Source: Macrostomum lignano
Taxonomy: Eukaryota
Direction of reading: 5' to 3'
Length of the DNA stretch: 64,000 nucleotides
NCBI GenBank assembly: GCA_002269645.1
Contig: NIVC01000557.1
Coordinates: 124,001 to 188,000 of the forward strand
In this document: in pieces, positions 1 through 64,000 of the stretch
Position numbering within the stretch: position 1 is the first letter of the stretch
Layout: each line of letters opens with the position of its first letter
Notes under the pieces: generated by a model
Databases searched by the model: none
What the model was told of the DNA's origin: nothing
The model's input: only the letters and a program-made list of their open reading frames with translations
Translations under genes and position numbers: made by a program

Positions 1-242
1 CGAAATTTAACGCCGGTTTTTATTGAATACAAGCACTATGTTCCTATGAATTAAAAAAAATTCAATGCAAATGAGTTTTTTAGACCTATTGTTAATGTAT
101 TTTTATGTATGTTGCTAAATGCATGAATGTGCAATGCTATCAGCATTTACTTTCATATATATTACTATACTCGTCGTATGCCGATATGTATCAAAGAATA
201 GTATATCTCAATGCATACAATATAAGCAAGAAGTATTTTTGA

Positions 243-466
243 GACGCCGTAGCCCAGTGGTCTGGTGCGGCGCTCTGATGTGCCAGCGGCCCAGGCTCGA
301 TTCCAAGTGCAGTCACATTAATTTGCGGCTAAATTGGAATCTCGGCTTGGCTCTGCTCGAGCAATTAACGGCCTTGAGGGCCAACCCCCCATGGCACAGT
401 GAAGTGTACATGCCTAACGATAAATAAAGTTAGGGCCGCTGTACACTCCTGTATGAGTGTGTGTGC
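243..466 (+). mobile_element. tRNA-derived SINE family 1, copy A (3'-short)
   Basis: A box TAGCCCAGTGG and B box GGCTCGATTCC. The body (…ggaatctcggcttggctctgctcg…acgataaataaagttagggccgctgtacactc) recurs at about 38.4, 41.8-42.06 and 50.8-51.2 kb. Confidence 0.8.
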
Positions 467-544
467 ACACAGCCTCCTGTATATAATATAAACACCAGCA
501 TTTAATATTTATACGCCGATATGTATCGAAATTACCGTATGCAG

Positions 545-3329
545 GTGGCTACCTTTCTGCAAAATCTTCACGCCTGGTGTCACGTGCTCGAACCGCGCGG
601 CTCGGCGCCGAAGCATTCGTTTGGCGTCCAACTATCCGCACTGGAGCTCAATCTGCAGTTCCTAGGCCTGCACATCCTGTTTGCACAGCTCAGCGGCTTG
701 GATGCCTCATTTCGGGACCAGTGGATTGTTCGGGACAGCACAGACGATCATGTTGGCACTCAGCGACCTCTGTCCGTGTCAGTCAGCGGTCACCTAGTCT
801 GGGACCAGATGCACCTGCTAATGAACCAGTACACCTCGTCTCACTTAGTTAGCACCTTCGATAAATTGCACAATTTCTACGCCACCTCTTTTAAGAAACC
901 ATTTGTTGAGCTTAATGACGAGTTTAAATTCACCATCGAAGAGCTGCCTGGCAAGAGGAACAGCCAGTCCAAAGCTGAGCACGGGGTGCATCATCGGCAC
1001 TGGCAGGTAGGGGCAAAGTTTTTTTGTAGCGAAATATTCATTTTTACTACTGTGTACACGATGAGTTTAGTTCAGAGATTATCCTTAATTTTGTCCACAG
1101 ATGCTAAAATTACAACTACCGATTACAAATTACAGAGAGGTCAAAGTCAGACGGACGAACCTTAGCCTAGGGGCGGGGACGGGCCCAAACTAGCTCAGCC
1201 AATGAGAGAGAAGTAGGGAGAGAGGTCAAAGTCAGACGGACCAAACAGCCTAGGGGAAGGCCTAATCTGGCTCAGCCAATGAGAGAGCAGTAAGGAGAGA
1301 GGTGAAAGTCAGACACAAGCGGGCAAGAAAAAAGCCTATCTGTTTATCGGCCTGGCTAGGTCGCCACCCCTTTTCTCTCTTGCTCGCTATGCACACGCAC
1401 TGGATTTGGCTTTTTCAAGTTTTCCAGCAGTTTTCAGTCTTAACTTAACTCACAGTTTTGTAAAGTTCAAGTCTGAGGCTGTCTAGAGTCGGGTAAAAAG
1501 AGGATGAAGATTCTGATTTAATGGATCAAATTATAGAAAGCCAGAGGCGATGAAACAAGGCAGATGAAACAAAGGTGTAGATAAGTGCATTTTGTGAGTG
1601 ACATATCTAGTAAATTATGGTAAATGTACTTTTGTCTGAAGAAATATCGTTTAGAGAAAAATTTAGTTAAAAGTGCCTTTGAGTATAATTTTTTATTCGT
1701 TGTTTTTCTGTCGTTAAAAATTACAAAGAAAAAGCTAATATTTCTACTGATGATAAGGTATAAGTAGTGTAATTCAGACGTGGCTTTTAATTTTCGGTGT
1801 AACATTTTTCTTTCATCTACTTATTAATGCAAAGCTGAGTAGTATAAATCGATTCACTCCATCCACGCACACTATTCAGCTGCCCACGATTGTCCTACAA
1901 AACGCGAAATTACGAATGGCGCCAAAACCGAACTCGGATCATCCGAATCTCTACGGCGAACTAAAAATGCACGGTCGCCATTCCGCTCTGGCACTGTTCC
2001 AAGGCGACTTCTCAGCCAGGCGTTGGGGTGTGTTTATGCTGCGCGATCTGCAATTGAGCTTCGAATCCGAGGCCAGGCACAAGTTCGACTTGGAGGACAG
2101 CCGATTGGACCTGAGACAGTTGGATCTGTGCATCAATCAGCAGTTAAAATGCTCACTTGGCGGCGATATTCGACAGGATCGAAGCCAGAAAATTCTAGCC
2201 GTAATTGCCTGTGTTAGCAATCAGAATAACAAGCATCCGTCACTGACTAACGCGGTTGCTAGGCAGTGGTTTCAGTATAGCATCGGCTGCGTCTGCTCCG
2301 AGGATATGCAGGTGAGGCTTTGGCGCTTATGTGCTTGTTGTTTTTTATATTAGCCGATATGTATCGAATTACACATAACCACAGTCTACATATTTTTTTA
2401 TATATTAGCTGATATATATCGAAGTAAACGTAACCGCAGTTTACATATACAGTAGTTGCTTTTCATATTAGCCGATATGTATCGAAGTACACATAATCAC
2501 AGTCTACATATAGTTGTTTTTTATATTAGCCGATTTGTATAAAAGTACACATAACCCCAGTATACATATTGTTTTTTATATTAGCCGATATGTATCGAAA
2601 ATAACTTTTTTTAAAATTCTCTATCCACGCTACTCCCTCTAGGCCTTCCCCAAGCTGGAGTACATCAATCCGCCAGAGCTGGCCGGCCGAGCGCCCGCCA
2701 GTTTCCCGGTCACGCCGGAGTACATCTTCCGCTTGCCGCAGCTGCAGATTGTCCTCATCACGGATCACGATCAGACATACGCTGTGCCCCGTCTAGACGG
2801 CGATCGGCCAGTGGTGCAGTGCACTTTTATCGGCTCCAGCACCGGCAACATTATCTATAGCAACAATAGCCAGCACCTGCTGTTCCTTCGCGATCTAATT
2901 CTGGACAGCATTGGCGAGACTCGGTCGGCTCGAAGCGCCAAAGAATCGGACGAGGGTGCCTCTGCAGAGGCCGCCGACGCCACCAGCACGCAGAGTCCGT
3001 TGCTGCGCGATTTTCGGGCCTTTCAAACTCGCCAATTCGATAGCACGTTTCGTATTCGAACCCAGGAGACTAGCTCCTCGAATATTGTTGTGCTGGACTA
3101 TATATTGAACAATATCGGTATTAAGCACTTCAAAGAGACCATACCGAAATGGATTCAACGGGGCCTGATGGACAATCTGGATTCGGTGCTGGCCGGCCTC
3201 ATGCACAAATCCATTGACTACATGACCGAGGGCGGCTGTCAGGAGGACGAGGAAGAGCTGCTGGGCTCCGCCGCTGCTTCAAGCGTTGCCACTTCGTCGC
3301 TGGCTACTGCTGTTGTGAAATCGAAATGA
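545..3329 (+). CDS. BLTP1: 3' end of BLTP1/KIAA1109/Tweek/Csf1 bridge-like lipid transfer protein. Last three exons: 545-1006, 1880-2311, 2643-3329 (stop).
   Basis: All junctions are GT-AG and phase 0. Motifs match the remembered KIAA1109 C-terminus: GVHHRHWQ (HHRHWP), GELKMHGRHSALALFQG, PEYIFRLPQLQ, and DYILNNIGIKHFKETIPKWIQRGLMDNLDSVL (human VDYILQKLGFHHARTTIPKWLQRGVMDPLDKVL). Upstream exons lie outside the window. Confidence 0.9.
1135..1420 (+). repeat. CCAAT-bearing repeat element, copy 1 (~85-bp subunits plus a unique end)
   Basis: Subunits contain ctcagccaatgagagag…ggagagaggtcaaagtcagac and are followed by cacaagcgggcaag…gcactggatttggctt. An inverted copy lies at 4510-4895. Confidence 0.7.
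2345..2600. repeat. Intronic ~60-bp tandem repeat (attagccgatatgtatcgaa…)
   Basis: About five diverged units lie in the last BLTP1 intron. Confidence 0.8.
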
Positions 3330-4260
3330 TTTGTTTTTTACTAATTTAGACTAGGCCTCGCTAACTGCACTACTTGTCAGTAGGATGTCTTGGATTTGCT
3401 CATTTAAAATCCTTGAAAAGTAATAGAAAGATCGTCTGTTTATACCAGAAATATCATTCGAAAATCGCTAATAATACTACTTGTGAGTTGCAATTTTATA
3501 GTAGCATAATATGAATTTTAAGAAAATTTAAATTTGATTTCATAAATTTTAGCGACTACTTAAAATGTGCATATTAGTAGCAAAATACGCATTTTAAGAC
3601 ATAAATATTCAATTTCATAAATAATTAGCGATTTTACGAGCTGTTATATTAGGATATAATAAGCAAAATTGACCAGTATTTGAATGCTATTATTATTTAA
3701 CTTATTTAATATGTGAACGCCAAAAGTTAAAGTTCTATATTTCATACGTGATATTTACTGCTTGTGTTTTATGATTTCGCAAATGCTACTACTACTATAC
3801 TGCAGTAGTATGATTTATCGGTGATAAACGTAGGAAAACAAATTAGTTTTTAATTACTTAATTTATACGCGCTCTCAGTTAGACTATTCACTTTTACTTT
3901 CTCATTGTCATTGCTTGATTGAGTAATTTCTTATTGAATATTAATGTTAATATTTATTTACATAGCATATTTTGCTACTCACATTGAGTAGTCTAACGCC
4001 GCTTGTCAGTATCGTTACTTCGCGTACCTATAATCTATTAAAAGTTTTGCTTAGGTACCTTTACTGTTTTAAAACTGCGTTGCTTGTGTTTCAGAATTGT
4101 TGGTGAATTCTGACACGTTATAATGACATGGCAATATTATTTAAAATGCTGTCTGTATATGGAAAAAATAAAAATACTTCAATATAAATTTTGCCTCTTC
4201 GTTGGCAATAATTCTTTTTTATTGATCAAAATTTTGCCGAAATATCGCCTTAAACGTTTC

Positions 4261-4385
4261 AAAAGCGAGTAGGGTTGTCTTTGTCTTTCTGTGGGGTCGA
4301 GCTCGCGTACTAACCACGACCAAGTCTGCTTAACTTAGGAGGTGTTGGCCCTGAATACCCTCGATTTTAGTGGTGATCCGACGAC
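4261..4385 (-). pseudogene. Degenerate 5S rRNA-like sequence (5S pseudogene or SINE3-type head)
   Basis: On the minus strand, counting from 4385, AAGTTAAGCAG is at position 50, TGGTTAGTAC at position 70, and the sequence ends GCTTTT at about 120-125. This matches eukaryotic 5S spacing, but the C box is degenerate. Confidence 0.5.
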
Positions 4386-4509
4386 TGGTTTCGCGAGGTT
4401 TAGTCAGTTACCAGAACAACTAGTTATGTCGCACATAAAAATGCGCTTTTTTATTTGCTCTTTTCAGTAGCAGCAATAGCGTTTTAAGATTGAAGAATGC
4501 AAGAAAACT

Positions 4510-4895
4510 TAACGAAAGCCAAATCCAGTGCGCGTGGATAGCGAGCGAAAGAGAAGAGGGGTGGCATTCCAGGCCCCAGCCAGGGCGATTAACAGTTTGG
4601 CTTTCCTCTTGCCCGCTTGTGTCGGACTTTAACCTTTCTCCTTACTGCTCTCTCATTGTCTGAGATAGATTGGGCCATGCCCCCAAACATCTGACTGACC
4701 TCTCTCTCCCTACTGCTCTCTTATTGGCTGAGCTAGATTGGGCCATGCCCCCAAACATCTGACTGACCTCTCTCTCCCTACTGCTCTCTTATTGGCTGAG
4801 CTAGATTGGGCCTTGCCCACACACATCTAACTTTGACTTCTCTCCTTACTGCTCTCTCATTGGCTGAGCTAGATTAGGCCTGTCCCCTAGGCTGT
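4510..4895 (-). repeat. CCAAT-bearing repeat element, copy 2 (inverted relative to copy 1)
   Basis: aagccaaatccagtgc…cttgcccgcttgtgtc is followed by about four units of ctactgctctctcattggctgagctagatt, the reverse complement of 1135-1420. Confidence 0.7.
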
Positions 4896-4999
4896 GTTTC
4901 CGTGTTGCGTTCACTCGTGACACTGCGCAGGCAAACTACTGAATAAGAGTATAGACGCTCTGCCTCCCCCCCCCCCAAGTTCAATTGCGCGTGGCGGGA

Positions 5000-5555
5000 G
5001 CACGAGAAATGCCCGCAGACGAATTGCCCGCCGAGATTTGCCCGCAGACGAATTGCCCGCCGAGATTTGCCCGCAGGAGATTTGCCCGTGGAGATTTGCC
5101 CGCCGAGCTTTTCCCGCGGAGATTTGCCCGCAGTGCATTTTGCCCGTGAGCGAATTGCCCGTGGAGATTTGCCCGCAGTGCAATTTGCCCGCGAGCGAGT
5201 TGCCCGCCGAGTTTTTTCCCGCCGAGGTTTACCCGCAATGCTTTTTTCCTGCAGCGCATTTGGCAGCTAGATTCTGTCTGCATTGCCCCCCCCCCCCAAA
5301 AAATATGCATTTGATATGCAGTTACGATCAAAACGTTTTGATCGTGTAAATCTCTTTATTGAGATTAACACGTACTAAGCATTGGGAAGGCAATGCAGAC
5401 AAAATCTGCCGCGTGGCCAAATGCGCTGCAGGAAAAAAGCATTGCGGGCAAACCTCGGCGGGAAAAAACTCGGCTGGCAACTCGCTCGCGGGCAATTCAC
5501 TCGCGGGCAAATTGCACTGCGGGCAAATCTCGGCGGGCAATTCTCATGGACCCGC
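5000..5555. mobile_element. Foldback/MITE-like element with long modular inverted arms
   Basis: The left arm of gagatttgcccgc-type subrepeats ends ttttttcctgcagcgcatttggc…gtctgcattgcc. The right arm is its inverse (ggcaatgcagac…gccaaatgcgctgcaggaaaaaa…gcgggcaaatctc). The centre holds a perfect 22-bp palindrome at 5324-5345. Confidence 0.65.
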
Positions 5556-6119
5556 GCGTGGCATATCTAGTTATTCTGGTCTCTGTGGGATTAATAAGGC
5601 TGCACATATAGTTCTACATGTAGTATTACAACTGATTAAAACTTGTTGAGCCTGAGTAGATATTATGTTGACTGTTAAAGTACTTTTTACACCTTTCATT
5701 TTATGGGCTCTACTGGAGGGCGAACAAAACGGCGAAGCAATTTGCAACCAACGAAGATTTTTGACTGCCTATTATATAAGGAAAGAAGCGTTTTTAGGCG
5801 CTTCTATTATCTGCAGAGCTGTTTTTTTGTCTCTTTTATTGTGCATAGAGAACGGGGGTTATGTTGTTTATTTCACTTATATATGAGTGCCTTGTACAGT
5901 AGTAGAGTTTGAGACAAGATCCCCTGAGGCGCTAGTTTCTTAAAGCTACTTAAGTCTTCTCTCGTTCTGACGCGAAAACAGCTATAGAATTAAAAAAGGC
6001 AGTTTTTACCTCAACTCTGCCCAGAAAGCCAGAAGCTTTCTTTAATTAATTCTATCATACAAATAACTATGTCGAGCCACGGGTTTAGTTTAGATTTTGC
6101 TTTTATTGCATCAGAGAAG

Positions 6120-6610
6120 CCATGAGTTACAGTGGCGCCAACCACAAGATGAGTTACAGAGGCGCCAAACAACAAGATGAGTTACAGAGGCGCCAAACAA
6201 CAAGATGAGTTACAGAGGCGCCAAACAAGATGAGTTACAGAGGCGCCAACAATAAGATGAGTTACAGTCGCGCCAACAACAAGATAAGTTACAGTGGCGC
6301 CAACAACAAGATGAGTTACAGAGGCGCCAAACAACAAGATGAGTTACAGTGGCGCCAACAACAACAAGATGAGTTACAGTGGCGCCAAACAAGATGAGTT
6401 ACAGAGGTGCCAACAATAAGATGAGTTACAGTCGCGCCAACAACAAGATAAGTTACAGTGGCGCCAACAACAAGATGAGTTACAGAGGCGCCAAACAACA
6501 AGATGAGTTACAGTGGCGCCAACAACAACAAGATGAGTTACAGTGGCGCCAACAACAAGATAAGTTACAGTGACGCCAACAACAACAAGATGAGTTACAG
6601 AGGCGCCAAA
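6120..6610. repeat. Minisatellite, 27-33-bp unit (gatgagttacagaggcgccaaacaacaa)
   Basis: Direct tandem array; the overlapping ORFs are repeat artefacts. Confidence 0.95.
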
Positions 6611-8164
6611 ATAAAAAAACACACACAGACCCCTAATGAACGCCTTTAGATGGCACGAACTGAAATTCTATTTAAATGCTTAGCCACTATTTTACTGTTG
6701 GTTTAAAAAATGTACTAAAAGCTAAAGTCACTATATACACTACGAGCTGCATACAGATATTGCCCTGTGCCCTCACCACACCGCGCAGACAGAATATGGA
6801 GTAGGGATGGAGATAAAGTGGAGAGCCAGAGCAACCACAGCTTATATGAGAGCTATATAGTTTGTTTGGATTTTAAATATATCCGAATTCTGCAGCCTAA
6901 TAATGCGTACACTGGTATTACACATGCGAGCTACTACACTAATATATAATATGTTGACTCGAAAACTGCGCAACCAAACTATTTAGACAAGCAGAAAGTA
7001 GAGCGGGTAAAGCATTTAAAATGTTTTATAATATATTGAAGGCAGCTATAGTATGTATGAGTGAGTTTTTTTTTACATTCATCTCAACATCAACTCTCCC
7101 TTCTGTTGTCGAGCTGAAAAATACTCTCATAATTGGCGCCGATGCATGTGACTCATGCCTGTGGGAGCGGGTCACACGCCTGCAGTAACGATTATAACAA
7201 CGATTATTACAGACGCTTTCTTTCTTTTTTGAAGGCTGTTTTAGTTTGTATGGCTCTCGGTGTTAAGTCACGAAGGTTGATCATTTTGATCATTACTGCA
7301 TGATTTTTATGAGCTCAAAAAGTTCAATGTCTATGGCCCGATTTTCATGGGGTTTATGGCCATAGATAAAATCGGTGGAGAAAACTACACTAATTGAGAG
7401 ATGGTGAAACAAAATTGCTCCCCGAACTCCGATAGCTAATTTCAGTGACAAAAAATTGCTTGATGAACTTGTGAGTGCGGCTCGAGCAGAGCACGCATGC
7501 TTTGGTTAATTTGGAATTAGGCAGTTCATTTTGAAAAAAAAGTATTGGGAATTTAGATAAGTAAGGTGATTCGCTTGATAATGCTGGTAGATAGGTTGGT
7601 AGGCAGAAATTAAACCACTTTAAAGCTCACTTTCAGGGAGGTTATTGACATAGATTTTATTTTGCGGGATTTAATCGATCACTTTCCCGGACATATTGCA
7701 AGGATTATTGTATGTATCTAAATAAGCGAGCTTCTCTCTTCTCTTCCTTCGTGACTCGAGAAATTTCGCAATGAAATTTTGTCTATGGTAAGAATGTGGG
7801 GGCTTCGTCCACACACCCCAGCAGGGGCTTCGCCCCCACACCCCATCCCCAACTTCAACCATAGACATCTAACAATCCAACTATCTACCAACCCACCTAT
7901 CTACCAGTCCAACTAGCGTAGATATGTGGGCTAGTATGGCTCCGGGATTTATCTGAATACATCCCACAAAATTAAAGTAGTTTAAATAAGATTCGGCTCT
8001 CGGGATTTAATCACATACCGACCTCAAACCCATAGAATATCTTATACGTAAATTTATGTTGGTATGCTGTAGGTAAGCTTACAGCTATAGCTACATTGGT
8101 AGATAAATAGGTAGATATTTTGTTTGGTAGATAGGTGGGAAGGTGCTAATTAAATAGGTAGAAA

Positions 8165-8580
8165 GGTAGATTGGTAGATTGGTGGTTGGTAGATATGTGG
8201 GCTAGTAGATAGGTGGGCTGGTAGATAGGTGGGTTGTTAGATAGGTCGGTTGGTAGATAGATGGGTTAGTAGATAGATGGGTTGGTAGATAGGTGGTTTG
8301 GTAGATAGGTGCGTTGGTAGATAGATGGGTTGGTAGATAGGTGGGTTGGTAGATAGGTGGGTGGGTAGATAGGTGGGTTGGTAGATAGGTGGGTTGGTAG
8401 ATAGGTGGGTTGGTAGATAGGTGGGTTGGTAGATAGGTGGGTTGGTAGATAGGTGGGTTGGTAGATAGGTGGATTGGTAGATAGGTGGGTTGGTAGATAG
8501 GTGGGTTGGTAGATAGGTGGATTGGTAGATAGGTGGGTTGGTAGATAGGTGGGTTTGGTAGATAGGTTGGAGAGTAGATA
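8165..8580. repeat. 16-bp minisatellite (ggtagataggtgggtt)
   Basis: Direct tandem array, with a short inverted copy near 7870-7910. Confidence 0.95.
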
Positions 8581-8860
8581 AAGTAGCTTAAAAAACGCAA
8601 AGAAGGTGAATGAAAAGATTAGGGAACACTATACAGTAATATACAGCATTGAATCCAAAAGAGCCTTAGGCAAAATTCTCAAACCAGATGTTGCAGTGCC
8701 CAGCAGTAACGCCCTTTCTTTAAAATTCATTGGCTGTCAAAAAGCTGCCCGCCAACTCAAATAGAGGGCGCGCTGGTTCGTGGTAAGCATTTTAAGCCCT
8801 TGTTAAAACTCGCATAACTTGAGCCGCAGCAGTTGCAGCAGATTATTAACAAAATTCACG

Positions 8861-11181
8861 ATGACAGCTACAGAGGGAGACTCCGAGCCCCCAGCAACGC
8901 AGCAGCTGGCCCGCAGCAGCTTTTCAGCGACCTCCGACTCAAGAGTCGACGAAGCCGACGATGCGGAAGAGCGACTGCGTCGGCGCTATCTCGACCTGTC
9001 CTGCGCCAGCGCGCACATGCGGCGCGGGAACCTCGTCGCCGCGGAGTCGCTCTACCGTCGGGTGCTTGCCGACGTCTTCATCGATGACGCCGACGCGAAT
9101 GGCGACGCTGACGACCAGCTGGCGTTCGGCGTCGAAGCTCGACTCGGCCTGGTTGAGATCGACCTCGCCAGATTGCGCGACGACGCTTCGACCGATGAGG
9201 ATTCGAGCAGCGGCGCCGACGACAATCACCGACGCCTCATGGGCCGCTGCCGCCTGCTGCTGCGCGCTCTGTCGCACGCGCACGCCGCTCAGGACGCGCT
9301 GAGCCGGTCAAGCGTCTCCCGGCGCCGGCTGCAGCTGCGCCTGCTACTCGGCAGCGTCGACATTAAACGACGCCTGATGGAGGCCCGGCTGCAGGCGCTG
9401 CTCCGACAGGCTGTCGGCGGAGCGTCGACGACAACTTCAAGTCGTCGGAGTAGTCGCCCGGCTCAGAGACGCCGGCTGAGTCAGGGCGGCGCCGACGTCG
9501 CTGCAGGTCAAGGCGGCCGTCAGGCGGAGGCGGAGAAGCGACCCGCAGCTTTCACCGGAGCCGCTGTCAGGCGGTCGCCTTCGCTGCAGCAGCGCCACCT
9601 TCAGCAGCAGCAGCAGCAGCAGCTTCGCAATCGGCGACGCCATCAGCGAAACGCATCAACTCTGGCCGACTTCGTCCGCCAGCTGCGCGACTTTCTGGTA
9701 GCCAGCGGCAGCAGCGACGCTAAAAATGCTGGCGGCGGAGGCGGCGGCGAAACCGGCGCCGCGGAAGCCACTAGCGGTGCCGAAGAAAGCGAAGCGACGG
9801 AGACCACCGCTGCCGCCGATCCCGACCAGATCTCGGTTCAGCAGCTGGACAGCCTCATCGGAAAGTTTGTCGAGGACAGTCTGCAGCGGCTGAAGGACAC
9901 TTGGTCGCCGCCGCGCGATCTGGTCGTCAGCAGCCTTCGCCGCGACCAGTCCCGGCAGCACTACCTGCAGTACAGCCGGAAGTACCTCAACTTCACCCAG
10001 TCGCTCGTCAGCGACTCCGAGCACCTTCGCGACGACATGGAGAGCGCGGCAAGCGGACTGCTCGGCGACATCCGACGCCAGCGATTGGATCTGGCCATCA
10101 CGGAGCTGCAGAAGAAACTGGACGCCGCCGCTGATGACGGGCCCGCGTCGACTCTGCCGGTGACTGGGCGAGAGAAAGTGGCAGTCAGGCTGGGCCGCCT
10201 GCCACACACCAGCGACAGCAGCCGTCTGAGCCCCTCCTCAACAGGCAGCGCAGTCTACGACGAGAAAGACGTCGCTGCGATGCTGAAGACACTTCTGCGC
10301 AGCCTCCTGGACATATCCCAGTCAGCCATGGACTCCGACCAGCTGTCCGAAGCTGCCGAACTATTCGAAGCCTGTCTGGATCTCTGCCGATCGTTGAGTC
10401 GTCAACTCGGCGACACCAAAGTTGAGCGCTACGAGGCGCCGAAAATTCATCGCCAATTAGGCGCCATTCACTGCCGCCTTGGCGACCGGAGGCGCGGCGT
10501 CAGCATGATGATCTTCGCGGCTGATCTGTTCGAGCAGCGCCTGAGAGAATCCGCGACCAGCTTAGCGACGTCAGCAGCGGACGACGATGCTGGCGATAAT
10601 GACGAAGCCGAAGAGCTGGGACGGCGCGGCACCCTGGGCCTGGCCGAGACCTGGTACGACATCGGCTGCGTTCTGCTCGGTGCCAGCGGCGAGGGCAGAT
10701 GTGGCGAGCGGCTGCTGGACTGTCTGAGCGAGCGCCTTCGCCACCGGTGCCTCGTCGACCTGCTGTTGCAGCTGCCGACGTCGCAGCAGCAGGCGCTTGT
10801 CTCGTCGGCGTCGACAATGTCTACAGACGCTACCGACGCTTTGAAAGCCTTCGCAAGGTGTCGAGATCTGCTAGCCGGCGAGGCCAGGAGACGAAGTGGC
10901 GTTCGGGGACATCGGCAGCAGCAGCTGGGTGAGGTGGAGGTCAGAGTGACAGCCCGGCTGGCCGACTGCTGCTTCTTGGCCGGACGGTTGAAACGGGCGC
11001 AGGGATTCTACGAGGAGGCGCTGACACTGCTCGGTGGCGGAGGCGACTCAGCGAAGAGCAGAGGCTGTGGAGGCGGTAGGGTTTAAGACATAGAATGTTT
11101 TTTTCGATACATATCGGTGGTTAGATGTAGGTGTCTAAAATCAGTTAAAGATATACTGACACGAAATTGTCAACTAGGGTG

Positions 11182-11267
<86 letters not shown>

Positions 11268-11268
11268 A

Positions 11269-11313
<45 letters not shown>

Positions 11314-14300
11314 CACAGACAGACAGACACACAGATCCAATTCATCCCTGCAGAGGCATCGGGCCTGTCCGAGTCGCCAGGCGGAGGCCGAGTGATTGAC
11401 CACGGTCACGTGCTCCGAATGCTGGGCTGCTGCCGCCTGCTGCTAGCTGAGAACGCCAGCCAAGCGGCAGCCCTGCTAGAAACCTCTCTAATCATGTTTC
11501 AACACCTGGCCAAAGTGAATCAGCAGCAGGCGGCGACAACAACTGGCTTATTAGACGAAGGCGACAACGATGAAGAGCAGGGAAGCTGGGATAACGAGCT
11601 GCTGTGGGTGCTGACTCCGCTGTTAGCGTGTCACTTGACTAGCGGGCACCACCCCAGAGCCTTGCACTGCGCCAAGCAGATCCTGGCCGCCCCTGCCGCC
11701 AGTCCTTGGCTCATATTCTATGGCAATTTTGCGGCCGGTCGAAGCGCTAGAAAATTGCGCGACTATTCGACGGCGAAACGACATCTGGAGCTGGCGGCGA
11801 AGTCGGCGCTGCGTGTCGGAGGCGGCGGCGGCGGGGGGGACTCCGTCGGCGTGACGAGACTGTTGGCTTGCCTGGCAGAAGCCGATTCCGCTGAAACTGC
11901 GGCGGCCGATGATGACAATGTCGAAGAGGTAATGATTTTAATGAGTAGTATCTAACGGATTTTTTGTGAGTAGTTACTTATAAAAAGTAACCATGAGTAA
12001 TGACTGATGAGTAGTGATTGATGAGTAGTGATTGATGAGTAGTGATTGATGAGTAGTGATTGATGAGTAGTGACTGATGAGTAGTGATTGATGAGTAGTG
12101 ACTGATGAGTAGTGACTGATGAGTAGTGACTATTGGTATTGGCACGCTTGTCTGTGCTCAGCAGTCAGCAGAATTGGCCGAGTTGCTGCTACCTAACAGA
12201 AAGCGGAACTTTTCATTAACCATGTCAGGTGGCCAGGCACTACGCTCAGCTATTGAATCACCTGGCCCCAGCATCCAGCAGCAGCCGGCTTCATCATCAA
12301 GAAACGTCGAGCGTGACTCTTCGCAGTGCTGCCCTGTCAGCAGCTTGCCTTCGCGGCGCCGAGCTGCTGCAGTCGGCTGGCCGTCCAGAGGACTGCGCCC
12401 GCCTGTTGGAGGTCGCCGCCAGGTGCTCCGCTCCCGTTGGAGACTCGCACTTCAACTCGGAGAGCTTGACTCGTCGACTAGCCGAACTGGGACTCGAACT
12501 AGGGACCGCCGCGATGCGTTCCGGCGAATGGGACCGAGCCCTGGCTCATCTGAAAGGCGCCCTCGATGCCTGCGCTCGTCGAAGCGTTGATGGCGACGTT
12601 GGACCTGAGGCGGCGCCAATTCTCGCGCGCCTCGGCGCCCTGCACCACGCGCTCTACTGTCTGGCAAGGACGGACATTCTGTTTGAACATGCCGAAGTTC
12701 AAGACAGTCAGGACCGCTGCGCTTTCAACTATCTGCAGTCTCTGCAGCTGGCCTGGTCTCCTGATGCAGCTCTGCGGTTTTCCAGCTTCCTGCTGACAAC
12801 TGGGCAGCCCGCTGAGGCTGAGAAGTACGCGATGGAGGTTGAGAACTCCGAGGGAGACTGCGGAGAAAGCTGCATGTGAGCTGCTTATTGAGTCTGTTGT
12901 CTTGGCACTGTGGAAAAGTGGACATCCATGTCAGTTTGGAAGTGGACACCCTAGTTTTTCAAGTGGACACCCTAGTTTTTCAAGTGGACACCCTAGTTTT
13001 TCAAGTGGACACCCTAGTTTTTCAAGTGGACACCCTAGTTTTTCAAGTGGACACCCTAGTTTTTCAAGTGGACACCCTAGTTTTTCAAGTGGACACCCTA
13101 GTTTTTCAAGTGGACACCCTAGTTTTTCAAGTGGACACCCTAGTTTTTCAAGTGGACACCCTAGTTTTTCAAGTGGACACCCTAGTTTTTCAAGTGGACA
13201 CCCTAGTTTTTCAAGTGGACACCCTAGTTTTTCAAGTGGACACCCTAGTTTTTCAAGTGGACACCCTAGTTTTTCAAGTGGACACCCTAGTTTTTCAAGT
13301 GGACACCCTAGTTTTTCAAGTGGACACCCCTTAGATTTAGAAAAGGACACCCTGGATTTTTAATTGGACACCCCTTAGATTTAGAACTAAGAGTGTCCAC
13401 TTTCAACTCGAGGGGTGACCACTTCTAAATATAAGAGTGTCCACTTCTAAATCTAAGGGGTGTCCAGACAAACCATTTTAGTATAATGGAAGTGGACACC
13501 CCTCGAGTTGGAAGTGGACACCCTTAGATTTGGAAGTAGACACCTTAGATTTGGAAGTAGACACCTTAGATTTGGAAGTAGACACCTTAGATTTGGAAGT
13601 AGACAACTTAGATTTGGAAGTAGACACCTTAGATTTGGAAGTAGACACCTTAGATTTGGAAGTAGACACCTTAGATTTGGAAGCGGACACCTTAGATTTG
13701 GAAGTAGACAGCTTAGATTTGGAAGTAGACAGCTTAGATTTGGAAGCGGACACTTTTAGATTTGGAAGTGGACACTTTTAGATTTGGAAGTGGACACTTT
13801 TAGATTTGGAAGTGGACACTTTTAGATTTGGAAGTGGACACTTTTAGATTTGGAAGTGGACACTTTTAGATTTGGGAGTGGACCTCTTTAGATTTGGGAG
13901 TGGACACTTTTAGATTTGGAAGTGGACCTCTTTAGATTTGGAAGTGGACACTTTTAGATTTGGAAGTGGACACTTTTAGATTTGGAAGTGGACCTCTTTA
14001 GATTTGGGAGTGGACACTTTTAGATTTGGAAGTGGACCTCTTTAGATTTGGAAGTGGACCTCTTTAGATTTGGAAGTGGACCTCTTTAGATTTGGAAGTG
14101 GACACCCCTAAGCGACGCCTTAAAGACACCTCCGCCACCAATATTTTCAGCACCCTGGAAGCCTACGAGGCGCCCACGCTGCCCTGGGGCCTCGGTGCAG
14201 TTTGGCCGCTACTGCCGTCGCCGTCTTCAACCTCGCCGCCAGCATCGATTCGACCTCGCCGAAGAGTCCTGGCCGCTGCTATCCTGACGACTAGCAACTG

Positions 14301-14685
14301 CGGATCATCTGACCCCAGCAGCAGCGTGATGGAGAGCCGGGCGAAATCCCTACTAGCGCTGGCAATGGACGCACCGGGTCGCCTTGACGACCGACTGGTG
14401 GCAGCGCTGGCCTTGCTGCACCTGGGCCTGGCCTGGGAGTCCGCCTGCCTGCTGAATACTCCTACTATTAGTAGTAGTGAACTCGACTTTCTGAGAGTCT
14501 GGTGCGCCGATTTAACTTTTATTAATCTGGCTGTTGCTATGGTAACGGCTTTCTGCTGTTTCCTTCACCTTACTAACGCGTTAGCCAGATTGACCTCTTC
14601 TAGGCGTAATGCTGACGAAGAATCGAGCGACAGTGAAGACCGAGAATCGAACTCCGGACCCATAGCTGAGTCGACTAGATTGTAA
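8861..14685 (+). CDS. Large TPR-like helical-repeat protein (~1323 aa). Exons: 8861-11075, 11354-11928, 12229-12875, 14151-14685.
   Basis: Splice phases 1, 0 and 2 all match across GT-AG introns filled with repeats, and the summed CDS of 3972 nt is a multiple of 3. TPR-like helices include [55 protein letters not shown] and [22 protein letters not shown]. The end of the last exon is uncertain. Confidence 0.75.
11181..11333. repeat. (GACA)n microsatellite in TPR-gene intron 1
   Basis: Direct reading. Confidence 0.98.
11996..12130. repeat. 14-bp minisatellite (tgatgagtagtgat) in TPR-gene intron 2
   Basis: Direct reading. Confidence 0.95.
12915..14108. repeat. Compound 21/22-bp minisatellite (aagtggacaccctagtttttc, then ggaagtagacaccttagattt, then ggaagtggacacttttagattt) in TPR-gene intron 3
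   Basis: Three related sub-arrays, with an inverted patch at about 13390-13470. Confidence 0.95.
14533..14546. promoter_or_regulatory. RFX X-box GTTGCTATGGTAAC
   Basis: Near-canonical 14-bp X-box. Function here is untested. Confidence 0.45.
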
Positions 14686-14793
14686 AAGTGCATAAAAACA
14701 CACTGATTCCATTTTTATTATTCATTAACCTGGAATTATGCGACCAAAGTAAAATCGTTGTATTACTTCGATTCAAAGCTACGAGCTAGAATC

Positions 14794-15207
14794 AAACCCT
14801 GAGTCAAACCCTGAGTCAAACCCTGAGTCAAACCCTGAGTCAAACCCTGAGTCAAACCCTGAGTCAAACCCTGAGTCAAACCCTGAGTCAAACCCTGAGT
14901 CAAACCCTGAGTCAAACCCTGAGTCAAACCCTGAGTCAAACCCTGAGTCAAACCCTGAGTCAAACCCTGAGTCAAACCCTGAGTCAAACCCTGAGTCAAA
15001 CCCTGAGTCAAACCCTGAGTCAAACCCTGAGTCAAACCCTGAGTCAAACCCTGAGTCAAACCCTGAGTCAAACCCTGAGTCAAACCCTGAGTCAAACCCT
15101 GAGTCAAACCCTGAGTCAAACCCTGAGTCAAACCCTGAGTCAAACCCTGAGTCAAACCCTAAGTCAAACCCTGAGTCAAACCCTGAGTCAAACCCTGAGT
15201 CAAACCA
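14794..15207. repeat. 12-bp minisatellite (caaaccctgagt), about 34 near-perfect units
   Basis: Direct reading. Confidence 0.98.
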
Positions 15208-15804
15208 CCAATAGTCAAACCTGCTACAACACCTTGAGTTACAATCACTTGCATACCCAAGCTAAATACCCTAGGCAAGTATGAGTCTTGTCTACATGCA
15301 TTGCTTAACGCTAAGTCAATTATTGAGTCAAATTGTGCCCCCTTCATTAAATAAGATTCAAATTTTAACTCCAACGCCAGTTTGCAAGCGATGATAAAAG
15401 TTAAATATAACATTTCGTTTTACTAATAATGATGATTTATATGTACTTTTCGCAACAGAGATATTCAACCACAAATAACAAAAAATGCGGTGTACAGGTC
15501 TTATTTCAGTTTTTCACCCTTCTGCTTACGCAAAAACACGACAGAACGTTCCAGCATTCTACTTTGCAACAAGTAGTAGTGTATTTGTACATAAATTTCC
15601 AGATTTAAATTGTTTAGACTTTGATAGAGGATATTAACTGCGTTGATAAGGTCTGTTCTCCTCTCCCTCAAATTTATTTTGTAAAGAGTAATGAAGTTTG
15701 ACTACATTGCATGAACCAACTTCAGGATCGAGACAGGCGCTAAGACAGGCTCTAAGACAGAAACTAAGACAGAAACTATAGACAGAAACTAAGAAAGACG
15801 CACT

Positions 15805-16030
<226 letters not shown>

Positions 16031-16129
16031 AACCTACAGTAACTTGCCACAGAAACTTGTAGCAACAGGTAACTTGTGTAGCAATAGGTAACTTCCATAG
16101 AAACTTTGCATTGAAAAAAATTACATCGC

Positions 16130-16863
16130 AGAGAGCGGTTCGGTCAAAACCGGCACCATCCAGTACCTGACTGTTGCCGAGGCTGAAGCTCGAAGCTTTC
16201 GGCACTCGGGCGGCTTCGACAATCGAGAGCTCAGGCCGCCGGGCAGAGGCCTCGATCTACCTGTTGAACGAGCAGTATCAGTATGAAGTGCTGATCTCTT
16301 ATTTCTTCTACATTGTTGTAGCCCAGTGGTTAGAGTGTCAAACTCAGGACTTGAAGGTCGGGGGTTCGATTTTTAACCCAACTCGGAACAATTTGTGTCA
16401 TTGAGCAAGACACTTAACTCTGCATTGCTTCAGTTCTCCCATGAATTCTTTGCATCAATTATATTAAGATGTTAAAAATGCAACATTTAAAGATTTTCTA
16501 TAAAAATATTCATTTATTCATTGCAGGAATATCCGGCACATCTGTAATGGACGGAACAAATTCTTTATTTTATTATTCAGCTGAAAATACCGGAGCTGGC
16601 GGCAAGGAAGGTCGGCCGGGCGAAATTCCGGCATCGCGGCGCACTTACAATGCTCCTTACTATATACTTATTGTATTGGCGGTCCCAATCCCAGACAGCT
16701 CTTCATTCTACGATTTCGACGGCACTGGTGGCAGCAGCCGCAACGGCAACCCGCCGTGGCTGGAGACGGCGGCTTTGGAGGCGGCGGCGGCGGAGTCAAG
16801 GGGAGCGATTCTGGACGAGACTATGGCGCCAGCGGCGGCGGCGGAGGCTACAGCGGAGGCTAA
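16130..16863 (+). CDS. Possible small spliced gene ending in a Gly-rich tail (…GDGGFGGGGGGVKGSDSGRDYGASGGGGGYSGG*); exon structure unresolved
   Basis: GC-rich islands follow AG acceptors at about 16130, 16528 and 16581 and are separated by AT-rich or SINE DNA. No recognisable homology. Confidence 0.3.
16316..16440 (+). mobile_element. tRNA-derived SINE family 2, 5' half
   Basis: gtagcccagtggttagag…ggttcgatt…tgtgtcattgagcaagacacttaactctgcattgcttcagttc matches the copy at 41493. Confidence 0.8.
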
Positions 16864-17329
16864 AGCGCCCCCGGCCCTTTCAAGTAATGTATAGTGATGC
16901 GAAAAATACATGTACATGTACGAGCGTAGTTTCACACTGCATGCCTCTGGGTGTTGTGCACACTCCTGTTATTCATGCATATGCGCACTTATAATATTCG
17001 AAACAGGACACATTACTCATAAATGTAAGCTCTCTTTTGCTTTTTTTATCGATTTTCACATTTTTTTCTGCATCACATGTATGTTCCAATTAATTATTTT
17101 GTTTTTATGTTTTTTTCTGTTTGCCTGGCCTCCTAATTGTTTTTGTGTCGACCAGCATTGCTATAAATTCGGAGAAATACTATTTCAAAACAAAACTTGA
17201 ATGCTATCCTGCAGTTGATGCCGACTATATGTGGTATAACCGTGTACAATTTTTTGACTTTTTGGCAGTCCATTCCCCAGCCTCTAAACATATATCTAGC
17301 TGTTTGCTTACATGTGTGTAATGCAAGCA

Positions 17330-17581
17330 CACGTACTGCAGAAATTCAGCGTTGGCGACGTCGATCGACCGACGTTTCCGAATTCTATCAATGAACGTCA
17401 TGATCGACAAGTATATGTATATGTACTTTTTACATAAACCGCGACGTTCAGCTAAGGTGTGAGATGCCGTTTTTATATCTGTCGATGCATGTAATGTAAA
17501 AGCTAGCTCGTTACATACATTTATTTGTCAGCGGCGATGATAGACGTCGGGAAAGTCGCTGACGTTGGATTGCTGTACGGG
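17330..17581. mobile_element. Possible ~250-bp MITE with imperfect TIRs (cccgtacagcaatccaacg-type)
   Basis: The left end cacgtactgcagaaattcagcgttggcgac resembles the reverse complement of the right end gtcgctgacgttggattgctgtacggg. A related terminus lies at about 58580. Confidence 0.4.
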
Positions 17582-20500
17582 ATAAATAAAGTCACAACAC
17601 TACAGCTGCTCTACATGTATATGATGAGGACGCACTTTTTTCCAAATCCCGCGCTAACACATGGGCTCTAAACTTACTAGCCTACTAACAGTGGGCAATG
17701 GGCATTTTTATCCTGTTTCTGCGAATTGTCATAGAATCTATACTAGATATAATGTTTGGTCATTCTAGTAGTCATAATAACATAGGCGCAGCTTTTTGGG
17801 TCATAAATCATCGCTTTCGAAGCTGGTCTGACAGCCACCTGCGCCTCACTCAGTGTTGAAGCGGGCGCCAGATGGTCTGAGAGGATGCGGGCGGTAGCTT
17901 TTTTCTCATCATTTTGACAGGCCATCAAGATTTATGAGGTCAGAGTCTATTGTTCGTGTTCACTCAAGCGTGTGACAGCTTTGACAGCTATGCGTTTTAC
18001 CCCTAAAAGTACCTTGGGATTAGCTATTAGCAATTTCTCTTCATTATCTTCACTTTCTATTTAATAAGAGCTTTCTAATGTATATTTTTTCATTAATTTC
18101 TGTCAATTCTACGCGAAAAGTCATAAATCATTTTGTTGCGATTTTGATTGATTTATGGCCGCGCCTGTCATGCTTTTACGACCCCGAGGGAACTGATAGG
18201 ATCTCCCGGTCACGTTATTCTGGGTAGCAACCAGCGTAGCCAATCAGAAAATTCGACGCTCATTTTAACAAATCGGCTCAGCCAATCAGAATCGACGTGT
18301 TCCATTATAACAAACTGCGGTCCAGTTGGCGGCTATTTAAACCGGTGTTTTTGGCCCGCTTGGACCAACTCCTCCTGGGACCTTAGCCTAAATTGAGACG
18401 TCCCGGAGCGCGACCGTCGTTTCTTGATCCCCGGATTGCGACCTCCCCCATCATCATCAAGGACGAGTCCCCGGTCATCAGCAGCGAACATCAAAGTTAA
18501 GAGCATCACCAGCTAGCTATCTGCGAAGACCGTGACATCAGCACCATCCCGGGTCTACAGCTGCGAAGCACTAAGCCGATTCGGTCACTGTGGATTACCT
18601 GGTCTCCGGCTGTTGAGTTTCTGATTGGTTGGGTGAGAGGCTGCCTAGACTTGCTTGATTGGGTGATCTGTCCCCTGTTTCAGTAGCTGGATTAGGCGCA
18701 CACTTTTGCTCTTTTGTTCAGTAGTGCTGTAGTCGAGGCAGAAGTCATTCAATAATAGTCTAAAACTCCAATTCAATCTGAAGTGTGAAGTGATCTGAGG
18801 AGAAGGTTAAATCTGACAGTTATTTTTATCGGTTTTATTTCTTTGTTCGCCGATGGCTCAGATGAATAGCTAAGCTAGTAGGCGCCGGTCACAGTGGACC
18901 AATGGCAAGGCAGTTCTCAGTCGATCAATCTATCAAATCAGTTAGCGAAACTGCCAGTAGTGCAGAATCGGCGCCAGAGATGTACTTTGTGCACTCTAGG
19001 TTAGCCAAGCGGCTTGGGTGACGAATCATGTGGTCTCTGATGTTCGAGTTAGCCTATCATCAGCGCTAGGAGAGGCTAGTTGGCGCGTTTGAAGGCCAAA
19101 AGTACAATTCTTCGTATTTAGCAATGTAATATAGTACATGTAGCTATACCCCATAGACTCGCCACTACAAGAATCCCCTGCACAAGTCCCCTCTGTACCT
19201 GCATGGCCAATCGATCTAGTCCCAACAGTGTCCCTTACCATCGGCTGTGACTTCGAGATTGACAGCAAAAAGACACTAGTTGGCAGGTATAGTGCAAAGC
19301 CCCTTCTAGTCGTCGGAAGCCCGATTTCGTGAGTCCCGGTGTGGTGAGCCAGGACGTACGGGCTGGTGGCAGCGAGTTAGCTAATCTGCGGATTAACTAA
19401 TTTCTACCTTCAAAATTCTCCCTGCTTGTCTCTCGCTGTCCCTCTCTTAGCTATAGAACCTAGAATGCTCGCCACACGATCAAGCTACCATGGGGCTGAC
19501 CATCTGACAGGAGTGGGGGGGCAGGACTCTAATATTTCTGAGACCTGAGGCCCGAAGGCTTCCCCACAAGGGGGCCGAAAGGTCGAAACCCATCATATAT
19601 ATGAACCCGCGCTTGTACCAGCAGCTGTGCATTTACCTGTACGATCGAATTTAGTGTACTCATGCATGCAAACGTATCAAGGACCTTGAAATTTACATGT
19701 ATGTACAGTATACATGTAAAGTAACATATGATTTATAGCATCTAAGCTTAAATTAGCTAATTGATTCCTACATGTATGTTTACATGTATGATGCGAGGCT
19801 GGACGAATGGCATGGTCAGCGCCTACAGTAGCTAATTAAATTACCGCGCCCACAAAGGCTTTGCGCATAAAATGACTTATCCAAGAGCAACGAGTGCATT
19901 GTCTAATTAAGTATACATGTACATGTATACGTTTATGAAATTTATCTTTTAAATTTTCAGTAATTGCATCGTACGGCTATAGCTATGGCATAGCATTTAT
20001 ACAGTGTGTACAATTACTAGCTGTTAATTCTATGCTTACACGCCGGGTACAAAATTAACATGTCAGTGTGGGCGCATATACAGTTATGGAAGGCTGATGC
20101 CGTAAAATATTACATTACATGCAATTACATACATTACATTACATTAGATTACATGCCAACAATGCGTGTATCTTGTAATAGGAATTATGACAGCAAATAT
20201 TTTCCATTGATCTGTCTTTTGAAACTTAGAGGTGGTAATAGCAACTAAAACTGTTAAAATACTCGTAGAAAGTTTTCAAAAGGTAGAAAATTTGTTTTAA
20301 CCACATCAAGTTTCTAGAAATCCAGTACCCCGCTTCCGAATCCATCAAACTCGCTTTTTTCTCAATTAATCGACTTATTTGAGCTAATGTATGTATCTAC
20401 TGTCTATGTACTATTCGCTAACTACACAGTACACAATTCAGTAAGTAAATAATAGTAAATTGACAGCAATCTCTGTCAAATTCTGCCAAAGCGCGTCCGC

Positions 20501-20929
20501 TCTTTCATTAAAACATCGTTGCTTAATAGTCGGTCCTCGGTCCGAAATCCAAATTTCTTTGTGGATGCCGATGGCTCGTATTATACAATATAGTAGTCGT
20601 AGGCCCCCTGTTCATTTTTTTACAATCACCTAGTCCTAATTAATATTAAGTCTATTTATCTTAGTCTTCATTGACCTTAAAATATCATGTATAGTTCTGG
20701 GCAAAAATTGTTCCAATCTTTATCTTAAAATTAAAAATATGGTTGGACAAAGGCCTCTGCGCCTGGCTGACTGGCTAGGCCCATTGCCTTGGCTAGGCCT
20801 ACCCTTAAGGCTTAGGGCCTACGCTATGTTGTATGTGTTTATAGACATTGATGTCTTAATCTTAATCTTAGTTGATTTTCTATCCTATCCCAACATTAGC
20901 ATTGACAATGATTCTTTTATATTAGTACC

Positions 20930-22310
20930 AGGGTCCAGATTGTGTAGTAGTGTACGCTGGAACAAGAATCCTATCTCAGCTAAATGTACGCCAATGTATG
21001 CCAAAAACAAAAAAATTCTCTAAAATGTACACTAAAAATTCCTCTTAAAAAGGTCATTTGGTTTTCACAAGTAGAGTTTTCTAAGAAAGGCTTTCATGCA
21101 AAAAGTCTTTTAATAGGCCTATAACAAATATTTTCATTTTAAACAAACTTAAATTAAACCTACAGAAAAAATAATGCAAAATTTATGTTCTTAGCATTTA
21201 TTGATACTAGGCCTAATTTTATTTATTGTTAATTTTAAAAAAGCAAAAATTTCATCACTGACTTTCTTATTCTACACTATATAAACTTTCCTTTATTTTA
21301 TGTAAAAAGGTTAATTTACATTACAATTTTCATGCATGTCATAAATTTATTCACCAAAGTTGGTACGCCAAAAAATGGCATGAATTTGTGCGCTGAAATT
21401 TTTATACCAAAAAATTACATGAATTTGTATGCCACCTTTGAAAGAGGTCATTTGTATGCTAGAATTTTCCAGGGTACATGTAACCTTCTGGAGTCTAGTA
21501 TTAGTAGCCTAGGCCTAATGCCTATAGAAGTCCCCATTAGACTTTATGCTATTTAGAAAATTAATTTAGTAGGCTTAAAGCCTATCCCAAAGTAAAAGCT
21601 AAGATATCAATATACAAAAGGCCTATCAAATCAAGATATATATTAAATAGGCCTAGGCCTAACTAAATTCATATGTAAATTGTCTCCATAGTCCAGATCA
21701 TAGTAGGCATAGGGCCTATGCTAGAATGAAAATTCTAGGCCTAGTTTTTCTAGTTTTTTCTTTGCTAGAACCTGGTATTTGTTTTATTTTTGTTTTCCTT
21801 ATAAGTTGTATTAAAATTTTCTATTGTTTCTTTATATTTAAAAAAATAGCTCTCTTTGATATTTAACTACACTATATATACTTAGCCTAGGCCCTACCTT
21901 ACACTCTATGACTCCAGATCATGTAGGCTACTAGGGTCCAGCTTGTGTAGTAGTGTATACTGGAACAAGAATCCTGTCTTAGCTAAATATATACCAAAAA
22001 CATACAATTTACCTAACATATACATAAAAACTTTCTCCTAAAAAGGTCATTTGGTTTTCACTTTTCATAAGTTAAGTTTTCTAAGAAAGGATTTTGAAAA
22101 AAAGTCCTTAAAAATGAGTTTTTTTCATTTTAAACAAACTTAAATTATTAGGATTACAATTTTCATGCATAGCATGAATTTATTTTCCAAAATTTAAGCC
22201 TATGCACAAAAAATCAACATGAATTTGTATATCAAAATTTGTATGCCAACTTTGAAAGGGGTCATTTGTCTGCTAGAATTTTTGGCATGCATGTAACCTT
22301 CTGGAGTCTA
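20930..22310. repeat. Diverged ~1-kb direct duplication in AT-rich DNA (about 20930-21510 vs 21930-22310)
   Basis: Shared blocks occur in the same order: gggtccag…gtagtagtgta…ggaacaagaatcct, aaaaaggtcatttggttttcac and gtaaccttctggagtctag. Confidence 0.7.
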
Positions 22311-23772
22311 GGCAGGCTAATATATATCCAAACTTGTAAACAAGCATTTATACAAATTTTGTGTACACTGATTTTCCACTATAAATACAAGTTAATAATG
22401 GCAAGAATGCTAAATAATCAACCAAATTAATAGCCAAAAGGGGTCCTTTGTACTACACAAAAAGGTTATTTATTGTTGCAACACTAGCCTAAGAGATTTG
22501 AGAATGTGACCATACACACAATTTTTGGCATACAGTATTAGTAGCCAAATATAATATAAATATAAATATATTAATATTAATATTAATATAAAACATATTA
22601 TATTTATAACTATTAAATTTTTGTTCTAATATGCACTTACATGATCTGGACTATATAACTGGGTCCTAACCTTGGCAATTTTTTGTATATCAACTATATA
22701 AACAAATTTTAAACCTAAAAATTCTATATGCCAAGTGTATGCCAAGATTGTTAGCAAGGGCAAAATATGCCAAAAAATTCTGGCATAAACCACCTTCCAG
22801 ACTTTGGAATTGTCTATTAATATATAATTTGTCTTTTGCTATTTAAATTTTAAGACAAGGCAATAAGTCTATCTATATTATTTTATTATCTATGCCAATG
22901 ATAGTTTTTTAAAAAATAATCATTTTGTAATCTCTTTTTTACTATCTTTTCTATAGTATCAAGTCAATATGCTAAAAGTCTATGCCAAAAGCTGAAAGCT
23001 AAAAAGTTATGGTATAGAGGTTATTATAGTATTATTGTAGGTTTGGGTCCACCTTGTCTGCCTAAGAGCTTTAAGTCAAGGATTAGGTTTGAGTTTGAAA
23101 ATTTTACTACTTAGGATAAAAGTTTCATTGATTGCAAACAAAATAAGCTGCTACTTTAGATATTGAAACAGCTAAGTAAGAATGATAAAATTAAGATCAT
23201 TGGCTATGATAAAGGGTATAGAATTGCTGTTCTTAATTGCTGACTTGGCCTTGGAGAATATTTGCTAGACCTAGCTCCCTGCATTTTTTTCTGTTCTTAA
23301 AGCTCAAAAAAATGCTCAAAGGACTCATTTCCTAACACGGAAGCCAAAGTTTAGTCCTTAAACTATTTTGACACAAGTTGCATTTATGTATCTATTTTTC
23401 TTATTTGTCTATTTAATTTTACCTAACTGTCCCAGATATATTGATTTGAAGAATAATCTTGTCATTATTGTCATTGGAGAATAAAACTTAGGATTAAAAA
23501 TGCTTTAAAGCAATATTTTAAGGGGTACACAGGACAAAAACATTAAACATTAAATGAGTAAAAAATAAGGACAAACAATGGATAAAAAAGGAAAAAAAGT
23601 TATTTTAAGTTATCAAAGAATAAACAAATAAAACTGAGAAAGTGAATTTAAAAACTTTTTTTGTATTTTATGAAAAGCCATGTCATACTAGCTGGAAAAA
23701 TTGTGCATATATGATTGTACTTTTCCAAGGAAGTATTCGTATAAAATTATATTCCTAATTAAACTACAATTC

Positions 23773-26700
23773 ATGCGTTCATTGACCTGCTGCACACTGG
23801 ATCAGCTGGGGCAACAGCAGCCCCAACAACTGCGGCAGCAATGCAAAGTTAATGAACCTGCAGTTAAACTAAATAAAGAGCATTCCATGAGCGCAGATAA
23901 TTTCGATCCTGTTTGTCAAATGATTATTCATAATCGAGTTTTGACTATACTTACTCGACAACATTCGTCATTGTTTGATGCTGTAGGAGACACTGGCAGT
24001 AGCTTACCTATTCGAGCTCATTCTTGCCAAGTGGTTGCTAAGCGGATGTGCAAAGCTACTGGTTTGGAGCACTTTCTAACTCGACTGTATCCTGTTGGAT
24101 TGTAAGTGTCTGCTTGACAAATGAAAATGGATTAAGAAAGTATTGAAACACCCACTGAAGAATTAGAAAAGACGATTAGCATCCATTGGAAGATTAAGAG
24201 AGGGTCAGCTAAGGTATTAGCGTGTGCTAAAGGATTATCTAGAGGATTAGCGTGTGCTGAAGGATTATCTAGGGGGTTGGCGTGTGCAGAAGGATTACCT
24301 AGGGGATTGGCGTGTGCTGAAGGATTATCTAGGGGATTGGTGTGTGCTAAAGGATTATCTAGCGGATTAACGTGTGCTGAAGGATTATCTAGAGGATTAG
24401 TGGGTGCTGAAGGATTATCTAAAGGATTAGTGGGTGCTGAAGGATTATCTAGAGGATTAGTGGGTGCTGAAGGATTATCTAGAGGATTAACGGGTGCTGA
24501 AGGATTATATAGAGGATTAGCGGGTTCTAGAGGATCTAGAATCTAGAAAATCTAGAGGATTATCGTAAGGGTTTTTCATCTAGAATATTTTCTTTACTGT
24601 TGCTAAGCAAGCATCGATCGATGCTTAACTATACCGAATCTCCGCAGAGCCGAAGACAGATGGCTGACCAAAGCAGAGCTAGCAGATCTGCAACAATCGC
24701 TCAGACCAATCCAAGAAGCTGATGAAGAGCCCACTGTTATCAGTTCCTCAATATCGGGATCAGCATCCCTGATATCCTATTGCTCTTCTTCATCGTCAGC
24801 ATCCTCCACAGCTGGATCTTCTCTATCCTCAGCGTCTTCGACATCATCAGCAATCTCAGAGGCAATTTCCGCGCCAACACCACCAACTCAGAACCTCGCG
24901 GATTCAACTTTCGCCGAACCAATTTCTGTTTCTTCTGCTTCTTCTAAAAGTAAAGTTAATATTAAACCGGCATCGAAAACTGTAACTGTTGGCAGTAAAA
25001 GTGAGAATATTTTATTGCATTGTAGCTTTTTTTTAACTTATGTCAGTCAGTTGTCATTTAATAACTTGCATTCTTTATTTTCTCTATTTTGTTTTAAGAT
25101 TCCAATTCCGCAACCCAAGAACGGTGCAAGCGGCGATGCAAGCGTTTCAGACATTTTACAGGTAATTAAATCGAGTTAGTGTACTTGGCAATGATTCATC
25201 AAAGTGGGAACAATCTACTGCCACAAATAATTGAGGTAGGCGCCATTTTATTTGAGGTTGGCGCCATTCCATTTTAGGTAGGCGCCATTTCATTTGAGTT
25301 AGGCGCCATTTTATTTGAGGTAGGCGCCATTTCATTTGAGGTAGGCGCCATTTTATTTGAGGTAGGCGCCATTTCATTCGAGGTAGGCGCCATTTCATTT
25401 GAGGTTGGCGCCATTTTATTTGAGGTTGGCGCCATTTCATTCGAGGTAGGCGCCATTTTATTTGAGGTTGGCGCCATTTTATTTGAGGTTGGCGCCATTT
25501 CATTTGAGATAGGCGCCATTTCATTCGAGGTAGGCGCCATTTCATCTGAGGTAGGCGCCATTTTATTTGAGGTAGGCGCCATTTCATTCGAGGTAGGCGC
25601 CATTTCATTTGAGGTTGGCGCCATTTCATTTGAGGTTGGCGCCATTTCATTCGAGGTAGGCGCCATTTTATTTGAGGTAGGCGCCATTTCATTCGAGGTA
25701 GGCGCCATTTCATTTGAGGTTGGCGCCATTTTATTTTAGGTTGGCGCCATTTCATTCGAGGTAGGCGCCATTTTATTTGAGGTTGGCGCCATTTTTTTTT
25801 AGGTTGGCGCCATTTCATTCGAGATAGGCGCCATTTCATTCGAGGTAGGCGCCATTTCATTCGAGGTAGGCGCCATTTTATTTGAGGTAGGCGCCATTTC
25901 ATTCGAGGTAGGCGCCATTTCATTTGAGGTTGGCGCCATTTCATTTGAGGTTGGCGCCATTTCATTCGAGGTAGGCGCCATTTTATTTGAGGTTGGCGCC
26001 ATTCCATTTTAGGTAGGCGCCATTTCATTTGAGGTTGGCGCCATTTTATTTGAGGTTGGCGCCATTCCATTTTAGGTAGGCGCCATTTAAATTGAAAATT
26101 TAGTTATTGCTATGCACATATTAAAGCCCTATTTACATAATTCATTGCTTAGCTAAAGTCTAATTCTGTATTAAATAAATTTTGCCCATGTGCTGCGCAG
26201 TTCGAGCACCGGATTGTTACGATCGAGTTTGCCATCGGATTGTTCAGCACCAGATTTTGCACTCCAAGTCGGCTCAGTTGAAGCAGCAGCAGCACATGCA
26301 AAAACATCTGAGCGCCCAGACCGATTCTGCAAGTCGGACTCAGCTGTATCGGTGCACGACTGCCGTGGCAGTGGCAAAGCGCTCGCTGCCTAGCGCGGTA
26401 GCGCAGGTTCTGGTTCGGCACTATCCGCTGGGAGTGTGAGTGGCTGATGGCTTCTGGATGTATGGCTAGTAGGGAAATCGCTTGGATCCTCAGTAGCTGG
26501 GCCAGCCTCCCAGATCCTCAGTTGCTAAGCCAGCCTCCCAGATCCTCAGTTGCTGGGCCAGCCTCCCAGATCCTCAGTTGCTCGGCCAGCCTCCCAGATC
26601 CTCAGTTGCTGGGCCTGCCTCCCAGATCCTCAGTTGCTGGGCCAGCCTCCCAGATCCTTAGTTGCTGGGCCGGCCTCCCAGATCCTCAGTTGCTGGGCCA

Positions 26701-27760
26701 GCCTCCCAGATCCTCAGTTGCTTGGCCAGCCTCCCAGATCCCCAGTTGGTGGGCCAGCCTCCCAGATCCTCAATTGCTGGGCCAGCCTCCCAGAGTGTCA
26801 GTTGCTGGGCCAGCCTCCCAGATCCTCAATTGCTGGGCCAGCCTCCCAGAGTGTCAGTTGGTGGGCCAGCCTCCCAGAGTGTCAGTTGGTGGGCCAGCCT
26901 CCCAGAGTGTCAGTTGGTGGGCCAGCCTCCCAGAGTGTCAGTTGGTGGGCCAGCCTCCCAGAGTGTCAGTTGCTGGGCCAGCCTCCCAGATCCTCAATTG
27001 CTGGGCCAGCCTCCCAGAGTGTCAGTTGGTGGGCCAGCCTCCCAGATCCTCAATTGCTGGGCCAGCCTCCCAGATCCTCAATTGCTGGGCCAGCCTCCCA
27101 GATCCTCAATTGCTGGGCCAGCCTCCCAGAGTGTCAGTTGGTGGGCCAGCCTCCCAGATCCTCAGTTGCTGGGCCAGCCTCCCAGATCCTCAATTACTGG
27201 GCCAGCCTCCCAGAGTGTCAGTTGGTGGGCCAGCCTCCCAGAGTGTCAGTTGCTGGGCCAGCCTCCCAGAGTGTCAGTTGCTGGGCCAGCCTCCCAGATC
27301 CTCAGTTGTTAGGCCAGCCTCCCAGATCCTCAGTTGCTTGGCCAGCCTCCCAGATCCCCAGTTGGTGGGCCAGCCTCCCAGATCCTCAATTGCTGGGCCA
27401 GCCTCCCAGAGTGTCAGTTGCTGGGCCAGCCTCCCAGATCCTCAATTACTGGGCCAGCCTCCCAGAGTGTCAGTTGGTGGGCCAGCCTCCCAGAGTGTCA
27501 GTTGCTGGGCCAGCCTCCCAGAGTGTCAGTTGCTGGGCCAGCCTCCCAGATCCTCAGTTGTTAGGCCAGCCTCCCAGATCCTCAGTTGTTAGGCCAGCCT
27601 CCCAGATCTCCACGCATGGCCATTAACGCACTTTACACTCATGTTTGCCCCTTGCAGTCTAAAAGAGCAATGGATGTCGGAAGCCGAGTTTGCCAAACTG
27701 AAGCTTCTGGAAGCAAAGCAAGCAAATTTATTAAACAGCAAAGATTCTGCAAACCCTTGA
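23773..27760 (+). CDS. Uncharacterised ~360-aa protein with two chromo/Tudor-knot-like domains and a Ser-rich linker. Exons: 23773-24101, 24648-25000, 25099-25161, 26201-26435, 27658-27760.
   Basis: Four GT-AG introns have matching phases (2, 1, 1, 2), and the CDS of 1083 nt is 361 codons. Internal repeat: VVAKRMCKATGLEHFLTRLYPVGL|AEDRWLTKAEL vs AVAKRSLPSAVAQVLVRHYPLGV|LKEQWMSEAEF. The start codon is uncertain. Confidence 0.65.
24210..24545. repeat. 30-bp intronic minisatellite (ggattagcgtgtgctgaaggattatctaga)
   Basis: Direct reading. Confidence 0.9.
25235..26088. repeat. 21-bp intronic minisatellite (ggcgccatttcattcgaggta)
   Basis: Direct reading. Confidence 0.97.
26495..27606. repeat. 28-bp minisatellite family, array 1 (gggccagcctcccagatcctcagttgct / …gagtgtcagttggt)
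   Basis: Intronic tandem array; the same unit occurs at 28343 and 33612. Confidence 0.97.
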
Positions 27761-28342
27761 TACAACCATTGTTTTCAATCCGCGAAGTTCACCCGATAGT
27801 GCTGTAATACTCCGTATTTAGTCATTCATACTTTCAATTATTAAATACTGCTGAAGTACTTGGCATTGTTCTACTTTTGTGTGACTTTTCAAAAATATCG
27901 AAGCAAGCTTGGTTTGTTTTATTGGAGGAAAATAAACAAACTGCATGTTTTTCCGTGTTTGTAGAAAGTAATATGATTTTTCGCTCAACTGTCTAACGCC
28001 AGTTACTGACACTAGATACGATCTCAGCCTGTGTTGCACCTTTGTTCTATTTCTTATCTCTTGTGTGTGCGTGACTGTTTGTTTTAAAACTGTATCCGTC
28101 CGTTTGTTGTTGCACTTTTAATGGTCTCATATGTCAAATTAGTTCTATTCTAATTGTTTTAATGAATTGGTTAAAATTTGGTTGCATTTTTAAATTTTTG
28201 CTTCTTTAGTTTAACTGTTAGGTATATGATAGGATTACTTAAACTAGAATTCTTTTACTGGTGTGTTTAGTCCTCAATAACGTTATTATTTGTTTCTGAT
28301 TTTAATTTTGAACTAAAAACTTCAACCTATGTAACAGCAATC

Positions 28343-28724
28343 TCAGTTGCTGGGCCAGCCTCCCAGAGTGTCAGTTGCTGGGCCAGCCTCCCAGAGTGTC
28401 AGTTGCTGGGCCAGCCTCCCAGAGTGTCAGTTGCTGGGCCAGCCTCCCAGATCCTCAGTTGCTGGGCCAGCCTCCCAGATCCTCAGTTGCTGGGCCAGCC
28501 TCCCAGATTGTCAGTTGCTGGGCCAGCCTCCCAGATCCTCAGTTGCTAGGCCAGCCTCCCAGAGTGTCAGTTGGTGGGCCAGCCTCCCAGATCCTCAGTT
28601 GCTGGGCCAGCCTCCCTGATCCTCAGTTGCTGGGCCAGCCTCCCAGATTGTCAGTTGCTGGGCCAGCCTCCCAGATCCCCAGTTGCTGGGCCAGCCTCCC
28701 AGAGTGTCAGTTGGTGGGCCAGCC
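28343..28724. repeat. 28-bp minisatellite family, array 2
   Basis: Same unit and orientation as array 1. Confidence 0.95.
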
Positions 28725-29204
28725 TTCAAATTTGTCTGGGCAGAAAGGTGCGTGTAAATACTGCTTAAAAATTGCACTACTTACTACTGACAATGTTAGT
28801 ACATCGCAGACTTATAATTGTTTTGTACTTTTTTGGCCAAATCTAATTTTTTTTTGCGCTTGAGTTTTACTGCTTTCAGTTTTTTGCTTGCTTTTATCGT
28901 ATCGCAATGGCAAAGCACTTTTGTTGTCAGTGAGCCCTGAATTTGCACTGATAGTTTGCTTGACTATTATTGTCATCACTTAAAATCGTTTCCTTAATTG
29001 AACGCTATAAAGTTTATTTGTTGGCTTCTGTAATTTTTAGTGGTTTCTAATCAACATTTTAACCTGATTTGGCTAATCGCTCAGGACTTAATACTGTATT
29101 TAGCTCAATTTTTCAATTAAAAATATTCAATTTTAGCTCTAAATCATTTTTAGCAGATAGAAAGTAACGGCTGTAAGTTGTGCTTGTTTTTATTCGATAT
29201 TTCT

Positions 29205-29460
29205 GACCCCCATTCTTCCCCTCTCTTCCCCATTCTTCCCCTCTCTTCCCCATTCTTCCCCTCTTTTCCCCATTCTTCCCCCCTTCCCTATTCTTCCCCC
29301 CTCTTCCCTATTCTTCCCCATTCTCCCCCTCTTCCCTATTCTTCCCCTCTCTCCCCCTCTTCCCTATTCTTCCCCTCTCTCCCCCATTCTTCCCCATTCT
29401 TCCCTATTCTTCCCCTCTCTCCCCATTCTTCCCAATTTCCCTCTCTTCTTCCCCTCTCTT
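29205..29460. repeat. Polypyrimidine low-complexity tract (ttcttcccc…)
   Basis: Direct reading. Confidence 0.9.
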
Positions 29461-30117
29461 CTCGATTCTTCCTCATTTTTTCAAATTTTCCCAATTTCAC
29501 TCTTTAATTCCCATTCCCTTTTTGAAAAGGAGTTTCCATCTAGCATTCAACTTCCATTGCAAGTTTCTGCTAGACCTGCAACTTAACTTAATTCGCTATT
29601 CATTTCGACCCAGCTCTGAGAAATGTGTAGTCAATTAGTTTATATTCATTTATTTACAAATATTATTCTAAGCTTGTAAAATCGTTAATGCTGTACAAAT
29701 AAGCTTTTTTGACAAGAAATGTCTTGCTTCCATTTATTAGTTCATATTTATTTTTTTCAATTTTCCTAATTTCTTTTTGCATGCCAGTTGCTTTGATTGC
29801 GAGATAACCGCTTGTAAAACTGAATGTTTGTTTGTTATAATTAAATTTGTGTCAAAGTTTCTAATTTTGCTTGACTTTTTTCTATCCTTTTTTAAGCATA
29901 ACAACGAGAGCTGTCCATGATTCTGACTGTTAGCTTGCAAATATTATTAATATTTAATTAATTTAATTGATTACATAACTGTTTTCTGGGTTTGTCAATT
30001 GTTATAAATATAACATTTAGCAAACCTTGCTGTGCTAAACCGTTTCTCTTCCCTTGAAACTGATTCTTCAAATGATACTGTATTTTTGATATCTGTGTTC
30101 ATCTTTTTGAGACCAAT

Positions 30118-32330
30118 TTGTGTCTTCAGCTTGTCTCTAGATTTTGTCTTCAGCTTGTCTCTAGATTGTGTCTTCAGCTTGTCTCTAGATTGTGTCTTCA
30201 GCTTGTCTCTAGATTGTGTCTTCAGCTTGTCTCTAGATTGTGTCTTCAGCTTGTCTCTAGATTGTGTCTTCAGCTTGTCTCTAGATTGTGTCTTCAGCTT
30301 GTCTCTAGATTGTGTCTTCAGCTTGTCTCTAGATTGTGGCTTCAGCTTGTCTCTAGATTGTGTCTTCAGCTTGTCTCTAGATTGTGTCTTCAGCTTGTCT
30401 CTAGATTGTGTCTTCAGCTTGTCTCTAGATTGTGTCTTCAGCTTGTCTCTAGATTGTGTCTCCAGCTCGTCTCTAGATTGTGTCTTCAGCTTGTCTCTAG
30501 ATTGTGTCTTCAGCTTGTCTCTAGATTGTGTCTTCAGCTTGTCTCTAGATTGTGTCTTCAGCTTGTCTCTAGATTGTGTCTCCAGCTCGTCTCTAGATTG
30601 TGTCTTCAGCTTGTCTCTAGATTGTGTCTTCAGCTTGTCTCTAGATTGTGGCTTCAGCTTGTCTCTAGATTGTGTCTTCAGCTTGTCTCTAGATTGTGGC
30701 TTCAGCTTGTCTCTAGATTGTGTCTTCAGCTTGTCTCTAGATTGTGTCTTCAGCTTGTCTCTAGATTGTGTCTTCAGCTTGTCTCTAGATTGTGTCTTCA
30801 GCTTGTCTCTAGATTGTGTCTCCAGCTCGTCTCTAGATTGTGTCTTCAGCTTGTCTCTAGATTGTGTCTTCAGCTTGTCTCTAGATTGTGTCTCCAGCTC
30901 GTCTCTAGATTGTGTCTTCAGCTTGTCTCTAGATTGTGTCTTCAGCTTGTCTCTAGATTGTGTCTTCAGCTTGTCTCTAGATTGTGTCTTCAGCTTGTCT
31001 CTAGATTGTGTCTCCAGCTCGTCTCTAGATTGTGTCTTCAGCTTGTCTCTAGATTGTGTCTCCAGCTCGTCTCTAGATTGTGTCTTCAGCTTGTCTCTAG
31101 ATTGTGTCTTCAGCTTGTCTCTAGATTGTGTCTCCAGCTCGTCTCTAGATTGTGTCTTCAGCTTGTCTCTAGATTGTGTCTTCAGCTTGTCTCTAGATTG
31201 TGTCTCCAGCTCGTCTCTAGATTGTGTCTTCAGCTTGTCTCTAGATTGTGTCTTCAGCTTGTCTCTAGATTGTGTCTCCAGCTCGTCTCTAGATTGTGTC
31301 TTCAGCTTGTCTCTAGATTGTGTCTTCAGCTTGTCTCTAGATTGTGTCTTCAGCTTGTCTCTAGATTGTGTCTTCAGCTTGTCTCTAGATTGTGTCTTCA
31401 GCTTGTCTCTAGATTGTGTCTCCAGCTCGTCTCTAGATTGTGTCTTCAGCTTGTCTCTAGATTGTGTCTTCAGCTTGTCTCTAGATTGTGTCTTCAGCTT
31501 GTCTCTAGATTGTGTCTTCAGCTTGTCTCTAGATTGTGTCTTCAGCTTGTCTCTAGATTGCGTCTTCAGCCTGTCTCTAGATTGTGTCTTCAGCTTGTCT
31601 CTAGATTGCGTCTTCAGCCTGTCTCTAGATTGTGTCTTCAGCTTGTCTCTAGATTGTGTCTTCAGCTTGTCTCTAGATTGTGTCTTCAGCTTGTCTCTAG
31701 ATTGTGTCTTCAGCTTGTCTCTAGATTGTGTCTTCAGCTTGTCTCTAGATTGTGTCTTCAGCTTGTCTCTAGATTGTGGCTTCAGCTTGTCTCTAGATTG
31801 TGTCTTCAGCTTGTCTCTAGATTGTGTCTTCAGCTTGTCTCTAGATTGTGTCTTCAGCTTGTCTCTAGATTGTGTCTTCAGCTTGTCTCTAGATTGTGTC
31901 TTCAGCTTGTCTCTAGATTGTGTCTTCAGCTTGTCTCTAGATTGTGTCTTCAGCTTGTCTCTAGATTGTGTCTTCAGCTTGTCTCTAGATTGTGTCTTCA
32001 GCTTGTCTCTAGATTGCGTCTTCAGCCTGTCTCTAGATTGTGTCTTCAGCTTGTCTCTAGATTGTGTCTTCAGCTTGTCTCTAGATTGTGTCTTCAGCTT
32101 GTCTCTAGATTGTGTCTTCAGCTTGTCTCTAGATTGTGTCTTCAGCTTGTCTCTAGATTGTGTCTTCAGCTTGTCTCTAGATTGTGGCTTCAGCTTGTCT
32201 CTAGATTGTGTCTTCAGCTTGTCTCTAGATTGTGTCTTCAGCTTGTCTCTAGATTGTGTCTTCAACTTGCCTCTAGATTGTGTCTCCAAGTTGTCTTTAG
32301 ATTGTGTCTCTAGATTGTCTATAGATTTTC
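30118..32330. repeat. 24-bp minisatellite, about 90 units (tgtgtcttcagcttgtctctagat)
   Basis: Direct reading. The three long ORFs here follow from a stop-free 24-bp unit. Confidence 0.98.
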
Positions 32331-32821
32331 TCCGCAGACTGTCTTTAAATTGTCTACAATTTGTTTCAAAAAATCTTGTGCACATGCATTGTTTTAACTA
32401 TGAAGTAATAAATTGTGTCTGCAGATTGTGTCCAGATTTGATGTTCCTTGTTGCTGTGAAGGGTAGCCGTGACAGTCAGTTACTTCATGCGGCTTACTGT
32501 TGTTAAAAATGCAGCAATTTTTTTACTTCCGACAAGACAAGACCACCTTGTTGAAATCGAAATTGAAACTCCATTTTCAAATGACTAACTAATTAGCTTC
32601 CAGTCCAGATGCTATTTTTAGAGCTCCACGATTTTAGACTTGGGAAAAGAAAAAACAGACGGAAAGTACCGCGGCCATAGACATGATTTTCATCATCTTC
32701 GGTACAGTTTAGCCGCTGTGAATTAGTGAACTACAGACTGCTTATTGCTCTCTTAATGTTTTAATTTATAAAAGCAGAGCCATTCAAGAGTTGAAGCAGC
32801 AACAGCACCTACTTGAAAAAT

Positions 32822-33274
32822 ATGTCTTCTGGCCAGCAATCTCCATCCCCTGCCGTAGCCGCCGCTATCAAGCAGATTCGAATACAAACTGGCGTAGTCA
32901 AACGCCTAGTCAAAGAGGTTCGAATGTACCAAACCGAATCTGCCAGTCTGCTAGCCGAACTTGAGCAGCTGAAAATGAAGCAGGTGCCTTCTTCTACGGC
33001 TAGCGAAGAAGCCGAGCATCGACTTCGCAAACGGCAGGAGGTGCTGCGCGAATCCCAGATGATGGTGCCGGATACGGAGAGACGTTTAAGCACCGCCAAA
33101 GAACGCTTAGACTCCCTGCTTCAGCAGCACAAAGGTCTGTGCGACTCCGACCCGGTGTATCTGGAGGCTGTCGAAGAGTTGAAGAAATTGTCTGTTAATG
33201 ATGAGGCAGCCTCTGCCGATGCTAGCGCTGGTAAAGCTGCCGAGCTGCCGCAGAAAGAAGCTGGAGACTGTTGA
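32822..33274 (+). CDS. TBCA: Tubulin-specific chaperone A (tubulin folding cofactor A), single exon, 150 aa
   Basis: IKQIRIQTGVVKRLVKE and EVLRESQMMVPDTERRL match TBCA (QIKIKTGVVKRLVKE; EILQESRMMIPDCQRRL). ATG at 32822. Confidence 0.93.
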   Translation: MSSGQQSPSPAVAAAIKQIRIQTGVVKRLVKEVRMYQTESASLLAELEQLKMKQVPSSTASEEAEHRLRKRQEVLRESQMMVPDTERRLSTAKERLDSLLQQHKGLCDSDPVYLEAVEELKKLSVNDEAASADASAGKAAELPQKEAGDC

Positions 33275-33611
33275 TTGATCGCTGATTGATATTAATTGCT
33301 TACTATTATTAGTAGTAAAAATTTCACATAGAGATGAATTACTGTACTCTGATGCAGATTCAATCTGAGCTAACTAGCTTAGAATCAGTTTTATTTATAG
33401 CCCAAAATACTTATTCTTGATCTGCCTCTTAGGAACTATATTATACCCGATAAATGCCCTGAAGACTGTATGAATCCTTTATAGCCTTAGTGCGACGCTG
33501 TGATTAAACGAGAATATAAATAAAAAAGCTGGTGTTTATTGATTTTAATTCTTTGATTCTCGAAGAAGTCAATCAACGGTTGCAAGTACACTAATACCTA
33601 TGGCGAATGTG

Positions 33612-34072
33612 CCAGCCTCCCAGACCCTCAGTTGCTGGGCCAGCCTCCCAGACCCTCAGTTGCTGGGACCAGCAACCCAGATCCTCAGATGCTTGGCCAG
33701 CCTCCCAGATCCTCAGTTGCTGGGCCAGCTTACCAGATCTCCAGTTGCCTGGCCAGCCTCCCAGATCCTCAGTTGCTGGGCCAGCCTCCCAGATCCTCAG
33801 TTGCTGGGCCAGCCTCCCAGACCCTCAGTTGCTGGGACCAGCAACCCAGATGCTTGGCCAGCCTCCCAGATCCTCAGTTGCTGGGCCAGCTTACCAGATC
33901 TCCAGTTGCCTGGCCAGCCTCCCAGATCCTCAGTTGCTGGGCCAGCCTCCCAGATCCTCAGTTGCTGGGCCAGCCTCCCAGATCCTCAGTTGCTAAGCCA
34001 GCCTCCCAGATCCTCAGTTGCTGGGCCAGCCTCCCAGATCCTCAGTTTCTGGGCCAGCCCCAGATCCCAGAT
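33612..34072. repeat. 28-bp minisatellite family, array 3 (more degenerate)
   Basis: Same unit and orientation; lies between the convergent TBCA and PKD2 3' ends. Confidence 0.93.
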
Positions 34073-34439
34073 TTGAAAAATTAAGTAAGCCATCATCGGA
34101 AAGCACTTTTCAGAATGCTGGCTAATAGGTCTGATAAAATATTATTCCGTTGGATATTGTGTAAGAATATTCTTTATATAGAAAAAGATGGGCAGAAAAA
34201 ATCGGGTAAAATTATTATTATCAGATAGGCTTTCATCTTGCACAGAGAAAAATATAGTTGTTGAATAACATAAAATATCCATGGCACAGGGGTCCCATGA
34301 GCCTACAGTCGGATTAATATAGTTGAGAAGTTTTTGTACTATTATTCGAGAGCTAAATATGATTATAAATGTTAAAATTGCTCCATGCATAGCCTAGCAA
34401 GATTTGGCGATGTCATCTCGAAGAGCTCTTTATTCTCTC

Positions 34440-37400
34440 TCAACGGTTCGATCGCTTTGAGGCGGCGGAACCGCTGCCTCGGCCGCTGGCAGACTCCAGC
34501 TGGTGCTCCGACTCGGCCGCCGCTGCCGCCGGGGGCGTCTCCTCCTCTCCGGCGCCGCCCCAGCGCTCCAATTCCTGACGCACCATGCGCTCCATCTTCT
34601 CCCGTTTCTCAGCCTCGCTGTCGCCCTCGCACTCGCCGATGGAGTCCAGCAGGCGACTCATCGTCTCGCGACGCTTCAGCTTGGCGCGCTCCATGCTCTC
34701 GAGTTTCAGCAGGACAGAGTCGATTCGATTCACGATGCCGCCGATGCTGTGCTCCATGCGGTCCACCCGGCGGGACAGCGTCGTGAACTCGTCGATGGGG
34801 ACGCCGCTGCCGCCGCCGCCGCTGTTGCTGCCGCTGGTGTTCGGTCGGCCGCCTCTGGTGGCGCTGCGCATCGAGCCGCGTAGGCTGACAGCGCCGTCTC
34901 TGTCGTCGCCTGCCAGTTCGTCGTTGTCGGCGTCTCCGTCGTCGGCGCCGACGCCGGCGCTGCCCTGGCGCTGCTGCTCCGCGCGCTCACTTTCGATTTG
35001 ACTGTTCAGGGCGGCCTGAGGGGTGCGTGGCATGCGTGGTGGGGGGGGGGATTTCTCGACGGTTTTTTTGCCATGTATCCTTCTTTGACCTCTAATTGTT
35101 CTGTAATAGCGCGATTCCTAATTCACAGATTCCTGATTCACAGATTCCTGATTCACTGATTCCTGATTCACTGATTCCTGATTCACTGATTCCTGATTCA
35201 CTGATTCCTGATTCACCGATTCCTGATTCACAGATTCCTGATTCACCGATTCCTGATTCACAGATTCCTGATTCACAGATTCCTGATTCACTGATTCCTG
35301 ATTCACTGATTCCTGATTCACTGATTCCTGATTCACTGATTCCTGATTCACCGATTTCTGATTCACCGATTCCTGATTCACAGATTCCTGATTCACAGAT
35401 TCCTGATTCACTGATTCCTGATTCACTGATTCCTGATTCACCGATTCCTAATTCACCGATTCCTGATTCACCGATTTCTGATTCACCGATTCCTGATTCA
35501 CAGATTCCTGATTCACTGATTTCTGATTCACCGATTCCTGATTCACAGATTCCTGATTCACCGATTCCTGATTCACCGATTTCTGATTCACCGATTCCTG
35601 ATTCACAGATTTCTGATTCACCGATTCCTGATTCACAGATTCCTGATTCACGGATTCCTGATTCACAGATTCCTGATTCACAGATTCCTGATTCACAGAT
35701 TCCTGATTTAAGGATTCTTGATTCACAGATTCCTGATTCACTGATTTCTTATTCACCGACCCCTGATTCACTAATCCCTGATTCACCGATTTTAAATTTG
35801 CCCATTTCGCTGCCTCACCTTTTGTCCCTCTAGCTCCCACTGCATCTTGCGCTGCTCGTCTTCGTCCAGCACCCTATCGCCGTCCATGTCGTACCGGGCA
35901 AACAGGGCCTCAATTTCGCCGTCAGCGTAGCCTCGCCTTCAATTGTGATTGGCGGTTCGGAGGCCAAAAGTAAACGCACAATTTTTTGAGGCAAGCGATG
36001 TTTGTAAGAAGGGTGTCAGCTAGGGGTCAGTTGCTTGGAAAGACGTTTTCATCAAGATACTCGTATTATTTTCGAGAACACCGTAGATGATATTGTCAGT
36101 AGAGGATGTTGTCAGTAGGGGATATTGTCAGTAGGGGATATTGTCCGTAGAGGATGTTGTCAGTAGGGGATATTGTCAGTAGGGGGATATTGTCAGTAGG
36201 GGATATTGTCAGTAGGTATTAGTGTCGGGAAATATGCTGTCAGATTGGCCAGCAGATCCCCAACTGGCTCAAACTCACATCTTCAATTCGGTTCGCCACT
36301 CCTCAAAGTCCAGCTGCCTGTCGTTGTTCATGTCAGCAGATTGCATCGCCAGTTGAATGTCGACGATTTTGTCACGTCGCAGGTGCAGCTTGTCGAGGAC
36401 ACGGCCGGCTCGCTAGGAAAGAGAAGGGGCGGTTTGAATCAGGAAAGAATAAAAGATTCGTATGGCCGACTTAAGCTGAATCTAAATGCCCTGCAATAAA
36501 TTATGTATTCTCTTAATTGCTTAAGTTTGGCGTTGCTATGGCGACGAGCAAAGTGTTACGACACAACATATAAAACTGGTCTGAACATCTAATACTATAG
36601 AATCTTAATGGATCTGTAAGTGCTGCGTTAAGCGTGATGCGCTATGTGTTTAATTTTTAATGACATTAAATGCGAGAGTTCTATTGAACAGAATGTTAAA
36701 ATTGATTTTAAGGATGAGTTCTCACAGACCTACATTGAAGCACACCTTGTGCTCCAGTTTGGCACCTCATGGTTCTCTTTTGGCGCATCTCACAGTTCCA
36801 TTTTGGCACACCTTACAGATCCATTTGGGCACATCTTACAGATGCATTTTGGAACATCTTACAGATCCATTTGGACACATCTCACAGATCTATTTTAGCA
36901 CACCTCACAGATCCGTTTGGGCACAGCAATTTGTCAGGGCTGCAGTGTTCCCTAATGCTCAAGAATCACTTAATACTAACGATTATAGTATAGTCAATAA
37001 AACCCTACCTGCTTAAAATAGTCGGTCATCTCGAAGTCGTTCGGTTGATTAGCCAGGTTGCTCTTCACCTCGCTGTACGTGTCGTTAATGATCGCCAGGA
37101 ACATGTTGATCAGCACAAAGAACACGAAGAACACGTACAGGATGAAGTAGATCGGGCCCAGCACTCGGTGCGCGTTCTGCAGACTGGCGAAGTCAAAATC
37201 GCCCAGAATGATGCGGAACAGCGTGAAAATGGCCTGCTGAAATTCTCTGAAGTCTTCAACTTTGGTGCCAAAGATCAGGTAGCCCAGCTGGGCGAAGGCG
37301 AAGAATACAATGAAGAACATCACGGCGAAGCCCAGTAAGTCTTTAGCGCAGGCGCCCAGAGTTGAACTCAACTGCGTCATGGTCTTATTAAAGCTGATGT

Positions 37401-40400
37401 ACTTGAAGATCTTCACCCAGGCGAAGAACACCGTGATAGCGATGGCCTGGTTAAACTGTTCCTGCCAAAAGCTGAGGAAGTCGAAGTCCGGATATTGAGT
37501 CTCGTCCTCCAGTAGTCTGGTGAGCTTGTTCCCAACGCTGATGGTTCGGTAGATATTGAAGGCGGCGCAGACCAGGGCAATTACAATCACGACAATGTCA
37601 AGCCAGTTCCAGAACGAGCTGAAATAAGCCAGCTTGTGCCGCTTGATCTCGATGATCTCTTCCACAATGTAGTAGCAGATGAACAGCATGAAGATGCACT
37701 CGCAGGCCAGTACGAAATAGTCGATAGGTTCAACGTAGCGCAGAAGCTTTACAGTGCGAAACTCCCAAGAGGTGAAGCCGCCGCCAGTTGCCGGGAATTC
37801 AGCTATCAATTTGATCACACAGAACAGGTTAATGTTAGCGTTGTACACTGTGAAGTCAATGAACACAGCCCTGGTAGCTCTGTCAATCCATAGGCCATGG
37901 AAGAGTTCATCAATTTTAGCAGTGGATTCTTCGCGGCTCCGGCCCAGATCGATGTAATATCCGCCGCCGTTGTACGTGGCGAGCTTGCCGGAGTAGCCGC
38001 GACCGTCTAGCTGTTGTTCGGTGCTGTAATTCCAAGCCGTCGAGTTCATGTAGCCGAACGGTTCGCGGCTCTCGGCGCTGCCGCTGTACATGGCGTAGCA
38101 GGCGCGGATGTTGGCGCGAAAATCTGTCGCGATCGAGCAGCTGTCGTTGCGGACTCGAACCTGGCGGACAGATTGCCATTTTTTGGGCAGCGTTAATAAC
38201 TATCTATAATGTTTCTAATTTGTAATTTATATAATGAGAATAATTTATTACTCCTGGCCTAATTTGGCCAGATGTGCAACCGACAGCTCAGCCGCAGCTA
38301 TTGCGCGGCGCATCTGAAGGCTGCGTACGGCTTTTCAGTCCAAGGACTGGGGGGGGGGTCGCCACACACCCTCAATTACCGCAGCTAATGCTGGCACCCA
38401 TTTTACAGCTGGGGGGGGGGGATGGCGTAGCCCAGTGGTCAAGCACGGCGCTCTGATGAGCCAGCGGCCCAGGCTCGATTCCAAGTGCAGTCACATTGAC
38501 TTGGGGCTAAACTGGAATCTCGGCTTGGCTCTGCTCGTGCAATTAACGTCCTTGAGGGCCAACCCCCAAGACACAGTGAAGTGTACATGCCTAACGATAA
38601 ATAAAGTTAGGGCCGCTGTACACTCCTGTGTGAGTGTGTGCCTGTGCGTATGACTGCGTACGTATCCGCGGCAGTAATGCCTCTCACTGGTTGTGAGACA
38701 ATGTCGCTTAAAGTGCGCCAGGTTGCATTCCCGTTTGATTCATGGCCTCTCAGCAACTCCCGCTTAACCCTGTCATCTCTCAAAATTCCACATTGATTGA
38801 TCAATCAAAATCAACAGCCAATTACCTGTCGCATCCTTGGTACGCCGAGCAGTTTGTTCTCATAGTAGATGAAATTTCGCTCTCTCGGATCGGTCACATT
38901 GGCATTGTTATACCAGGTGTCCCAGTACAGGCCGGAGATCAGGGGGCCTTGGGCGAACTGAGGGTTTAATCGGGAAAAATATCATGCCTTGGGTATTTTT
39001 CATTTTTATTACTGTCATAGCGGTGTGCCAGGAAGCCGATCGCTCACCCCCCACCAGTCCGCGAAGTTCTTCACCGACGTAAAAGTGGCACCGCTGGCGG
39101 TTGGCGTGGTCAGGAACAGCGAGTTCATCACGAACGTGTAATAGTACATTGTTGACGAGGTCATGCCGAAGGTCACTGGAATTATAAGTAGTTAATTTTA
39201 CTTACTGAATTTTTCCTTGTTACACACTAAAATGACTGTCACTGATTTGACTGTCACTGATTTGACTGTCACTGATTTGACTGTCACTGATTTGACTGTC
39301 ACTGATTTGACTGTCACTGTTTTGACTATCACTGTTTTGACTGTCACTGTTTTGACTATCCCTGACTGTCACTGTTTTGACTATCACTGTTTTGACTGTC
39401 ACTGTTTTGACTGTCACTGTTTTGACTATCACTGTTTTGACTGTCACTGTTTTGACTATCACTGTTTTGACTATCACTGTTTTGACTGTCACTGATTTGA
39501 CTGTCACTGTTTTGACTGTCACTGTTTTGACTGTCACTGTTTTGACTATCACTGTTTTGACTGTCACTGATTTGACTGTCACTGTTTTGACTGTCACTGT
39601 TTTGACTGTCACTGTTTTGACTATCACTGTTTTGACTGTCACTGATTTGACTGTCACTGTTTTGACTGTCACTGATTTGACTGTCACTGTTTTGACTGTC
39701 ACTGTTTTGACTGCCACTGACTGTCACTGTTTTGACTGTCACTGTTTCGACTGCCACTGACTGTCACTGTTTTGACTGTCACTGCTTGACTGTCACTATT
39801 TTGGCTGCCATGAATCAATCTCTGGCCCCAACCTAAACTTCAATTCTAACCCTAATTACCCTAACCCTAAACTTACTGTGCTTTATGCAGTGCCCCATAC
39901 AATTTGAATTTATAAGTACGTAAATTCGATAATAAGTCAGTGAAAGTGACGTACAGATCATTAGCACTATCAGGAACAGGCAGTAAACGATGAGCTCTCT
40001 CAGGGTGGTCTTGATGTACAGCTCTCGGTTCTCGCGAGTATCCATGGTGTAATTGGTGCGCCACACAACTGCATTTCGTGAAATGGTGATTTTGTGAGCA
40101 TCGTACAGGAAGTGTGATTGTCACAGGAAAGAAGAGGTGTAAAATTAAACTACACGTTTATAATAGCCGTGATTTAAATAAAAGAAACAAATAAAGTTGT
40201 TTAAATTTAGGCATTATAAATTATTACGAATGCAGATGACCACCAGGAATAGGCAGTACATGACCAGCTCGCGCAGAGTGGTCTTGATTTTCAACTCAGC
40301 GTTCTGCGACACATCCTCCGTGTCCTTTGTCATCCAGACGGCTGAGTGAGTCGATTTTAGATAAATGATATAGTCTTGGTTACTAGGAGCCTAGCCAGGG

Positions 40401-42283
40401 GAGCGGCTAGATGGGATCGCCACCCTCACACCCCCCTGACCCCCCTGTTCAAAGTTTTAACAGTTTTCCAACAGCTCCTTTGGCGCCATCGGTGCCCGTT
40501 TGGTGTCGGTGTGCCGTTTGATGTCGGTGTGCCGTTTCATGTCGATGTGCCGTTTGATGTCGTTGTTCCATTTGGTGTCGGTGTGCCGTTTCATGTCGGT
40601 GTGCCATTTGATGTCGTTGTTCCATTTGGTGTCGGTGTGCCGTTTCATGTCGGTGTGCCGTTTGATGTCGGTGTGCCGTTTATTGTCGGTGTGCCGTTTA
40701 TTGTCGGTGTGCCGTTTCATATCGGTGTCCCGTTTGATTTCGGTGTGCCATTTAGTGTCAGTGTGCCTTTTGGTGTCGGTGTGCCGTTTGGTGTCGGTGT
40801 GCCGTCTCATGTCGGTGTGCTGTTTATTGTCGGTGTGCCGTTTGGTTTCGGTGTGCCGTTTGGTGTCGGTGTGCCGTTTGGTGTCGGCGTGCCGTTTATT
40901 GTCGGTGTGCCATTTAGTGTCAGTATCTGTCCATCTGGGTCCTTTGAAACTTTACAATAATATAGCGATCCAGTCTGCTCAAGGTTTGGATCTCTTCTCA
41001 AATCTTTTTCTTCTCTCCTCTTGTCTCCACTCTTCTCCTTTATTCCCTTTCCTCTCATCTTTTCTCCAATCTCTCTTCTCTCCCCTCTCCCCTTCTATGG
41101 CCCAGAGTCATGCGTTCATCGGTTCTCCCGGGCAAATGGGGGCAAATGGGGGCGTCGAGTGTACAAGCCGTTGAAAAAAACTTACCGCGCACGCCTCTCT
41201 TAAACTTTCCCCAGCATCCGGTAGCCTCATCATCGGTGCCATTATTAGCCGGCATGATGGCCGCCTGGCTGCCAAAGTTCGACGAGTTCTCCAGCTGGTC
41301 GGCTGCGGCTGAAGTTGTCGGATTGTCGGCGTTGGCTTCCCAGGCCTGAATGGAACGATGAGGATTAGGGTAGAAAGTTAGCCCGAAATCGTGTTAGTTG
41401 AATGTAGGGCGCAGTTTCTGCGAAAGCAACTCCCTCTTGAGCCGTGTCTTTAACCCTAGCTCTCCCCTTGATTCTTAGCATCTCAGTATGAAGGGGTTGT
41501 AGCCTGTTGGTTAGAGCGCAGGACTCACGACTTGAAGGTCGGGGGTTCGATTCTCGACTCAATCGGAACAATTTGTGTCCTTGAGCAAGACACTTAACTC
41601 TGCATTGCTTCAGTTCACCCAGCTGTAAAATGGGTGCCAGCATTGGCTGGGGTAATTGAGGGTGTGTGTGGCGACCCCCCAGTCCTTGGACTGAACAGCC
41701 GTACGCAGCCTTCAGATGCGCCGCGCAATAGCTGCGGCTAAGCTGTCGGTTGCACATCTGGCCATTAGTCGTAGTCGTCGTGTCGCACAATCGGCGATAG
41801 GCATTACTGCCCATTCCGCCGACTCCCCTGAGCAGGCAAACACTCACACAAGAGTGTACAGCGGCCCTAACTTTATTTATCGTTAGGCATGTACACTTCA
41901 CTGTGCCTTGGGGGTTGGCCCTCAGTGGTGTTAATTGCACGAGCAGAGCCAAGCTGAGATTCCAATTTCGACCCAAATTGATGTGACTGCACTTGGAATC
42001 GAGCCTGGGCTGCTGGCACATGGATCAGAGCGCCGCGATGGACCACTGGTGGGTTACGGCCCTACTGTCTTAGCTCCTTTGTACGGAACTATACAGTGGT
42101 CATGACGGTTCTCACCTGACTGCCGCCAAGTTGACCACGCGACTGGGCCGACCCAGCCCTTACAACGTCGTCGTCGTGGACGGTGCGACGCGATTTGGCG
42201 CTCGACGCCTGCGGCTGCGTCTGCTGCTGCTCGGCTCCGCTAGCAGATTTTCGACTCCTAGCGCTGGCTGGTCTCGACGCCAT
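34440..42283 (-). CDS. PKD2: Polycystin-2 / PKD2L1-type TRPP channel, 893 aa. Exons: 42283-42116, 41345-41186, [40341-40228 or 40068-39955], 39175-39048, 38957-38826, 38160-37009, 36412-36279, 35936-35819, 35015-34440.
   Basis: All junctions are GT-AG with matching phases, and the CDS is 2682 nt with one alternative exon. Motifs: [78 protein letters not shown]-hand exons, and the coiled coil [25 protein letters not shown]. Confidence 0.96.
35110..35790. repeat. 15-bp minisatellite (ttcctgattcacaga) in the last PKD2 intron
   Basis: Direct reading. Confidence 0.97.
36095..36215. repeat. 16-bp minisatellite (ttgtcagtaggggata) in a PKD2 intron
   Basis: Direct reading. Confidence 0.9.
36532..36545. 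promoter_or_regulatory. Intronic RFX X-box GTTGCTATGGCGAC in PKD2
   Basis: Fits the X-box consensus and lies in a ciliary channel gene. Confidence 0.45.
36775..36925. repeat. ~24-bp degenerate minisatellite (tttggcacatcttacagatcca…)
   Basis: Direct reading. Confidence 0.8.
38267..38412 (-). mobile_element. SINE family 2, 3' half
   Basis: Reverse complement of cccagctgtaaaatgggtgccagc…gtcggttgcacatctggcc, as seen at 41620-41765. Confidence 0.8.
38421..38730 (+). mobile_element. SINE family 1, copy B
   Basis: A and B boxes and body match copy A, with an added 3' extension shared with copies C and D. Confidence 0.85.
39230..39800. repeat. 15-bp minisatellite (tgactgtcactgttt) in a PKD2 intron
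   Basis: Direct reading. Confidence 0.97.
40495..40925. repeat. 18-bp minisatellite (gtcggtgtgccgtttgat) in PKD2 intron 2
   Basis: Direct reading. Confidence 0.95.
41493..41765 (+). mobile_element. SINE family 2, near full-length (tRNA head, CORE-like domain, tail)
   Basis: A box TAGCCTGTTGG and B box GGTTCGATTCTC. The central tgtgtccttgagcaagacacttaactctgcattgcttcagttcacccagctgtaaaatggg resembles the MIR CORE consensus as remembered. Confidence 0.85.
41781..42062 (-). mobile_element. SINE family 1, copy C
   Basis: Reverse complement of the family 1 head and body; tail-to-tail with the SINE2 copy. Confidence 0.85.
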
Positions 42284-42901
42284 GGGCAGTTTTGTGCTGT
42301 TTTCTCTCGTTGTTTCGCGAATGAATTGTCTGGAAGATAAAGCGTTATGGAGCGGTCACTCTGTCAAATTGTTCAATGGACGTACGGAATTCGTTACACG
42401 TAGCTGAAAAAACTCGCAAATGACATATGTGCGAATTTCAAGGGCTTCAGGGCGAGCGACCGCGTTCACCTCCTCCTGGACTCCCTGGAGAGGGACTCCG
42501 GAGCTGCCCACGGTCGCCCAGGGTTAGCGGAGTTATCTGGACGCCCGGGAGCCCCTTGCAGCTAAGTCAAGTGCGCCAATAAAATGGCTCTATGCTGTCT
42601 ATGGCCTTCCTTTGTTTATGTAAATAAACGCTGTTTAATTCACATTCTGTGGTTAGAATGTCCGAGGCTGCGTTTAATGGTCTCGAGGCGAGCGTAGCGA
42701 GAATAGACTTACCAAAGCAGTTTACCTCTCGAAGCTGTCTTCCTCAGTTTCTCGCTCGATGCGTCAGCTCGTTTCCCTATCGCTCTCCCATTAAATCCCC
42801 TTCGCTGGGATGGAATCTGAGGGGAGGCGGGGAGGCTGTGGGCGCTTTATCCCTCTCCGCCGTCTGTTTGTTGTGAGAAAATAATCAAAATTTGTTATTC
42901 G

Positions 42902-42916
42902 GTTGCTAGGAGCAAC
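42902..42916. promoter_or_regulatory. RFX X-box GTTGCT-AGG-AGCAAC, ~620 bp upstream of the PKD2 ATG
   Basis: Perfectly palindromic half-sites with a 3-nt spacer, within the RFX consensus range. Confidence 0.5.
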
Positions 42917-43479
42917 AAAAATTGCAGCTTAGATACAGTAGAAGTAAGCGAGATGAAGCTTTATCCTCACAACAATTGAGGAGGTAGGTGAGCAGTCTCT
43001 CAATTCTCCAAAATCCACCCCAATCTAACAAAATGAAGCCCGTAGGCACTAAAAGGATTTTACTCCGCATTAAATTTTCAACAGAGCGTCACTGCTCTCC
43101 GGGCGCCATTACAAGCTAGCTATCTCTGGGACTGCGCAAAACGAGAGAGAAAGAGCGAGATAAAAAATACTCCCCGAGAAATTGATTCCATTCAGTGTCT
43201 GTCGGCCCATTGTATTTTGTCTGGCAGTGTGGCAGGCGAAATGCAGCTTTTTAATTCTGCATCAGACACGCTTCGTTGCGATGTAATTTTTCTGATTGAA
43301 GTGGCTGATGGAGATGATTGATGCTGAGTCTTGCTGCTCGGGATTTGATTAAAAATTATCTGCATTTCTTCGCTGTGCAAATCGACAAATTTCATTCAAA
43401 TAGAGAGCTAGAAATAACTATGCATGAATGAAGATTTTTTATTTAATAAATCATATTATTACTCCCTTGATAATTTTCT

Positions 43480-44636
43480 GTCCTGTCAGTTCCTATCAGT
43501 TCTTATCAGTTCCTGTCAGTTCTTATCAGTTCCTGTCAGTTCCTATCAGTTCCTATCAGTTCCTGTCAGTTTCTGTCAGTTCCTATCAGTTCCTATCAGT
43601 TCCTATCAGTTCCTATCAGTTCCTATCAGTTCCTGTCAGTTCCTATCAGTTCCTATCAGTTCCTATCAGTTCCTGTCAGTTCCTATCAGTTCCTATCAGT
43701 TCCTGTCAGTTCTTATCAGTTCCTGTCAGTTCCTATCAGTTCCTATCAGTTCCTATCAGTTCCTGTCAGTTCCTATCAGTTCCTATCAGTTCCTGTCAGT
43801 TCTTATCAGTTCCTGTCAGTTCCTATCAGTTCCTATCAGTTCCTGTCAGTTCCTGTCAGTTCCTGTCAGTTCCTATCAGTTCCTGTCAGTTCTTATCAGT
43901 TCCTGTCAGTTCCTATCAGTTCCTATCAGTTCCTATCAGTTCCTATCAGTTCCTATCAGTTCCTATCAGTTCCTGTCAGTTCCTGTCAGTTCCTATCAGT
44001 TCCTATCAGTTCCTATCAGTTCCTGTCAGTTCCTATCAGTTCCTGTCAGTTCCTATCAGTTCCTATCAGTTCCTATCAGTTCCTGCCAGTTCCTATCAGT
44101 TCCTATCAGTTCCTGTCAGTTCCTATCAGTTCCTGTCAGTTCCTATCAGTTCCTATCAGTTCCTGTCAGTTCCTATCAGTTCCTATCAGTTCCTGTCAGT
44201 TCCTATCAGTTCCTGTCAGTTCCTATCAGTTCCTGTCAGTTCCTATCAGTTCCTATCAGTTCCTATCAGTTCCTGTCAGTTCCTGTCAGTTCCTATCAGT
44301 TCCTATCAGTTCCTGTCAGTTCCTATCAGTTCCTATCAGTTCCTGTCAGTTCCTATCAGTTCCTATCAGTTCCTGTCAGTTCCTATCAGTTCCTGTCAGT
44401 TCCTATCAGTTCCTGTCAGTTCCTATCAGTTCCTATCAGTTCCTGTCAGTTCCTGTCAGTTCCTATCAGTTCCTGTCAGTTCCTGTCAGTTCCTGTCAGT
44501 TCCTATCAGTTCCTATCAGTTCCTGTCAGTTCCTATCAGTTCCTGTCAGTTCCTGTCAGTTCCTGTCAGTTCCTATCAGATCCTATCAGTTCCTGTCAGT
44601 TCCTATCAGATCCTATCAGTTCCTGTCAGTTCATGT
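43480..44636. repeat. 10-bp two-state satellite (ttcctatcag / ttcctgtcag)
   Basis: Direct reading. Confidence 0.98.
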
Positions 44637-45136
44637 GAGTTCCTTTCTGTTCTCAAACGATTTCTAGAAACAGTCTTTTTACATTTCGGTTTGTTATAGT
44701 TGTCGATTATTTAATGTCATTTGTAATCTAATAGATGCACTGTTGGCAATACTAAATAAATAATTTTAAACCACAGTTGAGCACTATGCTGCAATATTAT
44801 CTTATGCCCTAATGTTCTTAATATAAAAATCACATTAGAATGCTTGATACGATCTCCAAGCAGTCTGAGAATCCGTAAGATAAAGAAGTTCGAAGTTCAC
44901 TTCGTGCACACAGCACGCCAAGTTGTTGTACACAGCTTGTCTGTTGGCACTTTTGAGTTGACCTCAGTAGAACTGTTTTAAATAGCGTTGAAATTAACCC
45001 TGTGCTTTAACAAAACAACTTTCTCTTTGCAAGCTCAACTGCAGTGCTGTTGTTATCTTTGCCTAAAAGCAAGGTCAATCAAACGTTTGTCTGATTATTT
45101 ACGTTTTATTTTATTGCTGTTTTATTGCTGGTAGAT

Positions 45137-48100
45137 GTTTAAACAGGTGTCGGGATCCTTAAACAGGTGCCAGGATGCTTAACCAGGTGTCAGGATGCTT
45201 AAACAGGTGTCAGGATGCTTAAACAGGTGTCAGGATGCTTAAACAGGTGTCAGGATCCTTAAACAGGTGTCAGGATGCTTAAACAGGTGTCAGGATGGTT
45301 AAACGAGTGTCAGGATGCTTAAACAGGTGTCAGGATGCTTAAACAGGTGTCATTAGGATCCTTAAACAGGTGTCAGGATGCTTAAACAGGTGTCTAGATG
45401 CTTAAACAGGTGTCAGGATGTTTAAACAGGTGTCAGGATGCTTAAAACAGGTGTCAGGATGCTTAACCAGGTGTTAGAATGCTTAAACAGGTGTCAGGAT
45501 GCTTAAACAGGTGTCAGAATGGTTAAACAGGTGTCAGGATGCTTAAACAGGTGTCAGGATGGTTAAACGGTTGTCAGGATGCTTAAACAGGTGTCAGGAT
45601 GCTTAAACAGGTGTCAGGATGCTTAAACAGGTGTCAGGATGCTTCAACAGGTGTCAGGATGGTTAAACGGGTGTCAGGATGCTGTAAACAGGTGTCAGGA
45701 TGCTTAAACAGGTGTCAGGACGCTTAAACGGGTGTCAGGATGCTTAAACAGGTGTCAGGATGCTTAAACAGGTGTCAGAATGGTTAAACAGGTGTCAGGA
45801 TGCTTAAACGGGTGTCAGGATGCTTAAACAAGTGTCAGGATGCTTAAACAGGTGTCATTAGGATCCTTAAACAGGTGTCAGGATGCTTAAACAGGTGTCA
45901 GGATGCTTAAACAGGTGTCATTAGGATCCTTAAACAGGTGTCAGGATGCTTAAACAGGTGTCAGGATGGTTAAACGGGTGTCAGGATGCTTAAACAAGTG
46001 TCAGGATGCTTAAACAGGTGTCAGGATGCTTAAACAGGTGTCAGGATGGTTAAACGGGTGTCAGGATGCTTAAACAGGTGTCAGAACGCTTAAACGGGTG
46101 TCAGGATGCTTAAACAGGTGTCAGGATGCTTAAACAGGTGTCAGAATGGTTAAACAGGTGTCAGGATGCTTAAACGGGTGTCAGGATGCTTAAACAGGTG
46201 TTAGGATGGTTAAACGGGTGTCAGGATGCCTAAACAGGTGTCAGGATGCTTAAACAGGTGTCAGGATGGTTAAACGGGTGTCAGGATGCTTAAACAGGTG
46301 TCATTAGGATCCTTAAACAGGTGTCAGGATGCTTAAACAGGTGTCAGGATGCTTAAACGGGTGTCAGGATGCTTAAACAGGTGTCAGAATGGTTAAACAG
46401 GTGTCAGGATGCTTAAACAGGTGTCAGGATGCTTAAATAGGTGTCAGGATGCTTAAACAGGTGTCAGGATGCTTAAATAGGTGTCAGGATGCTTAAACAG
46501 GTGTCAGAATGGTTAAACAGGTGTCAGGATGGTTAAACGAGTGTCAGGATGCTTAAACAGGTGTCAGGATGCTTAAACAGGTGACAGGATCCTTAAACAG
46601 GTGTCAGGATGCTTAAACAGGTGTCATTAGGATCCTTAAACAGGTGTCAGGATGCTTAAACAGGTGTCTAGATGCTTAAACAGGTGTCAGGATGTTTAAA
46701 CAGGTGTCAGGATGCTTAAAACAGGTGTCAGGATGCTTAACCAGGTGTTAGAATGCTTAAACAGGTGTCAGGATGCTTAAACAGGTGTCAGAATGGTTAA
46801 ACAGGTGTCAGGATGCTTAAACAGGTGTCAGGATGCTTAAACAGGTGTCAGGATGCTTAAACAGGTGTCAGGATGCTTAAACAGGTGTCAGGATGCTTAA
46901 ACAGGTGTCAGGATGCTTAAACAGGTGTCAGGATGCTTAAACAGGTGTCATTAGGATCCTTAAACAGGTGTCAGGATGCTTAAACAGGTGTCATTAGGAT
47001 CCTTAAACAGGTGTCAGGATGCTTAAACAGGTGTCTAGATGCTTAAACAGGTGTCAGGATGTTTAAACAGGTGTCAGGATGCTTAAAACAGGTGTCAGGA
47101 TGCTTAACCAGGTGTTAGAATGCTTAAACAGGTGTCAGGATGCTTAAACAGGTGTCAGAATGGTTAAACAGGTGTCAGGATGCTTAAACAGGTGTCAGGA
47201 TGCTTAAACAGGTGTCAGGATGGTTAAACGGTTGTCAGGATGCTTAAACAGGTGTCAGGATGCTTAAACAGGTGTCAGGATGCTTAAACAGGTGTCAGGA
47301 TGCTTCAACAGGTGTCAGGATGGTTAAACGGGTGTCAGGATGCTGTAAACAGGTGTCAGGATGCTTAAACAGGTGTCAGGACGCTTAAACGGGTGTCAGG
47401 ATGCTTAAACAGGTGTCAGGATGCTTAAACAGGTGTCAGAATGGTTAAACAGGTGTCAGGATGGTTAAACGGGTGTCAGGATGCTTAAACAAGTGTCAGG
47501 ATGCTTAAACAGGTGTCAGAATGGTTAAACAGGTGTCAGGATGGTTAAACGGGTGTCAGGATGCTTAAACAAGTGTCAGGATGCTTAAACAGGTGTCATT
47601 AGGATCCTTAAACAGGTGTCAGGATGCTTAAACAGGTGTCAGGATGGTTAAACGGGTGTCAGGATGCTTAAACAGGTGTCAGGATGCTTAAACAGGTGTC
47701 AGGATGCTTAAACGGGTGTCAGGATGCCTAAACAGGTGTCAGGATGCTTAAACAGGTGTCAGGATCCTTAAACAGGTGTCAGGATGCTTAAACAGGTGTC
47801 ATTAGGATCCTTAAACAGGTGTCAGGATGCTTAAACAGGTGTCAGGATGCTTAAACGGGTGTCAGGATGCTTAAACAGGTGTCAGAATGGTTAAACAGGT
47901 GTCAGGATGCTTAAACAGGTGTCAGGATGCTTAAATAGGTGTCAGGATGCTTAAACAGGTGTCAGGATGCTTAAATAGGTGTCAGGATGCTTAAACAGGT
48001 GTCAGAATGGTTAAACAGGTGTCAGGATGGTTAAACGAGTGTCAGGATGCTTAAACAGGTGTCAGGATGCTTAAACAGGTGACAGGATCCTTAAACAGGT

Positions 48101-49412
48101 GTCAGGATGCTTAAACAGGTGTCATTAGGATCCTTAAACAGGTGTCAGGATGCTTAAACAGGTGTCTAGATGCTTAAACAGGTGTCAGGATGTTTAAACA
48201 GGTGTCAGGATGCTTAAAACAGGTGTCAGGATGCTTAACCAGGTGTTAGAATGCTTAAACAGGTGTCAGGATGCTTAAACAGGTGTCAGAATGGTTAAAC
48301 AGGTGTCAGGATGCTTAAACAGGTGTCAGGATGCTTAAACAGGTGTCAGGATCCTTAAACAGGTGTCAGGATGCTTAAACAGGTGTCATTAGGATCCTTA
48401 AACAGGTGTCAGGATGCTTAAACAGGTGTCAGGATGCTTAAACGGGTGTCAGGATGCTTAAACAGGTGTCAGAATGGTTAAACAGGTGTCAGGATGCTTA
48501 AACAGGTGTCAGGATGCTTAAACAGGTGTCAGGATGCTTAAACAGGTGTCAGGATGCTTAAACAGGTGTCAGGATGCTTAAACAGGTGTCAGGATGCTTA
48601 AACAGGTGTCAGGATGCTTAAACAGGTGTCAGGATGCTTAAACAGGTGTCATTAGGATCCTTAAACAGGTGTCAGGATGCTTAAACAGGTGTCATTAGGA
48701 TCCTTAAACAGGTGTCAGGATGCTTAAACAGGTGTCTAGATGCTTAAACAGGTGTCAGGATGTTTAAACAGGTGTCAGGATGCTTAAAACAGGTGTCAGG
48801 ATGCTTAACCAGGTGTTAGAATGCTTAAACAGGTGTCAGGATGCTTAAACAGGTGTCAGAATGGTTAAACAGGTGTCAGGATGCTTAAACAGGTGTCAGG
48901 ATGCTTCAACAGGTGTCAGGATGGTTAAACGGGTGTCAGGATGCTGTAAACAGGTGTCAGGATGCTTAAACAGGTGTCAGGACGCTTAAACGGGTGTCAG
49001 GATGCTTAAACAGGTGCCAGGATGCTTAAACAGGTGTCAGAATGGTTAAACAGGTGTCAGGATGGTTAAACGGGTGTCAGGATGCTTAAACAAGTGTCAG
49101 GATGCTTAAACAGGTGTCAGAATGGTTAAACAGGTGTCAGGATGGTTAAACGGGTGTCAGGATGCTTAAACAAGTGTCAGGATGCTTAAACAGGTGTCAT
49201 TAGGATCCTTAAACAGGTGTCAGGATGCTTAAACAGGTGTCAGGATGGTTAAACGGGTGTCAGGATGCTTAAACAGGTGTCAGGATGCTTAAACAGGTGT
49301 CAGGATGCTTAAACGGGTGTCAGGATGCCTAAACAGGTGTCAGGATGCTTAAACAGGTGTCAGGATCCTTAAACAGGTGTCAGGATGCTTAAACAGGTGT
49401 CAGGATGCTTAA
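45137..49412. repeat. 4.3-kb satellite with a 20-bp unit (ttaaacaggtgtcaggatgc) and higher-order structure
   Basis: About 210 units; variant blocks recur at about 1.5-1.7-kb spacing. Confidence 0.98.
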
Positions 49413-49414
49413 AC

Positions 49415-49600
49415 GCCCTGTCTCTTGGTGGGCGCCCCTGTCTCTTGGTGGGCGCCCCTGTCTCTTGGTTGGCGCCCCTGTCTCTTGGTTGGCGCCCCTG
49501 TCTCTTGTTTGGCGTCCCCTGTCTCTTGGTTGGCGCCCTTGTCTCTTGTTGGGCGCCCCTGTCTCTTGGTTGGCGCCCCTGTCTCTTGGTTGGCACCCCT
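49415..49600. repeat. 20-bp minisatellite (gcgcccctgtctcttggttg)
   Basis: Abuts the large satellite. Confidence 0.92.
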
Positions 49601-49840
49601 ACTCCTGCGTCCTAGGCCTAGGCCGGTTGAAAGTTGGGATCCTGCCATTTGTTGAGTACCATCTGTCCATTAGTTTTTGAGCAAAACTTTTGTAGAGACG
49701 ATTGGGGCTCCTCTGCGTACGCCACTGTACAATAGCTAGATGCAAAAAATCAAGAACTAAATTTTAAGTACTCTACTAAAATGTTAGTAGTAGAATACCA
49801 ATATTGTTTTAAAATCAGCTCTTGATTAATCTATTTATAG

Positions 49841-51669
49841 GTGAAAAATCCTCAACGAGCTATCCCAATCAGCATCATTTTGAGTCTGTCAATTTGCTTC
49901 GTAGCCTACTGCGGCGTCAGTTCCGTTCTCACCTTGATGCAGCCGTACTTCGCTCTGGACCCGTTGGCGCCCCTGCCTCAAGCGTTCGCCGCTCACGGTT
50001 GGCTTGTTGCCAACTATTTCATCGCTGTTGGCGCCATCTGCGCCCTGTCCACTAGCCTGCTGGGAGCCATGTTCCCTCTGCCCCGAGTGGTCTACGCCAT
50101 GGCTAGCGATGGGTTGATCTTTCGCTTTCTATCTCGGGTTCATCCGCGTCTCGCTACTCCATTAATTGCCACCGTCCTGACGGGAGTCATGGCCGGCGTC
50201 ATGGCATGCATGTTCGAGCTGAAAGCACTGGTTGACATGATGTCTATCGGTACACTACTAGCTTACACTCTTGTAGCCCTGTCTGTGCTCATACTTCGCG
50301 GTAGTTGCGACGTTTTCAACAATCGAGCAGTGTCTGCTCCGAGTGAGACCCCTAGTGGAGAGCAGCAGGTTCTGGAAGAGCCCGTTGTTGCAGCGACAAG
50401 CTCAATGAAAACTGTACTGGTCGACGTTGAGGAAACCGACTTTGTTGAGCTCATTGAGTCTACCAGAGCAGATAAATTTACGCTTAAATCCTATCTGAGC
50501 TGCTCATTCCGTAGAGGTGGCTACTCTGAGCCGAACAATCTGACTGAACAGGTCACTCGAGTCAACTCCGGCTTATTTATGATCTCAGCAGGTGTGTTGG
50601 CATTCGTACTTGAGCGGATGCCCAACCAACTGGGAGCTGGCAGGCCAGAAGCAGTGATCCCGGCATCCATTGCCTGCCTACTGTGTCTGTTAGCCATGAT
50701 CAGTTTGGCCATGCAGCCGCAGAGTCGAAAACCAGTGGCTTTTAAGGTAATGCTATTTCATATGTCTTAAAGTGGTAAAGAAATTTATAAAGGGTTGACC
50801 TGATGCTCACAAATGTTATTCCTGTGTCGCTTTGTAGACCCTTTGTAAACCGCGGCCTTTTTAGAGGCAGGGGCCTGTGTGCACCCTGGCGCACTTTAAA
50901 CGACATTGTCGCACAACCGGCGTGAGGCATTGCTGCCCATTCCGCCGACTCCCCTGAGCAGGCACACAAGCGCGCGGATACGTACGCAGTCATACGCACA
51001 GGCACACACTCACACAGGAGTGTACAGCAGCCCTAACTTTATTTATCGTTAGGCATGTACACTTCACTGTGCCTTGGGGGTTGGCCGTCAAGAGCGTTAA
51101 TGGCACGAGCAGAGCCAAGCCGAGATTATCTAGCCCCAAATTAATCTGATTGCACATGGAATCGAACCTGGGCTGCTGGCTACAGCCCCTACGGAACCTT
51201 TGACCACGTACATTTTGCAGATGTGAATGAAAAAAATTAAAAAGGTTGAAATTAACTGTAAAACTTATCGTAACAATCAGAATGTTACAAATCAATTCTA
51301 AGGTTATTTTCGTACGACAGATGCACGTTCCTGTAATCCTGTCATCGACATCGAACTAAAACCAACACTGATTGTCCTTATTTACCTTGGCTCTCACAGG
51401 TGCCCTGGGTGCCGTACCTTCCGTGTCTGTCTATCCTGGCCAATCTCTACCTGATGACCGCCCTATCAAGCAGTACATGGATTCGATTTATAGTCTGGAG
51501 CGCTATCGGATTCCTTATTTACTTTGGCTACGGCCTGTTGCACAGCAACGAGCACGCGGTTCAGACTCGGCCGGTGCTGCTGCTAGCGGCAGAGCAACAA
51601 AACCGGACATTGGTAGCCAACGGTGTTGGTGGCCGCGATAATCAGCAAATAAATAATTTGCACTTGTAA
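49841..51669 (+). CDS. SLC7A cationic amino-acid transporter (CAT/slimfast-like), 3' half only. Exons: 49841-50746, 51400-51669 (stop).
   Basis: [55 protein letters not shown] and AFK|[19 protein letters not shown]…WIRFIVW…GFLIYFGYG. The junction is phase 0, and the first exon begins at an AG acceptor in mid-protein. Confidence 0.9.
50830..51190 (-). mobile_element. SINE family 1, copy D (5'-truncated, longest 3' part) in the SLC7A intron
   Basis: Reverse complement of the family 1 body with the B box ggttcgattcc. Confidence 0.8.
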
Positions 51670-52101
51670 ATATGAGTGCCCGACAGTTTACTACCAACAA
51701 AAGGACCGTCGCAAGCTAGCCAGACATTTAAACTTCATCTTGTGACTATAGTCAGAGTTTTGACTTTTAATGCGGAAATACTAACGTCTACCGTAAATGA
51801 ATATCATAACAAGGTTAATTAAATCTTTTGACGCTCCAGATTTTAATTATCAATTTCCAATTCTCCGCTAAAGAGTGTATGGATTAATTCTTTAAATTTT
51901 TTTATTTAAGACTGAGTTTATTTTTACTATCTGGTACGTCGCTTTTGACGGAATTTTTTCGTAAACGACACTCAGGGGGCTCTACGTGTAGAATGCTTGA
52001 TTTAATTGTACATAAAATATAGGCACCCAGACCGATACTTATAGTATACTTACCCAACCTGACTTTGTATACTCCGATTTTAAAACCGTCTTAAGCCTCC
52101 T

Positions 52102-53187
52102 TACCTGCATCACGTACATACTGTACAACATTGACTTAGATTTCATTAGTTCATCAAATGTACCGGAAAAGGCCTATAATTAAAAAGGAAACTTTAAAAG
52201 TCGAACCCACCAGATCCATCATCTTGTACGTGGCCATGTGGGTGCACTCGACTGACCAGCAGCCATTGCTATCGTCAGCTGCAGTTTCTGTGACGTCCAG
52301 CTTCCAGTATTTGAAGCTCATCTCGGCGTCGTCATCGCATACAGACACAAAGTACATCGTGTACTTTTTAGTCTGGCCCGAAGATTGTACGCCAACAGTG
52401 GCCAAGCTGCATCTGGGCGCAAACATGTCCCAGATCATGTGATCGTGCGCTTTCTGCCGGGTCAAGGGCGTGGACTGCTCCAAGTGCTAAACTCGAACGT
52501 AGCCGTCGTCATGTCCGGTAACAACGAACCGACCGCCCAGGCTGGCAAAGTACAGGGTGTCCATATCGTCCAGCTTACCCATGGCTTTGTTGGCGAATTC
52601 TTGGTCGAATAGTACGCGTTCTTTGACGCGCATTCGAAGATTCCAGACGGTCAGGCAGGAGATCATACTGAGCAAACGGCCGGTTTTTGGGCCCACCTTT
52701 TGATTGTTCAATTTTAGTCTTACTAAACCCGGCCTTTTGCCACTGTTTAGAACGTAGCTTCATTTTCACTTGATATTCCCCGTCTAATTTACAGAATCGA
52801 TTCACAAAGTCATTCCTAGTCCAGGTTACAGGGATTAGTCCTAGTCCAAGTCAAAAGAATTTCTAATCTAAGCTTCATAAGCATTCCTAGTCCATGTCAT
52901 TAATATCAGTCCTGGTACAGATCACAGGATCAATACTGGTCCAGGCCAGATTATACCAGGCCAGACAACTTGTTGTCTCGAGGTCATTAGTTTAATTGAC
53001 AAAAAAAGATTAGTGCCTACTGAATATGCAAAGGTAATTAACCCACCTTAGCTTCTGCAAGCGTCACCAACAGTTCTTCATCGTCTGTGGCAAATGCGTC
53101 ATAAAGCGACAGATCAATTCTGGTGCCGTCTTTTAAGTCGAAAACTTTGTCCGTCGTGTTTTCACTGTCGTCCTCGTCTCGTCACAG
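52102..53187 (-). pseudogene. WD40-repeat gene fragment with an in-frame TAG at 52489-52487
   Basis: The reading frame FVVTGHDDGYVRV*HLEQSTPLTRQKAHDHMIWDM continues past the stop, and the stop sits at the WD-signature Trp position. A candidate acidic upstream exon lies at about 53187-53046. Confidence 0.6.
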
Positions 53188-53499
53188 CTGGTAGCACACG
53201 AACTTATTGTTTTTAACTTCGTCGCACATGATTACGTCACGACCCCCGGGTGTGACAATCATCTCGGAGATGACTTGAGTTGGTTGAGAGCCAAACACAT
53301 CCGGTAGGGCAATGCAAGCTTTTCCCGTCATTGCGTCGTGCTGTTTCAAACTGCGCTGCGACCGACTGATTGAGACGATTTCTAGGAAATTTAAAAATAC
53401 GAACGTATTCTTAAGCAGATTAGCGGAGCCAAATGACTTGCACTATTCTGTTGACATTGATGACTATAAAATGCGAATCAGGCTTCAAAACATATTGCT

Positions 53500-54360
53500 A
53501 AAAGTTAACAATTAATATCTTCCAAACTTGGAGATCTGCAAACTGCATTGGCTTCTGGAAGCCTAAATGGTCAAAAAGAAGGGGCGAAAACGTCCGGCTG
53601 ATCCACCTACCGAGTTTGCTCATTTGCCGCCATCAATGCTTCGCCTCCCTCTGTAAGAAAAACTGCACATAGGCTTGTTTCAGCTGAATCGCGGGCAACT
53701 GCTGATGATAATCGAGAGCTCGAACTGTTCAGGAAGACGGATTCCATTCCTGCTGAGTTTCCAATTTTGTGTCAAGAGGCGCTTAAGAAGTTCAATGGCA
53801 GCAAGTATTTATTCAGTAGAAGAACCAAGTCGAGGTCGAGTTCAGTGTCAAGATCCAATCCGGCTTTTACGCATCTTCCAGCAGGAATGGGGTCACTGTG
53901 GACGTATCTGATCTGCTTGGATTCGGCCGTCAACTTCAGAGCTGGTCTGCTCTCGACAACACTTTATAGCACCACCAGTAAAACTGCTAAAGACGTCTGT
54001 GACAAATTTTTCTAACAAAGTGAGTTGCCTTGCTGATGACATAGAAGATTCTGGTCTTCGGAGAACGCTGCTTTTCTTGGCTGAACAGCTGCTGCTCTGT
54101 CTGACCTTGCCGCATGCACGTCCTTACTCGGCACTCACTACTATGCTATGTCTGAACTTCATACTTAGAAGCAAAGCTTCCTACGCAACTTTGCGAGAAA
54201 TTCTTTGCCTGCCACATCCAAAGTCAAAGACTCCTCAGAAACAGTTGGGTTGTTTTACCACCGTTGCAACTCAGAGTGAAGCAGAGCGTACTGCTTCTCA
54301 TGTATTTGCATCACTGCCTCCCACTGGCGTTAGATGAAATGCACATTAAGCCATCTATTC
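53500..54360 (+). mobile_element. Decayed THAP-domain / P-element-like transposase
   Basis: THAP-like ICKLHW…KKKGRKRPADPPTEF, then FLAEQLLL…YSALTTMLCL…KASYATLREILCLPHP, then (frameshifted) LALDEMHIKPS with the first catalytic Asp. It carries several stops and frameshifts. Confidence 0.65.
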
Positions 54361-54864
54361 TTTTGTTTCCTCGTTCGTTAATGCGTCCGTCGTTAGATTT
54401 ATTGGCATATCCTTGGATTTTTTGCTTACTATTTAAGCTGATAAAATACATACGTTCGTCTTACCTTAAATCAGCCAGCCCCCACATTTCTAACTCACTA
54501 AAGCCGAGTTTCCAGTCCCTTCTTTCTATGGTAAACTTATATCGCAGAAGTCCCTGTTATTGCAGTCCAGATTTCCTTGAAATTGGTTTGAATTTCCAAC
54601 TGTTTCAACGACAGCGAGAACTCTCTCTAGTGCGCAGGAACAAGTGGGACGACATGCTGAGCACTTGGCTGAGTACAGTGGCTTTTCTGTTATCAAGGAA
54701 AAATTAGGAAACTCTGAAATTTCTACGTGGTCCAATCAGATGCATCTGACTATATGCATCTACGCACATCAAATACAAATTAAATTGCTATACATACATA
54801 TGCATAAATTCTACTAGATTCCAATCCCCACTCAGACTATAGTCAACAACTCAGCAAAACAATC

Positions 54865-57308
54865 ATGTACAATTTCGTAGCTTTGCTGACTCTGTGCTTA
54901 GCCACGGCTGCTTCTGCTGTTCAACTGCACGAAGTCGACAGCCAAAGCTGGTCAGGCGATAAAGTACGCGAGTTCCGCCTATCTTTCATCAACCAAGCCA
55001 ACGATTTGCTGGAGTGCGCCGTTTTTGCAGCCAAGTACCTGCTTAGTGATCAGCTTCTGGTCTTCATCAAAGGCGATGGAGCAGTGAAGTCTCAGTGCTT
55101 TTTAGGTGAGGAAAACATGAATGTTTTACTGCCGGACTATTTTTTCAGATTCAAGCAAAACTTTTCCGACACCTTTTTTTCCAGCGACGAAAATTCGTTG
55201 CCTCAGACTCCCGCGGAGCAGCCCTGCGACTTCATCATCAATAAAAGTAGGTGACCAACTTCTAGCGATTTGAAATGATTTCGAAACAACTTCGGTGGTA
55301 TCAGCGAACACATGTAGAATATATATTTCAGGTTTTCGTGACATCACTGCCAACTTGTTGGACAACAATTCAGCACCGAGTCGACAACACGATCGATTTC
55401 CATCGCAACTGGGCCGACTATGCTGCTGGATTTGGCCAGGAGCCGAGCCGAAACTTCTGGATTGGTGCGTACCTGTGCATAGCAAGGACCCTTAGAAGTT
55501 ACCGTTTCATTAAGTCGTAATATTACCGTTCAATGGACAACTTGTGCTACTGTTTGACTGGGGGTTAAACTAAAACTATTTTAAATTATGTACTGTTTGT
55601 TCTTTAAACAGTTTTTTTGCAGAATGCATTGCATCAAAGAGGTGTTATCTCTGAAAATCTTCGTTTGAGAAAAGTCTGACTAAAATTGCGTCTAGAATGA
55701 TACTCTCATGCAGGACTCGGCCATAGATCTTATATAGAGAATAGAAGACGGGAGAGGAGAGATGACAAACAGGGAGGTGGGATGAGAGAAGAGATAAGAG
55801 AGCAGATAAGAGGAGAGAAGAGGTTAGAGAGCTGAGATAAGACACAAACCATAAGCGGGCCGGATTGCTATTGTGAAATTTCAAAGGACCCGAGGGCCGG
55901 ATGGAGAGGCTTCGCGGGCCGCATATGGCTCGCGGGCTGGAGATTTCCGACCCCTGCTCAAATGAGACAGGAGGAGCGGTAACCGGCCTGGCTTCTATTC
56001 TGTGCGTTTGACAGCCTCTTGTAGAATTTTTTCTTGAATTTAAGTCGACAATAATTATAAGATTGAACATATTGTCGGCCTTTCGGAATTTAACAAATAG
56101 GACTAATTATACCTTTCAATACAGGCCTTCGGACTCTTCACTGGCTGACCTCGCCAACTGCTCGAACTCGTCACGTTATTTGATGTTGTCCGTGACCCTT
56201 AAAAGGGCCGTTTTAGTCCCAAATGAATCGAGTCAAGTCTTGATAGCGGATTTGCGTAGCGGAGCACTTGGCATACAAGGCCGGAAACTGGCCGTAGTTG
56301 GTTATTATTGTTGAGATCAATATTCGATGCGGTTAATATCAATATAGAACTTATTGCGCTTTTGGGGCACTGGCGGCTGCAACAATGGTTTTGACTTGAA
56401 GGTGAGTTAGAGATTGTAGTCGAGTGGTAGGCGAGTGATGCAAGACGATGCAACGTGGTGAGTAACGGCGATGAGTACAACAGTGGCAGATGCGTAGTGG
56501 TGAGATTGGCGTTAGCCGTGGCAGACAGTGGCAGGCAGTGTAAACAGGCTGGTCCAGACAGAGAGAAGGAAAACAAGGCCGAGGACAGGCCGGGAGGAAG
56601 AGAGAAGCACAGATAAGGACGGGAGCGAGGAGTGCCGCCGCCAGGCGGGGGGTTTAATAAAGGAGCGCAGAGGGGGGTAGCGCGAAGCACGAGTGGTTTT
56701 CATTGGCTGGCGAGAGAACTTAAATTATCGATCGTGCCAATTTTATACGGTCACGAGAGAGGATAGCAAAATATACAGTGAATTAGAAATTGCCACAAAA
56801 TCGTTGGGCTCTACTATAAGTAAACGTTAAAATAAACTATTGGAGAAATTAATATGAGAAATTACAAGGGAAAATATAGTCCAGCGGCCCTTTTCGGGAC
56901 CACCTTAAACTGACAACGTCACAAACTCTTCGCGTGAGCATGAAAAAGTGGGACGACACTCAGCACTGGGCTGAGTACAGCAGCTTCTCTGTTGCCAACG
57001 AGGCTGAGAAATTTCGTTTAAGTTTTATCGGATTTTCAAGCTCATCAAGCCAGGTTGGAGACTCGATGGCGTATCACAATGGTATGTACTTTAGCACCTA
57101 TAACTCGGACAACGATCTTTCGCCAAGCAATTGCGCTGCATTTTATAAAGGAGGTTGGTGGTACAAAGTATGTCATCATACTAATCCAAACGGCTTATAC
57201 TATAATCTTCCTGAGGCCGAAAATGTTCCAAGTGCTACTGGTATCAGTTGGCTCTTTGAATTTCAACACAAATATTCAATGAAGGAGTTTGAAATGCTAA
57301 TCTGCTAA
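54865..57308 (+). CDS. Secreted fibrinogen-related domain protein (FREP/ficolin/tachylectin-like). Exons: 54865-55105, 55149-55246, 55332-55464, and last exon about 56880-57308; the link between the last two is unresolved.
   Basis: Signal peptide MYNFVALLTLCLATAASA. FReD motifs: WTTIQHRVDNTIDFHRNWADYAAGFG…NFWIG, AEYSSFSVANEAEKFRL, GDSMAYHNGMYFSTYNSDND, NCA…GGWWYKVCHHTNPNGLY. Confidence 0.8.
55711..55956. mobile_element. hAT (Charlie-like) MITE, 246 bp
   Basis: The left end CAGGACTCGGCCAT pairs imperfectly with the right end (reverse complement CAGGGGTCGGAAAT). It has the typical subterminal gcgggccgcatatggctcgcggg and a degenerate 8-bp TSD, ctctcatg/ctcaaatg. Confidence 0.6.
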
Positions 57309-58361
57309 AACTTCACTATATTGTAAAGCTTATAAATTTACAAATATATACCTGTTGAACAGACTAGGTAAGAACTTTTTATGAATGGAACTCTGCACTG
57401 TCTTGCAATACCGATCTTATTGACTCAGTTTTAATACTACACTGACTTTTTGAGACCCAATTTAAATGTACAACCAGATTTTATTTCACATATGAATTGC
57501 ATAGAAAACTGACTTAATTATGGCGCACCTTTTATGTTCTACCCAATGACGCTGACTCTACTTTGTTTGTTTAGAAATGCAAGACCTTGCTATAATGATT
57601 CTTGTAAGGAAACAATATTACTCGTATGTAAAAACCTATTTTATCTAAAATAATACAACTAATTTTTATCAACGTTCAAACTTAGCAAGCGATTTCTAAG
57701 AACTAGAAAATCAATAAAAAGAAAATATTTGGATTTTTCGGTTCAATCATTTTCGGAATTTTTTGTAGCAAGATAAAATTGCAGCCATAGAGAGGGTTTA
57801 CTCTTGTCATTAACCGAGCTTGCTTCTGGGCACGTGAGTGGAATGAGAGGCAGAAATTAAATGAAATGGTACCAGTATGCGACTTTTAGTCTGAACCTGT
57901 GACAGGCAGGCTGATAGCTGCATGGTCATCACTTTATCCCACCCCAAATGATTGCTGTCGCATCGACTGAATCTATCAATTTGGGAAGCTTTCCAGCTCC
58001 CGCTGTTGCATGGACAGCTCTATTATTCATGAAGAATGTGGAATTGCAGTTGGGAAGCTATAAAAATGAAATAATAGAAGCGACTGTTGAGAACGATGCC
58101 TTTTAGTTTAGTCAGTTTAGTCCATTTTGTTGGACTAAGATTTTTGTTTCTGCATAGAAGAGCATAACTCATAAAGCACACAAAATTCAAGTATATGATA
58201 GAACTATCTGTTGTGCAGCCATCCAAAGTTGACGGGCTCTGATAATTTTTAGATATTCAATTGTAGCTTACGATTAATAAGGACCAAAAAGGTTTAAAAT
58301 TTTTACTGTTACTGTATTTTACAAGTCTTCTTAAGTTTATCTAACTGTAGGTAACTCTAGA

Positions 58362-58478
58362 GGGGGTTGTAGCCTAATGTGTGTGGCGACCCCCCAGTCC
58401 TTGGACTGAACAGCCGTACGCAAGCTTCAAGATGCGCCGCGCAATAGCTGCGGCTGGGCTGTCGGTTGCACATCTGCC
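58362..58478 (+). mobile_element. SINE family 2, internally deleted copy
   Basis: The 5' ggggttgtagcct is joined directly to the tail (gtgtgtggcgacccccagtcc…gcacatctgcc). Confidence 0.75.
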
Positions 58479-60444
58479 TATTATAGGGCAGGTGTAATCA
58501 AATATTGTTATAAGAATGTAACTCGTATCGTTTTCAAATACTCGTACGTATAACAAGATGTACATGTAGCCAGCTAAACCCCGTACAGCAATCTAACGTT
58601 GGTCGAGGTTTCCGATGACTATCAACTTCGGTTCCGTCGCTATAGGAAATGGGTATCTTCACATTGCACCGACTTTCAGCTGATGTATATAACGCCGTTA
58701 ATTGTCGTTGCAATGTAAAAATACCCCATTTCCCACTTCGAGGGGTGTCAAAATGTTGCGCGGGAAAGTGAAGTACTTATGGTTGTCTCGGGGTTGTCTC
58801 GAGGTGGCCTGGTAGGTCTTTGAATCCCACCGCTGCCACCAATGTTGTACCTGTGCTTCTCCTGCTGTCTAGCACAGTGATTTTGGCTCTCCGTCTTCTC
58901 AACCGGAAGCCTTCTAATATTAGCTCTTAGTAGCGTAGGTAGTGCTGCCACAGTTCCTTCAGGTCTCGGCCTTCAGTGAGGTGAGCTTCCCGTCGGAACG
59001 AAATAAACAAGTCAACGAACTCAGCACAGCGTGCAGATTTGCAGATTAATGAACAAGGCGTCCTGGTCAGCAGATCCCGCCGGGCTCAGGGGCTGGGAAG
59101 GCAGTGTTAGCCTCGATCCTTAGGCTTGGGCGTCTAAGTTTAGTCAGTCCAATGGGCAAAACTGAACGGAGTCTAGAAAACTAGACTAAAGAAGAACAAC
59201 AAGAAGACAATAAGAAGACTAATTCGACAACTACGAGTAGGAGACTAAGAAGACAAATTCTTGACTGAACCAAGGGTGAGGGGCACGTATTTATAGGCAG
59301 GAAATCCCCGCTGCACCAGTGTGCGCCGGACCTCCTGACTCTGTTCTATTTTAGAACTGACGTCACTCTCTGCCTTAGAGAAGGCAGGCTCTGCGGGTAA
59401 AGTGCACAGAGTGCATGGCTCATAATCTATTTTTAGAAACATGAGTCACCTATTACCTTAGAGAAGGCAAGGGCCCCGAAGCACGTGATTCCTCCTGTAA
59501 ACACGGGCCAACGAATGCAGTAAACATGTTTACTGCACTTTAGGACTTCGCGAAAACAAGACTTGTCAGGTGACTTGCTCACATGACAAGGAAAACAGGC
59601 CGCCAGCGTGACCTCAGGACAGAAACGAACCGCAGAGCAGGCCACAGCAGAGAAGCTCGTGGCTGCAAGCAAGAGCGCAGAGAAGAGGGGGCGCCAGAGA
59701 ACAGGCAGCAAAAAGGGAGGGAGGCTGCCCAGCGGCAGACAGCAACCCAGGGCGAGGGCGAGGGCGAAGGAAGCTGCTGACAATAGTGCGACGCCGAACA
59801 CCAAACTAGCAGATCACTACAAAAGTAATATCGTAGCTAGGTCGCTTAACCTCATAAATCCCGAAATTTCGATACGTCAAAGACGACATAATTCACAAGT
59901 TCGAAATCTTATAAACTTGAAGGTTAAAAGTCTCGAAGTTTCCTCTCCAATTTTGCTTAAAAATCATCGAAATCGATTAAAGAGCTTGCGGAAGTGACTA
60001 TATTAAGACTCTTGGACGATGTGAACTTTAAGCTTGAAAAATGGAAAGATTGTCAAATGCAATATGATGCGAAACATTCGGGAAACCCCGCTATTGTAGA
60101 TAGCCATGTAGCTACTAGCTCGTATGCATTGCTATTACGAGAGTACAACTAAAATAGTCAATTTTAAACATGAAACAAAGCGAACTCTGGAATTTATTTT
60201 GTACAAGTCCATTAAAAGCTTCGTCCTTGTTAAAGATTAACGAAAAAAAATAGATTTGGCATAAGCTATTGAAATTTATTTTTTTAAGCACATAAACAAT
60301 AATTTCATCTGAGAAGTAAATATATATAAATCTAAGCTGAATCTATGATGTACGAGTACAGTGTTACTTTTTAAAAAATATTTCACGATGTGAATTACTA
60401 CGGTAGCTACAATTAACATAATACCCGGTTGAAAATAAATCAGG

Positions 60445-61637
60445 ATTGGCCCACTAAAATTGGCCCACTGATCGGCCACTTCGTGTCCCAAAAGCCCACT
60501 GAAAAAGCCCCCTTATTTTTACAAATCATGCTCAGCCCACTGCTCGGCCCATCTGACGGCCCACTGAAATAAAGCCCACTGATCGGCCCACTGACGGCCC
60601 ACTGAAATGAAGCCCACTGACGGTCCACTGAAATAAAGCCCACTGATCGGCCCACTGACGGCCCACTGAAATGAAGCCCACTTATCGGCCCACTGACGGC
60701 CCACTGAAATGAAGCCCACTTATCGGCCCACTGACGGCCCACTGAAATGAAGCCCACTGATCGGCCCACTGACGGCCCACTGAAATGAAGCCCACTGACG
60801 GCCCACTGAAATAAAGCCCACTGATCGGCCCACTGACGGCCCACTGAAATGAAGCCCACTTATCGGCCCACTGACGGCCCACTGAAATGAAGCCCACTTA
60901 TCGGCCCACTGACGGCCCACTGAAATGAAGCCCACTGATCGGCCCACTGACGGCCCACTGAAATGAAGCCCACTGACGGCCCACTGAAATAAAGCCCAAT
61001 GATCGGCCCACTGACGGCCCACTGAAATGAAGCCCACTTATCGGCCCACTGACGGCCCACTGAAATGAAGCCCACTTATCGGCCCACTGACGGCCCACTG
61101 AAATGAAGCCCACTGACGGCCCACTGAAATAAAGCCCACTGATCGGCCCACTGACGGCCCACTGAAATGAAGCCCACTTATCGGCCCACTGACGGCCCAC
61201 TGAAATGAAGCCCACTTATCGGCCCACTGACGGCCCACTGAAATGAAGCCCACTGATCGGCCCACTGACGGCCCACTGAAATGAAGCCCACTGACGGCCC
61301 ACTGAAATAAAGCCCACTGATCGGCCCACTGACGGCCCACTGAAATGAAGCCCACTTATCGGCCCACTGACGGCCCACTGAAATGAAGCCCACTTATCGG
61401 CCCACTGACGGCCCACTGAAATGAAGCCCACTGACGGCCCACTGAAATAAAGCCTACTGATCGGCCCACTGACGGCCCACTAAAATGAAGCCCACTGATC
61501 GGCCCACTGACGGCCCACTGAAATGAAGCCCACTGACGGCCCACTGAAATAAAGCCCACTGATCGGCCCACTGACGGCCCACTGAAATGAAGCCCACTGA
61601 TCGGCCCACTGAAATAAAGCCCACTGACGGCCCACTA
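60445..61637. repeat. Composite minisatellite built from gcccact modules (~38-bp units)
   Basis: Direct reading; the many overlapping ORFs are artefacts. Confidence 0.96.
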
Positions 61638-61867
61638 TGTCGTCACGTCGGGAATAAAAAAATAATACAACAATGTACAATGTGAAGTGTTACATATTGT
61701 TACAATGTAACAACGTGCACTCATTTGTGTCCAGTCTCAAATATAAAATTGTAACCCCTGACTGATGGGCATTTTGTTTGACTATATTTATATACGCCTT
61801 AGACGTTGGACGTCTTGGGCACGAAGTCGAAAATTTGAACTTTAAAACTTTAAAACTTTAAAATGAG

Positions 61868-63324
61868 TCACAGGTCATCATCTGACGAATCGTTACTGTC
61901 GCCGTCGACTCCGTCGCCACCGCCGCCGCTACCGCCGCCGCCGCCGCCACCGCCGCCGCTTGCAGTTGGAAGCAGTGCTGTCGACGGATCTGAGCAAGTT
62001 GGCTCGCTCGCCTTTTTTGAGCTGCGGTTCCGGCGGGTTCTGGCAGTGCGGCGGAAGACTCTGCCTAATTCGGCATCCTGTATGACGCATCTGTCGGCCT
62101 CTTCAAGTTTGCTGACGAGGTACGCCTTTATGGCCGCCTTTTTCGAGCTGTCTGGCTCAATCCGGTTGGCAGACTTGGCAGTATTGGTCTGACGACCAGC
62201 CCAGGATGCGGTCTTGAAGTCCGCATCGGAACAGACAGCCGATATAACGAGCCGAATGGCTCGCCTGCGACTCTTCTGATTCCTTGGTGCTTGCCTCAGT
62301 CCTTTCGTGGCAGCATCCAACTCGGGCAGGTCGGACCGGCGAACCAGTATTGTAGGAAATTCAGCCATCAGTGGTACACGACGGTCGCTGGACGAGGCAC
62401 ATGCTGAGGTGATCGACGACGAAAAATTACTAATAGCTAAGGCTATAGACTGATTGAGAAAATCACCGCCAATACGCGCCGACCCTGAGCCGATTTGCTC
62501 ACGCGCCGATCCTGAGCCGCCTGTCCGCCTCATCGCGGCGTCCAGGTCCAGGCGTCCAGGCGTCCAGACATTCGGCGTCCAGGTTTCAGCAACGCGAACG
62601 CGTCTGCAGGTAGGCGTCTGCAGGCTCCGACCCAAGTGACGCCGCCGATTTTAACAGGTTGTTGTGCGACGCTCACTAAACAGTTGGATGTACGCAGCTA
62701 AGGAGTCGTGAGTCAATGCAGAGCCCGCAAACACTGCAGCCCCATTCCTCCCTCCTGGCTGCATGGCGACCTCAACAGCACCAGCATCATCATCAGCATC
62801 ATCGTCATCACAGCCACATGGATCTAGATCTTCGGCAGACATAGGTGCACCGCCCCAATAGTCGTCATCCTGGGCAAGGTCGCCATCTGGATCAACAACA
62901 ATGTGCTGTACATCTTCATCATCGGAGTAGTTCGAGCCAACAGGCTCAATTGTCTTCTGCATCGTGACACCGCCAGTCTCACTGGGCGCTCGTGCATTGC
63001 TGCCCGTAGCTAAATTGCCACTGTCTTCGTCGGGATCAACGACAATAGGCTGCTCATCAGATCCAGCAGGCTCCACCGCCCCCGACTACATGTGGACACT
63101 GCAGGTCGTGTCGGCGGCACTGCTGCCGTTAGCCGCACTGCTACCTGACGCCAGCGGCTTGGTTCGAACACCAGCAGGCTCCACCGCACCCGCATACGCT
63201 TGACGACCGTTACCAGTAGCAGCAGGTTGTAACTGAAGTGTGTTCGCCAATGATTTGCGTACTCGACTAAAGCACGAGCGATGGACCGTGACTTTTTGTC
63301 CAGTCCTCGGAGTCGTTCGAGCGA
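61868..63324 (-). pseudogene. BEN-domain protein gene or pseudogene, last exon, with in-frame stops at 63088-63086 (TAG) and 62653-62651 (TAA)
   Basis: One reading frame runs from the AG acceptor at 63324 to the stop at 61868. The C-terminal AIRLVISAVCSDADFKTASWAGR…PDSSKKAAIKAYLVSKL…ELGRVFRRTARTRR fits the BEN-domain pattern. Confidence 0.55.
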
Positions 63325-63585
63325 CTTTAAATGAAAGTTAGGGTTAAGACTCCGTTGGAGTATGGAATGCGTACAATACAGGTCTAAATGAAGACAGGGT
63401 TTTAGAACCTGCAGAACTATCTATAATACTGTAGAATGAACTGGACAGACATATATACGTGGACACGTACCTAAAGATACATCCAGACAAAAGTAGACAG
63501 ACGGACCGACAGAACTAGATGCACATCAAGATATAGGGAAGGATAGGTAGATAGGTGGACAGATGGATAATAGACAGATGATGGG

Positions 63586-63620
<35 letters not shown>

Positions 63621-63924
63621 CAGGCACTATAAAAAAGCAGATTGTGCCTCGCATGGATTTCCATACTCGTATTGTTTTGATTTACGCTGCTACTTTTTTA
63701 AAACTAATGACAAATGACTAGGCCTTCCATCGATCTCACCCTCTTTCTCATTGTTCTCATTGTTGATTTGTCGCGTTCCTGTCGTTACCTACGAAGTCAC
63801 TGTTACCTGCCTCTTTTATTTTGCATTTTTTACCTAATTAACGAACAACACCAAATAGAGCAGTGCGCTTAATCTCTATGCTGTCCTTAGGCTGCTCTGC
63901 TGCCCTGTCTGACCAGTCAGTCTG

Positions 63925-63929
63925 TCAGT

Positions 63930-63968
<39 letters not shown>

Positions 63969-64000
63969 CCAGCCTGCCTGCCTGCCTGCCTGCCAGCCTG
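63925..64000. repeat. (CTGC)n microsatellite; inverse (GGCA)n at about 63584-63620
   Basis: Direct reading. Confidence 0.95.

Follow-up and report, generated by a model that had tools for sequence, protein, structure and literature searches.

Tandemly duplicated pre-S1/S1 exons in a PKD2-like TRPP gene from the flatworm Macrostomum lignano

Tandemly duplicated exons are known to substitute for one another in ion channel genes such as those of voltage-gated Na+ and Ca2+ channels and of a calcium-activated K+ channel (Copley 2004, cited by Martinez-Gomez et al. 2022, PMC9741552). This class of exon substitution is enriched in ion channels and evolves convergently (PMC9741552). Polycystin-2-type channels, which belong to the TRPP family, have a central part in cilium signalling and in human polycystic kidney disease, and the control of their gating by the pre-S1 segment is still being worked out. 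The choice between alternative exons in other genes is controlled by competing RNA structures of the docking/selector type, as in the exon clusters of Dscam and 14-3-3zeta, or is constrained by steric hindrance between mutually exclusive exons, as in exons 2 and 3 of alpha-tropomyosin.

Here, we describe two adjacent versions of one exon, designated 3a and 3b, in a PKD2-like gene of Macrostomum lignano that lies in a window of 64 kb, the whole stretch of DNA that was analyzed. The pair was noticed in an original prediction made from the sequence of this window. Our preferred reading, which we consider likely, is that the pre-S1/S1 exon was duplicated in tandem long ago and that both copies have been kept, probably to be spliced one or the other into two channels of 893 aa each.

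Gene structure and the duplicated exon

The gene at the locus is BOX15_Mlig009305g3, which encodes a PKD2/PKD2L1-like TRPP cation channel. Three near-identical genomic copies of Mlig009305 are present in the assembly, one in the window and the others on two further contigs. The isoform carrying 3a (isoform A) is an exact match to the M. lignano protein PAA80947.1 (protein record P0121), and the precomputed annotation of the identical protein cluster lists Pfam domains PF20519, PF08016, and PF00520 together with an EF-hand. In phmmer searches, the product matched PKD2L1 (6du8, E = 1e-130 to 4e-130) and PKD2 (5k47, E = 1e-123 to 6e-123), in both cases with matched residues that span pre-S1 to S3. 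A polycystin (TOP) domain is found between S1 and S2 along with a PKD_channel/6-TM ion-transport core, and the conserved pre-S1 tryptophan and a C-terminal EF-hand/coiled-coil region are also present, with the coiled-coil motif VDRMEHSIG included in the gene model. The features of the gene that are relevant here are as follows.

34440..42283, minus strand: TRPP (PKD2-like) gene BOX15_Mlig009305g3, nine constitutive exon positions and one duplicated exon, 893 aa
41186..41345, minus strand: exon 2, phase 1 end, ...GTGCGCG/gtaag, its last G feeding 3a or 3b
40341-40228, minus strand: exon 3a, 114 nt, acceptor ...ctcactcAG, donor GTaataa, the divergent version
40069..40227, minus strand: spacer intron between 3a and 3b, 159 nt, AT-rich, GT-AG, candidate regulatory intron
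40068-39955, minus strand: exon 3b, 114 nt, acceptor ...aaatgcAG, donor GTacgtc, the canonical-type version
39048..39175, minus strand: exon 4, starting with TG at ccag/TGACCTTC, takes either 3a or 3b; codes for the last part of S1 and the first part of the polycystin/TOP domain
38160-37009, minus strand: exon 6, 1152 nt, a fused exon that runs from the polycystin domain to S6

Exons 3a and 3b are adjacent and homologous, equal in length and phase (1-1), and each fits between exon 2 and exon 4. Both are bounded by AG and GT and are free of stop codons in the claimed frame alone. At the 5' junction, the final G of exon 2 forms GCC (Ala) with 3a and GTT (Val) with 3b; at the 3' junction, the last C of 3a or T of 3b joins the TG of exon 4 to form CTG or TTG, which is leucine either way. 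Either exon alone gives an open reading frame of 893 aa, and the two together give 932 aa with the frame kept. Every M. lignano paralog has an exon of the 3b type, and 3b contains a 14-mer identical to human PKD2L1 in the 6du8 alignment. Several of these points had been anticipated in the original prediction, which had placed two stop-free 114-nt minus-strand exons with these peptides at these positions and had proposed the shared leucine codon, the spacer of 159 nt, the preserved frame on double inclusion, and the closeness of 3b to PKD2L1. Its assignment of the segment to pre-S1 and S1 of a PKD2-type TRPP channel was likewise borne out by the PKD2L1 and PKD2 structure matches.

The two exons are identical at 71 of 114 nucleotides (62%) and at 24 of 39 amino acids when the junction codons are included, and at this nucleotide identity they are not a recent assembly duplicate. 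A tblastn search of the 64-kb window with 3a recovered the 3b locus at E = 1e-12 and no third copy of the exon. The assembly of M. lignano is redundant and rich in repeats (PMC5730564), which could favor an artefact that duplicates an exon, or else one version might be a chance open frame; three independent contigs as well as a diverged paralog contain the pair, however, and we regard either explanation as extremely improbable.

Each version of the exon encodes the pre-S1 helix and the cytoplasmic two thirds of S1 and aligns to residues ~199-237 of human PKD2, whose exon 2 is also 114 nt long. The 15 of 39 residues that differ between 3a and 3b comprise nine in a 16-residue pre-S1 stretch and six conservative changes in S1. 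The net charge of pre-S1 is about -1 in 3a versus +1 in 3b, which has three arginine residues. The tryptophan at exon position 3 is present in both versions and aligns to W201 of PKD2 and W81 of PKD2L1. This residue couples pre-S1 to the TRP-like domain via contact with a lysine and is essential for gating, and PIP2 disrupts the Trp-Lys contact (PMC6483072). Because the exon holds this tryptophan and the pre-S1 sequence around it is changed, a swap of 3a and 3b would be expected to retune gating, lipid regulation, or the packing of S1 with its partners while leaving the pore untouched.

Selection on the two exons and their use in paralogs

The paralog Mlig004710 is 66% identical to Mlig009305 and has the same exon pair in the same architecture, with a spacer of 163 nt between the two exons.

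5665-5778 (L005 numbering): 3a-like exon of Mlig004710, 114 nt, phase 1-1, AG/GT
5942-6055 (L005 numbering): 3b-like exon of Mlig004710, 114 nt, phase 1-1, AG/GT

The GenBank models of all three Mlig009305 copies contain 3a and lack 3b, and the annotated Mlig004710 protein (P0003) uses the 3b-like exon, the opposite choice; the two paralogs show reciprocal dominant use of the two exon types. Two other M. lignano paralogs, Mlig009158 and Mlig005060, have a single exon at this position. Apart from these genes, a 3a-like motif of 13 residues occurs in a group of transcripts (P0009-11, P0034, and P0127).

The original prediction had proposed a dN/dS-type comparison for each exon, and the outcome was a low pN against a high pS in both. 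By the Nei-Gojobori method, the 3b exons of Mlig009305 and Mlig004710 differ with pS 0.76 (saturated) and pN 0.135, and the 3a exons with pS 0.62 and pN 0.25. A three-point split of dN that included the single-exon paralog Mlig009158 placed ~0.11 on the Mlig009305 3b branch, equal to the branch of the constitutive Mlig009158 exon. Among the three copies of Mlig009305, each exon carries one substitution, both synonymous, against ~16 events in 385 nt of flanking and spacer intron, a statistically weak comparison (Poisson estimate p ~0.04 for the two exons jointly). In each copy and in either gene, the frame is open and the length, the phase, and the two splice sites are preserved. Judged from these substitution patterns, both 3a and 3b are under purifying selection.

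These patterns also bear on the possibility that one exon of each gene is a silent relic, in which case an ancestor would have used both exons, Mlig009305 would have settled on 3a and Mlig004710 on 3b, and the unused partners would be unspliced and not yet decayed. Such subfunctionalization would account for the single choice made in the models of each gene and for the paralogs Mlig009158 and Mlig005060, which lost or never had a second exon, and it would be in line with the known pattern that alternative splicing and gene duplication are inversely related. It is also in keeping with our searches of the protein collections with the exact isoform B and with fragments, in which no transcript or protein of Mlig009305 with 3b only was found. 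Synonymous sites between the paralogs are nevertheless saturated while pN of 3b has stayed low, the 3b branch does not exceed the branch of a constitutive exon in length, the exon structure is intact in every copy of both genes, and the paralogs share a conserved spacer. The GenBank annotation of M. lignano, moreover, is transcript-derived, and its TACO setting (--isoform-frac 0.75) and 'coregenes' filter drop minor isoforms by design (PMC5730564), so that a missing 3b isoform is uninformative where dominant isoforms alone are kept. The use of one exon may have been lost very recently, but a silent relic seems to us rather unlikely, and we hold to the reading in which both exons are retained for one-or-other splicing and 3b is presumably spliced in Mlig009305. 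The gene names Mlig009305 and Mlig004710 were not mentioned in the literature searched.

In the collections searched, the sole record of this gene that contains 3b is the UniRef model P0126, which has 3a followed by 3b. If both exons were spliced in, the product would be a protein of 932 aa with a repeated pre-S1/S1 unit. Joint inclusion of this kind keeps the frame, the spacer of 159 nt has standard GT-AG ends and sufficient length to be spliced out, and an old model from the brachiopod Lingula anatina (P0295) also has both exons. An added transmembrane helix before the polycystin domain would, however, invert the downstream topology, the transcript-derived GenBank models carry one exon only, and the current RefSeq isoforms in Lingula and Branchiostoma have strictly one or the other. 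P0126 looks like an ab initio prediction: it is joined to a reading frame of an unrelated upstream gene, a fusion typical of such models. We therefore consider joint inclusion very unlikely and favor one-or-other splicing of the pair. For both Mlig009305 and Mlig004710, the current M. lignano models leave out one of the two exons, and gene models of earlier date break or mis-join at the duplicated exon.

The spacer and the choice between the exons

The spacer is conserved between Mlig009305 and Mlig004710, with 92 invariant columns (58%) in the alignment of the 159- and 163-nt sequences, versus 50 (31%) in the reverse-complement control and 53-54 (33-34%) in the flanking introns. Because both its sequence and its length are conserved with the paralog, the spacer is a candidate regulatory intron. 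The conserved blocks are AACTTTAT, TTAATTTTnCAC, AATCACA, and TTCACnAAAT, and a probable branch site, yTCAC, which is also conserved, lies ~25-30 nt upstream of the 3b acceptor. Intron alignments of the two genes contained no conserved blocks upstream of 3a or downstream of 3b. Exon choice in the flatworm may be regulated through these conserved spacer elements in combination with the weak splice sites of both exons.

Several other ways of enforcing exclusivity were considered. A frame shift followed by nonsense-mediated decay (NMD) is excluded, since 114 is a multiple of three and double inclusion stays in frame, in accord with what the original prediction had argued. U12-type introns were ruled out by reading the donors, GTAATA and GTACGT; all four splice sites are GT-AG without a U12 consensus. 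Steric exclusion is unlikely in the flatworm given the length of the spacer and the position of yTCAC.

The original prediction had further held that an RNA-structure mechanism was implied, and this part did not find good support in inverted repeats, folds, intron alignments, or RNAalifold. A search for docking/selector inverted repeats from exon 2 to exon 4 returned only arms of at most 17 nt that are 80-92% complementary, none of them sensibly placed, and the single-sequence fold of 587 nt around both exons was not significant (z = -1.37). RNAalifold predicted one helix, which is a lead only.

40229..40245, minus strand: predicted helix arm 1, at the end of 3a, complementary to the 3b acceptor region
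40054..40075, minus strand: predicted helix arm 2, spanning the 3b acceptor AG (40070-40069) plus 15 nt at the start of 3b

The predicted helix contains a perfect 7-bp pairing, CUGCAUU/AAUGCAG, which recurs in the single-sequence minimum free energy structure. It is intact in the three Mlig009305 copies, and 9 of its 17 pairs are broken in Mlig004710.

Other animals and comparison with known systems

The pair was also looked for in relatives, as the original prediction had suggested; besides its presence in Mlig004710, isoforms that swap the same exon are found in Lingula and Branchiostoma, all of them products of the RefSeq automated pipeline. In Branchiostoma lanceolatum, this 38-aa segment is the sole difference between PKD2-like isoforms X1 and X2, and in B. 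floridae, X1 and X2 differ in the same segment (sequences read by eye); the alternative exons lie in tandem in the genomes of both species. Isoforms X1 and X2 of Lingula PKD2-like gene 1 differ here alone and those of gene 2 differ in the same segment, with the exons again in tandem in each gene. As in M. lignano, a homologous exon of phase 1-1 is swapped between tandem alternatives, and the tryptophan and a TTLREL core are present in both versions. The exons are 114 nt long except for one member of each Lingula pair (117 and 120 nt). The divergent exon comes first in M. lignano and in Lingula gene 1, where spacers are 159-243 nt, and the spacer of Lingula gene 2 is 262 nt; in amphioxus, unlike in M. 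lignano, the canonical exon precedes the divergent one, with a spacer of only 67-71 nt. M. lignano and Lingula have in common the pattern W-x-T-K/R-D/E-T-V/E-D-V/A-S/T in their first-position exons and T-x-D/E-T-K/R in their second-position exons.

A motif scan found no second TTLREL-type exon in the nemertean Lineus or the cestode Rodentolepis, where extra matches were rejected as a chance match in exon 1 and a stop-ridden frame. Annotated isoforms that differ in this exon were absent in oysters, Haliotis, Patella, Gigantopelta, Tubulanus, Ptychodera, and Glandiceps, and likewise in Patiria, Apostichopus, Ciona, S. purpuratus, Actinia, Hydractinia, and Watersipora.

Given that selection has retained both exons and that annotated isoforms of a brachiopod and of amphioxus exchange this exon too, one M. 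lignano gene most likely makes two channel variants. The mutually exclusive use that had been predicted is thus backed comparatively as one-or-other use by the paralog pair, Lingula, and Branchiostoma; for Mlig009305 itself, where no 3b transcript was found, strictly exclusive use is presumed. No published exon pair of this kind in TRPP/PKD2 was found in the literature searched, and to this extent the suggestion that none is known in PKD2 stands, but database isoforms in other phyla already have it. More speculatively, and with less confidence than we attach to the pair itself, the duplicated exon could be a long-lived TRPP switch module that arose in or before the spiralian ancestor, survived gene duplications in flatworms and brachiopods, and was re-invented in cephalochordates. 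[quoted passage not shown] The flatworm, brachiopod, and amphioxus pairs are natural, selection-tested channel pairs that differ only at pre-S1/S1 and can be used for electrophysiology and for comparison of lipid binding.

Among the known modes of control, the amphioxus pair resembles a steric-hindrance system in that a consensus branch site (TACTAAC/TACTGAC) and the 5' splice site upstream of it are only ~33-36 nt apart, an arrangement that prevents the two exons from being joined to each other. Classical steric exclusion is plausible there because this short distance is combined with a short spacer, whereas M. lignano departs from such systems in its longer spacer and in a likely branch site near the 3b acceptor. 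With docking/selector systems, the M. lignano pair shares a two-member cluster of homologous, in-frame exons with a splice-competent spacer, the setting for which control of this type is usually invoked, but it differs from them in that conserved complementary intronic elements between the paralogs were not found. The closest likeness is to the exon substitutions known in ion channels: the exons are adjacent, homologous, and equal in length and phase, they code for a transmembrane segment in a channel of the 6-TM type, an old duplication has left two copies that are both under purifying selection, and the swap recurs in orthologues of distant phyla. Unlike in those cases, the family is TRPP and the swapped segment is pre-S1/S1 rather than the voltage sensor or the pore. 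TRPP joins the ion channels in which tandem exon duplication, repeatedly or anciently, gave rise to homologous exon substitution.

The duplicated exon and its gene

Exon 3 of the window gene is present as two tandem minus-strand copies, 3a and 3b, each 114 nt long, AG/GT-bounded and, on reading the sequence, stop-free solely in the frame continuing exon 2. The 3' end of exon 2 is ...GTGCGCG/gtaag, and its final G completes GCC (Ala) with 3a and GTT (Val) with 3b; exon 4 starts at ccag/TGACC, where C+TG (3a) or T+TG (3b) both encode Leu. The copies agree at 71/114 nt and at 24/39 residues (tblastn within the window, E = 1e-12) and are separated by a spacer of 159 nt; no third exon-3 copy is detected by tblastn within the window. 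The factual statements of the original prediction (lengths, AG/GT ends, frames, Leu junction and spacer) all hold when checked. The gene model has ten exons, with 3a and 3b both counted, and every splice site is AG/GT.

Exons of the window gene (all minus strand)
42283-42116, exon 1
41345-41186, exon 2
40341-40228, exon 3a
40068-39955, exon 3b
39175-39048, exon 4
38957-38826, exon 5
38160-37009, exon 6
36412-36279, exon 7
35936-35819, exon 8
35015-34440, exon 9

The predicted product is 893 aa with 3a or 3b alone and 932 aa, still in frame, with both. The 3a version matches GenBank PAA80947.1 (BOX15_Mlig009305g3, Macrostomum lignano) exactly. Pfam matches to Polycystin_dom, PKD_channel, Ion_trans and EF-hand, together with E = 4e-130 against human PKD2L1 (6du8) and 6e-123 against PKD2 (5k47), place the predicted protein securely in the PKD2/PKD2L1-like TRPP family. 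Exon 3 aligns to PKD2 residues ~199-237, its third residue is a Trp that aligns to PKD2 W201 and PKD2L1 W81, and a 14-residue string of 3b is identical to human PKD2L1. Human PKD2 exon 2 (c.596-709) likewise measures 114 nt, which indicates that the exon is old and its position conserved. A single exon of 1152 nt, exon 6, covers everything from the polycystin domain up to and including S6; since the corresponding region of human PKD2 is spread over many exons, the channel core has undergone extensive intron loss while N-terminal intron positions were kept.

Minisatellites occupy nearly every long intron of the gene.

Intronic minisatellites
39233-39807, 15-mer, 39 copies
40496-40915, 18-mer, 23 copies
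35113-35791, 15-mer, 45 copies
36089-36216, 16-mer, 8 copies
36778-36925, 23-mer, 6 copies

The two introns flanking the exon pair hold one minisatellite each, not mutually complementary, and the intron after 3b also contains a short telomere-like run, TTAGGGTTAGGGTAATTAGGGTTAG (~39850-39890, minus). Just downstream of the gene, a 2.4-kb stop-free array of ~100 KLKTQSRD copies with a 24-nt period (29998-32397, minus) is a minisatellite mimicking an 800-aa ORF. An interspersed repeat in intron 1 (41368-42024) recurs with the same strings 9 kb upstream (50899-51355), and inverted copies of further intron segments occur at other sites in L001 and L002, the loci of the other two gene copies; these are probably transposable-element fragments. 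A dispersed repeat family, one frame of which translates as GSGRLAQQLRIWEAGPATEDLGGWPSN, occurs at 33594-33985, 28598-28780, 27277-27441, 26661-26825 and 26393-26524, with several copies downstream of the gene.

Constraint on both exons

The M. lignano assembly contains three copies of the gene, ~95-98% identical (g1 at L002, g2 at L001 and g3 in the window). Across their 621 aligned nt (A1), 3a and 3b carry a single substitution each, CTG to TTG (Leu) in 3a and GTT to GTG (Val) in 3b, against ~16 events, including a 7-nt indel, in the flanking and spacer introns (385 nt in all). At the pooled rate, a Poisson estimate for seeing no more than two changes across the 228 coding nt gives p ~0.04, which weakly favours constraint on both exons.

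Several PKD2-like paralogs with ~66% protein identity to the window protein are also present, and at one of them, Mlig004710g1 (L005), tblastn reveals two exon-3 copies with a 163-nt spacer.

Exon-3 copies at L005 (both 114 nt, phase 1-1, AG/GT)
5665-5778, 3a-like exon
5942-6055, 3b-like exon

Nei-Gojobori estimates on 37 codons
3b versus 3b, window gene and Mlig004710: pS 0.76 (saturated), pN 0.135
3a versus 3a, window gene and Mlig004710: pS 0.62, pN 0.25
3a versus 3b within each gene: pS not listed, pN 0.29-0.35

On these values the exon duplication is older than the gene duplication, and constraint has acted on both exons ever since. This paralog comparison is the strongest evidence that both exons are likely to be functional.

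The annotation bears on the main rival explanation, in which 3b has fallen silent in the window gene and the paralog has taken over the 3b version. GenBank proteins of all three gene copies contain 3a only; the annotated Mlig004710 protein (P0003) is the mirror image, with the 3b-like exon and an unannotated 3a-like one; and the protein collection searched holds neither an exact 3b-only protein nor fragments carrying that version. The annotation derives from a genome-guided transcriptome assembly (StringTie, then TACO with --isoform-frac 0.75) that was reduced to a 'coregenes' set stripped of alternative transcripts (PMC5730564). Since it is transcript-derived and keeps dominant isoforms, it gives RNA support to 3a as the dominant form, and the missing 3b isoform carries little weight. 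A three-point dN split with the single-exon paralog Mlig009158 gives branches of ~0.11 for the window-gene 3b, 0.04 for the Mlig004710 3b and 0.11 for the constitutive Mlig009158 exon, so that the unannotated 3b evolves no faster than an obligatorily used exon. Silencing of 3b is thus unlikely. Mlig009158 (L006) and Mlig005060 (L007) each have a single exon 3, of the 3b type, and their introns are too short to conceal a second copy.

UniProt models of an older M. lignano assembly break or mis-join precisely at the duplicated exon: P0123 reads through the 3a donor to a stop, P0124 places its start in exon 4, and P0126 joins 3a to 3b and fuses them to an upstream frame (window ~49892-50128).

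The same exon in other phyla

In Branchiostoma lanceolatum, isoforms X1 and X2 (871 aa each) differ solely in this 38-residue segment, and those of B. floridae, read by eye, differ in the same segment. In both amphioxus species the canonical member of the 114-nt pair precedes the other, at a distance of 67 nt in B. lanceolatum (L003) and of 71 nt in B. floridae (L011). In Lingula anatina, X1 and X2 of gene 1 differ in this exon only, a divergent 117-nt exon being followed after 243 nt by a canonical 114-nt exon; gene 2 switches the exon between X1/X3 and X2 (114 and 120 nt, 262 nt apart). Phase is 1-1 throughout, and the Trp is retained in every pair. The Lingula genes (L004 and L010; LFEI02000049.1, 606-621 kb and 622-633 kb) are head-to-tail neighbours, each with its own pair, so in the brachiopod too the pair predates gene duplication.

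The flatworm and brachiopod pairs may be of common origin, as M. lignano and Lingula gene 1 share the order with the divergent exon leading, and first-position exons have residues in common; the amphioxus pair, with reversed order, looks independent. In many molluscs, nemerteans, hemichordates, echinoderms, tunicates and cnidarians, the annotated isoforms show no exon-3 difference, and a motif scan finds no second copy in Lineus (L008) or Rodentolepis (L009).

Four full-length PKD2-like transcript contigs (P0009, P0010, P0011 and P0034; 57-59% identical to the window protein) and a 315-aa fragment (P0127; 51%) carry the ELKIK signature of 3a in this segment, not the usual RELH/YVK. In the acoel Symsagittifera roscoffensis, polycystin-2-like X2 and X1 (P0117/P0299) are identical but for residues 96-139, a homologous substitution in the next exon, equivalent to window exon 4 (end of S1, start of the polycystin domain); it probably represents another case of tandem-exon substitution among TRPP genes, independent of the first.

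Probable exclusive use and proposed function

The protein segment contributed by exon 3 comprises the pre-S1 helix together with the cytoplasmic two thirds of S1. Pre-S1 W81 (TRPP3) or W201 (TRPP2) binds K568/K688 of the TRP-like domain, a contact that is required for channel activation and disrupted by PIP2, and deletion of W81-L95 abolishes activation (Zheng et al. 2018, PMC6483072). Both flatworm exons retain the Trp and the KTTLREL core and differ at 9/16 pre-S1 positions and six conservative S1 positions; 3a is acidic (net charge ~-1), and 3b, with three Arg, is ~+1. Their alternative use would give channels of two kinds that differ in gating or lipid set-point, or in how S1 packs against partners. 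With both exons included, an extra transmembrane helix would reverse the topology of the whole downstream part, hence one-or-the-other use is expected. The exon pair of the original prediction is real, and its mutually exclusive use is the best-supported reading and a likely one on the comparative evidence.

Frame-shift with NMD is excluded as the enforcer, as originally argued, because 114 = 3 x 38 and the both-exon product stays in frame; U12 incompatibility is likewise rejected, all splice sites being U2-type GT-AG. The RNA-structure mechanism first implied finds little backing: neither an inverted-repeat search nor flanking-intron alignments with the paralog yield conserved complementary elements around the pair, and the RNA fold there is unremarkable. 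RNAalifold predicts one helix between the end of 3a (40229-40245) and the acceptor and start of 3b (40054-40075), in which CUGCAUU/AAUGCAG pairs perfectly across the AG; all three copies preserve this helix, and in the paralog it is mostly broken. It would hide both sites needed for 3a-3b joining and is a lead only.

The 159-nt and 163-nt paralog spacers share 92 invariant columns (58%; A2), compared with 50 (31%) in a control with one spacer reverse-complemented (A5) and 53-54 (33-34%) in the introns that flank the pair, before 3a and after 3b (A3/A4). Intron conservation between genes with saturated synonymous sites suggests that the spacer is functional. The alternative-exon donors, TTC/GTAATA (3a) and TCT/GTACGT (3b), are weaker than the constitutive donors of the gene, mostly G/GTRAGT.

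Literature searches on mutually exclusive exons or tandem exon duplication in PKD2, polycystin-2, TRPP or PKD2L1 turned up no account of the event, and neither did those for Macrostomum or the gene names Mlig009305/Mlig004710. It gains interest because one gating-linked exon is affected in three phyla and the pair outlived later gene duplications in two of the three. The amphioxus pairs have a consensus branch site (TACTAAC or TACTGAC) ~33-36 nt from the upstream donor, the spacer is 79% conserved between the two species, and the geometry fits classical steric exclusion; in the flatworm, yTCAC, the likely branch site, lies close to the 3b acceptor, and steric exclusion is therefore not evident. 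A conserved spacer intron is typical of regulated alternative exons. Tandem duplicated exon substitution in general is a well-documented phenomenon of ancient origin that is enriched in ion channels and has arisen convergently in different phyla (PMC9741552).
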